Origin: Pristiophorus japonicus
Taxonomy: Eukaryota
Direction: 5' to 3'
Assembly (NCBI RefSeq): GCF_044704955.1
Contig: NW_027254368.1
Location: 372,001 to 436,000, forward strand
Length of the DNA: 64,000 bases
In this document: piece after piece, positions 1 to 64,000 of the stretch
Layout of the letters: each line of letters begins with the position of its first letter
Position numbering within the stretch: the first letter of the stretch is position 1
Notes under the pieces: model-generated
What the model was told of the DNA's origin: nothing
What the model saw: the letters and a program-made list of their open reading frames with translations, nothing else
Databases searched by the model: none
Translations under genes and position numbers: made by a program

Positions 1-485
1 GCACCAACATTAGCGTCCTCGACCAGGCCAACATCCCCAGCATTGAAGCTCCGCTGGGCAGGCCACATTATCCGCATGCCCGACACGAGACTCCCAAAGC
101 AAGTGCTCTACGCGGAGCTCCGTCACGGCAAACGAGCCAAAGGTGGGCAGAGGAAACGTTACAAGGACACTCTCAAAGCCTCCCTGATAAAGTGCAACAT
201 CCCCACTGACACCTAGGAGTCCCTGGCCAAAGACCGCCCGAAGTGGAGGAAGTGCATCCGGGAGGGCGTTGAGCTCTTCGAATCTCAGCGCCGCGAGCGT
301 GAAGAGGTCAGACGCAGGCAGCGGAAGGAGCGTGTGATAAATCAGTGCCACCCACCCCTTCCTCCAATGAATATCTGTCCCACCTGTGACAGGGTGTGGC
401 TCTCGTATTGGACTGTTCAACCACCAAAGAACTCATATTTTAGGAGTGGAAGCAAGTCTTCCTCGATTCTGAGGGACTGCCTATG
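1..485 (+). mobile_element. RTE-clade LINE, 3' fragment
   Basis: Encodes RMPDTRLPKQVLYAELRHGKRAKGGQRKRYKDTLK followed by a CPTC..H motif, typical of the RTE ORF C-terminus. Near-identical 3' ends occur at 55682-59290 and 61020-61543. Confidence 0.85.
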
Positions 486-507
486 AAAAAAAGAGGGATT
501 GGCAGGA

Positions 508-575
508 CAACAACAACAACTTGTGTTTATATAGTGCCTTTAACGCAGTAAAAGGTCCCCAGGCGCTTCACAGGA
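508..575 (-). mobile_element. L2-type 3' tail (LINE or partner SINE)
   Basis: (CAA)n followed by a sequence whose reverse complement matches the L2-like tail at 7600-7662. Confidence 0.5.
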
Positions 576-689
576 GGGTCACAGATTGTTTTGTCTATTC
601 CGAGGCAGATCTGCAATTGTCACCGAACTAACCTGCCTCCCACAATATCTACAGAATTCAGGGAATACCCGCAACCTCCCCGAGAATGG

Positions 690-1235
690 TCATCATCATC
701 ATCGGCGGTCCCTGGAACGCTTCCACATGGGTTCGCAGATGTTTCGCAGATGTTTCAATGAAGAAGCCGATATTCCAGTCCTGAACTCCAATTGAAGGGT
801 GGAAGATGCCTGTGCCTGGATTGTTTTAACCTGTGGTGACCGTCTCACACCAGCCACCACACGGGCTTGATGGAGCTTGGCCTTTATCCAGTGGCAAGGG
901 TTAACCAGGACATCAGGAGACCTGCTCTACTGCAAGGACCTAGTGCGCACACATATCGCAGTGTGGGCAGGTCCGTGCTGCCCCTGGGCTCTCGGCTCTT
1001 CAGGGCCCCGTACCCTCATTCACCGCACCTCCTCCATGATCTCTCGCCGTTCCTCCACCACGATTTTTCACCACTCATCTGCCCCGACCTTCCCGCTCCT
1101 CCGCTGTACCTGGACCCCGCCGATGTTCCTGCCCACGCTTCAAACTGTGACTTGGGTTTTAATGATGTCATCCAGTCGCCCACCTCGAAGCCATCGCACA
1201 CTTGTAGCAGCTCACTCTGGAAGCTGCAGTGGTAT
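690..1235 (-). mobile_element. Interspersed repeat, probably RTE-associated SINE/5' region
   Basis: Starts with (CAT)n, matching the RTE-type (GAT)n tail on the minus strand. A related sequence (ccacacgggcttga...ggagacc) recurs at ~7775-7885. Confidence 0.4.
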
Positions 1236-1263
1236 GCTCTTTTATCCTCCCGACCCGCGGTGG

Positions 1264-1598
1264 CTTTTTTTCCTTCAAAAATATACTTTATTCATATAAA
1301 AGTTTCACAATACATTGGAAAATAGTTCAGTACCTTGCGGTCAGCAATTCCATACAATTCGTTTGGATGCTGACAGCAGTTCCATACGATGCACTAGCAT
1401 GCATTTCATTTCAAGGTACAGTTTAGTACAATCTGTAAATCACGTTACATGTAGTACTGTGCAAATAAGGGTATTACATGGAGCAGATAATAACAGGTTT
1501 ACATTACATTCCAGGATACATTTCAATACCGATCACGAATCACGTTACATGTAGCACTATGCAGATGAAAGCAGTACATGGAACGGATGAGAATATGT
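1264..1598 (-). mobile_element. Poly(A) retroelement 3' end (L1/Tx1-like 3'UTR)
   Basis: Minus strand ends ATGAATAAAGTATATTTTTGAAGGAAAAAAA. Internal ~100-bp periodic repeat (aatcacgttacatgtag at 1438 and 1538). Confidence 0.5.
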
Positions 1599-1819
1599 CC
1601 TCTCACAGGTCGGGGTGACCCACGATATTCCAGAACCCACGCTGCTCTTTTATCCTCCCGACCTGCGGTGGTGACCTCTCACAGGTCGGGGTGGCACATG
1701 ATGAATGAATGCCCCGGGAATAAGTTGCCCTGATGTTGACACTCAGATTGTAATTATTTCTGTGGTGCCCAACTTTAATATTCTCCTGAAAGTCCCACTG
1801 CAATCCAGTTCCAGTTCCA

Positions 1820-3798
1820 TTGAGGGTGTAAAAGAAAAGATAGCCATCCGTGGCGAACTAAAGAAATAAAGGACGGTATCCAATTGAAAACAAGGGCATA
1901 CAAAGTTGCCCAAACTAGTGGAAGGACAGAAGATTGGGAAGCTTTTAAAAGCCAGTAAAGAATGACTAAAAAAATCATTAAGAAAGGGAAGATAGACTCT
2001 GAAAGTAAACTAGCACAAAATATAAAAACAGATAGCAAGAGTTTCTCTCGATATATAAAAAGGAAAAGAGTGGCTAAAGTAAATGTTGGTCCCTCAGAGG
2101 ACGAGAACGGGAATTAGTAATGGGGAACATGGAGATGGCAGAAACTGTGAACAAATATTTTGTATCAGTCTTTACGGTAGAGGACACAAACAATATTCCA
2201 AACAATATAGCGGGGGGAGGAACTGATCACAATCACTAAGAAGTAAGGTAATGGGTCTAAAGGCAGATAGATCCCCTGGACCTGATGACTTGCATCCTAG
2301 CGTCTTAAGAGAAGTAACTGCAAGGATAGTGGATGCATTGGTTATAATTTACCAAAATTCCCTGGATTCTGGGAGGTCCCAGCAGATTGGAAAACTGCAA
2401 ATGTAACGCCCCTATTTAAAAAAGGAGGCAGACAAAAAGCAGGAAAATAGACCAGTTAGCCTAACATCTGTGCTTGGATAAATGTTGGAGTCCATTATTA
2501 AAGAAGCAGTAGCAGGATATTTGGAAAAGCATAATTTGGTCAGGCAGAGTCAGCATGGATTTATGAAGGGGAAGTAATGTTTGACAAATTTGCTGGAATT
2601 CTTTGAGGATGTAACGAACATGGTGGATAAAGGGGAACCAGTGGATGTGGTGTATTTGGACTTCCAGAAGGCATTTGACAAGGTGCCACATAAAAGGTTA
2701 CTGCGCAAGATAAAAGTTCACGGGGTTGGGGGTAATATATTAGCATGGATAAAGGATTGGCTAACAGAGAGTCGGGATAAATGGTTCATTCTCGGGTTGG
2801 CAATCAGTAACTAGTGGGGTGCCGCTGGGACCCCAACTATTAACAACTTGGAAGAAAGGACCAATTGTAATGTAGCCAAGTTTGCTGACAATGCAAAGAT
2901 GGGATAAAAAGCAATGTGTGAGGAGGACACAAAATACCTGCAAAACGACATAGACAGGATAAGTGAGTGGGCAAAAATTTGGCAGATGCAGTATAATGTT
3001 GGAAAGTGTGAGGTCATGCACTTTGGCAAAAAAAAATCAAAGAGCAAGTTATTATTTAAATGGAGAATAATTGCAAAGTGCTGCAGTACAGCGGGACCTG
3101 GGGGTAGTTGTGCATGAAACACAAAAGGTTAGTATTCAGGTACAGCAAGTGATCAGGAAGGCCAATGGTATCTTGGTCTTTATTGCAAAGGGGATGGAGT
3201 ATAAAAGCAGGGAAGTCTTGCTACAGTTTTACTGGGTATTGGTGAGGCCACACCTGGGATATTGCCTTGGTTTCCATATTTACAATAGGATATAATTGCT
3301 TTGGAGGCAGTTCAGAGAAGGTTCACTCGGTTGATTCCGGAGATGGGGTTGTTGACTTACGAGGAAAGGTTGAGTAGAATGGGCCTATCCTCATTGGAAT
3401 TCAGAAGAATGAGAGGTGATCTTATCGAAACGTATAAGATTATGAGGGGGCTTGACAAGGTGGATGCAGAGAGGATGTTTCCACTGATAGGGGAGACTAG
3501 AACTTGGGGGCATAATCTTAGAATAAGGGGCCGCCCAGTTAAAACTGAGATGAGGAGAACTTTCTTCTCTCAGGGTTGTAAATCTGTGGAATTCGCTGCC
3601 TCAGAGAACTGTGGAAGCTGGGACATTGAATAAATTTTTGACAGCGGTCGACAGTTTCTTAACCGATAAGGGATTAAGGGGAGCGCGCAGGAAAATGGAC
3701 CTGAGTCTATAATCAGATCAGCCATGATTGTATTAAATGGTGGAGCAGGCCTTAGGGGCCATATGGCCTACTCCTGCTCCTATTCTTGTGTTCTTATG
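1820..3798 (+). mobile_element. CR1 LINE, decayed ORF2 and 3'UTR
   Basis: RT motifs (TNLLEFFE, VYLDFQKAFDKVPH, AVQRRFTRLIP) in shifting frames; ends in ttcttgtgttcttatg. Confidence 0.92.
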
Positions 3799-3819
3799 TA
3801 AAAGGCCGATGATAATCAG

Positions 3820-3955
3820 CCCTTGATGAATCGACTAACTGTGGCAGATATGGATGTGATCTTTGGGTTTGAGCTTCCCGTGTGCTAATCTTCTCCTTCT
3901 AACACCCTGTAAAAGGAGTTTACAAAAGTCATCACTGTAAGTACAGGATAGAACA
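3820..3955 (-). pseudogene. ZNF-family intron/exon-boundary remnant
   Basis: Homologous to the splice-acceptor region of the ZNF genes (52220-52330, and the reverse complement of 21180-21300). No finger array follows; CR1 occupies that position. Confidence 0.55.
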
Positions 3956-3974
3956 ACATTCTCTCCTTCTTGTC

Positions 3975-4570
3975 CCATGGGCCATGCAGCGCCCATACAC
4001 CTGGGTAATCTGGGCCTATCACTGATGGTAAAACCCGCAGCTCCCGCCCCGCTGGACACACACGTGACAACCAATGGGCCAATGGTTTTCCTGGTGCCCT
4101 CCCCGCCCCTGGTGCCAGGCTCGGTACTCGGCCATCCTGTGGAGTCGGTGCCTTCCCCACCAGGCTACATGACGTCACAGAGACTGCGTTGCCAGGTTAC
4201 TGATGTCACACAGCTTGCATTGCTGGGGTTCTGACGTCACACACCCCTTGCTAGATTACTGATGTCACACAGCTCGCGCTCCGGGTTGGTGACGTCACTG
4301 GCGCTGAGCGAGCGGCGGTGCGGGTTCGAATCGCAGACACGTGACCCGGAGCGAGCCCGCCTCCGACTGTGGGAGTGGGCGGGGTAAATGGCAGATACAG
4401 GGTCGCGATTGGTGGGCCGCCTGTCAATCAGGTAAACCAACCAATTGCAGGAGCGGACAAGCCTCCCTGAGCGCGCTGTGAGGCGGCATTGCGCATGTCC
4501 AAGATCCCCGGAGGTCGGCCGTTGGTGAAGGTAAACAAGATGGCGGAAAGTGAGCGGAGTTGAGCGGAGC
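3975..4570. promoter_or_regulatory. CpG-island promoter, probably bidirectional
   Basis: CpG-rich, with five CRE-like sites (4170-4297), a GC box, several CCAAT boxes, GCGCATG (NRF1-like) and CAAGATGGCGG (YY1) at 4536-4546. Confidence 0.75.
4540..4549 (+). CDS. Possible first coding micro-exon (ATG GCG GAA A|gtgagc) of an unidentified gene
   Basis: ATG in strong Kozak/YY1 context followed by a GTGAG donor at the end of the CpG island. Downstream exons were not identified. Confidence 0.3.
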
Positions 4571-4571
4571 C

Positions 4572-4705
4572 GGGGGAGAGTGTCCCGGGGGGAGAGGGGG
4601 CCGAGAGAGAGTGTCCCGGGGAGGGGAGAGGGGGCCGAGAGAGAGAGTGTCCCAGGGGGGAGAGGGGGCCGAGAGAGTGTGTCCCGGGAGGGAGAGGGTG
4701 AGAGA
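4572..4705. repeat. G/A-rich ~35-bp minisatellite
   Basis: About 4 copies of gagagtgtccc-ggggggagaggggg-cc. Confidence 0.8.
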
Positions 4706-4852
4706 CACGGACACGCGCACACAGACTGACACAGGCACACCCCCAGAATGACTGGGGAGGAGACATATGTGGGGGGGCGGTGGGAAAGCTGAGGGACTCT
4801 GAAATCGTCCCCCCCCTCCTCCTCTCCCCCTTCCCTCTGCTCCTCATAACGG

Positions 4853-5156
4853 TCCCCGGGACCCAGTGAGATCAGACAGTGTGTAACCCTGGGGCCCAGT
4901 GAGATCAGACAGTGTGTAACCCAGGGGCCCAGTGAGATCAGACAGTGTGTAACCCGGGGGCCCAGTGAGATCAGACAGTGTGTAACCCGGGGGCCCAGTG
5001 AGATCAGACAGTGTGTAACCCGGGGGACCAGTGAGATCAGACAGTGTGTAACCCGGGGGCCCAGTGAGATCAGACGGTGTGTAACCCAGGGGCCCAGTGA
5101 GATCAGACAGTGTGTAACCCGGGGGCCCAGTGAGATCAGACAGTGTGTAACCCGGG
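4853..5156. repeat. 33-bp minisatellite, 9 copies
   Basis: Unit ccagtgagatcagacagtgtgtaacccgggggc. Confidence 0.95.
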
Positions 5157-6079
5157 GAGAATTCTGGTGATTTTCTGTAAGTCCAGACGGGCGGGAGAGA
5201 TCTGAGGAAAAGGATAAAATCAAACAGAAATACTGGACATATACTTTTCTGAAACTTTGGAAAAACACTTTACACTAGATTCCACTTCACAACATTAATC
5301 TTCTAATTTTCTGCCCTGTGATAATTTGATCTCCCGGTGAATGGCGGAGTGATTGAGAAAGTCCCACAGCTGGAAGGAAACAGGGATTGTGGACTGAGGA
5401 ACAACAGCAGGTGAACCAGCACAGGATTGTGAGAGCACCAACCAGTGAGCTCTTCCGATTGAAAGCGCTTCAATAGATCGACTGGGGAGAAAGGTAAGAG
5501 AAAGTGCCATTTACTCAGATACACACAGGTCCTGTAGACAGTACACACAGGTTACAAGGTAAGACAGGAAATGAGACCGGGAGAGACTAACCACCGAGTA
5601 CAATTATCCAGCATAAGGGCCGTGCAATGGGATGTGAAGTGAGATCAGTTTCTGTCTCTAAACACAGTCACAGTGAATCTTGTGTGTGTTTTAGAGTAAA
5701 GGGCTTTGATCTAAGAGGTGACTCCAGTTTGAGGCAGAGCCCAGCAGATGGACCGGTCTCTGTACATTAGGTGCGGCTGAACTCACACCAACACCATCAG
5801 ATCTCAATGTTCAAATATTTCCCATCTGGTGAGAAAGCCAATGGAAAGATTGAACCAGAAGCACATCGTCAATTCACTGATCACGGTGCACAGACCCATC
5901 TGAAAGACCAGCACGGCCTATCGCCCACAGAATCAATTATTCATTCATGGACATTTAGAATTATAAGAAAATATATTGATAACTACTTTATATTGATTAC
6001 TAATATTGAAGCATTAATCACGAGAGTTTTGTAGTATTCTAATATAGTGAAACACAGATATGGAGAGTTGCAATTTATT

Positions 6080-7665
6080 GATTGGCGTCGTACTTGACCC
6101 CGAGATGAGCTTCCGAACCCATATTCTCTCAATCACCAAGTCCGCTTACTTCCACCTCCATAACATCGACGGTCTCTGCCCCTTCCTCAGCTCAACTGCT
6201 CAAACCCTCATCCATGCCTCTGATCGGCCTCACACCTCGCACTCTCTGTAAACATAAGCTTAAACTTAGGGGGCATAGTTTTAAGGTGGTTGGTGGAAGG
6301 TTTAGAGGGGATTTGAGTGGGGGATGGGCTTCTTTATGCAGAGGGTTGTGGGGATCTGGAACTCACTGCCTGGAAGAGTGGTGGATACAGAAACCCTCAC
6401 CACTTTTAAGAGATGGTTGGATGGGCACTTAAAGTGCCGTAACCTACAGGGTTACTGACCTAGAGCTGGTAATTGGGATTAGACTAGATCACTTGTTGGC
6501 CGATGCAGATATAATGGTAAGTGCTGCAGGGAATCGAATATGGCCAGGGTGATTTGGACTAGTTTCGATCGCATGGATGGGAGGGAGAGAAATTTTCCCA
6601 CATTTTCTTTCCCTAAATTGGCCTTGGTTTTTACCTGTTTTTTTGCCTCTCCCAGGATATCACATGGTTCTGGTTGGGGTGGAGTGTAGAATGTTTCGGT
6701 GCAAGGGGTGATGCAGTTGTGTGAGTTGGGCTGGGTGCTATTTACCTTTCCGCCATTGTTCATAGGTTTATATGTAACCTTCAGGGCTGCTGACCGAGGG
6801 CCGTGCGGCTCTTTGTCGGCCGGCGCGGACACGATGGTCTGAAATGGCCTCCTTCTGTGCTGTAAATTTCTATGTTTCTTCAACACTTCTGCCCGTATCC
6901 TTACTCAAGAACACAAGAAGTAGCAGCAGGAGTTGGCCATACGGCCCCTCCCATCTACTCCGCCATTCAGTAAGATCTCTATTCGATAGAGAATTTTAAA
7001 GATTCACAACTCTCTGAGTGAAGAAATAGCTCCTCCACATAGTCTTAAATGACAGATCTCTTATCCTAATACTAGGACCCCTAACTCTAGACTATCCAGC
7101 CCTTGTCAATTCCTCTCAGAATTTTATATGTTTCAATGATATCACCTTCCGTTCTTCTGAACTCCAGAGAATATAGGCCTATTCTACTCAATCTGTCCTC
7201 AGTCCTCTCATCCCAACTTGTACCAATTTCCGTTCACCCATCACCCCGTGCTCGCTGAACTACATTGGCTCCTGGTCCATCAGTGCCTCGCTTTCAAAAT
7301 TCTCATCCTTGTTTTGAAATCCGTCCAGGACCTTGCCCCTCCCTATTGCTGTAACCTCCTCCAGCGCGACAACCCTCAGATCTTTGCATTCCTCCAATTC
7401 TGGCCTCTTGAGCAGCCCCAATTTTCAGCAATATTGGTGGCCGTACCTTCAGCTGCCGAGGCCATAAGCTCTGGAATTCCTCCCTAAACCTCTCCACCTT
7501 TAAAATGCTCCTTAATACCTACCCTTTTGGACCAGCTTTCAGTCACCTGTGCTAATATTTCCTTACGTGACTGGGTGTCAAATTTTGTTTGCTAACAGTC
7601 CTGTGAAGTGCCTTGGGACATTTTACTGCATTTAAGGCACGATATAAATGCAATTTGTTGCTGAT
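6080..7665 (+). mobile_element. L2 LINE 3' fragment split by CR1 3' ends (6262-6880 on +, 6907-7215 on -)
   Basis: L2 motifs (ITKSAYFHL, PVLAELHWL, FKILIL) and an L2 tail at 7600-7662. The inserted pieces carry CR1 RGHSFKV and a (tttctatg) tail. Confidence 0.7.
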
Positions 7666-7887
7666 AACTGAAGATATTTCAAATTGTAATATAACGAAAC
7701 TACAGACATGGGGAATTTCAATAGATTGATAACTGCAGAGGAAGAGGATTGTTATGTATTGCTAATAGCGTGCATTCTTTTAATGTGAGGTGGCCCTTGC
7801 ACATTCGCTACCACACGGGCTTGACAGAGCAAGGTCTTGGTCCAATGGTAAGGGATCGAAGATGACTGGAGACCAGGCTCTGCTGCA

Positions 7888-8428
7888 TGTTTCCTCTGGC
7901 ACTGACTCTCACTGGGATACAGTTTCCTCTGGCACTGACTCTCACTGGAATACAGTTTCCTCTGGCACTGACTCTTACTGGAGTACAGGTTCCTGTGTCA
8001 CCGATTCTCTCTGGAATACAGTTTCCTGTAGCACTGATTCTCACTGGAATACAGTTTCCTCTGGCACTGACTCTTACTGGGATACAGTTTCCTGTGTCAC
8101 TGATTCTCTCTGGAATACAGTTTCCTCTGGCACTGACTCTCACTGGGGTACAGTTTCCTCTGGCACTGACTCTCACTGGGGTACAGTTTCCTCTGGCACT
8201 GACTCTCACTGGGGTACAGTTTCCTCTGGCACGGACTCTCACTGGGGTACAGTTTCCTCTGGCACTGACTCTCACTGGGGTACAGTTTCCTCTGGCACTG
8301 ACTCTCACTGGGGTACAGTTTCCTCTGGCACTGACTCTCACTGGGGTACAGTTTCCTCTGGCACTGACTCTCACTGGGGTACAGTTTCCTCTGGCACTGA
8401 CTCTCACTGGGGTACAGTTTCCTCTGAC
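7888..8428. repeat. 33-bp minisatellite, ~16 copies
   Basis: Unit gtttcctctggcactgactctcactggggtaca; homogeneous in the 3' half, variant in the 5' half. Confidence 0.95.
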
Positions 8429-9269
8429 ACAGATTTACTGTGTACCTAATTCGTGCTGTCCCTGCCCTGGGAGTGCATGATGGGACAGTTTAGAGGGAGC
8501 TTTAACCTGAAACTGATCAAGAGCTGCGGGTGGAAAGTTGTCAGTGCAGTGGCAGATCGTACTGCTGCTGAATTTTAATTGATAAGCTGCCAGCAGTGCG
8601 GTCGGGACGGACACCGAAGTGTGCTCTGCGGCAGGGTAGAAGAAACTTTACTGTGTATCTAACCCATAGGCCACCTAGTCTGTGGGAATTTAGTGTGAAT
8701 TTGAAAGCAATTGCTTGGGTAGATAGAGAGAAATTTATTCTTGGGGTGTCTAGGACGAGGGGACATAACCTTAAAATCCGAGCCAGGCCATTCAGGAGAG
8801 ATGTTAGGATACACTTCTTCACTCAATGGATGGTTGAAGTGTGGAACCCCACAATAAGCAATCGATGCTCACCCATTGAATAATTCTGGGCTGGTTGTGA
8901 TGTCTGCCATATGACCGTTGCTTGTTCCCTTGGATTGGATCTCTATTTATTCCCTTTGTTTGTTTTCAGTTTCACTGCTAGACCTACCACTCAAAGCACT
9001 TTGTCCGATCTGCCCCTGGGAATGAGCAGACTCCTCCCTCCTCTCCCACACTGCACCGTCTATCCTCCTCTTTCCCTCTTGGTTGTGTTCCACACTATGG
9101 GCCTTGGGCCTTCCCCGGGGATTCTCAGTATGAACAGGGGGATGTGTGTTGAGACAGGATGTCCCAGCTCTCCACCTTTGAAGGGACAAGGAGAGGACCA
9201 GCTGGGCTGAATGGCCCTGCTTTATGATAACACTGCAGTGCCTAGCAACCAACCTCCCTGAGCCCTGCT

Positions 9270-10175
9270 CATTATGGGCTGGCAGTGTCTGATGGGACAG
9301 TGTAGAGGGAGAAAGACTTGGATTTATTTGGCGCCTTTCACGACCAAAGGACCCCTCAAAGCGCTTTACAGCCAATGAAGTACTTTTGGATTGTAGTCAC
9401 TGTTGTAGTAAGGGAGAGTTACCCTGTATCTAACCCATGCTGTACCTGCCCTGGGATTGTTTGCTGGGACAGTGTAGAAGGAGGTTTACTCTGTATCTAA
9501 CCCATGTTGTACATGTCCTGGGACTGTTTGATGGGATAGTATAGAGGGAGTTTTACTCTGTATCTAACCCTGTGCTGTACCTGTCGTGGGAGTTTTTGAC
9601 AGGATAATGTAAAGGGAGCTTTGCGCTGTATCTAACCCATGTTGTACCTGATCTGACAGAGTTTGATGGGACAGTTTAGAGGAAGCTTTTCTCTCGATCT
9701 AACCCATACTGTAACTGCCTTGGGAGTATTTGATGGGACAGTGTGGTGGGAGCTTTTCTCTGAATCTAACCCATACTGTACCTGCCCTGGGATTGTTTGC
9801 TGGGACAGTGTAGAGGGAGGTTTACTCTGTATCTAACCCATGTTGTACATGTCCTGGGACTGTTTGATGGGATAGTATAATTTTACTCTGTATCTAACCC
9901 TGTGCTGTACCTGTCGTGGGAGTTTTTGACAGGATAATGTAACGGGAGCTTTGCGCTGTATCTAACCCATGTTGTACCTGATCTGACAGAGTTTGATGGG
10001 ACAGTTTAGAGGAAGCTTTTCTCTCGATCTAACCCATACTGTAACTGCCTTGGGAGTATTTGATGGGACAGTATGGTGGGAGCTTTTCTCTGAATCTAAC
10101 CCATACTGTACCTGCCCTGGGAGTGTTTGATGGGACAGTGTAGATGGAGATTTACTGTGTGCCAAACCTGTGCTA
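9270..10175. repeat. ~67-bp satellite array
   Basis: Unit gggacagtgtagagggagctttactctgtatctaacccgtgctgtacctgccctgggagtgtttgat. Other copies lie at 8430-8510, 13470-14040, 15020-15775 and 54200-54390. Confidence 0.9.
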
Positions 10176-10197
10176 ACCTAGCAAGTTGTGAAGAGGA

Positions 10198-13100
10198 CAT
10201 AACCCCTTATCCCCTTATCGTTTAAGAAACTGTCTCTTTCTGTCTTAAATTTATTCAATGTCCCAGCTTCTACAGCTTTCTGAGGCAGCGAATTCCACAG
10301 ATTTGGAACCCTGTGAGAGAAATAATTTCTCCTCATCTCTGTTTTAAATGGGCGGCCCCTTATTCTAAGATCATGCCCTCTAGTTCTTGTCTCCCCCATC
10401 AGTGGAAACATCCTCTCTGCATCCACCTTGTTGAGCCCCCTCATAATCTTATACATTTCGATAAGATTGCCTCATTCTTCTGAACTCCAGTGAGTGGAGG
10501 CCCAACCTACTCAACCTTTCCTCATAAGTCAACCCTCTCATCCCCAGAATCAACCGAGTGAACCTTCTCTGAACTGCCTCCAAAGCAACTATATCCTTTC
10601 GCAAATATGGAAACCAAAACTGCACACAGTATTCCAGGTGTGGCCTCACCAACACTATGTATAGCTGCAGCAAGACTTCCCTGCTTTTATACTCCAACCC
10701 CTTTGCAATAAAGGCCAAGATACCATTAGCCTTCCTGATCAGTTGCTGTATTTGCATACTATCCTTTTGTGTGTTTCATGCACAAGTACCCCCAGGTCCC
10801 GCTGTACTGTGGCGCTTTGCAATCTGTCTCCATTTAAATAATAACTTGCTCTTTGATTTTTTTTCTGCCAAAGTGCATGACCTCACACTTTCCAACATTA
10901 TACTCCAACTGCCAAATTTTTTCCCACTCACTTAGCCTGTCTATGTCCTTCTGCAGATTTTTTGTGTCCTGCTCACACATTGCTTTTCCTCCCATCTTTG
11001 TATTGTCAGCAAACTTGGCTACGTTACACTCAGTCCCTTCCAAGTCGTTAATATAGATTGTAAATAGTTGGGGACCCAGCACTGATCTCTGCGGCACCCC
11101 ACTCGTTACTGGTTGCCAACCAGAGAATGAACCATTTATCCTGACTCTCTGTTCTCTATTAGTTAGCCAATCCTCTATCCATGCTAATATATTACCCCCA
11201 ACTCTGTGAACTTTTATCTTGTGAAGCAACCTTTTATGTGGCACCTTGTCAAATGCCTTCTGGAAGTCCAAATACACCATATCCACTGGTTCCACTTTAT
11301 CCACCCTGTTCGTTACATCCTCAAAGAACTCCAGTAAGTTTGTCAAACATGACTTCCCCTTCATAAATCCATGCTGACTCTGCCTGACCGAATTTTGCTT
11401 ATCCAAATGTCCTGCTACTGCTTCTTTAATAATGGACTCTGGCAACATTTTCCCAACCACAGATGTTAGGCTAACTGGTCTATAGTTTCCTGTTTTTTGT
11501 CTGCCTCCTTTTTTAAATCGGGGCGTTACATTTGCAGTTTTCCAATCTGCTGGGACCTCTCCAGAATCCAGGGAATTTTGGTAAATTACAACCAATGCAT
11601 CTACAATCCCTGCCGCTACTTCTCTTAAGACCCTAGGATGCAAGCCATCAGGTTCAGGGGATATATCTGCCTTTAGTCCCATTATCTTACTGAGTACCAC
11701 CTCCTTAGTGATTGTGATTGTGTTAAGTTCCTCCCCCCCCCCCGCCCCATAGCCCCTTGTCTATCCACTGTTGGAATATTGTTAGTGTCCTCTAACGTAA
11801 AGACTGATACAAAATATTTGTTCAGAGTTTCTGCCATCTCCATGTTCCCCATTACTAATTCCCTGGTCTCGTTATCCAAGGGACCAACATTTTCTTTAGC
11901 CACTCTTTTCCTTTTTATATACCTATAGAAACTCTTGCTATCTGTTTTTATATTTTGTGCTACTTTACTTTCATAGTCTATCTTCCCTTCATCATTTTTT
12001 TTGTCATTCTTTGCTGACTTTTAAAAGCTTCCAAGTCTTCTGTCCTCCCACTAGTTTTGGTCACTTTGTATGCCCTTGTTTTTAGTTAGATACCGTCCTT
12101 TATTTCTTTAGTTAGCCACAGATGGCTATCTTTTCTCTTGCACCCTTTCCTCATCACTGGAATATATTTTTCTTGAGAGCTGTGAAATATCTCCTTAAAT
12201 GTACACCACTGTTCATCAACCGTCTTACACTTTAATCTATTTTCCCAGTCCACTTTACCCATCTCTGCCCTCATACCTTCATAGTCTCCTTTATTTAAGC
12301 TCAGTATGCTGGTTTGAGATCCAACTTTCTCACCCTCCATCTGAATTTGAAATTCAATCATGTTATGATCACTCATTCCGAGGGGATCCTTTACTAGGAG
12401 ATTGTTTATTAATCCTGTCTCATTACACAGGATCAGATCTAAGATAGCCTGCCTCCTGGTTGGTCCTGTTATATACTGCTCAAGGAACCCATCCCTTATG
12501 CACTCCATGAACAACTCCTCAAGGCTGCCCTGACCAATTTGATTTGTCCAATCAATATGGAAGTTAATATCACCTATGATTATTGCTGTTCTCTTTTTAC
12601 AAGCCCCCACTATTTCCTGGTTTATACTCCGGCCAACAGAGCTTCTACTGTTCGGGGGCCTATAGACTATGCACACCAGTGACTTTTTCCCCTTATTATT
12701 CCTTATCTCCACCCAAACTGTCTCCACACCCTTATCATTTGAGCCAATATCATTTCTCACTTTTGCAGTGATTCATCTTTATCAATAGAGCTACCCCACC
12801 TCCTTTTCCTTTCTGTCTGTCCTTCCGGATTGTCAAGTACCCCTGAATATTTAATTCCCAGTCCTGGTCACCTTGCAACCACATCTCTCTAATGGCTGTC
12901 AGATCATATCTATTTGTCTCAATTTGTGCCGTCAACTTATGTATTTTGTTACAAATGCTACGTGCATTTAGACACAGTGCCTTTAAGTTTGTTTTTTTTT
13001 TACCTTTTTTTCCTGCTTGTATCCTCTCTCCTTCAAATTCACTTTCTTTATTTTTGCTTTCTAATTCCAGCTTTACTCCTCTCCCTATTGAATCTTTTTC

Positions 13101-13470
13101 AGGTTCCCATCCCCCTGCCAAGCTAGTTTAAACCCTCCCCAACAGCACTAGCAAACCCACCCGCAAGGATATTGGTCCTTGCTATGTTGAGGTGCAACCC
13201 GTCCGGCTTGTACAGGTCCCGCCTCCCCCAGAAGCAGTCCCAATGCCTCAGGAAGCTAAAGCCCTCCCGCCTGCACCATCTCTCCAGCCATCTGTACTCA
13301 CTAGCTCGTGGCACCGGGAGTAATCCAGAGATTACTACCTTTTGAGGTCCTGCTTTTTAATTTCTCTCCTAGCTCCCTAAACTCTGCCTGCAGGACTTCA
13401 TCCCTCTTCCTACCCATGTCATTGGTACCGATGTGAACCATAACCTCTGGCTGTTCAACTCTCCCCCCAG
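10198..13470 (-). mobile_element. CR1 LINE (ORF1 esterase end, APE endonuclease, RT), frameshifted
   Basis: VHIGTNDM and DGLHLN (SGNH esterase), CLNARSI and VYRPPN..GDINF..SDH (APE), and RT ORF 10834-11700. Confidence 0.93.
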
Positions 13471-14040
13471 AGTGTAGAGAGAGCTTTACTCTCCACATAA
13501 CCCGTGCTGTACCTGTCTTGTGAGTGATTGATGGGACACTTCAGAGGGAGCTTTGCTCTGTAGCTAACCCATGCTCTACCTGCCCTGTGAGCTTTGATGG
13601 GTTGGTGTAGGGGAAGCTTTCCTCTATATCTAACCCATGCTCTACCTGCCCTCGTTGTGTCTGATAGGACAGTGTCGAGGGAGGTTTATTCTGTATCTAA
13701 TCCATGCTGTAGCTGCCCTGGGAGTGTTTGATGGGACAGTGTAGAGGGAGGTTTACTCTATCTAATCTATGCTGAAACTGCCCTGCAAGTGTTTGATGGG
13801 ACAGTGTAGACGGAGCTTTATTCTGTTTCTGACCCGTGCTGTACCTGCTATAGCAGTGTTTGAGGGGACAGTTAGAGGGAGCTTTAATCGGTACCTAACC
13901 CATGCTGTACCTGCCCTGAGAGTATTTGATGGGACAATGTAGAGGGAGCTTTACTTTGTATCTAACCCGTGTTGTACCTGCTCTGCGAGTGTTTGATGGA
14001 TAATGTAGATGGAGATTTACTCTGTATCTAACCTGTGCTA
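13470..14040. repeat. ~67-bp satellite array
   Basis: Same unit as 9270-10175, ~8 diverged copies. Confidence 0.9.
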
Positions 14041-14047
14041 ACTTAAC

Positions 14048-15015
14048 AAGTTGTGAGGAGGACGCAAAGAATCTACAAAGGGATATAGAGAGGCTAAGTG
14101 AGTGGGCAAAATCTTGGTAGATGGAGTATAATGTGGGAAAATGTGAGGTTATCCACTTTAGTCGGAGAAATAAAACAGCAAATGATTATTTAAATGGGGA
14201 GAGATTACAAAATGCAATAGTACAGAGGGATCTGGGGGTCCTTGTACATTAAACACACAAAGTTAGCATGCAGTTAATAGAAACATAGAAACATAGAAAA
14301 TAGGTGCAGGAGCAGGCCATTCACTGCCGCTGGCTCTCGATCTTAGTTACAGCAATTAATTAGGAACACAAATGGAATGTTGTCCTTTATTGCAAGGGGG
14401 ATGAAGTATAAAAGTAAGAAAGTCCTTCTGCAACTGTACAGGGCATTGGTGAGACTACACCTGGAGTACTACGTACAGTTTGGTCTCCTTATTTAAGGAG
14501 GGGTATACTTGCACTGGAAGCAGTTCAGAGAAGGTTCCCGAGGTTGATGACTGAGATGAAGGGGTTGTCATAAGAAGAAAGGTGAAGCAGGTGGGGCCTG
14601 TACTCTTTGGAGTTTAGAAGACTTCGAGGTGATCTTATTGAAATGTTTAAGATTCTGAGGGGGCTTGACAGGGTTGATGCAGAGAGGATGTTTCCCCTCG
14701 TGGAGGAATCTAGAACTAGGGAGCATAGTTTCAGAATAAGAGGTAGCTCATTTAAAACTGAAATGGAGGAATTTCTTACGTGAGGGACGAGAATCTTTTG
14801 GAATTCTCTACCTCAGAGAGCTGTGGAGGCTGGGTCATTGAATGTATTTAAGGTGCGGATAGACAGATTTTTGAATGATAAGGGAGTCCAGGGTTATGGG
14901 AGCGGGTGGGGAAGTGGAGTTGAGGCCAGGATCAGATCAACCATGATCTTATTGAATGGCGGAGCAGACTCGAGGGGCCAAATGGCCAACTCCTACATCT
15001 ATTTCTTATGTTCTA
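14048..15015 (+). mobile_element. CR1 LINE 3' part
   Basis: Decayed WQMEYNVGKCEV and LEFRR motifs plus 3'UTR; a small minus-strand CR1 tail is inserted at ~14277-14345. Confidence 0.88.
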
Positions 15016-15019
15016 TACC

Positions 15020-15775
15020 TATCCTTGGAGTGTTTGATGGGACAATGAAAAGGGAGCTTTCCTCTATATTTAATCCAGGCTGTACCTGCCCTGGGAGTGT
15101 TTGATGGAACTGTAGAAGGAGATTTACTCTGTATCTAACCAGTACTGTACCTGTCCTGGGAGTGTCTGATGGGACAGTATAGAGGGAGGATTACGCTATC
15201 TAATCCGTGTTGTACCTGCCCTGGTGGGATAGTGTACACAGGGCTTTACTCTGTATCTGACCCATGCTGTACCTGCTCTGGGAGTGTTTGGGGCAGTGTA
15301 GAGGTAGGTTTACTCTGTATCTAACCTGTGCTGTACCTGTCCTGGGAGTGTTTGATGGGACAGTGTAGAAGGAGCCTTGCTCTTATCTAGCATATGCTAT
15401 GCCTGCCCTGGCATTGTTTGATCGGGGAGTATAGAGGGAGCTTTACCCTCTGCCTAACCCATGCAATACCTGCCCTTGGAGTGTCTGTTGGCCGGTGTAA
15501 AGGAAACTTTACTCTGTATCTAACCTGTACTGTACCTCCCCTGGGAGTGTTTGATGGGACAGTATAGAGAAAACTTTACTCTGTATCTAACCTGTACTGT
15601 ACCTCCCCTGGGAGTGTTTGATGGGACAGTGTAAAGGAAACTTTACTCTGTATCTAACCTGCACTGTACCTCCCCTGGGAGTGCTTGATGGGACAGTATA
15701 GAGGGAGCTTTACTTTGTATCTAACCCGTGCTGTGTGGGCCCTTGGAGTATTTGATGGGACAGTGAAGTGGGGCC
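15020..15775. repeat. ~67-bp satellite array
   Basis: Same unit, ~11 copies. Confidence 0.9.
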
Positions 15776-16411
15776 ATTACTGTGTATTAAGACCCAAGGT
15801 TGCAAGCCATCAGGTCCAGGGGACTTTTCCATCTTTAGTCCCATTATTTTACTGAGCCCTTTTTTTGTGATAGTGATTGCTTTAAGTTCCTCCCTCGCTT
15901 TCCCCCCTTGATTATCTATTATTGGGATGTTTGTAGTATCTTCTACCGTGAAGCCTGACACAAATTATTTGTTCAAAGTCTCTGCCATTTCCCTGTTCTC
16001 CATTATTAATTCCCCAGTCTCATTCTCCAAGGGACCAACGTTTACTTTAGCTACCCTATCCTTTTTACATACCTGTAGAAGCTCATACTATCTTTTTTAT
16101 ATTGCTTGCAGGTTTACTCTCATAATCTATCTTCCCTCTCTATTATTTCTTTAGTCATCATTTGCTGTTTTTAAAATATTTGCCAATGCTCCGGCCTCCC
16201 ACTGATCTTGGCCACTTTGTATGACATTGTTTTCAAATTGATACCATCCTTTACTTCCTTCGTTAGCCACGGGTGATTCTCCCTTCGCCTAAAGTCTTTC
16301 CTTCTCACTGAAATATATTTTTGTTGAGTTATGAAATATCTCCTTTATTGTCTGTCACTGCTTCTCAACTGTCTTGCACTTTAATCTATTTTCCCAGTTG
16401 ACTTAAGCCAA

Positions 16412-17316
16412 CTTTTTTTTTTAATACGTTCACGGGATGTGGGCGTCGCTGGCAAGGCCAGCATTTATTGCCCATCCCTAATTGCCCTTGAGAAGATGGT
16501 GGTAAGCCACCTTCATGAACTGCTGCAGTCCGTGTGGTGATGGTAGTGCCACAGTGCTGTTAGGGAGGGAGTTCCAGGAATTTGACCTCGCGACGATGAA
16601 GGAATGGCGATATGCTTTCAAGTCAGGATGGTGTATGACTTGGTGGGGAATGTGGAGGTGGTGGTGTTCCCATGCGCTTGCTGCCCTTGTCCTTCTCGAT
16701 GTTGGAGGTCGCGGGTTTGGGAGGTGATGCTGAAGAAGCCTTGGCGAGTTGCTGCAGTGCATCTTGTAGATGGTACACACTGCAGCCACGGTACGCCGGT
16801 GGTGGAGGGAGTGGGTGTTTAAGGTGGTGGATGGGGTGCCAATCAAGTGGGCTGCTTTGTCCTGGATGGTGTCAAGCTTCTTGAGTGTTGTTGGAGCTGC
16901 ACTCATCCAGGCAAGTGGAGAGTATCCCATCACACTCCTGGCTTGTGCCTTGTAGATGATGGAAAGGCTTTGGGGAGTCAGGAGATGACACACTCACCGC
17001 AGAATACCCAGCCTCTGACCTGCTCTTGTTGCCACAGTATTTATTTGGCAGGTCCAGTTAAGTTTCTGGTCAATGGTGACCCCCAGGATGTTGATGGTAG
17101 GGGATTCGGCGATGGTAATGCCATTGAATGTTAAGGGGCGGTGGTTAGACTCTCACTTGTTGGATATAGTCATTGTCAGGCACTTGAGTGGCGCGAATGT
17201 CACTTGCCCAAGTCTGAATGTTGTCCAGGTCTTGCTGCAAGCGGGCATGGACTGCTCCATTATCTGAGGAGTTGCAAATGGAACTGAATACTGTGCAGTT
17301 ATCAGCGAACATCCCC
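16412..17316 (-). mobile_element. Second CR1/L2-group LINE family (poly(A)-tailed), 3' fragment
   Basis: IYKAQARSVMGYSPLAW..LDTIQDKAA motifs with a poly(T) at the left end; same family as 23075-24770. Confidence 0.85.
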
Positions 17317-19261
17317 AGTTCTGCTTTCATACCTTTATAGTCGCCTTTATTTAGAATCAGGGCACTGGTTTGAGGTCTGACTTTCTCACCCTCCAACTGA
17401 ATTTGAAATTCAACCATGTTATGTTCACTTTTTCTGAGAGGATCTTTTACGATGAGATAATTTATTAATCTTGTCTCATTACACAGTACCAGATCTAAGA
17501 TAGCCTGCTCCCTGATTGGTTTCTTCAACTTACTCTTCAAGGAAACCATCCCGGATACACTCTTATAAACTCTTCCTCAAGTCGACCTTGGCCAACTTGA
17601 TTTGTCTAATCAACATGAAGATTAAAGTCGCTCATGATTATTGCCGTACCTTTCTTACAAGCCTCCATTATTTCTTGATTTATACTCCGTCCAACAGTGT
17701 AGCTACTGTTAGGGGGCCTATGGACTACGCCCACCAGTGACTTCTTCCCCTTATTATTTCTTATCTCCACTCAAACTGATTCTGCATCTTGATCTTCTGA
17801 GCCAATATCATTTCTCACTACTGCACTGATCTCATCCTTTATTGACAGAACTACCTCACCTTTTCCTTTCTGTCTATCCTTCTGAATTGTTAAATACCCC
17901 TGAATATTCAGTTCCCAGCCTTGGTCACCTTGCAACCACGTTTCTGTAATGGCTGTCAGATCATACCCACTTGTATCTATTTGTGTTGTCAACTCATCTA
18001 TCTTGTTACAAATGTTGCATGCATTCAGATAAAGAGCTTTAAATTTTGTCTTTTTACCATTTTCCCCTGCTTTGACCCTACTTTCTGTTGCACTCTTATT
18101 TTATACATTCTGTCCCTTCCTGTCACAGTCTGGTTATCATTTCCCCCACTGCTACCCTGCTCTATTGCCTTCTCCTTGCTCTTTGACTTTTCAAATTTCT
18201 GCTAGCCTGAACCCTCTTTCCCCCCCCACCCCCCCAGTACTGGTGCCAGTGCCCCATGAACCGAAACCCATTTCTCCCACACCAGTCTTTGAGCCATGTG
18301 TCCATCTCTCTGATCTTATTTACCCGATGCAAATTTGCTTGTGGCTCGGTTAGTAATCCAGAGATTATTGCCTTTGTGGTTCTGCTTTTTAATTTAGCCC
18401 CTAGCTGCTCAAAATCCCTCGGCAGAACCTCTTTCTTTGTTCTGTCTATGTCATTGGTCCCTACGCGGACCACGACAACTGGATCTCCCCCCTCCCACTC
18501 TCCAGCCCGGAGGAGATGTCCTTAACCTTGGCACCGGGCAGGCAACACAACCTTCGGGACTCCCGCTCTCGGCTGCAGAGAACAGTATCTATCCCCCTAA
18601 CTATACTCTTTCCTACCACTACAGCATTTATTTTTACTCCCCCCATTGAATGGCCTCCTGTACCACGGCGCTGTGGTCAGTTTGCTCATCCTCCCTGCAG
18701 TCCCAGCCCTCGTCCAAACAGGGAACAAGAATCTCGTACCTGTTGGACAATTGCAAGGGCTGAGGCTCCTCCATCACTACCTCCTGGGTCCCCACAGCTG
18801 CCTCGCTCATAGTCACACCCTCCTGTCCCTGACCACGGACCAAATTTGAATTAATTAATCTAAGGGGTGTGACAGCCTCCTGGAACACAGTGTCCAGGTA
18901 AGTCTCCCCCTCCCTGATGTGTCGCAGTGTCTGCAGCTCGGACTCCAGCTCATCAACGCGGAGCCGAAGTTCCTCGAGCAGCCAACACTTACTGCAGATG
19001 TGATCGCTGTGGACCTCAATGCGGTCAACCAGCTCCCACATGTAGCAGCAGTAACACACATCGCCTGCCCTGCCATCTCGAATGGATTTAATTAAGTTTT
19101 CACGTTTTGAAAGTTTAGATTTTTAATCCCAGCTCTTAATTTAAACCAATGCCCAAGAAAAGAGAGAAAAACTGACCAACCAATCACTTCCCTGCTTTCC
19201 TGTGACATCACACTTTGAATCTTTTTACTTCTTACCCTCCCAGGTCACTTGGTGCTGTTTC

Positions 19262-19470
19262 GGCTGTCTGCTCGGCTGACTCACGCCCTTTGTAGGCTTA
19301 CCGCTGCTCCCACTCTGCCCTTTCCGAAGTCCCACTGCTCGGCTGACTCACGCCCTTTGTAGGCTTACCGCTGCTCCCACTCTGTGCCCTTTCCGAAGTC
19401 CCACTGCTCGGCTGACTCACGCGCTTTGTAGGCTTACCGCTGCTCCCACTCTCGGGGCCCTTTCCGAAGG
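19262..19470. repeat. 67-69-bp tandem monomers (x3) at the CR1 5' end
   Basis: ctcggctgactcacgccctttgtaggcttaccgctgctcccactc repeated at 19271, 19338 and 19407. Confidence 0.85.
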
Positions 19471-19484
19471 GATGGACGCAAGTA

Positions 19485-20110
19485 GGTTTTCCCCCTCGTG
19501 TTGGTTCTCTCACCACCTGCTGCAGGCTCAGTCTGGCAGCTATGTCCTTCAGGACTCGGCCAGCTCGGTCAGTAGTGGTGCTGCCGAGCCAGTCTTGATG
19601 GACATTGAAGTCCCCCACCCAGAGTACATTCTGTGCACCTTGCTACTCTCAGTGCTTCTTCCAAGTGGTGTTCAACATGGAGGAGTACTGATTCATCAGC
19701 TGAGGGAGGGCGGTGGGTGGTAATCAGCAGGAGGTTTCCTTGCCCATGCTTGACCTCGAGCCACGAGACTTCATGGGGTCCGGAGTCAATGTTGAGGAGT
19801 CCCAGGGCCACACCCTCCCGACTGTATACTACTGTGCTGCCACCCCTGGTGGGTCTGTCCTGACGGTGGGACAGGACATACCCAGGGATGGTAATGGAGG
19901 AGTCTGGGACATTGGCTGAAAGGTATGATTCTGTGAGTGTGACGATGTCAAGCTGTTGCTTGACTAGTCTGGGACATCTCTCCCAATTTTGGCATAAGTC
20001 CCCAGATGTTGGTGGGAAAGACTGGGCTGGGTGTGCCGTTGTCGTGTCCGTAACCGGGGCGGAGGTCGATGCCGGGTGGTCCGTCCGGTTTTATCCTTAT
20101 TATTGATTTT
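19485..20110 (-). mobile_element. APE-domain fragment of the second LINE family
   Basis: HEVSW..LITTHRPP, GDFNVH and VVREPTRG motifs. Confidence 0.8.
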
Positions 20111-20569
20111 CGTAGCGGTGGATCAATTGATGAATCAGTATGGTCTTGAATGGCGGAGCAGGGTCGAGGAGCCAAATGGCCTACTCCTGCTTCAAATTCT
20201 TATGTGTTTATATCTTCGCCCAGAGCATTTCTCTATATTAAGAGCAATGGTTCCAACACTGACCCTGGGGACACCACTGTTTACATCCCTCCAGTCTGAA
20301 GAACATCCATTAACCATTATTCTCTGTTTTCTGGCCTTTACCCAACTACCTCTCCACGCGGCCTCACTCCCTTTAATACCGTGAGCCTTAATTTGATCAA
20401 CAAGCCTCCTGTCCGGCACCTTATCAAACACCTTTTGACAATCCATCTACACAACATCCCCTGCATTTCCTTTCTCACTGCACTGTGTTATTTCCTGCAA
20501 TAATCCCTGCTGTCTGTCCTCAATCAACCCATTTCACTACCAAATGTTGCAACGTTTACTTCTGTAGCC

Positions 20570-20935
20570 AGAATCCCCCGCGCAGGGGTAAAGTGCTCTA
20601 TCAATGACAACAGGAGCCCAGACGTGGGACCGGGCTGTGCTCTGAGCAGGCGCAGTGCCAGTGGTGAAGGTGGTCTGAGGCGGAAGAGACGTTCCGCGGG
20701 TCGGTAGGAGCTTGTGGGCTCAGCGGAGGAATTGGACCCCTGGGTGGGCTGGGCAGCTTCATAAACACCTGGTGTAGGCCTCAGGCCCCGAATACGAGCC
20801 CGCAGGCCCCATGTTTGACCCGCGGTGATAGACCCGACCGCTCGGGGTAACTAGCCGAATTCTTGGACAGGATCAGGGTGCCTGCGCGGCTATCTTGCTA
20901 CAGGAGCAGAGGGTGGGCGGGGCTTTAGGGTCCCA
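20570..20935 (+). promoter_or_regulatory. CpG-island promoter of the downstream ZNF locus
   Basis: CpG-rich stretch with a GC box (gggcgggg ~20915), upstream of the ZNF acceptor region. Confidence 0.6.
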
Positions 20936-21228
20936 GTGACCAGAAGAGAAAATCATTCCTCATTTATTCTCAGTCTGCACACTAGGGATGTAGAACTGAA
21001 CTCAACCAGAGAAGAGGGAGTGAGAAAACAGCAGATGGAAGAAAGAAATGATGGAGATGGTGCGATGACTTTGGATTTCAGCACCGGGAGGAGGGAGAGT
21101 GTGTGGGACGGGAATTTACAGCTTTGGGGGAACAAGAGAGGAAAGAATGTTCCGTAGAAACTAGGATTGTCTGTCCTCCATTTCTATCCTGCACTTCCAG
21201 TGCTGACTTTTGTAAACTCCTTCTCTAG

Positions 21229-22173
21229 GATATTAGAAAAGGAGGATTTGCAGACGGGAAACTCCAACCAATCATATCGAGATCTGACAGAGTCACTCGA
21301 TTCACCTGTATATCATCGGCCTTTGAATGTGGAAGGAGAAACATTTGTCTGTTCTGTCTGTGGGAAAAGATTTTCAACATTAGTGTGACTGGTAAAGCAC
21401 CGAGACACACACACCCGAGTGAGAGTGTTCCAGTGCACTGACTGTGGAAAGAGCTTTAACCAGTTACACAGCCTGAAAAAACATCGCACTATTCACAGCG
21501 GGGAGAAACCGTACACGTGCTCTGTGTGTGGTTGAGGCTTCAACTGATCATCCAACCTGGAGAGACACAAGGACACACACACCATGGAGAAACCGTGGAA
21601 ATGTGGGGATTGTGGGAAGGATTCAATTGTCCCTCTGAGCTGGAAACTCATCGCTGCAGTCACAACGGAGAGAGGCTGTTCACCTGCCTCGTGTGTGGGA
21701 AAGGATTCACTTATTCATCCAGCCTGCTGGTAAATGAGCGAATTCACATTGGGGAGAGGCCGTCCACCTGCCCCGTGTGTGAGAAGGGCTTCACTCAGTC
21801 ATCCAACCTGCGGACACACCAACTCACTCACACTGGGGAGAGGCCATTCATCTATTCCGAGTGTAGGAAGGGATTCACTTGTTTATCCAACCTGCTGAGA
21901 CACCAACGCATTCACACTGGGGAGAGGCCGTTCATCTGCTCTGAATGTGGGAAGGGTTTCACTCGATCAACCCATCTGCTGACACACCAGCGAATTCACA
22001 CTGGGGAGAGGCCGTTCACCTGCTCCGTGTGTGGGAAGGGATTCACTCAATTATCCATCCTGCTGATACACCAACGCATTCACACTGGGGAGAGGGCATT
22101 CACCTGCTCTGAGTGTGGGAAGGGGTTCACTCAGTCATCCAACCTGCTGAGACACCAGCGACTTCACAAATGA
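21229..22173 (+). pseudogene. C2H2 zinc-finger gene, probably pseudogenised (7 fingers plus degenerate leader fingers)
   Basis: Acceptor ttctctag|G at 21228/9. The ATG at 21584 ([12 protein letters not shown]) is out of frame with the TGERPF array owing to a 1-nt deletion near 21618. Fingers 2 and 4 have lost zinc ligands. Ends HQRLHK-stop. Confidence 0.8.
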
Positions 22174-22312
22174 CTGCGGGGGTTGGACTCTGCTGTTATT
22201 GTTGCCGTTAATCACATCCAAGTCTGAACCATGTTCACTCGGACAGTTGGGGTTTGTTGCCGTTGGTGTAATTAATCCCTATAACTGGGCTGGAGTTTAA
22301 TTTTCTGGATAT

Positions 22313-22790
22313 CATAGAATGGTTACAGCACAGAAGGAGGCCTTTCGGACCGTCGAGCCCTTGCCAGCTCTCTGCAAGAGCACTTCAGCTAGTCCCACTC
22401 CCTGCCCTTTCCCCGTAGCCCTGCACATGCTTTATTTCCGGTACTTATCCAATTCACTTTTTGAAAGCCACGATTGAATCTGCCTCCACCAGCCTTTCAG
22501 GCTGTGCATTTCAGATCCTAACCACTCACTGCGTAAAAAAAAAATATTTTCTCATGTCGCCTTTGGTTCTTTTGCCGATCACCTTGAATCTGTGTCCTCT
22601 GGTTCTCCACCCTTCCGCCAATGGGAATATTTTCTCTCTACTCTGTCCAGACCCCTCATGATTTTATCAAATCTCCTCTCAACCTTCTCTGTTCTAAGAA
22701 CAACCACCCCAGCTTCACCAGTCTATCCATGTAACTGAAGTCCCTCATCCCTGGAATCATTCTTGTAAATCTTTTCTGCATCCTCTGTCA
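22313..22790 (-). mobile_element. CR1 3' end fragment
   Basis: Reverse complement of RTRGHRFKV plus 3'UTR, with an atcatagaat tail. Confidence 0.75.
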
Positions 22791-23074
22791 AATAACTGTC
22801 AAATAAATCAGCTGTGTTTCCTACATACAGTGAGTCGATTCCTTGATTTTTCCATGGGGGAGACTAATTGATGCCCTGTTACCGATTGTTTCAGTTTTGA
22901 ACCTTTTTTCTGTTGTTAAAGGAAGACTTGTATTTATAAAATGTTTTTCATGGCCTCTGTTTTAGTGATGTTGATTGAGGGATAAATGTTAGCCAGGACA
23001 CCAGACATCTCTCTTCTTCGAAATAACGTCATGGAATCTTTTACGCCCACTTGAGAGGTCAGATGGTTCTGATT

Positions 23075-24770
23075 CTTTTTTTATTCGTTCACAGGATGTG
23101 GGCATCGCTGGTAAGGCCAGCATTTATTGCCCATCCATAATTGCCCTTGAGAAGATGATGGAGAGCCACCTACTTGAACTGCTGCAGTCCATCTGGTGAT
23201 GGTACTCCCATAGTACTGTTGGGGAGGAAGTTCCAGGATTTTGACCCAGCGATAATGAAAGAACGGCGATATGCTTCCAGATCAGGATGGTGTGTGACTT
23301 GGAGGGGAACGTGGAGGTGGTGGTGTTCCCATGCGCCTGCTGCCCTTGTCCTTCTTGGTGGTACAGGTCGTGGGTTTGGGAGGTGCTGCCGAAGAAGCCT
23401 TGGCGAGTTGCTGCAGTGCATCTTGTACCTGGTAAACACTGCAGCCACGGTACGTCAATGATGGAGGGAGTGAATGTTTAAGATGGTGGATGGGGTGCCA
23501 ATCAAGCAGGCTGCTTTGTCCTGGATGGTGTCGAGCTTCTTGAGTGTTGTCACAGTTGCACCCATCCAGGCAAGTGGAGAGTATTCCATCACACTCCTGA
23601 CTTGTGCCTTGTAGATGGTGGAAAGGCTTTGGCGAGTCAGGAGGTGAGACACTCGCCGTAGAATACCCAGCCTCTGACCTGCTCTTGTTGCCACAGTATT
23701 TATGTGGCTGGTCCAGTTAAGTTTCTGGTCAATGGTAACCCCGAGGATGTTGATGGTAGGAGATTCGGCGATGGTAATGCCATTGAATGTTATGGGACAG
23801 TGGTTAGACTCTCGCTTGTTGGAGATAGTCATTGCCTGGCACTTTTGTTCGTGAATGTTACTTGCCACTTATCAACCCAAGCCTGAATGTTGCCCAGGTC
23901 TTGCTGTATACTGGCATGAACTGCTCCATTATTTAAGTTGTGAATGGAACTGAACACTCTGCAGTCATCAGCAAACATCCACACTTCTGACCTTATGAAG
24001 AAAGGAAGGTCATTGATGAAGCAACTGAAGATGGTTGGGCCTAGGACACTGCCCTGAGGAGCTCTTGCAGCGATATCCTGGGGCTGTGATGATTGGCCTC
24101 CAACCACCACAACCACCTTCCTTTGTGCTAGGTATGATTCCAGCCAGTGGAGAGTTTTCCCCCTGATTCCCATTGACTTCAGTTTTACTAGGGATCCTAG
24201 ATGCCACACTCGGTCAAATGCTGCCTTGATGTCGAGGGTAGTCACTCTCACCTCACCTCTGGAATTCAGCTCTTTTGTCCATGTTTGGACCAAGGCTGTG
24301 ATGACGTCTGGAGCTAAGTGGTCCTGGGGGAACCCAAACTGGGTATCGGTGAGCAGGTTATTGGTGAGTAAGTGCAGCTTGATAGCACTGTTGACGAAAC
24401 CTTCCATCACTTTGCTGATGATTGAGAGTAGACTGATGGGGCGGTAATTGGCCGGATTGGATTTATCCTGCTTTTTGTGGACAGGACATACCTGGGCAGA
24501 TTTCCACATCGTCTGATAGATGCCAGTGTTGTAGCTGTACTGGAACAGCTTGGCTAGAGGCGCAGCTAGTTCTGGAGCACAAGTCTTCAGCACAACAGCC
24601 AGTATGTTGTCAGAGCCCATAGCCGTTGCTGTATCCAATGCATTCAGCCGTTGCTTGACATCACGTGGAGTGAATCGAATTGGCTGAAGACTGGCTTCCT
24701 TAGGAGGCGGCTGATATTGATCATCCTCTTGGCATTTCTGGCTGAAGATGATTGTAAACACTTCAGCCTT
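23075..24770 (-). mobile_element. Second LINE family, RT region to poly(A)
   Basis: ORF 23829-24761 with NYRPISLL, LDIKAAFDRVWH, PQGSVLGP and FADD. Confidence 0.9.
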
Positions 24771-24771
24771 T

Positions 24772-25880
24772 TCATCTCACAAGATCAAGATGTAGAATCA
24801 GTTTGTGTGGTGATAAGAAATAATAAGGGAAAGAAATCACTGGTGGGAGCAGTCTATAGGCCCTCTAACAGTAGCTACACTACAGGACAGCATATAAATC
24901 AAATTATTTTAATTTTGATTGGACAAATCAAATTGGCAAAGGTAGCCTTAAGGAAGAGTTCATGGAGTGTATTCGGGATGTTTTCTTAGAACAATAGGAT
25001 GTGGAACCAACCAGGGAGCAGACTATTTTAGATCTGGTAATATGTAATGTGACTGGATTAATTAATGATCTCATAGTAAAGGATCCGCTTGGGAAGAGTG
25101 ATCATAACATGGTATAATTTCAAATTCGGTTTGAGACTGAGAAACTTGGATCTCGTACTAGCACCCTGAACTTAAATAAAGGCAATTACAAAGGAAGGGT
25201 AAGATGGTAGCTAAGCAGTGGCAGACATTTAAGGAGATATTTTATAACTCTCAGCAAAGATATATTCCAGTGAGAAAGAAAGACTGAAGAAGGATGAACC
25301 AGCCATGGCTAACTAAGAAGTAAAGGATGGTGTCAAATTGAAAACAAAAGCATACAATGTTGCAAAGATTAGCGGAAGGCCAAAAGATTAGGAACAACTA
25401 AAAAAAGAAAAAAGGGAAAGGAGATAGATTGAGAGTATACTTGCAAGAAATATAAAAAGAGACAGTTAGAGATTCTACAGGTATATAAAAAGGAAGAGAG
25501 CAGCTAAGTTGGTCCCTTAGAGGATGAGACTGGGGAATTAATAATGGGAAACCGGGAAATGGCAGAGAATTTGAACAAATATTTTGTATCGGTCTTCACT
25601 GTAGAAGACACTAAAAGCATCCCAATCATGGATAATCAAGGGGCTATCGGGAGGGTGACAAGATGGACAAGTCCCCTGGACCGAATGGCCTGCATCCTAT
25701 GGTATTAAAAGAAGTGGCTATAGAGATAGTGGCTGCATTTGCAAAAATCCCTGGATCCTGGAGAGGTCCCAGTGGATTGGAAAACAGCAAATGTAATTCC
25801 CCTATTTAAGAAAGGAGGGAGACAGAAAGTAGGAAACCATTAGCCTAACATCAGTCACTGGGAAAATGCTAGAGTCCATT
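24772..25880 (+). mobile_element. CR1 internal fragment (decayed)
   Basis: APE and linker motifs (VYRPSN, ILDLV, SPGP) with many stops. Confidence 0.85.
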
Positions 25881-26693
25881 ACATAGAAACATAGAAAATA
25901 GGTGCAGGAGTAGGCCATTCGGCCCTTTGAACCTGCACCACCATTCAATAAGATCATGGCTGATCATTCCCTCTACCCCTTTCCTGCTTTCTCTCCATCC
26001 CCCTTGATCCCTTTAGCCGCAAGGACCATATCTAACTCCCTCTTGAATATATCCAATGAACTGGCATCAACAACTCTCTGCGGTAGGGAATTCCACAGGT
26101 TAACAACTCTGAGTGAAGAAGTTTCTCCTCATCTCAGTCCTAAATGGCCTACCCCTTATCCTAAGACTATGTCCCCTGGTTCTGGACTTCCCCATCATCG
26201 GGAACATTCTTCCTGCATCTAACCTGTCCAGTCCCGTCAGAATCTTATATGTTTCTATGAGATCCCCTCTCATCCTTCTAAACTCCAGTGTATAAAGGCC
26301 CAGTTGATCCAGTCTCTCCTCATATGTCAGTCCAGCCATCCCGGGAATCAGTCTGGTGAATCTTCGCTGCACTCCCTCAATAGCAAGAACGTCGTTCCTC
26401 AGATTAGGAGACCAAAACTGAACACACTGTTCCAGGTGAGGCCTCACCAAGGCCCTGTACAACTGCAATAAGACCTCCCTGCTCCTATACTCAAATCCCC
26501 TAGCGATGACGGCCAACCTTCGCCGCCTGCTGTACCTGCATGCCAACTCTCAATGACTGATGAACCATGACACCAAGATCTCGCTGCACCTCCCCTTTTC
26601 CTAATCTGACGCCATTCAGATAATCTGCCTTTGTGTTTTTGCCCACAAAGTGGATAACCTCACATTTATCCACATTGTACAGCATCTGCCATG
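25881..26693 (-). mobile_element. CR1 3' fragment
   Basis: (catagaaa)n tail and LVRPHLE..VQFWSP motif. Confidence 0.9.
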
Positions 26694-29337
26694 CCTATAA
26701 AAGGCCGCGAGAGGCGTCAGTAGGTGCGTCGGAGAGTCGTGAGTCCGGGGTCGGCGAGAGGCCTACAAAAGGCGTGTCGGTGCAGCTACAGGGAGAGGGG
26801 AAAAAAGAAAGAAATAGAAAGGTGACGTCACAGCCAAGGGGGTAAGTGGCTGGTGATTGGTAAGTAGTTTTCCTTGTTCTTTTTTCTCTTCTATATCAGT
26901 GAGTAACTTTTAGCACTGTTGTTGCCAATTTAAGTGTATCTAAGGGTTAAGTCATGGCAGGAGAGCTCGGACACGTGTTATGCTCCTCCTGTACTATGTG
27001 GGAAATCAGGGACGCCTCCGGTGTCCCTGACGACTACGTGTGCGGAAAGTGTATCCGCCTCCAGCTCCTGATGGACCGCGTTGCGGAATTGGAGCTGAAG
27101 GTGGATTCACTCTGGAGCATCCACGATGCTGTGAATAGCACGTGCAGCAAGTTGCTCTTACCGCAGGTAAAAGGTCCACAGCCAGATAGAGAATGGAAGA
27201 CCAAGGAAGGTAGTGCAGGGATCTCCTGCGGTCATCCCCCTGCAAAACAGATACACCGCTTTGAGTACTATTGAGGGGGATGACTCCTCGGGGGGGAACA
27301 GCAGCAGCCAAGTTCATGGCACCATGGCTGGCTCTGCTGCACAGGAGGGCAGGAAAAAGAGTGGGAGAGCGATAGTGATAGGGGATTCAATTGTAATTCT
27401 GCGGCCGCAACCGAGACTGCAGGATGGTATGTTGCCTTCCTGGGTCAAGGATGTCTCTGAGCGGGTGCAGGACATTCTGAAAAGGGAGGGTGAGCAGCCA
27501 GTTGTCGTGGTGCATATAGGTACCAATAACAAACGTAAAAAACGGGATGAGGTCCTATGAGGCGAATTTAGGGAGCTAGGAGCTAAATTAAAATGTAGGA
27601 CCTCAAAAGTAATCTCAGGATTGCTACCAGTGCCACGTGCTAGTCAGAGTAGGAATTGCAGGATAACTCCGATGGCTTGAGGAGTGGTGCAGAAGGGAGG
27701 GATTCAAATTCCTGGGACATTGGAAGCGGTTCTAGGGGAGGTGGGACCAGTACAAACTGGATGGTCTGCACCTGGGCAGGACCAGAACCAATATCCTAGG
27801 GGGAGTGTTTGCTAGTGCTGTTGGGGAGGAGTTAAACTAATATGGCAGGGGGATGGGAACCTATGCAGGGAGACAGAGGGAAATAAAAAGGAGGCAGAAG
27901 CAAATTATAGAAAGGAGAATAGTAAAAGTGGAGGGCAGAGAAACCCAAGGCAAAAAACAAAAAGGGCCACATTACAGCAAAATTCTAAGGGGGCAAAGTG
28001 TATTTAAAAAAAAACAAGCCTGAAGGCTCTGTGCCTCAATGCGAGGAGTATTCGGAATAAGGTGGATGAATTAACTGCTCAGATAACAGTTAACGGATAC
28101 GATGTGATTGGCATCACGGAGACATGGCTCCAGGGTGACCAAGGCTGGGAACTCAACATCCAAGGGTATTCAGCATTTAGGAAGGATAGACAGAAAGGAA
28201 AAGGAGGCAAGGAGGCGGGGTGGCGTTGCTGGTTAAAGATGAAATCAATGCAATTATAAGGAAGGACATTAGCTTGGATGATGTGGAATCGGTATGGGTG
28301 GAGCTGCGGAATACCAAAGTGCTGAAAACACTAGTGGGTGTTGTGTATAGACCACCAAATAGTAGTAGTGAGGTTGGGGACAGCATCAAGCAAGAAATAA
28401 GGGATGTGTGCAATAAAGGTGCAGCAGTAATCATGGGCGACTTTAATCTACACATTGATTGGGCTAACCTAACTGGTAGCAATGCGATGGAGGAGGATTT
28501 CCTGGAGTGTATTCGGGATGGTTCTCTAGACCAATATGTCGAGGAACCAATCGGGGAGCTGGCCATCCTAGACTGGGTATTGTGTAATGAGAAGGGACTA
28601 ATTAGCAATCTTATTGTGCGAGGCCCCTTGAGGAAAAGTGACCATAATATGGTAGAATTCCTTATTAAGATGGAGAGTGACAAAGTTAATTTGGAAACCA
28701 GGGTCCTGAACTTCAGGAAAGGTAACTTTGACGGTATGAGGTGTGAATTGGCTAGAATAGACTAGCAAACGATACTAAAAAGGTTGACGGTCGATAAGCA
28801 ATGGCAAACATTTAAAGATCACATGGATGAACTTCAGCAAATGTACATCCCAGTCTGGAGTAAAAATAAAACTGGGAAGGTGGCTCAACCCTGGCTAACA
28901 AAGGAAATAAAGGATAGTGTTTAAAGCAAAGGAAGGGGCATATAAATTGGCTAGAAAAAGCAACAAATCTGAGGACTGGGAGAAATTTAGAATTCAGCAG
29001 AGGAGGACCAAGGGTTTAATTAAGAGGGGGAAAATAGAGTATGAGCTGAAGCTTGCAGGGAATATAAAAACTGACTGCAAAAGTTTCTATAAATATGTGA
29101 AGAGAAAAAGATTAGTAAAGACAAACGTAGGTCCTTCGCAGTTAGATGCAGGTGAAATTATAGTGGGGAACAAAGAAATGGCAGACCAATTGAACCAATC
29201 TTAGGTTCTGTTTTCACGAAGGAAGATACAAATAACCTTCCAAAGATACTAGGGGACAGTGGGTCTAGTGAGAAGGAGGAACTGAAGGATATCCTTATTA
29301 GGTGGGAAATTGTGTTAGGAAAATTGATGGGATTGAA
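26694..29337 (+). mobile_element. CR1 5' portion (5'UTR, ORF1, APE)
   Basis: ORF1 from 26954 (CSSCTMWE..CGKC, zipper, IGDSIV, VHIGTN, DGLHL) followed by the APE domain; frameshifted. Confidence 0.9.
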
Positions 29338-29997
29338 ACATAGAAAAACATAGAAACTAGGTGCAGGAGTAGGCCATTCAGCCCTTCTAGCCTGCACTGC
29401 CATTCAATGAGTTCATGGCTGAACATGCAACTTCAGTACCCCCTTCCTGCTTTCTCGCCATACCCCTTGATCCCCCGAGTAGTAAGGACTTCATCTGACT
29501 CCCTTTTGAATATATTTAGTGAATTGACCTCAACTACTTTCTGTGGTAGAGAATTCCACAGGTTCACCACTCTCTGGGTGAAGAAGTTTTTCCTCATCTC
29601 GGTCCTAAATGGCTTACCCCTTATCCTTAGACTGTGACCCCTGGTTCTGGACTTCCCCAACATTGGGAACATTCTTCCTGCATCTAACCTGTCTAAAGCC
29701 GTCAGAATTTTAAACGTTTCTATGAGGTCCCCTCTCATTCTTCTGAACTCCAGTGAATACAAGCCCAGTTGATCCAGTCTTTCTTGATAGGTCAGTCCCA
29801 CCATCCCGGGAATCAGTCTGGTGAATCTTCGCTGCCTCCCTCAATAGCAAGAATGTCCTTCCTCAAGTTAGGAGACCAAAACTGTACACAATACTCCAGG
29901 TGTGGCCTCACCAAGGCCCTGTACAACTGTAGCAACACCTCCCTGCCCTTGTACTTAAATCCCCTCTCTATGAAGGCCAACATGACATTTGCTTTCA
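29338..29997 (-). mobile_element. CR1 3' fragment (young subfamily)
   Basis: Near-identical to the reverse complement of 34820-35465. Confidence 0.9.
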
Positions 29998-30835
29998 CGT
30001 CACCGCGCAGTTTAAATCCAATCAGTGACTGGACGGGCCAAGTGATATACAAGGTCGACGTCACACCTGACTTGGACACTTATTTCCTAAGTTTAGAAGG
30101 TATTCGCCAGATTGACCTGGATCTCGTTCAGACACTACCTGAGAACCAGCGAGTGGCTAAACTTTCCTCAGACTTTTGAAACCAGGGGAAACTGGAGCAG
30201 TATTGAAATCATACTCACTCCAGTGGCCACTTTCCCCTCGTCTCGTCCAAGGCTAGTCTGGCTCTTAATTCGCAAGTTTTCGGCAGTCGTCCGTTGAGAT
30301 CCCTCTTCTGACACCAAATGTTGATTTCTAGATTCTTTTCCTTCAATCTGTTTCAGTGAATACACTGAGGCGAACACCAAAGGAGCTTGTAACAAAGCAG
30401 TCTTTATTTCTCTCACCGGTCGAGACTTATCAGACAGAAGGAATACTCTCTTGATAGAGCGTACACACTTCCTACGGACAAGTAAGTTTTCATTGTGAAG
30501 GCACACAGTTATACATTTTTTGGTACAAGATAACAAGATACAATTAGAGTGACATCCTAGTTCAGCCTATCCCTTTTGATCCCTCCTTTCCTTTGTCCAC
30601 TCATGAGCCGACATCTATATGAGCTGTTTTTACTAAAGCTCGGGCATTGTTTCTAAATGTTACAATTTTACTGGCGTGACTAGTAACTGAGACCTTGCAA
30701 TTCTGCTAATTGTGCTGATGTTGTAATATTTGCAATCTGACATTCTCTTAGTTATTTTTCCATGGCTTATACATTTTCATATATTCAGTTCACTTCACTG
30801 TCTTTATTTTCATATATCCAGTTCACATATCCACA
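29998..30835 (-). mobile_element. LTR retroelement remnant: 5' LTR (30319-30835), PBS (30299-30316) and leader
   Basis: Minus strand reads TGTGGAT...ATCAACA (imperfect terminal inverted repeat), then TT, then TGGTGTCAGAAGAGGGAT, complementary to the tRNA-Leu 3' end. AATAAA lies on the minus strand at ~30403-30408. Confidence 0.7.
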
Positions 30836-30986
30836 CCCGGGGAGCTGGCCAAGCACGCCGTGTCGGAAGGGAAAAAGGCGGTGACCGAGTACACCAGCTC
30901 CAAGTAAAACTCCACGCTGTCCTGACAGAACACCCCAAACACAACGGCTCTTTCAAGAGCCGCCCACAACCTCGCTGAAAGAGCTG
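30836..30986 (+). pseudogene. H2B: Histone H2B 3' fragment with stem-loop and HDE
   Basis: [23 protein letters not shown]-stop (30907); GGCTCTTTCAAGAGCC at 30946-30961; GAAAGAGCTG downstream. Confidence 0.92.
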
Positions 30987-31838
30987 CACAAGCATCACCC
31001 TTTAGACTCAATTTACTGTAATTATTTACTGTAATTATTTCCTAAACAAATGTGTTTGAGAACCTTTGCAGTTCCAGCTGTGGATTTAGTTTTGAATTCT
31101 CATAAGCAGCTTCACTGACCGGTTCGATGTTGAGCCGCTGTTGAATTTCCCGCCATTCAAGCTACAAACACAGTTCCTCTCGCTCTTTCCCATTTACAGT
31201 GCCTGCCGAAGAATTAAGAGCTTGTTTAGGGGATGAGAATCAGATTTCAGTCACCTCATTCTCTCGCAAGCCCTTTTCAAGTTTATTTTTCAATTCCTAT
31301 TGTGGGTCAATCCGTTTATTAACCCGGGACTCCCCGCAGTGTAACAACCCAGAATGGGAGTTCGGACAGAGACCAGAACGGGAGCAGTGTGAACACTCTG
31401 TCCCTCTTATCTTTTCACAGAAGGACCCCCAGTTCTGGTCTCACTCCCGGCTGTGCGGAGGATCGATCCATGATCTGTGATTCCCAACTTTTACACAGTT
31501 TGAGCTGGAATGTGTCCCTGTTACAGAGTCAGTGGGGATTGATTGCTGTCCGTTACAAACAGTTTGAAAGTGAACGTGAATTTAATCCTGATTGTAACAG
31601 CCTGGAATTTGTAAGGGAAATATGGAATAAAATAAAAGGAAGTAAAACCTGTTTGTAAACCTTTGGCTAATTATGAATTTATTAACATAATCCGCACTTA
31701 AAAAAATTATTGGGGTTTTTGAAATTAAAAATGGTTCGAGGTCTGACTGTTGACAGGAATTTCCGCCCTCGTTTCATTGGTGGTCTCAACAGACTATGGG
31801 TAAGGCGAGAGGTTAACATTCAGCGGCGATTTGAGTGA

Positions 31839-32159
<321 letters not shown>

Positions 32160-32725
32160 ACAACTCGACCCTTTCCCCCCAACACAACATAAAGGCTCTT
32201 CTCAGAGCCGCCCACCGCCTCACAGAGAGAGCAGTGACCTGGGGAACGGGGCGGGGGCGAGACAGTTGATTTACATTTTGTTCAGCATAGATACGTTTTT
32301 CGCCAAGATCTGTATTGTGGCGTTAGGTTTATTAAATCAGCATATGCACGATGGACGCAGTGTCCTTTTAGTCTTCGAATCATAGACATTTACGGCATAT
32401 TCCAGGTGAAGGTAATACTGAAACAACTAATGTAGTTACAGCAGTGACCGATAAGAAAGGTGTTGAATTAACCGGTGGGAGGACAGTGAGGGTCTCTTGC
32501 CCTCACAGAAGGATTCCCAAGTCCTGATCAGAAGTGACCCTCAGGCAATCTCGGATATAAACAGGTCAATGTCTGGAACATGTAGACATCTAGACCGACA
32601 AAGACAGCAGCGAGTTTGCTGTTCAGATTATTGAATATATATATATAGGAAAACACGTGAATGAACCTTCCTCACAAGACCGCCGTCAGTAACCATGTTT
32701 GCCTGAGAGCAGAATAGAAACATAA

Positions 32726-35465
32726 TAGAATAAAAGGAAAAGGAGGTGGGGTAGCATTGCTGGTTAAAGAGGAGATTAATGCAATAGTTAGGAAAGACAT
32801 TAGCTTGGATGATGTGGAATCTATATGGGTAGAGCTGCAGAACACTAAAGGGCAAAAATCGTTAGTGGGAGTTGTGTACAGACCTCCAAACAGTAGTAGT
32901 GATGTTGGGGAGGGCATCAAACAGGAAATTAGGAGTGCATGCAATAAAGGTGCAGCAGTTATAATGGGTGACTTTAATATGCACATAGATTGGGCTAGCC
33001 AAACTGGAAGCAATACGGTGGAGGAGGATTTCCTGGAATGCATAAGGGATGGTTTTCTAGACCAATATGTCGAGGAACCAACTAGGGGGGAGGCCATCTT
33101 AGACTGGGTGTTGTGTAATGAGAGAGGATTAATTAGCAATCTCATTGTGCGAGGCCCCTTGGGGAAGAGTGACCATAATATGGTGGAATTCTGCATTAGG
33201 ATGGAGAATGAAACAGTTAATTCAGAGACCATGGTCCAGAACTTAAAGAAGGGTAACTTTGAAGGTATGAGGCATGAATTGGCTAAGATAGATTGGCTAA
33301 TGATACTTAAGGGGTTGACTGTGGATGGGCAATGGCAGACATTTAGAGACCGCATGGATGAATTACAACAATTGTACATTCCTGTCTGGCGTAAAAATAA
33401 AAAAGGGAAGGTGGCTGAACCGTGGCTATCAAGGGAAATCAGGGATAGTATTAAAGCCAAGGAAATGGCATACAAATTGGCCAGAAATAGCAGCGAACCT
33501 GGGGACTGGGAGAAATTTAGAACTCAGCAGAGGAGGACAAAGGGTTTGATTAGGGCAGGGAAAATGGAGTACGAGAAGAAGCTTGCAGGGAACATTAAGG
33601 CGGATTGCAAAAGTTTCTATAGGTATGTAAAGAGAAAAAGGTTAGTAAAGACAAACGTAGGTCCCCTGCAGTCAGAATCAGGGGAAGTCATAACGGGGAA
33701 CAAAGAAATGGCAGACCAATTGAACAAGTACTTTGGTTCAGTATTCACTAAGGAGGACACAAACAACCTTCCGGATATAAAAGTGGTCAGAGGGTCTATT
33801 AAGGAGGAGGAACTGAGGGAAATCTTTATTAGTCGGGAAATTGTGTTGGGGAAATTGATGGGATTGAAGGCCGATAAATCCCCAGGGCCTGATGGACTGC
33901 ATCCCAGAGTACTTAAGGAGGTGGCCTTGGAAATAGCGGATGCATTGACAGTCATTTTCCAACATTCCATTGACTCTGGATCAGTTCCTATCGAGTGGAG
34001 GGTAGCCAATGTAACCCCACTTTTTAAAAAAGGAGGGAGAGAGAAAGCAGGGAATTATAGACCGGTCAGCCTGACCTCAGTAGTGGGTAAAATGATGGAA
34101 TCAATTATTAAGGATGTCATAGCAGCGCATTTGGAAAATGGTGACATGATAGGTCCAAGTCAGCATGGATTTGTGAAAGGGAGATCATGCTTGACAAATC
34201 TTCTGGAATTTTTTGAGGATGTTTCCAATAAAGTGGACAAAGGAGTACCATTTGATGTGGTATATTTGGACTTTCAGAAGGCTTTCGACAAGGTCCCACA
34301 CAGGAGATTAATGTGCAAAGTTAAAGCACATGGGATTGGGGGTAGTGTGCTGACATGGATTGAGAACTGGTTGTCAGACAGGAAGCAAAGAGTAGGAGTA
34401 AATGGGTACTTTTCGGAATGGCAGGCAGTGACTAGTGGGGTACCGCAGGGTTCTGTGTTGGGGCCCCAGCTGTTTACATTGTACATTAATGATTTAGACG
34501 AGGGGATTAAATGTAGTATCTCCAAATTTGCGGATGACACTAAGTTGGGTGGCAGTGTGAGCTGCGAGGAGGATGCTATGAGGCTACAGAGTGACTTGGA
34601 TAGGATAGGTGAGTGGGCAAATGCGTGGCAGATGAAGTATAATGTGGATAAATGTGAGGTTATCCACTTTGGTGGTAAAAACAGAGAGACAGACTATTAT
34701 CTGAATGGTGACAGATTAGGAAAAGGGAAGGTGCAACGAGACCTGGGTGTCATGGTACATCAGTCATTGAAGGTTGGCATGCAGGTACAGCAGGCGGTTA
34801 AGAAAGCAAATGGCATGTTGGCCTTCATAGCGAGGGGATTTGAGTACAGGGGCAGGGAGGTGTTGCTACAGTTGTACAGAGCCTTGGTGAGGCCACACCT
34901 GGAGTATTGTGTACAGTTTTGGTCTCCTAACTTGAGGAAGGACATTCTTGCCATTGAGGGAGTGCAGCGAAGATTCACCAGACTGATTCCCGGGATGGTG
35001 GGACTGACCTATCAAGAAAGACTGGATCAACTGGGCTTGTATTCACTGGAGTTCAGAAGAGTGAGAGGGGACCTCATAGAAACGTTTAAGATTCTGACGG
35101 GTTTGGACAGGTTGGATGCAGGAAGAATGTTCCCAATGTTGGGGAAGTCCAGAACCAGGGGTCACAGTCTAAGGATAAGGGGTAAGCCATTTAGGACCGA
35201 GATAAGGAGAAACTTCTTCACCCAGAGAGTGGTGAACCTGTGGAATTCTCTACCACAAGAAGTAGTTGAGGCCAATTCACTAAATATATTCAAAAGGGAG
35301 TTAGATGAAGTCCTTACTACTCGGGGGATCAAGGGGTATGGCGTGAAAGCAGGAAGTGGGTACTGAAGTTTCATGTTCAGCCATGAACTCATTGAATGGC
35401 GGTGCAGGCTTGAAGGGCTGAATGGCCTGCTCCTGCACCTATTTTCTATGTTTCTATGTTTCTAT
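32726..35465 (+). mobile_element. Young 5'-truncated CR1 with an uninterrupted 869-aa ORF2 segment
   Basis: ORF 32757-35366 (APE C-half plus RT, FADD) and a (tttctatg)n tail. The empty site is visible in the paralogous spacer at ~41505-41560; TSD ~ATAA. Confidence 0.96.
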
Positions 35466-35559
35466 AAAGAACAGAGTATAAATCTGGAGGGGATGTAACT
35501 GATGACCTCATACAAGAATTTGAGATTGTGGCGAGCAATAAATCTGATTGGATGTTTAA

Positions 35560-35700
35560 AGAGACCAATCAGAGACATATGGAACAATGGAAATTGACAA
35601 CGCAACCAATGAACCAATCACATTCATTGCCTTCACCCATCCCTCATTAGCATAGGGCTGTGGGCGGAGTGTGGGGGCTGCCTATATAATGCGAGCCCGG
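35560..35700 (+). promoter_or_regulatory. H2B promoter
   Basis: Several CCAAT boxes, octamer-like CTCATTAGCAT (35643-35653), a GC box and TATATAA (35683-35689). A paralogous promoter lies at ~41620-41750. Confidence 0.8.
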
Positions 35701-35741
35701 AGCAAAGCTCCCTTCAGATCTGTGCCTGACTGAACAAGATG

Positions 35742-36108
<367 letters not shown>

Positions 36109-37034
36109 AACTCCACGCTGTCCTGACCGAACAAACCCCAAACACAACGGCTCTTTTAAGAGCCATCCACAACATCATTGAAAGAGCTGCACAAACCCTT
36201 TATACTGAATTTACTGTAATTATTTCCCGAACAAGTGTGTGTGAGAACCTTTGCAGTACTAGTTATAGATTCAGTTTTGAATTCTCAAGCAGCTTCGCTG
36301 TCTGGTTCGACCTTGGCGTCGCTGGAATTTCCCGCAGTGAGTAAACTCCAAACACTGTCCCTGGTCGCATTCCCTTTGCTCTCAGCCCCGTTCATTCACA
36401 GCGCCTGCTGACAAAGGACTTATTTTGGGGGGCGGGGAAACTCCGATTTCAGTCATACATTCTCACTCAAGCCCTTTTCACTTTTTTTTTTATTCCGTTG
36501 CGGCTCAGTCCGTTATTAACCTGAGACTTCCCTCAGTGTAATAACCCAGAACGGGAGCAGTTTGAACACACTATCTCTCTTCACAGAAGAACGCCCAGTT
36601 CTGGTCTCACTTCCACAGCAGTTTCTGTGAAAAGAAGTTCACTTTTACAAAGATGAGCTGGAATGTGTCCCATTACAGAATCAATGGGGACTGAGTCCCG
36701 CCCGTTACAGACAGTTTGAAACTGAAGCCGAATGTAATCCTGATTGTAGCAGCCTGGAATTTGCAAGGGAAATATGGAATAAGATAAAAGGAAAGTGTTT
36801 TGAAGTATTTGCTAATGGTGAAGTTACTAGTATAATTCACAATTTTAACAATTATTGGCGGGATTTTTTAATTTAAAAAATCGTTAGCTTCTGACTGTTG
36901 AGAACCAGTAATTTCCGCCCTCCTTTCATTGGTGGACTAAGCAGGCTGTGATTGGTCAGCGGAAACGACCAATGAAATTCACTACAGAATGACCAATTAC
37001 AACTTCACTCCCTGAATCCCTCCAGAAGCTATAA

Positions 37035-37478
<444 letters not shown>

Positions 37479-37914
37479 AGCGGACAGATTTAATCTAATA
37501 ACCCAAAGGCTCTTTTCAGAGCCACCCACAGTATCTGTGAAAGGCTGCTTACTGTCTGAATGGAGACTTTGAGGTAATGTACCGATAAATTGGCCTATTT
37601 CAGACCTGTATGCGGGAGTTTTCAGTTATCTGTCTCTGCATTACGGTTCTCTACTCACACAAACGCTCTTCTAGTTAGCAGCGAATAATTGAACTACAGT
37701 TGTTAAAGACTCAAAAATTGTATAAATACCGCAACCGGTTCCCTAAATATTTTTTAGTCTGTCAATGAAAGCTGTATGAAGAGAGTCGGCGGTTATTAAA
37801 AGGGCCTAGTTTAATTCTGGTCTGGTTTGAGAGTTTGAATGCTGGTTCTGTTCTCGGGAGCTCCGGCCGTTTCCGGGCTGTGTATTTCTTTCCTGAGCCG
37901 GTCAGTTCAGACCG

Positions 37915-38046
37915 ACACTGAGCAGCCAAGCGCAAGATGGTCACTGCCATGGATGTGGTGTACGCTCTGAAACGGCTGGGCCGCATTCTATGGATTCAAC
38001 GCGACCCTCTTCCCCCAAGCAAAAAGCAAAGGCTCTTCTAAGAGCC
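37915..38046 (+). pseudogene. H4: Histone H4 3' fragment with stem-loop
   Basis: AKRKMVTAMDVVYALKRLGR; GGCTCTTCTAAGAGCC at 38031-38046. Confidence 0.88.
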
Positions 38047-38201
38047 ACCCACCGCTTCACAGGCGGGCGGGGGAGGGAGAGATAGTTGATTTACATGTTG
38101 TTCTGTACAGATATATATTTTTCGCCAAGGTCTATGTTTTCAATCAGCAAATGCACGATGAACGGAATATCCTTTTAAGTCTGAGAATTATAGACATTTA
38201 T

Positions 38202-41193
38202 CATCGAAGCTTACATAGAAACATAGAAAATAGGTGCAGGAGTAGGCCATTCGGCCCTTCGAGCCTGCACCGCCATTCAATGAGTTCATGGCTGAACATG
38301 CAACTTCAGTACCCCATTCCTGCTTTCTCGCTATACCCCATGATCCCCCTAGTAGTAAGGACTACATCTAACTCCTTTTTGAATATATTTAATGAATTGG
38401 CCTCAACAACTTTCTGTGGTAGAGAATTCCACAGGTTCACCACTCTCTGGATGAAGAAGTTTCTCCTCATCTCAGTCCTAAATGGCTTACCCCTTATCCT
38501 TCGACGGTGACCCCTGGTTCTGGACTTCCCCAACATTGGGAACATTCTTCCTGCATCTAACCTGTCTAAACCATTCAGAATTTTAAACGTTTCTATGAGA
38601 TCCCCTCTCATTCTTCTGAACTCCAGTGAATACAAGCCCAGTTGATCCAGTCTTTCTTCATATGTCAGTCCCGCCATCCCGAGAATCAGTCTGGTGAACC
38701 TTCGCTGCAGTCCCTCAATAGCAAGAATGTCCTTCAAGTTAGGAGACCAAAATTGGACACAATACTCCAGGTGTGGCCTCACCAAGGCCCTGTACAACTG
38801 TAGTAACACCTCCCTGCCCCTGTACTCAAATCCCCTCGCTATGAAGGCCAACATGCCATTTGCCTTCTTAACCGCCTGCTGTACCTGCATTCCAACCTTC
38901 AATGACTGATGTACCATGACACCCAGGTCTCGTTGCACCTCCCCTTTTCCTAATCTGTCACCATTCAGATAATAGTCTGTATCTCTATTTTTACAACCAA
39001 AGTGGATAACCTCAAATTTATCCACATTATACTTCATCTGCCATGCATTTGCCCACTCACCTGACCTATTCAAGTCACTCTGCAGTCTCATAGCATCCTC
39101 CTCACAACTCTCACTGCCACCCAACTTAGTGTCATCCGCAAATTTGGAGATACTACATTTAATTCCCTTGTCTAAATCATTAATGTACAATGTAAACAGC
39201 TGGGGCCCCAGCACAGAACCTTGCGGTACCCCACTAGTCACTGCCTGCCATTCTGAAAAGTACCCTATTACTCCTACTCTTTGCTTCCTGTCATAAGAGT
39301 TAGGAACAGAGGTAGGCCATCTAGCCCCTCGAGCCTGCTCCGCCATTCAACAAGATCATGGCCGATCTGGCCATGGACTCAGCTCCACTTACCTGCCCGC
39401 TCCCCGTAACCCTTAATTCCCTTATTGGTTAAAAATCTATCTATCTGTGATTTGAATACATTCAATGAGCTAGCCTCAACTGCTTCCTTGGGCAGAGAAT
39501 TCCACAGATTCACAATCCTCTGGGAGAAGAAATTCCTTCTCAACTCGGTTTCAAATTGGCTCCCCCGTATTTTGAGGCTGTGTCCCCTAGTTCTAGTCTC
39601 CCTGACCCATGGAAACAACCTCTCTGCCTCTATCTTGTCTATCCCTTTCATTATTTTAAATGTTTCTATAAGATCACCCCTCATCCTTCTGAACTCCAAC
39701 GAGTAAAGACCCAGTCCACTCAATCTATCATCATAAGGTAACCCCCTCATCTCCGGAATCAGCCTAGTGAATCGTTTCTGTACCCCCTCCAAAGCTAGTA
39801 TATCCTTCCTTAAGTAAGGTGACCAAAACTGCCAACCAGTTCTCAATCCACGTCAGCACACTACCCCCAATCCCATGTGCTTTAACTTTGCTCATTAATC
39901 TCTTGTGTGGGACCTTGTCGAAAGCCTTCTGAAAGACCAAATACACCACATCAACTGGTTCTCCCTTGTCCACTCTACTGGAAACATCCTCAAAAAATTC
40001 CAGAAGATTTGTCAAGCATGCTTTCGCTTTCACAAATCCATGCTGACTTGGACCTATCATGTCACCTCTTTCCAAATGCGCTGCTATGACATCCTTAATA
40101 ATTGATTCCATCATTTTACCCACTACTGATGTCAGGCTGTCTGGTCTATAATTCCCTGTTTTCTCTCTCCCTCCTTTTTTAAAAAGTGGGGTTACATTGG
40201 CTACCCTCCACTCCATAGGAACTGATCCAGAGTCTATGGAATGTTGGAAAATGACTGTCAATGCACCTGCTATTTCCAAGGCCACTTCCTTAAGTACTCT
40301 GGGATGCAGACCATCAGGCCCTGGGGATTTAGCGGCCTTCAATCCCATCAATTTCCCCAACACAATTTCCCAACTAATAAGGATTTCTCTCAGTTCCTCT
40401 TCCTTACTAGACCCTCTGACCTCTCTTACATCTGGAAGGTTGGTTGTGTCCTCCTTAGTGAATACCGAACCAAAGTACTTGTTCAATTGGTCTGCCATTT
40501 CTTTGTTCCCAGTTATGACTTCCCCTGATTCAGGCTGCAGGGGACCTACGTTTGTCTTTACTAACCTTTTTCTCTTTACATATCTATAGAAGCTTTTGCA
40601 GTCCATTCTAATGATCCCTGCAAGCTTCCTCTCGTACTCTATTTTCCCTGCCCTAATCAAACCCTTTGTCCTCCTGTGCTGAGTTCTAAATTTCTCCCAA
40701 TCCCCGAGTTCGCTGCTATTTCTGGCCAATTTGTATGCCACTTCCTTGGCTTTAATACTATCCCTGATTTCCCTTGATAGCCATGGTTGAGCCACCTTCC
40801 TTTTTTTATTTTTACACCAGACAGGAATGTACAATTGTAGTTCATCCATGCGGTCTCTAAATGTCTGCCATTGCCCATCCACTGTCAACCCCTTACAGCA
40901 CGGAAGGAGGCCACTTCGGCCCATCGTGTCCGCGCCGGCCAACAAGAGGCTATCCAGCGGAATCCCACTTTCCAGCTCTAGGTCCGAAACCCTGCAGGTT
41001 ACGGCACTTCAAGTGCACATCCAAGTAGTTTTAAATGTGATGAGGGTTTCTGCCTCTATCACCCTTTCAGGCAGTGAGTTCCAGACCCCACCACCCTCCG
41101 GGTGAAGACATTTCCCCTCGAAACCTTCTACCAATTACTTTAAATTTATGCCCTCTGTGCTAAGGGAAATAGGCCCTTTACGGCACAGAAGGT
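38202..41193 (-). mobile_element. Three-level nested CR1 insertions in the histone spacer
   Basis: An outer CR1 tail (38202-38215 plus 40892-41190) is split by a young CR1 (~38214-40892, duplicated cttaca), which is itself split by another subfamily's 3' end (39293-39829). Confidence 0.85.
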
Positions 41194-41796
41194 ACGGCAT
41201 ATTTCAGATGAAGGTAATACAGAAACAGCTAATGTTGTTACAGCAGTGACTGATAAGAAAGGTGTTGAATTAAACGGTGAGCGGAAGGACAGTGAGGGTC
41301 TCTTGCCCTCAAAGAAGGATTCCCAGGTCCTGATCAGAAGTGACCCTCAGGCAATCTCGGTGATAAACCGGTTAATGTCTCTCGAACATGTAGAAATCTA
41401 GATCGACAGTGACTTTGCTGTTCAGATTATTGAATATATATATATATATAGGAAAACACGTGAATGAACCTTCCTCACAAGACCGTCCGTCAGTAACCAT
41501 TTTTGCCTGAGAGCAGAATAGAAACATAAAGAACAGAGTATAAATCGGGAGGGGATGTAATTGATGACTTTGAATTTGAGATTGTGGCGAGCAATAAATT
41601 TGATTGGTCTCTTTAAACACCCAATCAGAGAGATACAGAACAATAGAAATTGACAACGCAGCCAACGAACCAATCACAGTCATTGCCTTCACCCATCCCT
41701 CATTCGCATCGGGCTGTGGGCGGAGTGTGGGGCTGCCTATATAATGCGAGCTCCGAGCTGAGTTTCCTTCATAATTGTGCCTGACTGAACAAGACG

Positions 41797-42389
41797 GTGT
41801 CTGTCACTTCTCGGCCTTTTCGCTAAGATCATGCGTAACTGACCTGACAGGGGAGTAACCATGACCCCAAAGTGGTTCTCCCTGGATCAGGAAGGTGGTT
41901 CTCCTATGCTTTTTGGAAATAGGAGGTGGGTGGGATGGCTTGACCCATCCACCTCCACGGAGGTGTGTGGGGGACCTGACCCATCCACCTCCATGGCACG
42001 AACCTGGTATTGCAGTACTTCCAGGAACGGTGCAGTGGCTCTAGGCCTTTTGGCTAAGAGCATTGGCGCAGAGTGATCCTTGACTGGTGCAGGGTGACCT
42101 CTGGCGTTTGTGACTTGACAAAGAATTGGAAACGATTGGCTACGAATTTATAAAAAAAAAAAAAAATCCACCTCCACGGAGGTGTGTGGGGGGCCTGACC
42201 CATCCACCTCCATGGCACGAACCTGGTATTGCAGTACTTCCAGGAACGGTGCAGTGGCTCTCGGCCTTTTGGCTAAGAGCATTGGCGCAGAGTGATCCTT
42301 GATGTGTGCTAGGTGACCTCTGGCGTTTGTGATTTGACAAAGAATTGGAAAGATTGGCAACGAAAAATTAAAAAAATAGAAAAAAAAAC
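41797..42389 (+). mobile_element. U2/U1 snRNA-derived chimeric retroposon (candidate SINEU-like), two units
   Basis: U2 5' end at 41803-41831; U1 5' end at 41836-41885; U2 Sm region/SLIII/SLIV at 41909-42034; second U2 SLI at 42038-42061; poly(A) at 42152-42166; second partial unit to an A-rich tail; TSD CAAGACG at 41790-41796 and 42390-42396. Confidence 0.85.
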
Positions 42390-42396
42390 CAAGACG

Positions 42397-42771
42397 ATGC
42401 CTGAGGAAAAGAAACAAATTGCCAAGAAAGGCGCCAAGAAAGTAATCAAGAAAACACCACCGAAGGGCGGCAAGAAGCGCAGAAAGTCGAGGAAGGAGAG
42501 TTACTCCATCTACATCTACAAAGTGATGAAGCAGGTTCACCCCGACACCGGCATCTCCTCCAAGGCCATGGGCATCATGAACTCGTTTGTGAACGATATT
42601 TTCGAGCGCATCGCGGATGAGGCTTCCCGCCTGGCCCATTACAACAAGCGCTGCACCATCAGCTCCCGGGAGATCCAGACCGCCGTGCGCCTGCTGCTGC
42701 CCGGGGAGCTGGCCAAGCACCCCGTGTCGGAAGGGACAAAGGCGGTGACCAAGTACACCAGCTCCAAGTAA
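42397..42771 (+). CDS. H2B: Histone H2B, open ORF (124 aa) with 5'UTR disrupted by the insertion
   Basis: MPEEKKQ...KYTSSK; stem-loop at 42812-42827; non-canonical residues (IADEA, KRCTI, KHPVS). Confidence 0.88.
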
Positions 42772-43593
42772 AACTCCATGCTGTCCTGACAGAACAAACC
42801 CCAAACACAACGGCTCTTTTAAGAGCCACCCACAACATCGTTGAAAGAGCTGCACAAACGCGTCATCCTTTAAACTCAATTTACTGTAGTTATTGCCTGA
42901 GCAAATGTGTTTGACAACCTTTAAAGATCCAGCTGTAGATTTAGATTTGAATTCTCAGATAAGCGGTTTTACTGTCCAGTTCAACCTGAGCTTCGCTGAT
43001 GAATTTCCCTCCCAGTAAACTACACACACTGTCCCTGGTCGCCTGCCGACGAATTATGATCTTGTTTTAGGGGTTGAGACTCAGACTTTAGTCACCTCAT
43101 TCTCTCTCTTTATAGTTTAAAATAAAATTGTAGTTCGGGGTCAATCTGCTTATTAACCGAGACTCCGTGTGTAACAAGCCAGAATGGGAGTTCTTCCAGA
43201 GACCAGAACGGGGGCAGTTTGAACACTCTGTCCCTCTTTTCTCACAGAAGGACTCCCAGTTCTAGTCTCACTCCCGCCTGTGCGGAGGATCGATCACCAT
43301 CTGTGATTCCCAAATTGTACAAAGACTGAGCTGGAATGTGTCCCGTTACGGAAAATTCCCGCCCATTACAGACTGTTTGAAACTGAACCCGAATTTAATC
43401 CTGATTGTAACATCCTGGAATTTGCAAGGTAATATAGAATAAGACAGAAGGAATTAAAACTCTTTGACTAATGATGAATTTATTAATATAATCCGCACTT
43501 GTAAAAATTATTGGCGGGCTTTTTGAAATTGAAAATTCGTCAAAGATCGGACTGTTAACAATAATTTTCACCCTCTTTTCATTGGCGGACTAA

Positions 43594-44106
<513 letters not shown>

Positions 44107-44540
44107 AGCGGACAAGATTTAATCTAATAACCCAAAGACTCTTTTCAGAGCCACCCACAGTATCTGTGAAAGGGCTGGTTACTGGTCTATGGATTATAAT
44201 TGTTCGAGATCTAATTTAACAGATTGAATCTCTGGTAATCAAGCTGCGAATTTCCTGATCAAAAATGAGGCTAAAACATTTTCAGTATAAGCGAATGCAT
44301 TGAACCATGCAGAATTTTACCCTTTAAATTTGCATACAGGAATGACCCAGAATTACAGCTCTGGTCACTTTAAAATATTCCAAATACTATCCCACCTGTC
44401 GCCGCAATAAGAGCTGGGTTTAAAGGCGGGATTCAGACTTCGTGCTCTCTCCTGAAAATCTATCCCAGACTGTGGATAATTTACTTAGATTCCTACCCAC
44501 GTTGAGCAAGTGCAGTCGGTATACTGGGCACCTCAACCAA

Positions 44541-45294
44541 ACCCACATGGTCAGATATTCACCTCCTGCACTGTATAAACCCCCAGTTACAGTAACACTA
44601 CAAGACTCACACGGTCAGATATTCATCACCTGCACTGTATAAACCCCCAGTTACAGTAACACTACAAGACTCACAAGGTCAGATATTCACCTCCTGCACT
44701 GTATAAACCCCCAGTTACAGTAACACTACAAGACCCACACGGTCAGATATTCACCTCCTGCACTGTATAAACCCCCAGTTACAGTAATACTACAAGACCC
44801 ACATGGTCAGATATTCACCTCCTGCACTGTATAAACCCCCAGTTACAGTAATACTACAAGACCCACATGGTCAGATATTCACCTCCTGCACTGTATAAAC
44901 CCCCAGTTACAGTAACACTACAAGACCCACATGGTCAGATATTCACCACCTGCACTGTATAAACCCCCTGTTACAGTAACACTACAAGACCCACACAGTC
45001 AGATATTCACCACCTGCACTGTATAAACCCCCTGTTACAGTAACACTACAAGACCCACACAGTCAGATATTCACCACCTGCACTGTATAAACCCCCAGTT
45101 ACAGTAACACTACAAGACCCACACAGTCAGATATTCACCTCCTGCACTGTTTTAACCCCCAGTTACAGTAACACTACAAGACCCACATGGTCAGATATTC
45201 ACCAACTGCACTGTATAAACCCCCAGTTACAGTAACACTACAAGACCCACACGGTAATATATTCACCACCTGCACTGTATAAACCCCTAGTTAC
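44541..45294. repeat. 64-bp tandem repeat, ~12 copies
   Basis: Unit ggtcagatattcacctcctgcactgtataaacccccagttacagtaacactacaagacccacac. Confidence 0.95.
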
Positions 45295-46109
45295 CAGGAC
45301 CTTATCTCTGTTTATATTACACTAGACCCTGTCTCTGTTTGTATTACACTAGACCCTGTCTGTTTATACTGCACTAGACCCTGTCTCAGTTTTTTGAACC
45401 TCGACCATGTTTTGGTTACTGCGGCACTAAACAACATCCACAAATATTGGAAATCGTTGGGGAGGAAACAGTGAAAGTAACAGTCAGAAAACAGAAGACT
45501 GGAGAGCGAAATAGTCCAAATTTCGCTGGATAGTTGCAAGTGTTTCATTCCTTCCCAAATGAAGGACATAACCAGTGAGAGAATGAGAGATTTATTAACC
45601 TCACGGCAGGTATAGATACAGTTTCACTTTTACCATCACTGGCACCAATCATCACACACTGGGACTAAATCTCAGGAGCTTCTGTGTGATGGTGAGGTGA
45701 TCACTGGACAATAAAGCGCAGAGACTGTTGGGGGACTGCTCATTATATTGGGGATTTAATCCCCTTTCCCACTGAATACTGCGGACAGACATGGTCATCT
45801 TGGTAACAGAATGGTCAGTGTGACATCACTTTCTATACAAGACAATGGGTTATCAATAAATGGTAAAGGTATTAAACACTCTGCAATTACATTGTAAACA
45901 AAATGGACTGTGCAGTGATTGTAAAGCTGCCTATTTCGGTGACTTGAGCCTTTCTAAAATGTCTCACTGTTTTTGATGATCTATTTAACTTGCTGCAGAA
46001 TTTGGAAAGATTTCAGAATTGTGCAGTGTGAAGAAGGTTTCGGTTAAAGGTGGAATCAAATTTGTTTCAAAATATTCTGTTCTCATTCTTCCCGAAGCCC
46101 CCAAATTTT

Positions 46110-46335
46110 AGAACACTGCAATACTGACTGGGAAGGTCCCAAGTTCGATCCGTGATCTGGGCTGTTAGTTGATCTCAGCCAAGGTAGCAGTTCAGGGGTT
46201 CTAATTGTCCTCAGTACCACTGGGCTAAATACAAGTGAAAATCAGCCAGTGCCCTGCTCTTCGTACTGATCCAGTGACCTCAACTGGGAAGTGTGTGGAT
46301 GTCATTTGAGGGCAGGATTTGAGGCTGTGATGCCA
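46110..46335 (+). mobile_element. Decayed tRNA-derived SINE
   Basis: B-box-like GTTCGATCC at ~46143 followed by non-tRNA body; no cloverleaf. Confidence 0.35.
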
Positions 46336-46945
46336 CCCACCCCCCTCCCACACACATTACACCCCCCTCCACACCCACACACACACACCCCTCACACAGA
46401 TACACCACACACCCCCCACATACACACACCCCACTCCCCACACATCATTACACCCACACACACAACCCCCCACACACACACATACCCACACATTACACCC
46501 ACCACACCCACTCCCCCACACACACACCCCACACACATACACTCCCCACATACACCCCTCCACCCCCTCACATCCCACTGCCACACACACACATACCCAC
46601 CCCACACACACACCCACACACAAACACCCCCACACATACACCTCCACACACATCCCCGACACACGCACCTATACACCCCCACCCCACCCCCCCACACACA
46701 CACATACACCCCCACACACACACCCACACACCCACACATCCCGCCACACACACACACACCCAGCCCCCCACACACACTCACTCTCACATACACACACCCC
46801 CACACACGCACCCACATACACCCCCCCCACACATACCCTCACACACATGGATACACACACACCCCCACACACACCCCCTCCCCACACACACCCCACCACA
46901 CATACACACACAGCCCCCCCCCCTCCCCACACACACACACACACC
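46333..46945. repeat. (CA)n/C-rich low-complexity tract
   Basis: Almost entirely C and A on the + strand. Confidence 0.95.
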
Positions 46946-47149
46946 ATTACAGGCAAGATTTCAGGCTGTATTGCCTATCACAGTGGAAATCCTGCTGGCA
47001 CGCACTGAGTCGACTGACGGTGAGGCACTAGAGGTTAACTAATGTCTGTGGAATTGCACACAGCCAGATTCAGCACTTTCTGGAGATAAAAAATCTCAGA
47101 TGCTGAAATGAGTGTTGATTTTAGGCAGTGAGGTTTGAGGGGGAGTGTC

Positions 47150-47530
47150 TCGAATAAGGAATTTACAGCTTAGGGGCGACAGAATGTTCTATCGAATCTA
47201 GAATTGTCTGTTCTGAATTTCTATCTTGTACTTAAAGTAATAACTTTTGTAAGCACCATTTATTTGCAGGGTATTAGAAGGGGAGGATCTGCAGCAGGGA
47301 AACTCAATCCAAACATTGCGTCAAGATTTGACTGATTCCTGGATTGATCAGGATCACCTTATCATCAGCCTTGGTAAAAACACCAATCACTGTGGGGAGA
47401 AACAGGACACATGTTGTGTGTGTGGATACACCTTCAACCAATCGTTCAGCCTGTGAGACTCGTGCACTCACCTGACTCAACATTGTAAATGTGAGGACAG
47501 TGGGAATGGATGCTGTTGTACATGGAAAGT
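47150..47530 (+). pseudogene. Degenerate ZNF-family remnant
   Basis: Paralogous to 21110-21620 (acceptor tttgcag|ggtattagaagg; decayed finger ggggagaaac..tgtgtgtgtgg). Confidence 0.65.
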
Positions 47531-48049
47531 GATTCAGTCGCTCATCTCTGACATTTGAGGAGTTAGATAACAGACTTTCTCCTGTGAATATAGAGCTGGT
47601 TTATTGGGCTGTGATGAGTTTACTTATTCATTTTGCTAATTCTAAATCTTTGCCAATTATTTGATGTGATTGGTTTACATGTACATCTTTTAAAAATATG
47701 TTTGCTGATTGGATTAAAATTTAAATTGAAACCAGGTTTGGAGGCGTTATGCTCCATTCACACATCGAAGGTGAGAGAGATGCTGTGGGGCACACGCTAA
47801 GTCCAGTATCTGAAGGTGATTAACAGACTGGGTTTTATGTTTCGTGATCTTGGGCGTGTTACCAACAACTTCCCTGGGCTAGGAGATCAACTCTGGAAGG
47901 TATGGGAAACTGGGACTTGTCCCTGAGAGTAACTGAAGGTATAAGAACTAAAATAATCCAGAGTTAGAAAGGAGAAAAGACCAAAAATGGAAGAGTCAGT
48001 TGCAGGACATCAATTAATCTCCACTCATTTTGGAGTCATCAAATATTGA

Positions 48050-48320
48050 CACACAGTGTTATTTGAAATATCAAAACATTAAACTCCAGCCCAGTTATAG
48101 GGGTTATTAACATCAGCAGAAACAAACACCAACTGACAGAATGAACACGATTCAGTCAGGATGTGATTAACAGCAGCAATAAGAATAGAGTCCAACCCCT
48201 GCAGTCACATGTGAACTCGCTGCTGTCTCAGCAGTTCGGATGACGTAGTGAATCCCTTTTCACACTCAGAGCAGGTGAACGGCCTCTCCCCGGTGTGACT
48301 GTGACAATGCATTTCCAGTT
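48050..48320 (-). pseudogene. ZNF 3' remnant (last finger and 3'UTR)
   Basis: Reverse complement reads [24 protein letters not shown]; the 3'UTR matches 22174-22310. Confidence 0.75.
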
Positions 48321-48416
48321 TACAGGGTTGGGTTTAGTTCTGCACCCGCTGTGCGCAGAGTGACAATAAAATCAATGAGCTGCTAATTTTCTCTGCTGGA
48401 TAATGGGCCTTTTGTG

Positions 48417-48615
48417 CTGGCCCAATAGGGTGAGCCCGGACTGGCCCAATAGGGTGAACCTGGGCTGGCCCAATAGCGTGAGCCCGGACTGGCCCAATAG
48501 GGTGAGCTCGGGCTGACCCAACAGGATGAGCTCGGGCTGACCCAACAGGGTGAGCTCGGGCTGACCCAACAGGGTGAGACCAGGCTAACCCAATAGGGTG
48601 AGCCCGGGCTGGCCC
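48417..48615. repeat. 24-bp minisatellite, ~8 copies
   Basis: Unit ggcccaatagggtgagcccgg(a/g)ct. Confidence 0.9.
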
Positions 48616-48940
48616 AGGGACATCAGACAACAATCAGCACAAGGTTCCCTTTCAGGGGCCACTGACCTGGGCACAAACATGTGTCCAATCAAACTGACAG
48701 ACATCCTGAAGCCCCGCCCACCCATTGTCCCTGCCGGGTCGAAGCTCCGAGTAGAGCGCTTACTTTGGGAGTCTCCTATTGGGCATATGGACAGCTGAAT
48801 TTGTAGATTATTCTCCATAATCCCTCACGTTTAACAGTGTCAAAGGCCTTGGTCAGGTCAAAGAAGGTTGAACCAACACACAGTCACTGACACCAATCTC
48901 CTCCCATGTGATATAAATCGACACTTGTCACTGACACCAA

Positions 48941-50540
48941 GTGGATTGGGAAAATATGTTCAAGAGTAAGACTGTAGAAACACAATGGCAAACATTTAAG
49001 GAGATATTACATAACTCTCAGCAAAGATTTATTCAAGTGAGAAATAAAGATGCTAAGAGAAGGATGAACCATCCCTGGCTAACTAAGGAAGTAAAGGATG
49101 GTGTCAAATTGAAAAAAGGCATGTAATGTTGCAAAGGACAGTGGAAGGCCAGAGGATTAGGAAATTTTTAGAAACCAGCAAAGGACGACTAAAAAATGAT
49201 AAAGACAGAGAAGATAGCAGATGGAGCAAACTAACAAGAAATATAAAAACAGACAGTAAGAGCTTCGACAGGTATATAAAATGGAAACGAGTTGCTAAAA
49301 TAAACATTGGTCCCTTAGAAGATGAGACTGGAGAATTAATAACGGGAAACACGGAAATGGCAGAGACTTTGAACAAATATTTTGTATCGGTCTTCACGGT
49401 ACAGGATACTAAAAACATCCCAACAGTTGATAATCAAGGAGCTAATGCGGGGGAGGGGGGGGTAACTTAAAACAGTCACTGTCACTAGAGATTAAGTACT
49501 AATCAAACTAATGGGACTAAAGGTGGACAAGTCTCCTGGACACGATGACATGCATCCTAGGGTCTTTAAAGAAGTGGCTGCAGAGATAGTGGATGCATCG
49601 GTTGTAATCTACCAAAATTCCCTGAATTCTGGAGAGATCCCAGCGGACTGGAAAACCGCAAATGTACATCCCTAATTAAGAAACGAGGGAGACAGAAAGC
49701 AGGAAACTATAGACCAGTTAGCCTACCATCTGTCATTCGGAAAATACTGGAGTCTATCATTAAGGAAGTAGTAGCAGGACATTTAGGAAATTATATTGCA
49801 GTCAAGCAGAGTCAGCATGGTTTCGTGAAAGGGAAATCATGTTTGACAAATTTCTTGGAATTATTTGAGGATGTAACAAGCAAAATGGATAAAGGAGAAC
49901 CAGTTGATGTCATATATTTGGATTTCCAGAAAGCATACCATATGGTGCCACACAAAAGGTTACTTCACAAACTAAGAGTTCACAGGGTTGGGGGTAATAT
50001 ATCAGCATGGATAGATGATTGGCAAACTAACAGAAAACTAACAGAGAGTCAGGATAAATGGATCATATTCAGCTTGGCAAACTGTAACTAGTGGGGTGCC
50101 GCAGGGATCAGTGTTGGGTACTCAACTATTTACAACTAATATAAATAACTTGGCTGAAGGGGCCGAGTGTAACATAGTCAAATTTGCTGATGATACAAAG
50201 ATAGGTTGTGAGGAGGACGCAAAGAATCTACAAGGTGACATAGATAGGCTCTGAGTGGGCAAAAATCTGGCAGATGGACTATAATGTGGTAAAATGTCAG
50301 GTTATCCCTTTTGGTAGGAAAAATAAAAAAGCAAATCATTATTTAAATGGGGACAATTACAAAATGCTGTAGTACAGAGGGATCTGGAGGTTCTTGTACA
50401 TGAAACTCAAAAAGTTAGCATGCAAGTACAGCAAGTAATCAGGAAGGCAAATGGAATGCTGGCCTTTATTGCAAGGGGGATGGAGTATAAAAGTAGGGAA
50501 GTCCTGCTACAACTGGAGTATTGCGCACAGTTTTGGTCTG
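48941..50540 (+). mobile_element. CR1 internal fragment (decayed)
   Basis: RT motifs (KGKSCLTN, YLDFQKA) with stops and frameshifts. Confidence 0.88.
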
Positions 50541-51243
50541 GACTTGTCTCTATTCCCGTGCCAAGGGGATTGCTACACCAGACGGGAGGGGCAACATTTA
50601 GGGACACTGATTCCCCACCAATTCCCATTCCCCTTCTTTCTGGTGGATAATGGAGGGGCCACTGTGTGTAATGTGCAAGTCAGTAAGAATTGTCAGCAAG
50701 CTCTTTTTAATTGGAGATTTTATTCAGTGGAAACTTTGACACAATTGTAGATTTTGTACCAAAGATCAATTTAGAATTAAAGTAAAAGTTCATAATTTAA
50801 TTGCAAACTAAATTTCTGTTGAGAGTTGCTGAATTAAGGGGAAAGCTAACACACAGCATTTCTCAAGTGGACACTGCAGCCCCAAGAACACAATCAGCAA
50901 TATATCCAGAATATTAAAGTCCAGCCCAGTTATAGGGTTATTAACATCGGCAGAAATAAACCCCAAATGTCAAAATGAAACATAGAAAATTGGTGCAGGA
51001 GTAGGCCATTCGGCCCTTCTAGCCTGCACCGCCATTCAATGAGTTCATGGCTGAACATGCAACTTCAGTACCCCATTCCTGCTTTCTCGCCATACCCCTT
51101 GATCCCCCTAGTAGTAAGGACTACATCTAACTCCTTTTTGAATCTATTTAGTGAATTGGCCTCAACAACTTAATGATACATGAACATGGTTCAGTCGGGA
51201 TGTGATGAAAAGCAGCAATAACAGCAGAATCCCACCCCTGTAG

Positions 51244-51945
51244 TCACTTGTGAAGTCGCTGGTGTCTCAGCAGGGTGGATGACTGAGTGAATCCCTTCCC
51301 ACACACTGAGCAGGTGAACGGCCTCTCCCCAGTGTGAACTCGCTGGTGTGTCAGCAGTGTGGATGATTGAGTGAATCCGTTCCCACATTCAGAGCAGGTG
51401 AACGGCCTCTCCCCAGTGTGAACTCGCTGGTGTCTCAGCAGGGTGGATGACTGAGTGAATCCTTTCCCACACTCTGAGCAGGCGAACGGCCTCTCCCCAG
51501 TGTGAACTCGCTGGTGTTTCAGTAGGTTGGATTGCTCAGTGAATCGCTTCCCACACTGAAAGCAGGTGAACGGTCTCTCCCCAGTGTGAACACGTTGGTG
51601 TTTCAGCAGGTCGGATGATGCAGTGAATCCCTTCCCACACTCAGAGCAGGTGAATGGCCTCTCCCCAGTGTGAATTCGCTGGTGCGTCAGCAGGCTGGAT
51701 GACTCAGTGAATGCCTTCCCACACTCAGAGCAGGTGAAAGGCCTCTCCCCAGTGTGAACTCGCCGGTGTGTCAGCAAGTTGGATGACTGAGTGAATCCCT
51801 TCCCACACTCAGAGCAGGTGAACGGCCTCTCCCCAGTGTGACAGCGTCGATGCATTTCCAGCTCAGATGGTGATCTGAATACCTTCCCACAGTCATCACA
51901 TTTCCACGGTTTCTCTGTGGTGCAGGTATCCTTGTGACTATCCAT
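51244..51945 (-). CDS. C2H2 zinc-finger protein, 8 intact fingers, no KRAB seen (233 aa from the ATG at 51945)
   Basis: Open [19 protein letters not shown]... with TGERPF linkers and all Cys/His ligands intact; upstream acceptor near 52282; CpG promoter at ~52860-53270. Confidence 0.85.
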
Positions 51946-52479
51946 GGTTCGACAATCAGTTGAAGCCTCGCCCACTCACGCAACACATTTACAGTTTCTC
52001 TGCGCTTTGAATGGTGTGATGTTTTTTTCAGGCTGTGTAACTGGTTAGAGCTCTTTCCACAGTCAGTGCACTGGAACACTCACTCGGGTGTGTGTGTCTC
52101 GGTACCTTTCCAGTCAGGATGATAATTGAAATCTTTTCCCACAGACAGAACAGACAAACATTTCTCCTTCCACTTTCAAAGGCCAATGATATTCAGCTCC
52201 TGATGAATCAACTGCCCCTGTCAGATCTTGATGCGATGTTTGTTTTGTGCTTCCTGTCTGAAAATCTCACCTCCTAATACGCTGTAAAAGGAGATAACAA
52301 AACTCATCACTGTCAGTACAAGACAGAAATTCAGAATAGACACATCTAGTTTACATGGAACATTTTTTCCTCTCTCATTCTTCCAAAGCTGTAAATCCCT
52401 GTCCCACACATTGTCCCTCCTGCTGTGCTGAAATCCAAACCATCGCACATTTCTGGACAGTTTCTCCTCCACACACAGT

Positions 52480-52845
52480 TTACACCACCAATTCAGGCTG
52501 GGTTTAGGTCTACATTCACTGGTTCCCCATCCCCCTCCTCCCCAGAATGTACAGATACTGGCTGGGTTCAGGTCTACACTCACTGGTACACTTCCTTCTC
52601 CAAAAGAAGTGGACTCTGGCTGAATTCAGTTCTACACTCACTGGTTCCTCTCCCCTGAGTGTGGTGATTCTGGCTGGGGTCAGTTCCACACTCACTGGCT
52701 CCCCTCTCCTTCCCTGTGTTCGGTTCTGCACTCACTCGTTCTTTGATCTCTCCTCTCCTGAGGGTGCTGACTCTGATTAGGTTCAGTTCTGCACTCACTG
52801 GTTCCCCTCCCTTGAAGGTGCTGACTCTGGCTGGGTTCTGTTTCA
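52480..52845. repeat. Degenerate ~45-75-bp repeat in the ZNF intron
   Basis: Recurrent ctggctgggttcagttctacactcactggttccc. Confidence 0.7.
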
Positions 52846-52859
52846 GACATTGACATCAC

Positions 52860-53275
52860 TCACTTTGTTCCTGCACCAAGATGGCCGCGCATGCGCCTGG
52901 CTACTCACTAAACCAAGATGACGGAGCGCTGAATCTGCCTTCCTGCACAAACATGGCCGCCGTTAGCCTGAGCCTGTGACCGGGAGAAAGCCCCGAAACT
53001 ACAACCGGCGATATTTCGGTTCTTATTCCGGGTTTGCGGCGGGCACCGGTTGTTTATGAAGTCGCTCCGGCTCCCCGCTGGTCCATTACTCCGCTCCGTC
53101 CCGCTGAAAAACACAACTCTGAGGCGCCTGTCCGAAACGTGTCTTCTCCGCCATTACAGGCACCGCGCATGCTCCAAACCCAGCCAGGACCAGCGCCTGC
53201 GCACTGAGCTCCTGTAGTCTGGGCGAGGCACATTCTGCTCGCGAGGAATGCTGGGTGATAATACCGCCATTGGAA
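52860..53275 (-). promoter_or_regulatory. CpG-island promoter of the ZNF gene
   Basis: CAAGATGGCC (YY1-like, 52877) abutting GCGCATGCGC (NRF1 palindrome, 52887-52896); additional GCGCATG at ~53165. Confidence 0.7.
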
Positions 53276-53799
53276 GCCCATGTTATTGAACAGAACATGA
53301 TTTACTGGGATTCCATTGGTCACTGAACCATGTTCATTCTGGCAGTAAGACTTTGTTTCTGATGATCTCAATAACCGGTATATGTGGGCTGGAGATTAAT
53401 ATCCGACATAAATATTGAATAAATCAGCTTTGTTTCAAACACAGTGTGTCGAATATTTGATTTCTCCATAATCAGAGGAGACTAGTTGATGTTCTGTTAC
53501 CCACTGTTCCAGTTTAGGGCTTTTTCTTACTCTAACTTATATCATTTCTCACCTAGTTCGCCTTCTATCATATCAAACCTCAAAGTTGTTCCGTTTGAGT
53601 GGTTGCAGTAGACTTGACTGCAGTGTCCCACTTTACATTCAGCTGCAATCCTTTGAACAACCCCTTTATTGAACTATCTTGCATAAGATTTGAAATCCGT
53701 TATTTCTGTATCAGTTAAGCCGTTTTGGAACAGATTTAATTTAAAGAACTCATCCGCACATTTTGCATGTGATAGCCTGTGGAATATTCTAATAGCCAT

Positions 53800-54185
53800 T
53801 GTCACAATCTCCGTTCCCTAGCCACTGACTCCATCCCTCTCCCCAACTTCTGTCTGATGCTGAACCAGACTGTTCGCAACCTTGGTGTTATACTTGACCT
53901 TGAAATAAGTTTGTGACCATATATCTGTAGCATAACGAAGATTGCTTATTTCCACCTCTGGAACATCGCCCGTCCACACTATTGCCTCAGTTCATCCACT
54001 GCTGAAGCCCTCATCCATGCCTTTGTTACCTCTAGACATGACTATTCCAACGCACTCCTCCCACATTCTACCCTACATAAACTAGAGTTAATCCAAAACT
54101 CGGCTGCTCATGCCCTAACTCGCAACAAGTCAAGCTCACCCGTCACCTCTGTTCTTGCTGAGCTGCATTGCCTTCTGGTTAAGCA
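53800..54185 (+). mobile_element. L2 LINE fragment
   Basis: NLGVILD, ALIHAFVTSRHDYSN and IQNSAA motifs. Confidence 0.8.
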
Positions 54186-55681
54186 GTCAGTCGGTGGGGA
54201 TTGCTCTGTATCTGACCCGTGCTGGACGTGCCCTGGGAGTATTTGAGGCAGGGTAGAGGGAGCTTTACTCTGTATCTAACCCATGCTGTACGTGCCCTGG
54301 GATATTGTAGACTGTGGTTTACTCTGTATCAACCCTGGTAGTGCTTGGGATAGGATGGAGTGAGATTTATTCTGTATCTAAGCCGTGCGGTACTGGTAGT
54401 CATGAAAGCAGTGGTAGAGAAAATGCTAGAATCGATTATTAAGCACGTGGTAACAGTGCACTTCGGAAGTAATAACAGGATTGGGCAGAATCAACACGGA
54501 TTTATGAAGGGAAAATTGTACTTGACAAATCTGTTAGTGTTTTTTGAGCTTGTTGTTGGTGTTTCGGGCAGTGGGGTATCACCTCTTTGTAATTTTGCAT
54601 TCCTTACTGCGACTTTTGTTCGGCTCACGCTTTCTGGAGTTTACTACTCAGGCTTTCTTGCCCTTGTTCCTTCATTTATCCTCTTTAGTTATTTTCATTA
54701 TTTTGAATTAATTTGATTAAGATTATGATCCTTTAGGTTCTAGTTTCTTTTTTGGTAAATTGAATTCTCTGATGCCCCCTGTTTATTGTGTCTGGACCAC
54801 TGTGCTTTATGTGTCGTTCTGGACACTGATGCAATGCTCTGTATATAGATTTGATCTGGGGTGAGGTTAATATGGGTAATATACATTCTGTTCTAGCTTC
54901 CTCTTTTTAGTTGTTTGGGTATTCTCCTGTCCATTATTTGCTGTATCAGAGTTGCTGTGGCTTTGTGTGTCGTTCTGGACACTGACGCGTTGTTCTAATT
55001 TTATTCTGGATACTGGTGTACCATTATATTTCTAGGGTTAGGGCCTTTGTTGTTTGGCACAGTGGGGTAATGTTCCTTTTGGGACTTTCATGGAAGTGTT
55101 TTATTAACAATTAAATTGATGGTAAATTGAGATTAACCAAGAGATTACATTGATGAAGATTGGATCGTATTTATATAAAGTCCCTCTTTGGGAGGTGTTG
55201 GGTTAGGATTGTCAGTTAAAATTGGTTATTCGTTGGGATGTTAGTTCCTTACTATGTATTCAATTGATATTTGTGGAGTTAGGTAACTTATTAATTGTAA
55301 GTAAGCCAATTGTATTATTTGGATTTATTAATAATATTATTACCGGTGTTTTAAGTTAGGGATATTAATTGGGGAATTATTGTTATTGTTTAAGCTGTTC
55401 AAGGATCCTGTGGAATCAGTCTGTTGGAAACGGAGACTTGTTGCTGCTGTTGGGCAGAATGCTGATTGGTCACAGTGTGGTGCCACATGTTCCTGAGTCT
55501 GTGTCTTCCCATTTTATTCATTTAAACATTTGTGAATTTGTGGATTAAGTTTTGGTTACATGGGTGGGGAGGGCGGGGGGATTTGGTGGGTTTGCTAAAG
55601 TTTTTTGGTTTTGGAGAGCGAGTCCATTGTTTATTTAACGGGGTTGGAGCGAGCGGTGGCTGAGGAAAAGAATGTTTGAAG

Positions 55682-58600
55682 ACCAGGCCCTCAAACCTAC
55701 CACCAAACTCATGGTCTACAGGGCTGTAGTAATACCCATCCTCCTGCATGGCTCAGAGACATGGACCATGTACAGTAGACACCTCAAATCGCTGGAGAAA
55801 TACCACCAATGATGTCTCCCGAAGATCCTACAAATCCCCTGGGAGGACAGACGCACCAACGTTAGCGTCCTCGACCAGGCCAACATTCACAACATTGAAG
55901 CACTGACCACACTCGACCAGCTCCGCTGGGCAGGCCACATTGTCCACATGCCAGACACAAGACTCCCAAAGCAAGCGCTCTACTCGGAGCTCCTTCATGG
56001 CAAACGAGCCAAAGGTGGGCAGAGGAAACGTTACAAGAACACCCTCAAAGCTTCCCTGATAAAGTGCAACATTCCCTCTGACATCTGGTAGTCCCTGGCC
56101 AACGAACGCCCTAAGTGGAGGAAGTGCATCCTGGAGGGTGCCGAGAGCAAGCAGAAATCAAGCGCAGGCAGTGGAACGAGCGTGTGGCAAACCAGTTCCA
56201 CCCACCCTTTCCCTCAACGACTCTCTGTCCCACCTGTGAGAGAGTCTGTGGTTCTCGTACTGGACTGTTCAGTCACCTGAGAAATCACTTTTACATAGAA
56301 ACATAGAAACATAGAAACTAGGTGCAGAAGTAGGCCATTCGGCCCTTCTAGCCTGCACCGCCATTCAATGAGTTCATGGCTGAACATGCAACTTCAGTAC
56401 CCCATTCCTGCTTTCTCACCATACCCCTTGATTCCCCTAGTAGTAAGGACTCCATCTAACTCCTTTTTGAATATATTTAGTGAATTGGCCTCAACAACTT
56501 TCTGTGGTAGAGAATTCCACAGGTTCACCACTCTCTGGGTGAAGAAATTCCTCCTCATCTCGGTCCTAAATGGCTTACCCCTTATCCTTAGACTGTGTCC
56601 CCTGGTTCTGGACTTCCCCAACATTGGGAACATTCTTCCTGCATCTAACCTGTCTAACCCCGTCAGAATTTTAAACGTTTCTATGAGGTCCCCTCTCATT
56701 CTTCTGAACTCCAGTGAATACAAGCCCAGTTGATCCAGTCTTTCTTGATAGGTCAGTCCCGCCATCCCGGGAATCAGTCTGGTGAACCTTCGCTGCACTC
56801 CTTCAATAGCAAGAATGTCCTTCCTCAGGTTAGGAGACCAAAACTGTACATAATACTCCAGGTGTGGCCTCACCAAGGCCCTGTACAACTGTAGCAACAC
56901 CTCCCTGCCCCTGTACTCAAATCCCCTCGCCATGAAGGCCAACATGCCATTTGCTTTCTTAACTGCCTGCTGTACCTGCATGCCAACCTTCAATGACTGA
57001 TGTACCATGACACCCAGGTCTCGTTGCACCTCTCCTTTTCCTAATCTGTCACCATTCAGATAATAGTCTGTCTCTCTGTTTTTACCACCAAAGTGGATAA
57101 CCTCACATTTATCCACATTATACTTCATATGCCATGCATTTGCCCACTCACCTAACCTATCCAAGTCGCTCTGCAGCCTCATAGCATCCTCCTCGCAGCT
57201 CACACTGCCACCCAACTTAGTGTCATCCGCAAATTTGGAGATACTATATTTAATCCCCTCATCTAAATCATTAATATACAGTGTAAACAGCTGGGGCCCC
57301 AGCACAGAACCTTGCGGTACCCCACTAGTCACTGCCTGCCATTCTGAAAAGTACCCATTTACTCCTACTCTTTGCTTCCTGTCTGACAACCAGTTCTCAA
57401 TCCATGTCAGCACACTACCCCCAATCCCATGTGCTTTAACTTTGCACATTAATCTCTCGTGTGGTACCTTGTCGAAAGCCTTCTGAAAGTCCAAATATAC
57501 CACATCAACTGGTTCTCCCTTGTCCACTCTACTGGAAACATCCTCAAAAAATTCCAGAAGATTTGTCAAGCATGATTTCCCTTTCACAAATCCATGCTGA
57601 CTTGGACCTATCATATCACCTCTTTCCAAATGCACTGCTATGACATCCTTAATAATTGATTCCATCATTTTACCCACTACCGCTGTCAGGCTGACCGGTC
57701 TATAATTCCCTGTTATCTCTCTCCCTCCTTTTTTAAAAAGTGGGGTTACATTGGCTACCCTCCACTCCATAGGAACTGATCCAGAGTCAATGGAATGTTA
57801 GAAAATGACTGTCAATGCATCCACTATTTCCAAGGCCACCTCCTTAAGTACTCTGGGAGACAGTCCATCAGGCCCAGGGGATTTATCGGCCTTCAATCCC
57901 ATTAATTTCCCCAACACAATTTCCCGACTAATAAGGATTTCCCTCAGTTCCTCCTCCTTACTAGACCCTCCGACCCCTTTTATATCCGGAAGGTTGTTTG
58001 TGTCCTCCTCAGTGAATACCGAACCAAAGTACTTATTCAATTGGTCCGCCATTTCTTTGTTCCCCGTTATGACTTCCCCTGATTCTGACTGCAGGGGACC
58101 TACGTTTGTCTTTACTAACCTTTTTCTCTTTACATATCTGTAGAAACTTTTGCAATCCGTCTTAATGTTCCCTGCAAGCTTCTTCTTGTACTCCATTTTC
58201 CCTGCCCTAATCAAACGCTTTGTCCTCCTCTGCTGAGTTCTAAATTTCTCCCAGTCCCCGGGTTCGCTGCTATTTCTGGCCAATTTGCATGCCACTTCCT
58301 TGGCTTTAATACTATCCCTGATTTCCCTTGATAGCCACGGTTGAGCCACCTTCCCTTTTTTATTTTTACGCCAGACAGGAATGTACAATTGTTGTAGTTC
58401 ATCCATGCGGTCTCCAAATGTCTGCCATTGCCCATCCACAGTCAATCCCTTCAGTATCATTCGCCAATCTATCCTAGCTAATTCACGCCTCATACCTTCA
58501 AAGTTACCCTTCTTTAAGTTCTGGACCATGGTCTCTGAATTAACTGTTTCATTCTCCATCCTAATGCAGAATTCCACCATATTATGGTCACTCTTCCCCA

Positions 58601-59290
58601 AGGGGTCTCGCACAACGAGATTGCTAATTAATCCTCTCTCATTACACAACACCCAGTCTAAGATGGCCTCCCCCCTAGTTGATTCCTCGACATATTGGTC
58701 TAGAAAACCATCCCTTATGCACTCCAGGAAATCCTCCTCCACCATATTGCTTCCAGTTTGGTTAACCCAATCTATGTGCATATTAAAGTCACCCATTATA
58801 ACTGCTGCACCTTTATTGCACGCACCCCTAATTTCATGTTTGATGCCCTCCCCAACATCACTACTACTGTTTGGAGGTCTGTACATAACTCCCACTAACG
58901 TTTTTTGCCCTTTGGTATTCTGCAGCTCTACCCATATAGATTCCATATCATCCAAGCTAATGTCCTTCCGAACTATTGCCTTAATTTCCTCCTTAACCAG
59001 CAATGCTACCCCACCTCCTTTTCCTTTTATTCTATCTTTCCTGAATGTTGAATACCCCTGGATGTTGAGTTCCCAGCCCTGATCATCCTGGAGCCACGTC
59101 TCCGTAATCCCAATCACATCATATTTGTTAACATCTATTTGCACAGTTAATTCATCCACCTTATTACGGATACTCCTTGCATTAAGACACAAAGCCTTCA
59201 GGCTTGTTTTTTTAACACCCTTTGTCCTTTTAGAATTTTAGAGTGGAACAAGTCTTCCTCGATTCCGAGGGACTGCCGATGATGATGATG
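55682..59290 (+). mobile_element. RTE LINE 3' fragment (55682-56293 plus 59236-59290) split by CR1
   Basis: KLMVYRAVV..ETWT and DTRLPKQALY motifs; the 3'UTR resumes at 59241 and ends in (gat)n. Confidence 0.88.
56294..59235 (-). mobile_element. Young CR1 with near-complete ORF2 and one in-frame stop
   Basis: ORFs 57798-59192 and 56394-57770 are in the same frame; (catagaaa)n tail; flanked by a TTTTA duplication. Confidence 0.95.
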
Positions 59291-59377
59291 ACCTCCGTTT
59301 GTTTTGCTGGGAGCTCCGATTTAATATTTTTGAAAAAAAATTATTTTTGTTTTTGTTCAATTGTATCTTGCTGCGAG

Positions 59378-60415
59378 GTCTCAGTTAGGTTGTGTGTGTG
59401 GGGGAGGGTCACGGTTAGGTTGTGTGTTGGGGTGGGGGTCTCGGGTAGGTTGTATGTGGGTTTCTCAGTTAGGTTGTGTGTGGGGAGGGGTCTCGGTTAC
59501 GTTGTGTGTTGGGGTGGGGGTCTCGGTTAGCTTGTGTAGGGGGGTCTCGGTTAGATTGTATGGGGGGTCTCGGTTAGGTTGTGTGTGGGGAGGGGTCTCG
59601 GTTACGTTGTGTGTTGGGGTGGGGGTCTCGGTTAGCTTGTGTGGGGGGTCTCGGTTAGGTTGTGTGGGGGGTCTCGGTTAGGTTGTGTGGGGGGGTCTCG
59701 GTTAGGTTATGTGTGTGGGGGTCACGGTTAGGTCTTGTGTGGGGGGGTCACGGTTAGGTTTTGTGGGGAGGGTCACGGTTAGGTTGTGTGTGGGGGGGGG
59801 TCTCGGTTAGGTTGTGTGTGGGAAGGTCTCGGTTAGGTTGTGTGTGGGGGGGGGAGTCTCGGTTAGGTTGTGTGTGGGGGGGGGAGTCTCGGTTAGGTTG
59901 TGTGTGGGGGGTGGTCTCGGTTCGGTTGTGTGTGGGCGGTGGTCTCAGTTAGCTTGTGTGTAGGGGGGGTCTCGGTTAAATTGTGTGTGGGGGAGTCTCG
60001 GTTAAATTGTGTGTGGGGGGGTCTCGGTTAGGTTGTGTGTGGGGGGGTCTCGGTTAGGTTGTGTGCGGAGGGTGTCTCGGTTAGGTTGTGTGTGGGGGGG
60101 AGGGGTCACGGTTCGGTTTTGTGTGGGGGGCGAGGGGTCACGATTAGGTTGTGTGTGGGGGGTCTCGGTTAGGTTGTGTGTGGGGAGGGTCATGGTTAGT
60201 TTGTGTGGGGGAGTTCTCGGTTAGGTTGTGTGTGGGGAGGGTCATGGTTAGTTTGTGTGGGGTGGGTCTCGGTTAGGCTGTGTGTGGGGAGGGTCATGGT
60301 TAGTTTGTGTGGGGGGGGTCTCGGTTAGGTTGTGTGTGGGGAGGGTCATGGTTAGTTTGTGTGGGGGGGGTCTCGGTTAGGTTGTGTGTGGGGGTTCTCG
60401 GTTAGATTGTGTGGC
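59378..60415. repeat. G/T-rich ~25-bp minisatellite
   Basis: About 40 variable copies of ggtctcggttaggttgtgtgtggggg. Confidence 0.92.
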
Positions 60416-60936
60416 GTTGTGGACTCTTTAATTTTTGTGGCTTTTAGGGATCGAGTAGTCAGGTCAATTCGTTTTTAGTTATTTTTGGGCCTAGAGATGA
60501 TTAAAAGCCTCGGGCTGGTTTTAACATGCGGCCGAGGAGGCGGGTTGGAGCGGAGGTCTTCTTGTTCCCGGGGAAGGGATTGGTCTCCGGATTTTGAAGG
60601 TGGTTGATTTTAAGTCGCTATTATCTTCTTTCAGGAAGATTGATTTATGTACTTTGATGTGCTGATTTTTATTTTTAAGATTTTACATGTTATTCGTTGT
60701 TTTTTGTTATTTTTTGATTTATTTTAACAATGTCTGTTTTTGAGTGAGGATTGTTTTAATGAGTAATTCAGTTGTAGGATGGGGAAGGGGGGTTATGTCC
60801 TTTTATGGTCTTAGCGGGTTGATCAGGGTCCTTGCCACGTTGGAGGATCATGTGGGGGGAGTGGGGGGAGGGAGAATTTAGGAAGCACTTTTTCCTTTGA
60901 TTGTTTTTAAATTTACTTTCATAAATCTTGTGTGTG

Positions 60937-61655
60937 TCATCATCAAGGCAGTCCCTGGGAATCGAGGGAGACTTGCTTCCACTCTAAAAGTGAATTCTCA
61001 GCTGACTGAATAGTCGAGGATCCGCAAAATCCTACAAATCCCCTGGGAGGACAAATGCACCAACATTAGCGTCCTTGACCAGGCCAACATCAAAGCACTC
61101 ACCACATTTGATCAGTTCCACTGGGCAGGCCACATTATTTGTATGCCCGACATGAGACTCCCAAAGCAAGCGCTCTACTCGGAACTCCTTCACGGCAAAC
61201 AAGCCAAAGTTGGGCAGAGGAAACGTTGCAAGGACATCCTGATAAAGTGCAACATCCCCACCGACACCTGGGAGTCCCTGGCCAAAGACTGCCCTAAGTG
61301 GAGGAAGTGCATCCGGGAGGGCACTGAGCACCTCGAGTCTTGTCGCCGAGAGCAAGCAGAAATCAAGCGCAGGCAGCGGAAAGAGCGTGCGGCAAATTTG
61401 TCCCACCCACCCTTTCTCTCAACAACTATCTCTCCCACCTGTGACAGGTACTGTGGTTCTCGTATTGGACTGTTCAGCCACCTAAGGACTCATTTTAAGA
61501 GTGGAAGCAAGTCTTCCTCAATTCCGAAGGACTGCCTATGATGAACATTCCAATACGAGAATTAGTCTCTGTCACAGGTGGGACTGGTTTGCCGCACGCT
61601 CCTTCTGCTGCCTGCGCTTGATTTCTGCATGCTCTTGGCAATGAGACTCGAGGTG
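60937..61655. mobile_element. RTE (+, ~61016-61543) nested in an RTE (-)
   Basis: A minus-strand RTE 3' end at 60937-61015 resumes at ~61540-61655; the inner copy has MRLPKQALY. Confidence 0.8.
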
Positions 61656-63754
61656 ACACTCGAGATGTGTGTTCACGTAGCGGTTCGATGGCAATAGTAT
61701 TGGGTAGGGTGGGGGAGGGGGAGCAGAGAAATCACAGTCCCGCAGCAAACACTTATCCTACTAGTTCTAAATAGCAGTACAATTCGAGCTGGTACGGAGA
61801 ACATTTTTTGTTAAGAACGGAGGGAAATGAGACATAGGCTTTTTTAAAAGAAAAAGACCAGCACGGTGGGTTGAAAGTGTGGAGAAAGTGAGGAAGAAGT
61901 CTTCTAAGGGTGGGGGGGAGAAAAGTAAGGTGGGGGGTTTTCGGGGGCGGGGGGTGGGATTTATATTCACTTCACGATCCATCGTCTAGGTTGCTGATTG
62001 TAGTCTATAGGCCTAATTTCTGGGGCTTCATCAGAGACCAGGAAAAGCAAGTGGGTCGGTCGGGGGGGTTCAAGGGTCAGAGGGTATCAGATTGATAACC
62101 TTACAGTGAGAGGTTATGGAGGGTTTAGAGCTCCCTAACTTCCACCAGGTCAGTCGGAATGAGAAGGACTGGGATGAGGTGTTAATTGTGAGCTTTGTTT
62201 GGTGTTATGGTTCTTGTTTATACTCCTGGTGTGTTGTCTCTGTGTGCTCAGTGGTCCTCTCTGTTTGTTAGGTATAGATTTAAAGGTTGCAAGTTTTAGC
62301 TTTAGGTTTATGAGAGTTAGGGTCTGGAGTTCAGATTAGTTATTTTTGTTGTTTTAAATTATTTTAATTAAGAGTATGATTCTTTCTGTTCTGGTTTTTG
62401 TTGTGTTTGTGTTTGTGTGATGACTCACCTGGTTGAATGTCCTGTTTCGGGTTTGTTTTTTTTTGTGGGGGTCTAATGTTTTGATTTACTGACAGTTTGT
62501 TTCTTTTAAGTCTTTTACCCCATTTTCCCCTTACGTCCTGTAAATTTTTGATTTTAATAAATTATTTTTTTTAATTAAAATTTTTTGGTTTTTTGTTTTG
62601 TGCTTTTTTTGGTTATGTTACAGTTTGTGGGTTAGTTCTGTGATGTTTTTGTTATTATCATCTTCGTTGAATCCAGTGTTTTGTTTTATTTTCAGTTTGG
62701 TTCCCTACGTCATCTGTTGTCCCCGATTGTTGTACACCCTTCTGTTTCCTGGTCTGCTCGGGGGGAGGGCAGTTTAGGCCTCTGTTTTACACACATTTCT
62801 GTTTAGTTCCTGTTTCCTTGAGCAATAGGGAAGGGCCGGGGGTTGATGTAGGGGCATTTAGAGTTGGGTCTTGGGGTTAGGGTCTGCATTAATATGTTTT
62901 AGGTTAGGGTTCAGTCTTAGGGGGGGTGGTCTAGGGTCTGCGGTTAGGATTGGGTTTGCGAGCTGTGGTGTGGGCTGTTCAGGTTTCAGTTTCCGGGGTT
63001 TAGGATCCAGAGTTAGGGTTGGGGTTTTGTGGTTGGGGTCTGGACTGTTATGTTTTATGTTGGCGTTAGATTTTAGGGGGGTTAGGGTCCTGGGTTAGGG
63101 TTTAGTTTTGGGGCTGGGGGCTGTGTTTACAAGTTTTCGGTTTAGGTTTATGAGGGTTAGGGTTTGGAGTTCGGGTTAGGTTTTGGGGCTGGGGTATAGA
63201 TTTAAAGGTTGCAAGTTTTAGGTTTAGGTTTATGAGAGTTAGGGTCTGGAGTTCAGATTAGTTATTTTTGTTGTTTTAAATTATTTTAATTAAGAGTATG
63301 ATTCTTTCTGTTCTGGTTTCTTCTTTTTGGTAAATTGGATTCTCTGTTAAGGTTTGGGACTAGTTTTAGCATTTATTGTTAAGGTCTGGGAACTAGGATT
63401 GGGTTTAGGGGTTATGGCTAAGGCCTGGGAGTTAGGCTATTCTGTCATCTGTGCTTGGGTATATGGGGCACATGATCAAAATCTCCAGGGAATGCCAAAA
63501 AGGGCCCATGGCCAACTGTGAAGAGGACTTTAAGTGCCTTCATTGTCAATACACAGGTTAGTAATTGGGGTAGGTAGATGTGAAATGAAATTTAATGCAG
63601 AGAAATGTGCTGCGATAGATTTTGGGAGGAAGAAAATGGGAGGAAATGTACATTAAATGGTAAAACTTTCAATGGAGTAGAGAAGCAGCGAGATTTAGGG
63701 TTGTAAGATTCTAGCTAATTCCTTGTCTTATTAAGGATCGAGAGTCTAGTGTTA

Positions 63755-63940
63755 GAACACAAGAACATAAGAAATAGGAGCAGGAGTAGGCCATCTGGCT
63801 CCTCGAGTCCGCTCTGCCATTCAATAAGATCATGGCTGATCTGATCCTGGCCTCAACTCCACTTCCCTGCCCGCTCCCCATAACCCTTCACTCCCTTATC
63901 TTTCAAAACTCTGTATCTCCACCTTAAATATATTCAAGCA
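63755..63940 (-). mobile_element. CR1 3' tail
   Basis: aagaacataagaaataggagcaggagtaggcc, the reverse complement of the CR1 3'UTR. Confidence 0.8.
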
Positions 63941-64000
63941 TTATTAGCAACTTTAATATCTTAAGAACTATAATTTGAGCAGATCCTCTGTGCTCTACCA

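Follow-up and report, generated by a model that had tools for sequence, protein, structure and literature searches.

A young snRNA-headed SINE family in the shark Pristiophorus japonicus, with copies inside U2 genes and a likely Keno-type LINE partner

Described relatives among snRNA-derived and U2-targeting elements

SINEs with snRNA-derived heads were described in crocodilians as the families SINEU-1, -2, and -3 (Kojima 2015, PMC4494074). According to passages of that paper, no SINEU was found outside crocodilians, and the relevant part of a 2017 review (PMC5381603) lists SINEU for crocodilians only. The transcription of SINEU was treated in the 2015 text as an open question, with an R2-like dependence on flanking promoters noted as possible. 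As described there, the SINEU families resemble the family analyzed here in their stepwise U1/U2-derived heads, poly(A) ends, no LINE-derived tail found, internal T-runs, no Pol III promoter, and tandem copies sandwiching a target site duplication (TSD). The resemblance extends to the proposal of a Tx1 partner that clusters with Keno, to U1/U2 heads on Tx1 partners, and to insertion hot spots in other transposable elements. The part order of the shark family, U2-U1-U1-U2-U2-tail, is unlike that given in the text descriptions of SINEU-1, -2, and -3, and we treat the family as separate from them; the target preference of the three crocodilian families is Mariner-N4_AMi. Their proposed partner, Tx1-Mar, is old (85–87% to consensus) and targets Mariner, whereas the partner in the shark is young, intact, and still U2-targeting. 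Copies inside U2 genes at the Keno site occur in the shark and are absent from the SINEU account in the main text of PMC4494074. In that account the likely crocodilian partner LINEs are old and SINEU transcription is left open; the young and apparently intact system in the shark genome makes the question directly testable. The shark family has the features of the SINEU class, namely a U1/U2-derived 5′ head, a non-coding unit of less than 500 bp with a 3′ poly(A), dispersed multicopy occurrence with TSDs, and target use in common with a Tx1-clade LINE. The features of a classical Pol III SINE (A and B boxes, a tRNA-like head, and no T-run terminators) and of a classical SINE–LINE pair (homology of the 3′ tail with the 3′ end of the LINE) were not found in it.

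Keno was reportedly first described by Kojima and Fujiwara in 2004. Its published 3′ target, as given in passages of two papers (PMC6136364; PMC4640811), is U2 from nt 38/39, the same as the junction found here, and the shark LINE resembles Keno in this 3′ flank and in its AP endonuclease. It differs in its relaxed specificity, in the re-targeting of its own U2-like head, and in having a SINE passenger.

R2 and R1 and their non-autonomous derivatives, among them the R2-derived SIDE elements in rDNA, resemble the shark SINE in site-specific residence in a tandem RNA-gene array and in transcription by the host unit, which for the SINE is proposed here. R2 and R1 occupy Pol I units and are array-bound, whereas the SINE derives from snRNAs, occupies a Pol II snRNA array, and has thousands of dispersed copies. 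Co-transcription of R2 with its host unit is cited in a passage of PMC4494074, and processed or tailless snRNA retropseudogenes and U6–L1 chimeras are described in the same text. Like the shark SINE, template-switch-formed retropseudogenes combine snRNA sequence with poly(A) and a TSD; they are one-off products, whereas the SINE has shared multi-part junctions and nested subfamilies.

Neither an snRNA-derived SINE from a shark nor SINE source genes located within U2 genes turned up in the open literature searched; subscription papers, Repbase, and Dfam lay outside the search. The pertinent passages of PMC7245038 and PMC5499810 contain no shark case. An snRNA-headed SINE was known before from crocodilians; the shark family and its U2-resident copies are new to the literature searched, and the family may have a catalogue entry in Repbase or Dfam. 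The family would be a second origin of the snRNA-headed SINE class, probably independent of crocodilian SINEU. The whole system appears young and intact in one genome, with SINE subfamilies ~98% alike and LINE copies >99% alike, and the same genome also holds an ancestral simpler family and candidate source genes with private alleles.

The insert in the H2B leader and the SINE family

The window analyzed is a stretch of 64,000 nucleotides (contig NW_027254368.1, positions 372,001 to 436,000), and all features described in it are on the forward strand. The insert lies in a histone leader, downstream of the TATA box and ahead of the ATG in an H2B gene, the host target, whose coding sequence (42397–42771) is an open frame of 124 aa with a histone 3′ stem-loop behind it (42807–42852; Rfam RF00032). 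CAAGACG occurs at 41790–41796 and again at 42390–42396, immediately 5′ of the H2B ATG, and bounds the insert. Sequence comparison identified an empty site in the leader of a paralogous H2B gene (35727–35746) and in another H2B copy (L253). The insert, the order of its parts, and the empty paralogous leader had been claimed in the initial annotation, and all were recovered in place. It had also reported a single ~590-bp element with a 7-bp TSD. The CAAGACG flanks stood; the single element resolved into a ~350-nt monomer with A15 followed by the remainder of a second copy. CAAGACG is the core of a TSD that is probably ~14 nt long with two mismatches, reaching 41803 on the left side, since the 7 nt adjoining the left CAAGACG on its 3′ side agree at 5/7 positions with 42397–42403, which include the H2B ATG. 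The paralogous H2B gene (35742–36109) has its frame shifted by a 7-nt deletion relative to the gene at 42397–42771, and an H2A-like gene with a histone stem-loop (37093–37479) lies between both H2B copies.

The boundaries of the snRNA pieces were set by alignment to the U1, U2, U4, and U6 genes of the same genome. The monomer with its A15 spans 41804–42166 and starts with a head of U2 nt 2–29 containing stem-loop I (41804–41831), which is identical to the genome's own U2 at 26/28 positions. U1 nt 3–57 (41838–41891) stand in place of U2 nt ~39–96 and are followed by a repeated U1 piece, nt 35–47 (41892–41904, identity 13/13). The next part, U2 nt 97–147 with the Sm-site region and stem-loop III (41907–41959), is made into a stronger, long hairpin (predicted fold z −3.8) and is extended by an internally duplicated hairpin segment missing in A0-type copies (41960–41995). 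U2 nt 134–186, comprising stem-loop IV and the 3′ end (41981–42035), and a second U2 5′ piece, nt 7–29 (42040–42062, 21/23 identical), lead to a unique family tail of 88 nt (42063–42150) and the A15 (42152–42166). None of 500 shuffles equalled the score of the best U1, best U2, or middle U2 match. Rfam scored U2 on the insert at 50.4 bits (gathering score 46) and U1 at 22.9 bits with E 0.002, which is under the gathering score; the alignments to the genome's own genes agree with both, and the U1/U2 identities first proposed for the insert hold.

In alignments compared with shuffles, the tail had no significant match to U1, U2, U4, or the Keno-type LINE. U6 and U4 pieces in the tail were rejected, as 15/500 shuffles for U6 and 35/500 for antisense U4 reached their scores among 32 tests. 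A U6-like 12-mer, present only in derived subfamilies, was judged to be due to chance, and the Rfam matches to Prion_pknot, mir-1003, pRNA, and snoR44, all under the gathering score, were taken as chance as well.

The two copies in the insert belong to different subfamilies. The segment at 41921–42150 has 0 differences from a natural subfamily-B copy (L040), and the A15 belongs to it; the head at 41804–41920 is A-type sequence. Behind the A15, 42167–42389 runs from element nt 145 to the end with an A-rich tail, and its 42167–42364 part is A-type (3 differences from A and 9 from B). On these sequence differences, the insert is likely a younger subfamily-B copy nested in an older subfamily-A copy. 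The A copy would have landed at the H2B start codon and the B copy later at nt 144|145 of the A copy, with a homology-resolved 5′ junction between 41920 and 41935. Two further loci (L002 and L010) have the same poly(A)|nt-145 junction, preceded by a unit that is chimeric.

In the host genome (5.92 Gb searched), a family 28-mer across the U2/tail junction had 4,855 exact matches, a lower bound on the copy number, and its reversed-pattern control had 0. Of 1,858 candidates in a monomer search, the 40 that were scored showed 95–100% identity on many chromosomes, and of 901 candidates in a tail search, all 40 that were scored were 100% identical. On contig C1, 40 consecutive loci (L255–L294), chosen without regard to subfamily similarity, contained 43 monomers (A 19, D 7, B 7, E 6, C 3, and A0 1); compared with whichever of six natural reference copies was closest, their mean identity was 98.4%. 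The nested subfamilies were resolved by alignment of 135 near-full-length copies. TSDs, called as exact repeats of 7 nt or more, were found in 44/86 copies; the rate in shuffled pairs of flanks was 1.6%. Of the neighbour pairs formed by the first 100 matches, 8/99 were stacked within 700 bp, against 0.05 expected. Thousands of dispersed copies with a common mosaic order, poly(A), and individual TSDs mark a family that propagates, as opposed to a processed U2 pseudogene, in agreement with the initial annotation; a young dispersed U2/U1-derived SINE family with subfamilies is almost certainly real and self-propagating.

The 5′ ends at the same C1 loci were bimodal, falling at nt 1–20 in 29/46 and at nt 112–125 in 13/46. 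The latter lie just 3′ of a Sm-site-like T-run at the foot of the strong hairpin and, from this position in the sequence, could reflect reverse transcriptase (RT) stopping where an Sm ring is bound, or an intermediate resistant to nucleases. At seven loci (3′ junctions of L041, L053, L056, L059, L162, L164, and L286), SINEs of several subfamilies occupy one identical site in different copies of a Gypsy LTR retrotransposon; they lie antisense in its pol gene, in the interval separating RNase H from integrase, and the site is not U2-like. Crocodilian SINEU has comparable hot spots in Mariner. Recurrent insertions were also observed within ~25 bp of one position toward the 3′ end of a genomic repeat (L023, L031, L281, and L289), which may reflect no more than the abundance of that repeat.

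A Keno-type LINE and the common U2 site

A SINE beside a U2 gene (L073) led to the U2 arrays, in which full-length LINEs of ~5.7 kb were found; the copies are >99% alike and intact, with two ORFs. ORF1 encodes ZCCHC3-type RNA-binding domains and a zinc knuckle, and its homologues with a species name were all from sharks (5/7 matches named). ORF2 encodes AP endonuclease, RT, and zf-RVT domains, and the RT is 39% identical to a Takifugu RT, BAD04856, which we take to be Keno. A passage of PMC4889948 does not name it as Keno. The LINE starts with its own U2-like head of 44 nt and ends with poly(A) followed by U2 from nt 38/39, and this 3′ junction is common to LINE and SINE. The AP endonuclease and RT in ORF2, the zinc-knuckle ORF1, and the 3′ flank are those of Keno; strict U2 specificity was not found. 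The LINE is dispersed (2,440 first-look candidates), and 13 of the best 30 young matches fetched were in the U2 array, with 17 outside. We therefore name it a Keno-type LINE with relaxed specificity, a designation that refers to sequence matches in its domains and 3′ flank. Its endonuclease would have kept the exact U2 site and cut widely as well.

Exact poly(A)|U2-nt38 junctions numbered 86 genome-wide (control 0), many of them array or segmental duplicates and not independent events. They comprised 46 young SINE, 3 old SINE, and 36 LINE junctions, and 1 was left out of the sorting. The young SINE junctions were distributed over C19-type U2 units (19), sites before C9-type U2 remainders (2), and older U2-type SINEs or pseudogenes (25). 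A young SINE followed within 47 bp at the same nick in 8/17 dispersed young LINE copies, and a non-U2 site was common to one LINE (L203) and one SINE (L055). SINEs were also found at the equivalent site in the U2-like head of the LINE itself, as in L003, where the SINE is inside the Keno head, and in older U2-type SINEs. Conversely, Keno occurs at nt 37|38 of a U2-resident C-type SINE, and the idea that the U1 piece gives the SINE immunity to Keno was rejected on this ground.

A match of the tail to the 3′ end of an L1/Tx1 LINE had been put forward as a check and was absent for the partner LINE: no homology was detected between the SINE tail and the 3′ end of the intact LINE or two older 3′ fragments (shuffle p 0.115–0.77), and derivation of the tail from the LINE 3′ UTR was rejected. 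As tail homology between SINE and LINE is lacking, the SINE is likely recognized via its poly(A), in combination with a relaxed endonuclease, on the sequence data. The Keno ORF2 protein would carry out target-primed reverse transcription primed on the SINE poly(A), as for L1 and Alu, and the LINE would insert at U2 nt 37|38 and many dispersed sites. A caveat of target choice is that dispersed SINE targets had no U2-like consensus, with 4.6/18 matches equal to the chance level; only A at −1 and −2 was favoured, which is confounded with poly(A). The Keno-type LINE is very probably the partner mobilizing the SINE.

At the edge of the U2 array on C19 (69.62–69.72 Mb; L295–L302 and L100–L102), nearly all units hold full-length Keno-type LINEs or the SINE, and the LINEs are often tandem through their own U2-like head. 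The U2 array on contig C1003 has an insertion in one unit only.

The common site also appears in the history of the family, which was inferred from natural copies. An older U2-only SINE family (near-full U2, a U2 5′ piece, a ~45-nt tail, and poly(A)) occurs in several forms, 82–94% identical to U2 (L125–L140, L143–L148, and the downstream part of L223–L232). It is built of nearly full U2 with a small deletion, U2(7–38), and a 43-nt tail starting exactly at the Keno site; the target is kept in its head and was repeatedly invaded there. The U2 part of eight old-family copies is of the C19-array type at 8–10 of 11 diagnostic sites, which points to the C19-type U2 class as an RNA template for retrotransposition. 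From this old family of full U2, U2(7–38), and a short tail, the A0 form would have arisen when a U1 5′ fragment replaced U2 nt ~39–96, again approximately at the Keno site. Subfamily A would then have gained the hairpin duplication, and D, E, B, and C would have followed, with the U1 piece eroding and E having a longer U2-like head again.

Copies inside U2 genes and the proposed source of SINE transcripts

The 19 SINE copies inside U2-array genes, all in C19-type units, start at U2 +1 and immediately adjoin upstream DNA that intact U2 units carry in identical form. Their first 28 nt coincide with U2 nt 1–28, U2 nt 29–37 are missing, and U2 nt 38–191 follow the poly(A). The resident copies fall into three nested allele states. 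State 0 had 176 genome matches (1 in the C19 array, 1 in a C9 U2 gene, and ~174 dispersed); state 1, which adds one base, had 11 (2 array and 9 dispersed); and state 2, which adds two substitutions, had 18 (16 array and 2 dispersed). Since the nested resident states match ~174, 9, and 2 dispersed copies, U2-resident source genes are suggested, and the U2-array copies are, on this sequence pattern, probable candidates for the source genes of subfamily C. All 20 copies found behind U2 upstream DNA belong to subfamily C, compared with 3/43 in the unselected C1 sample, and in the U2 loci read, subfamilies A, B, D, and E had no resident copies behind U2 upstream DNA. The resident copies bear on how snRNA-headed SINEs are transcribed.

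Two U2 gene classes were observed, a homogeneous ~770-bp tandem with CpG-rich upstream DNA and no recognizable PSE or octamer (L074 and L077) and the C9 class (L143), whose ~18–21-kb units are full of Keno and SINE debris. With a small PSE matrix built from U1, U4, and U6 genes of the same genome, no PSE was recognized in the C19-type U2 unit (p 0.78), and one was present in the C9-type unit (p 0.004). The upstream DNA of C19-type U2 is CpG-rich, with an observed/expected ratio of 0.96. A copy behind the PSE of a C9-type U2 gene (L142) was rejected as a source, as its private base gave 1 match and thus no daughter. SINE pieces near U1 genes (L061 and L070) were rejected as promoter-linked masters, as they are 5′-truncated copies within another repeat. 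Pol III transcription is unlikely because a B box is missing from the monomer (the tail holds one A-box-like match) and T-runs occur at 41817, 41910, and 42048. No tRNA gene was found within the 64-kb window, nor any tRNA, 5S, or SRP Rfam match on the insert, and a Pol III promoter or tRNA head was rejected.

In the mechanism we propose, the 5′ junction of the SINE would form by annealing to U2 nt 1–28, so that a copy in a U2 gene inherits the external Pol II promoter and start site, and array turnover would amplify and replace resident copies, giving successive source alleles. This explanation as a whole, a SINEU-type family copied by Keno and partly transcribed from U2-resident copies, seems to us rather probable on the sequence evidence. 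We are evenly divided on the further proposition that the U2 array is home to a promoterless SINE which parasitizes another parasite, Keno, and that unequal exchange there, by amplifying, mutating, and replacing its source genes, yields the succession of subfamilies genome-wide. If true, the snRNA heads would be target-matching adaptors and not promoters, and independent SINEU origins in crocodilians and sharks would be accounted for wherever a Keno-clade LINE exists.

The source genes could instead lie elsewhere, behind a flanking gene or transposable-element promoter or using a Pol II promoter internal to the U2-like head, leaving the U2-array copies as dead-end passengers of concerted evolution in a family that is real and Keno-driven. 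The missing PSE in the C19-type unit, the lack of A, B, D, and E residents, and the lack of daughters of L142 fit such an arrangement, and the 13/30 best young LINE matches in the U2 array indicate that recent U2-gene insertions may be common. Array turnover could also purge old insertions, making the resident copies recent passengers, and a 5′ end at +1 could arise by template switching onto U2 snRNA, as two copies (L010 and L016) carry longer U2 5′ additions. However, one array holds all three nested C states, and their dispersed counts would require repeated independent U2-gene insertions from lineages of only ~3 and 10 events; moreover, no shared 5′ extension beyond +1 was found in 22 near-identical dispersed copies. 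We consider sources elsewhere unlikely, though deserving of serious attention.

It is improbable that a different, unspecific L1/Tx1 family made most dispersed copies and Keno only the U2-site insertions. The lack of U2 likeness at dispersed sites and of homology between the SINE tail and Keno would suit a second LINE, but the Keno-type LINE is itself dispersed and stacked with the SINE at the same nick, and shares a non-U2 site with it. A host-selected variant snRNA with the dispersed copies as its pseudogenes is suggested by the fold, predicted to be better than that of shuffles, and by retention in up to 6/29 U2-head units on contig C1832. This is highly improbable, as the RNA is without the region of U2 that pairs with the branch point, erosion of the U1 piece proceeds from A to B and C, subfamilies turn over fast, and a U2 gene is destroyed by every resident copy. 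U2 5′ additions do recur and head/tail chimeras exist, in line with chimeric U1/U2 retropseudogenes that formed independently and add up to the copies seen, no family propagating itself, but this origin is refuted by thousands of copies that have their multi-part junctions in common, together with a unique tail and diagnostic mutations that are nested, and we give it practically no weight.

The SINE acts as a mutagen of multicopy genes (U2, H2B, and H4). Histone genes hold 2/9 of the dispersed state-1 copies, one in H2B (L253 on C3804) and one in H4, as read from its flank (L250 on C19), and the window copy is likewise in a histone gene; from these positions, insertion may favour multicopy genes that cluster with snRNA loci. 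Extra U2 5′ pieces were observed on some SINE copies and end near nt 53 (L016, L232, and five in tandem in L129) or nt 58 (L010); they may come from U2-resident copies or template switches. Nt 53 is also the end of the 16-nt duplication at the Keno insertion on C1003.

Follow-up and report, generated by a model that had tools for sequence, protein, structure and literature searches.

The window (the whole stretch of 64,000 nucleotides that was analyzed) carries at 41803–42150 one copy of an A-tailed retroposon that is a mosaic of the small nuclear RNAs (snRNAs) U2 and U1; the copy measures 348 bp plus its poly-A, and its parts follow one another in the order U2-U1-U1-U2-U2-tail. A second unit stands directly behind it, and the two together are flanked by a single 7-bp target-site duplication (TSD), the histone H2B paralog near 35741 representing the empty site. 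The features are as follows:

41790–41796 (+): left TSD, 7 bp, followed by about six extra bases; the same seven bases recur at 42390–42396
41803–41837 (+): U2 nucleotides (nt) 1–35, the head, with stem-loop I (SLI); BLAST match to host U2, Rfam U2 score of 50.4 bits
41838–41886 (+): U1 nt 3–52, bearing T6>G and G12>A; the SL1 stem is intact and the U1-70K loop has been lost
41885–41904 (+): duplicated U1 nt 28–47, which pairs back on the U1 5′ end
41909–41915 (+): Sm site of U2 origin; U5-G retained, preceding A now C
41922–41956 (+): straightened U2 SLIII, a 13-bp hairpin with a hypervariable loop
41959–41992 (+): tandem duplicate of SLIII, 12 pairs; missing from some copies
41996–42035 (+): U2 SLIV, loop invariant across subfamilies
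42038–42062 (+): second U2 5′ piece, nt 7–29; SLI longer by 5 pairs
42063–42166 (+): structured tail of about 88 nt, then poly-A; an expansion of the short tail that in family D (described below) starts at U2 nt 38/39
42166–42389 (+): second unit, truncated at the 5′ end, from a different subfamily and with an A-rich tail of its own
42390–42396 (+): right TSD, abutting the H2B ATG
42397–42771 (+): histone H2B reading frame, open; histone stem-loop at 42807–42852

The H2B frame has D74, C86, and P109 at positions occupied in solved H2B by G, S, and A, respectively, and, interrupted as it is, it may be decaying; its promoter, with CCAAT and TATA boxes, is parted from the ATG by about 600 structured bases that contain upstream ATGs (41670–42852). 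A small histone cluster is present in the window, with a second H2B that appears frameshifted and an H2A-like gene (35741–36189 and 37093–37547), each with a histone stem-loop. Elsewhere in the window, 84-bp tandem arrays lie on opposite strands at 21656–22168 and 51249–51841, presumably resembling C2H2 zinc-finger exons, and a short stretch of the minus strand at about 1265–1381 matches the 3′ end of the Keno-like LINE described below at 76%. Rfam matches to prion-pseudoknot, miRNA, and pRNA models stayed below threshold.

An earlier note, made from these letters alone, had proposed that the snRNA hairpins of the element are kept while its splice-recognition motifs are altered. The second half of that description is borne out, since nt 6 of U1 has changed from T to G (41841), the U2 branch-point hexamer (nt 33–38) is lost through a cut after nt 35 at the U2/U1 junction, and the A ahead of the U5 tract of the Sm site has become C (41909), whereas all 10 U1 and 7 U2 loci displayed from the same genome are canonical at these motifs. 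The changes thus belong to the element itself, and the possibility that the host genes already carry the variants is rejected on the strength of these loci. The names U1-70K loop, branch-point hexamer, and Sm site follow the relevant part of PMC8457000 and the Rfam alignments.

The hairpins call for a more qualified statement. The one at 41922–41956 has 13 pairs including one G-U, just as described, and the 5-bp extension of the second SLI (42038–42061) does pair; SLIII, however, is remodelled rather than kept, a continuous straight stem having replaced the bulge and internal loop of the host, and its repeat is present but not identical, with a T-C mismatch and 12 pairs. In U1 SL1 the stem pairs and equals that of the host, but the loop, the U1-70K site, is destroyed, and in SLIV, which we take to be the U2B''/U2A' site of U2, the stem pairs but the outer part has lost two pairs. 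Absent from that account was the first U2 SLI, which is broken by a change at 41821; this change and another at 41806, both in the U2 head, are private to the window copy. That account likewise stopped at 42061, short of the element's end at 42150, and did not recognize a retroposon with a candidate partner LINE. Taken as a whole, the element strand has a predicted fold of -141 kcal/mol (z -4.2), matched by none of 100 shuffles, and internal T runs are present in it.

A functional U1 or U2 variant gene was considered and rejected for this locus, where the upstream sequence is the H2B promoter, the hexamer is cut, SLII is absent, and poly-A and TSD are present. It is likewise unlikely that the copy serves as a source under the H2B promoter, the nearest sampled full-length copy being 1.5% different and the 41821 change occurring in none of 15 aligned heads; the window copy is probably a dead end.

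The retroposon family and the U2 arrays

Two marker patterns gave 5,373 and 5,829 exact matches, with none for the reversed controls, and the best 40 copies are 96–100% identical. Exact TSDs of 7–28 bp flank 95 of 168 copies (those with placeable ends out of 178 unique units), against 0–6 in 20 shuffled-flank controls. By their heads, the copies are divided into subfamilies A1, A2, A3, B0, B, and C, of which B is the youngest by nearest-neighbor distance (0.2% vs. 0.8–1.4%, in a sample partly picked for exact B tails). More than one tail is found at 17 of 60 loci, newer copies often sit at the 5′ end of older ones, and some copies (L008, L024) have received fresh U2 5′ pieces. Independent, often tandem insertions in one common flanking repeat (L065, L077, L080, L083, L141, L153, L259) mark a second preferred target.

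The sister family D, with at least 326 copies by exact matching, is a U2-only SINE that combines nearly the whole U2, minus 10 nt of SLIIa, with a second U2 head and with a tail that is short; in the oldest-looking copy (L262), the second head extends to nt 38 and the tail begins there, and among the sampled loci this old tail was matched in SINE contexts only.

In U2 arrays on several contigs, poly-A is joined to U2 nt 39, and upstream of the joint stands the SINE, family D, or a LINE of 5.7 kb that has a 534-aa ORF1 (zinc-knuckle) and a 1147-aa ORF2 (endonuclease, reverse transcriptase, and zf-RVT). The protein matches of this LINE are named TX1 or unnamed, and it shares with Keno the features that were compared, namely an apurinic-type endonuclease with reverse transcriptase, and insertion before U2 nt 39. 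The array stretches examined hold 18 promoter-fused SINE-B units, 13 LINE units, and about 196 intact U2, although a handful of insertions may underlie these units, and a single array may recur on unplaced contigs; in the SINE-B units, the head joins the U2 upstream sequence at +1. One variant, marked by two private changes, was counted 16 times in arrays and twice as a dispersed A-tailed copy, once with a TSD. An array source would be consistent with this without being proven by it, as both sets may stem from a common unseen source.

Both the SINE and the Tx1 LINE thus have U2 nt 39 as a target, and 2 of 30 D copies are split by an A-type SINE at this same nucleotide. Comparison with one full LINE revealed no common 3′ tail, so that the partnership of SINE and LINE rests on the shared site. 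Most copies of either family are dispersed; the LINE family gave 2,103 matches, and 0 of 30 lay in U2.

Further observations concern the targets. Two types of host U2 gene (L031, L051), with different promoters and SLIV stems, have both been invaded, and the 3′ ends of the SINE and of family D resemble the L031 type. In the U2 array at C19:69.62–69.73 Mb (L195, L196, L320–L327), 16 of 17 promoter units contain LINE or SINE, including LINE-into-LINE tandems at +39. A further Tx1 subfamily, older and distinct in its 3′ end, is likewise inserted before U2 nt 39 on C9 (L332, L333), and the 3′ flank of L208 shows a Tx1 copy and then diverged U1-like sequence, possibly a U1-derived element or a U1 target.

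Substitutions in stems and loops

The earlier note had invoked selection at the RNA level for structure or for binding of snRNP proteins, and had named a random distribution of substitutions over stems and loops as the contrary outcome. Substitutions were scored over 201 columns (41922–42122, 120 of them paired) in 181 copies, leaving out 16 alleles found in two or three copies. Stem-breaking changes made up only 1 of 37 substitutions common to at least four copies, as against 28 of 78 private ones (Fisher p = 5e-5, a generous value, as adjacent loop changes are not independent; counted by hand there are about 20–27 events, of which again only one breaks a stem). Exact motifs had guided part of the sampling; the positional sample alone gave 1 of 36 shared vs. 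22 of 65 private (p = 2e-4). Private substitutions hit unpaired columns as often as expected (34 of 78, for 81 of 201 columns), with no loop bias, whereas 30 of the 37 shared ones lie there. Selection for structure is supported by this test; the inherited changes likely spare the hairpins because the source copies were selected as folded RNA.

The loops themselves behave differently. Those of three hairpins vary freely, whereas that of SLIV shows eight private variants and no shared one in the 181 copies, about half of which had been picked on that very loop; among the first 100 copies chosen by a different motif, 82 have it exactly, and the mismatches inspected are scattered or CpG-type changes. 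The suggestion of snRNP-protein binding is hence favored by the SLIV loop, but not by that of U1-70K, which is gone.

In the head, the helices that persist over 15 haplotypes are U2 SLI, the inner U1 stem, and the outer helix formed by U1 nt 7–12 with the duplicated U1 piece, the last being retained in all 15. A covariation check of this alignment with RNAalifold found both-sides change at none of the 17 consensus pairs; the head structure is maintained by invariance and indels, and in single folds the head hairpin is predicted to lengthen from A1 to B and C. A tail stem records a double substitution, from A-T (L274) through G-T (L162, L201) to G-C in the window; covariation counts from the tail alignment were excluded, family D being registered there against the second half of the A tail.

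The Sm tract, the splicing motifs, and competing explanations

Internal 5′ truncations are strongly clustered, 41 of 52 beginning in 41912–41931, just 3′ of the Sm U-tract, in a hotspot of 20 out of about 175 possible bases that is seen with several tail types. None of 10 positional copies with the B tail stops at the hotspot, as against 35 of 83 others (p = 0.012), and in a set picked for B, 2 of 30 do; of the copies with the B loop, 215 of 285 reach through the U-tract, the other 70, without an exact upstream match, being only partly classified. In subfamily B, the U-tract is predicted to be folded into a 5-bp hairpin; the SLIII stem is alike in all subfamilies, yet B copies rarely stop at the hotspot. 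Given this accumulation of reverse-transcript ends immediately 3′ of it in the other copies, the U-tract probably still binds a protein in A-type RNA, although its A is missing, and there are hints that a bound Sm ring blocks reverse transcription there. The hotspot may also have arisen through 5′-to-3′ exonuclease decay halting at the hairpin or through cDNA snap-back, and the contrast with B, which is confounded with subfamily age, may reflect an age effect.

The reading that we favor, with a probability of roughly 0.65 for the joint claim and on the strength of genomic sequence, is that the window holds a dispersed member of a young retroposon family of U2/U1 origin, whose hairpins would be spared via selection on the source RNA, and which would be copied by a Keno-like Tx1 LINE and transcribed from sister copies behind U2 promoters. 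In this scheme, the U2 promoter would give rise to a capped RNA, LINE proteins would copy it, and only well-folded source RNAs would leave offspring; the altered splice motifs would be subfamily traits resulting from chimeric junctions and from a growing head hairpin predicted to bury them; and the Sm U-tract would be protein-bound in A-type RNAs, whereas B would fold it away and be mostly read through. An array transcript should continue into the rest of U2, yet the copies end at poly-A. A tentative and rather doubtful extension would make the RNA a counterfeit snRNP: transcribed from the U2 promoter, it would undergo snRNP assembly, with Sm ring, SLIV proteins, and nuclear return, while its U1 and U2 recognition ends are buried; the Sm ring would block the LINE reverse transcriptase, the hotspot being its genomic footprint, and the youngest subfamily would have escaped by folding the Sm site away. 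If the hotspot is indeed an Sm footprint, genomic copies record an RNA-bound protein in the germ line.

The earlier note had further suggested that the motif changes avoid interference with splicing, a proposal that does not hold family-wide. Subfamily C has U2 nt 1–38 intact (6 of 53 full-length positional copies), family D retains the branch-point hexamer almost throughout (28 of 30 copies), and the Sm U-tract is preceded by an A in B (36 of 37 copies) and C (8 of 8), though never in the 47 A1 copies; as C and D keep motifs lost here, avoidance of splicing is probably not the main reason for the changes. In its strong form, the proposal holds that the motif changes were selected because transcripts from the U2 promoter would poison splicing if their U1 or U2 recognition ends were functional, so that each lineage mutates or masks these ends. 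It would be in line with human variant snRNAs, which, according to the relevant part of PMC8457000, can enter spliceosomes and may stall them. Several features hint at such masking or mutation: the Keno-like LINE is independently altered at U2 nt 34 in 12 of 13 promoter-fused heads, a long predicted hairpin would bury the hexamer within the U2 nt 1–38 that subfamily C regained, T6>G of U1 lies within a 2 × 2 loop where T could pair and is restored in none of 15 heads, and family D is without 10 nt of SLIIa. Nevertheless, C and D multiplied with the hexamer intact, B and C carry the Sm-site A, each motif change amounts to only one or two events, and predicted masking is weak evidence, since real U2 also mis-folds as naked RNA. 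SLIIa is, moreover, missing from all A, B, and C heads, and a U2 without it could hardly function as U2, so that these heads are hardly able to act in this capacity. We regard the strong form as distinctly unlikely.

An account without selection, in which the motifs disappeared by accident where templates were switched in a few masters and the hairpins were perfected by mutational bias, such as quasi-palindrome correction, agrees with the precise cut of the hexamer at the U2/U1 junction, with the small number of master copies, and with the addition of fresh U2 5′ pieces, which parallels SINEU-2. It would leave unexplained why private substitutions, which include copying errors, have no loop bias while shared ones do, and why loops vary freely in three hairpins but not in SLIV, and it is considered highly improbable. 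Still more remote is escape from the target site, according to which heads were altered around nt 33–39 to keep the Keno endonuclease from severing the element from the promoter that it had borrowed: the LINE, A, B, and C heads are all unlike U2 at the nick site, family D keeps this site and is interrupted there by the LINE as well as by A-type SINEs, and none of 168 dispersed A, B, and C copies starts at the nick point, but in the C19 array the LINE has entered its own altered head at +39 five times and a B head once (possibly in fewer events). Altered heads are thus not immune, and target escape fails.

Relation to known snRNA-derived elements

Keno, of the Tx1 clade, and Utopia are U2-targeting LINEs, and the relevant part of PMC4640811 places the Keno site at nt 39, where Utopia is also found. 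The present element resembles Keno in its insertion ahead of U2 nt 39 and in a candidate partner LINE with an apurinic-type endonuclease (PMC4640811), but the SINE is non-coding, has no 3′ end in common with the LINE, and has mostly dispersed copies; a non-autonomous Keno derivative was rejected on this ground, the 3′ end not being shared with the one full LINE compared. With variant and pseudogene snRNAs, as the part of PMC8457000 on these describes them, it shares altered 5′-splice-site, branch-point, U1-70K, and Sm motifs; it differs from them in that a mosaic has been amplified as a unit from masters and has no promoter of its own at this locus.

The closest parallel is provided by SINEU-1, -2, and -3 of crocodilians (Kojima 2015, PMC4494074). 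The portion of that paper drawn on here describes short, A-tailed elements with U1- or U2-derived heads, repeated 5′ additions (in SINEU-2, U2 5′ pieces added to copies), and partial duplications, as well as tandem insertions around a TSD, internal oligo-T, and no tail shared with a LINE, the last stated for SINEU-1; all of these recur in the present family. Mobilization is ascribed there to Tx1 through shared targets, and the same portion reports no SINEU outside crocodilians, names Mariner-N4 as a target, and leaves transcription open (PMC4494074). Our literature search, with Repbase, Dfam, and the SINEU supplements outside its scope, found no published report of snRNA-headed SINEs outside crocodilians. 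The present family has a U1/U2-derived 5′ head, less than 500 bp with a 3′ poly-A, TSDs, and a target preference in common with a Tx1 LINE, and it is a multi-copy family descended from masters with a common structure rather than a set of independent retrocopies; in the sequence features compared, it would thus appear to work like SINEU as a kind, a likeness of features and not a claim of descent from the crocodilian elements. It departs from them in its copies in U2 genes at +1, in its very young age, in the order U2-U1-U1-U2-U2-tail, and in a structure-sparing evolution that can be measured. The contributions of the present analysis are the comparison of shared and private substitutions in stems, the subfamilies and sister family that speak against splicing avoidance, and the hotspot linked to the Sm site. 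In addition, the subfamilies amount to a natural mutagenesis of U1 and U2 parts that reveals which stems and loops are indispensable to a retroposon RNA, and the transcription of SINEU, left open so far, becomes a testable question with the concrete U2-promoter source loci, the intact candidate LINE, and the young subfamilies of this genome.
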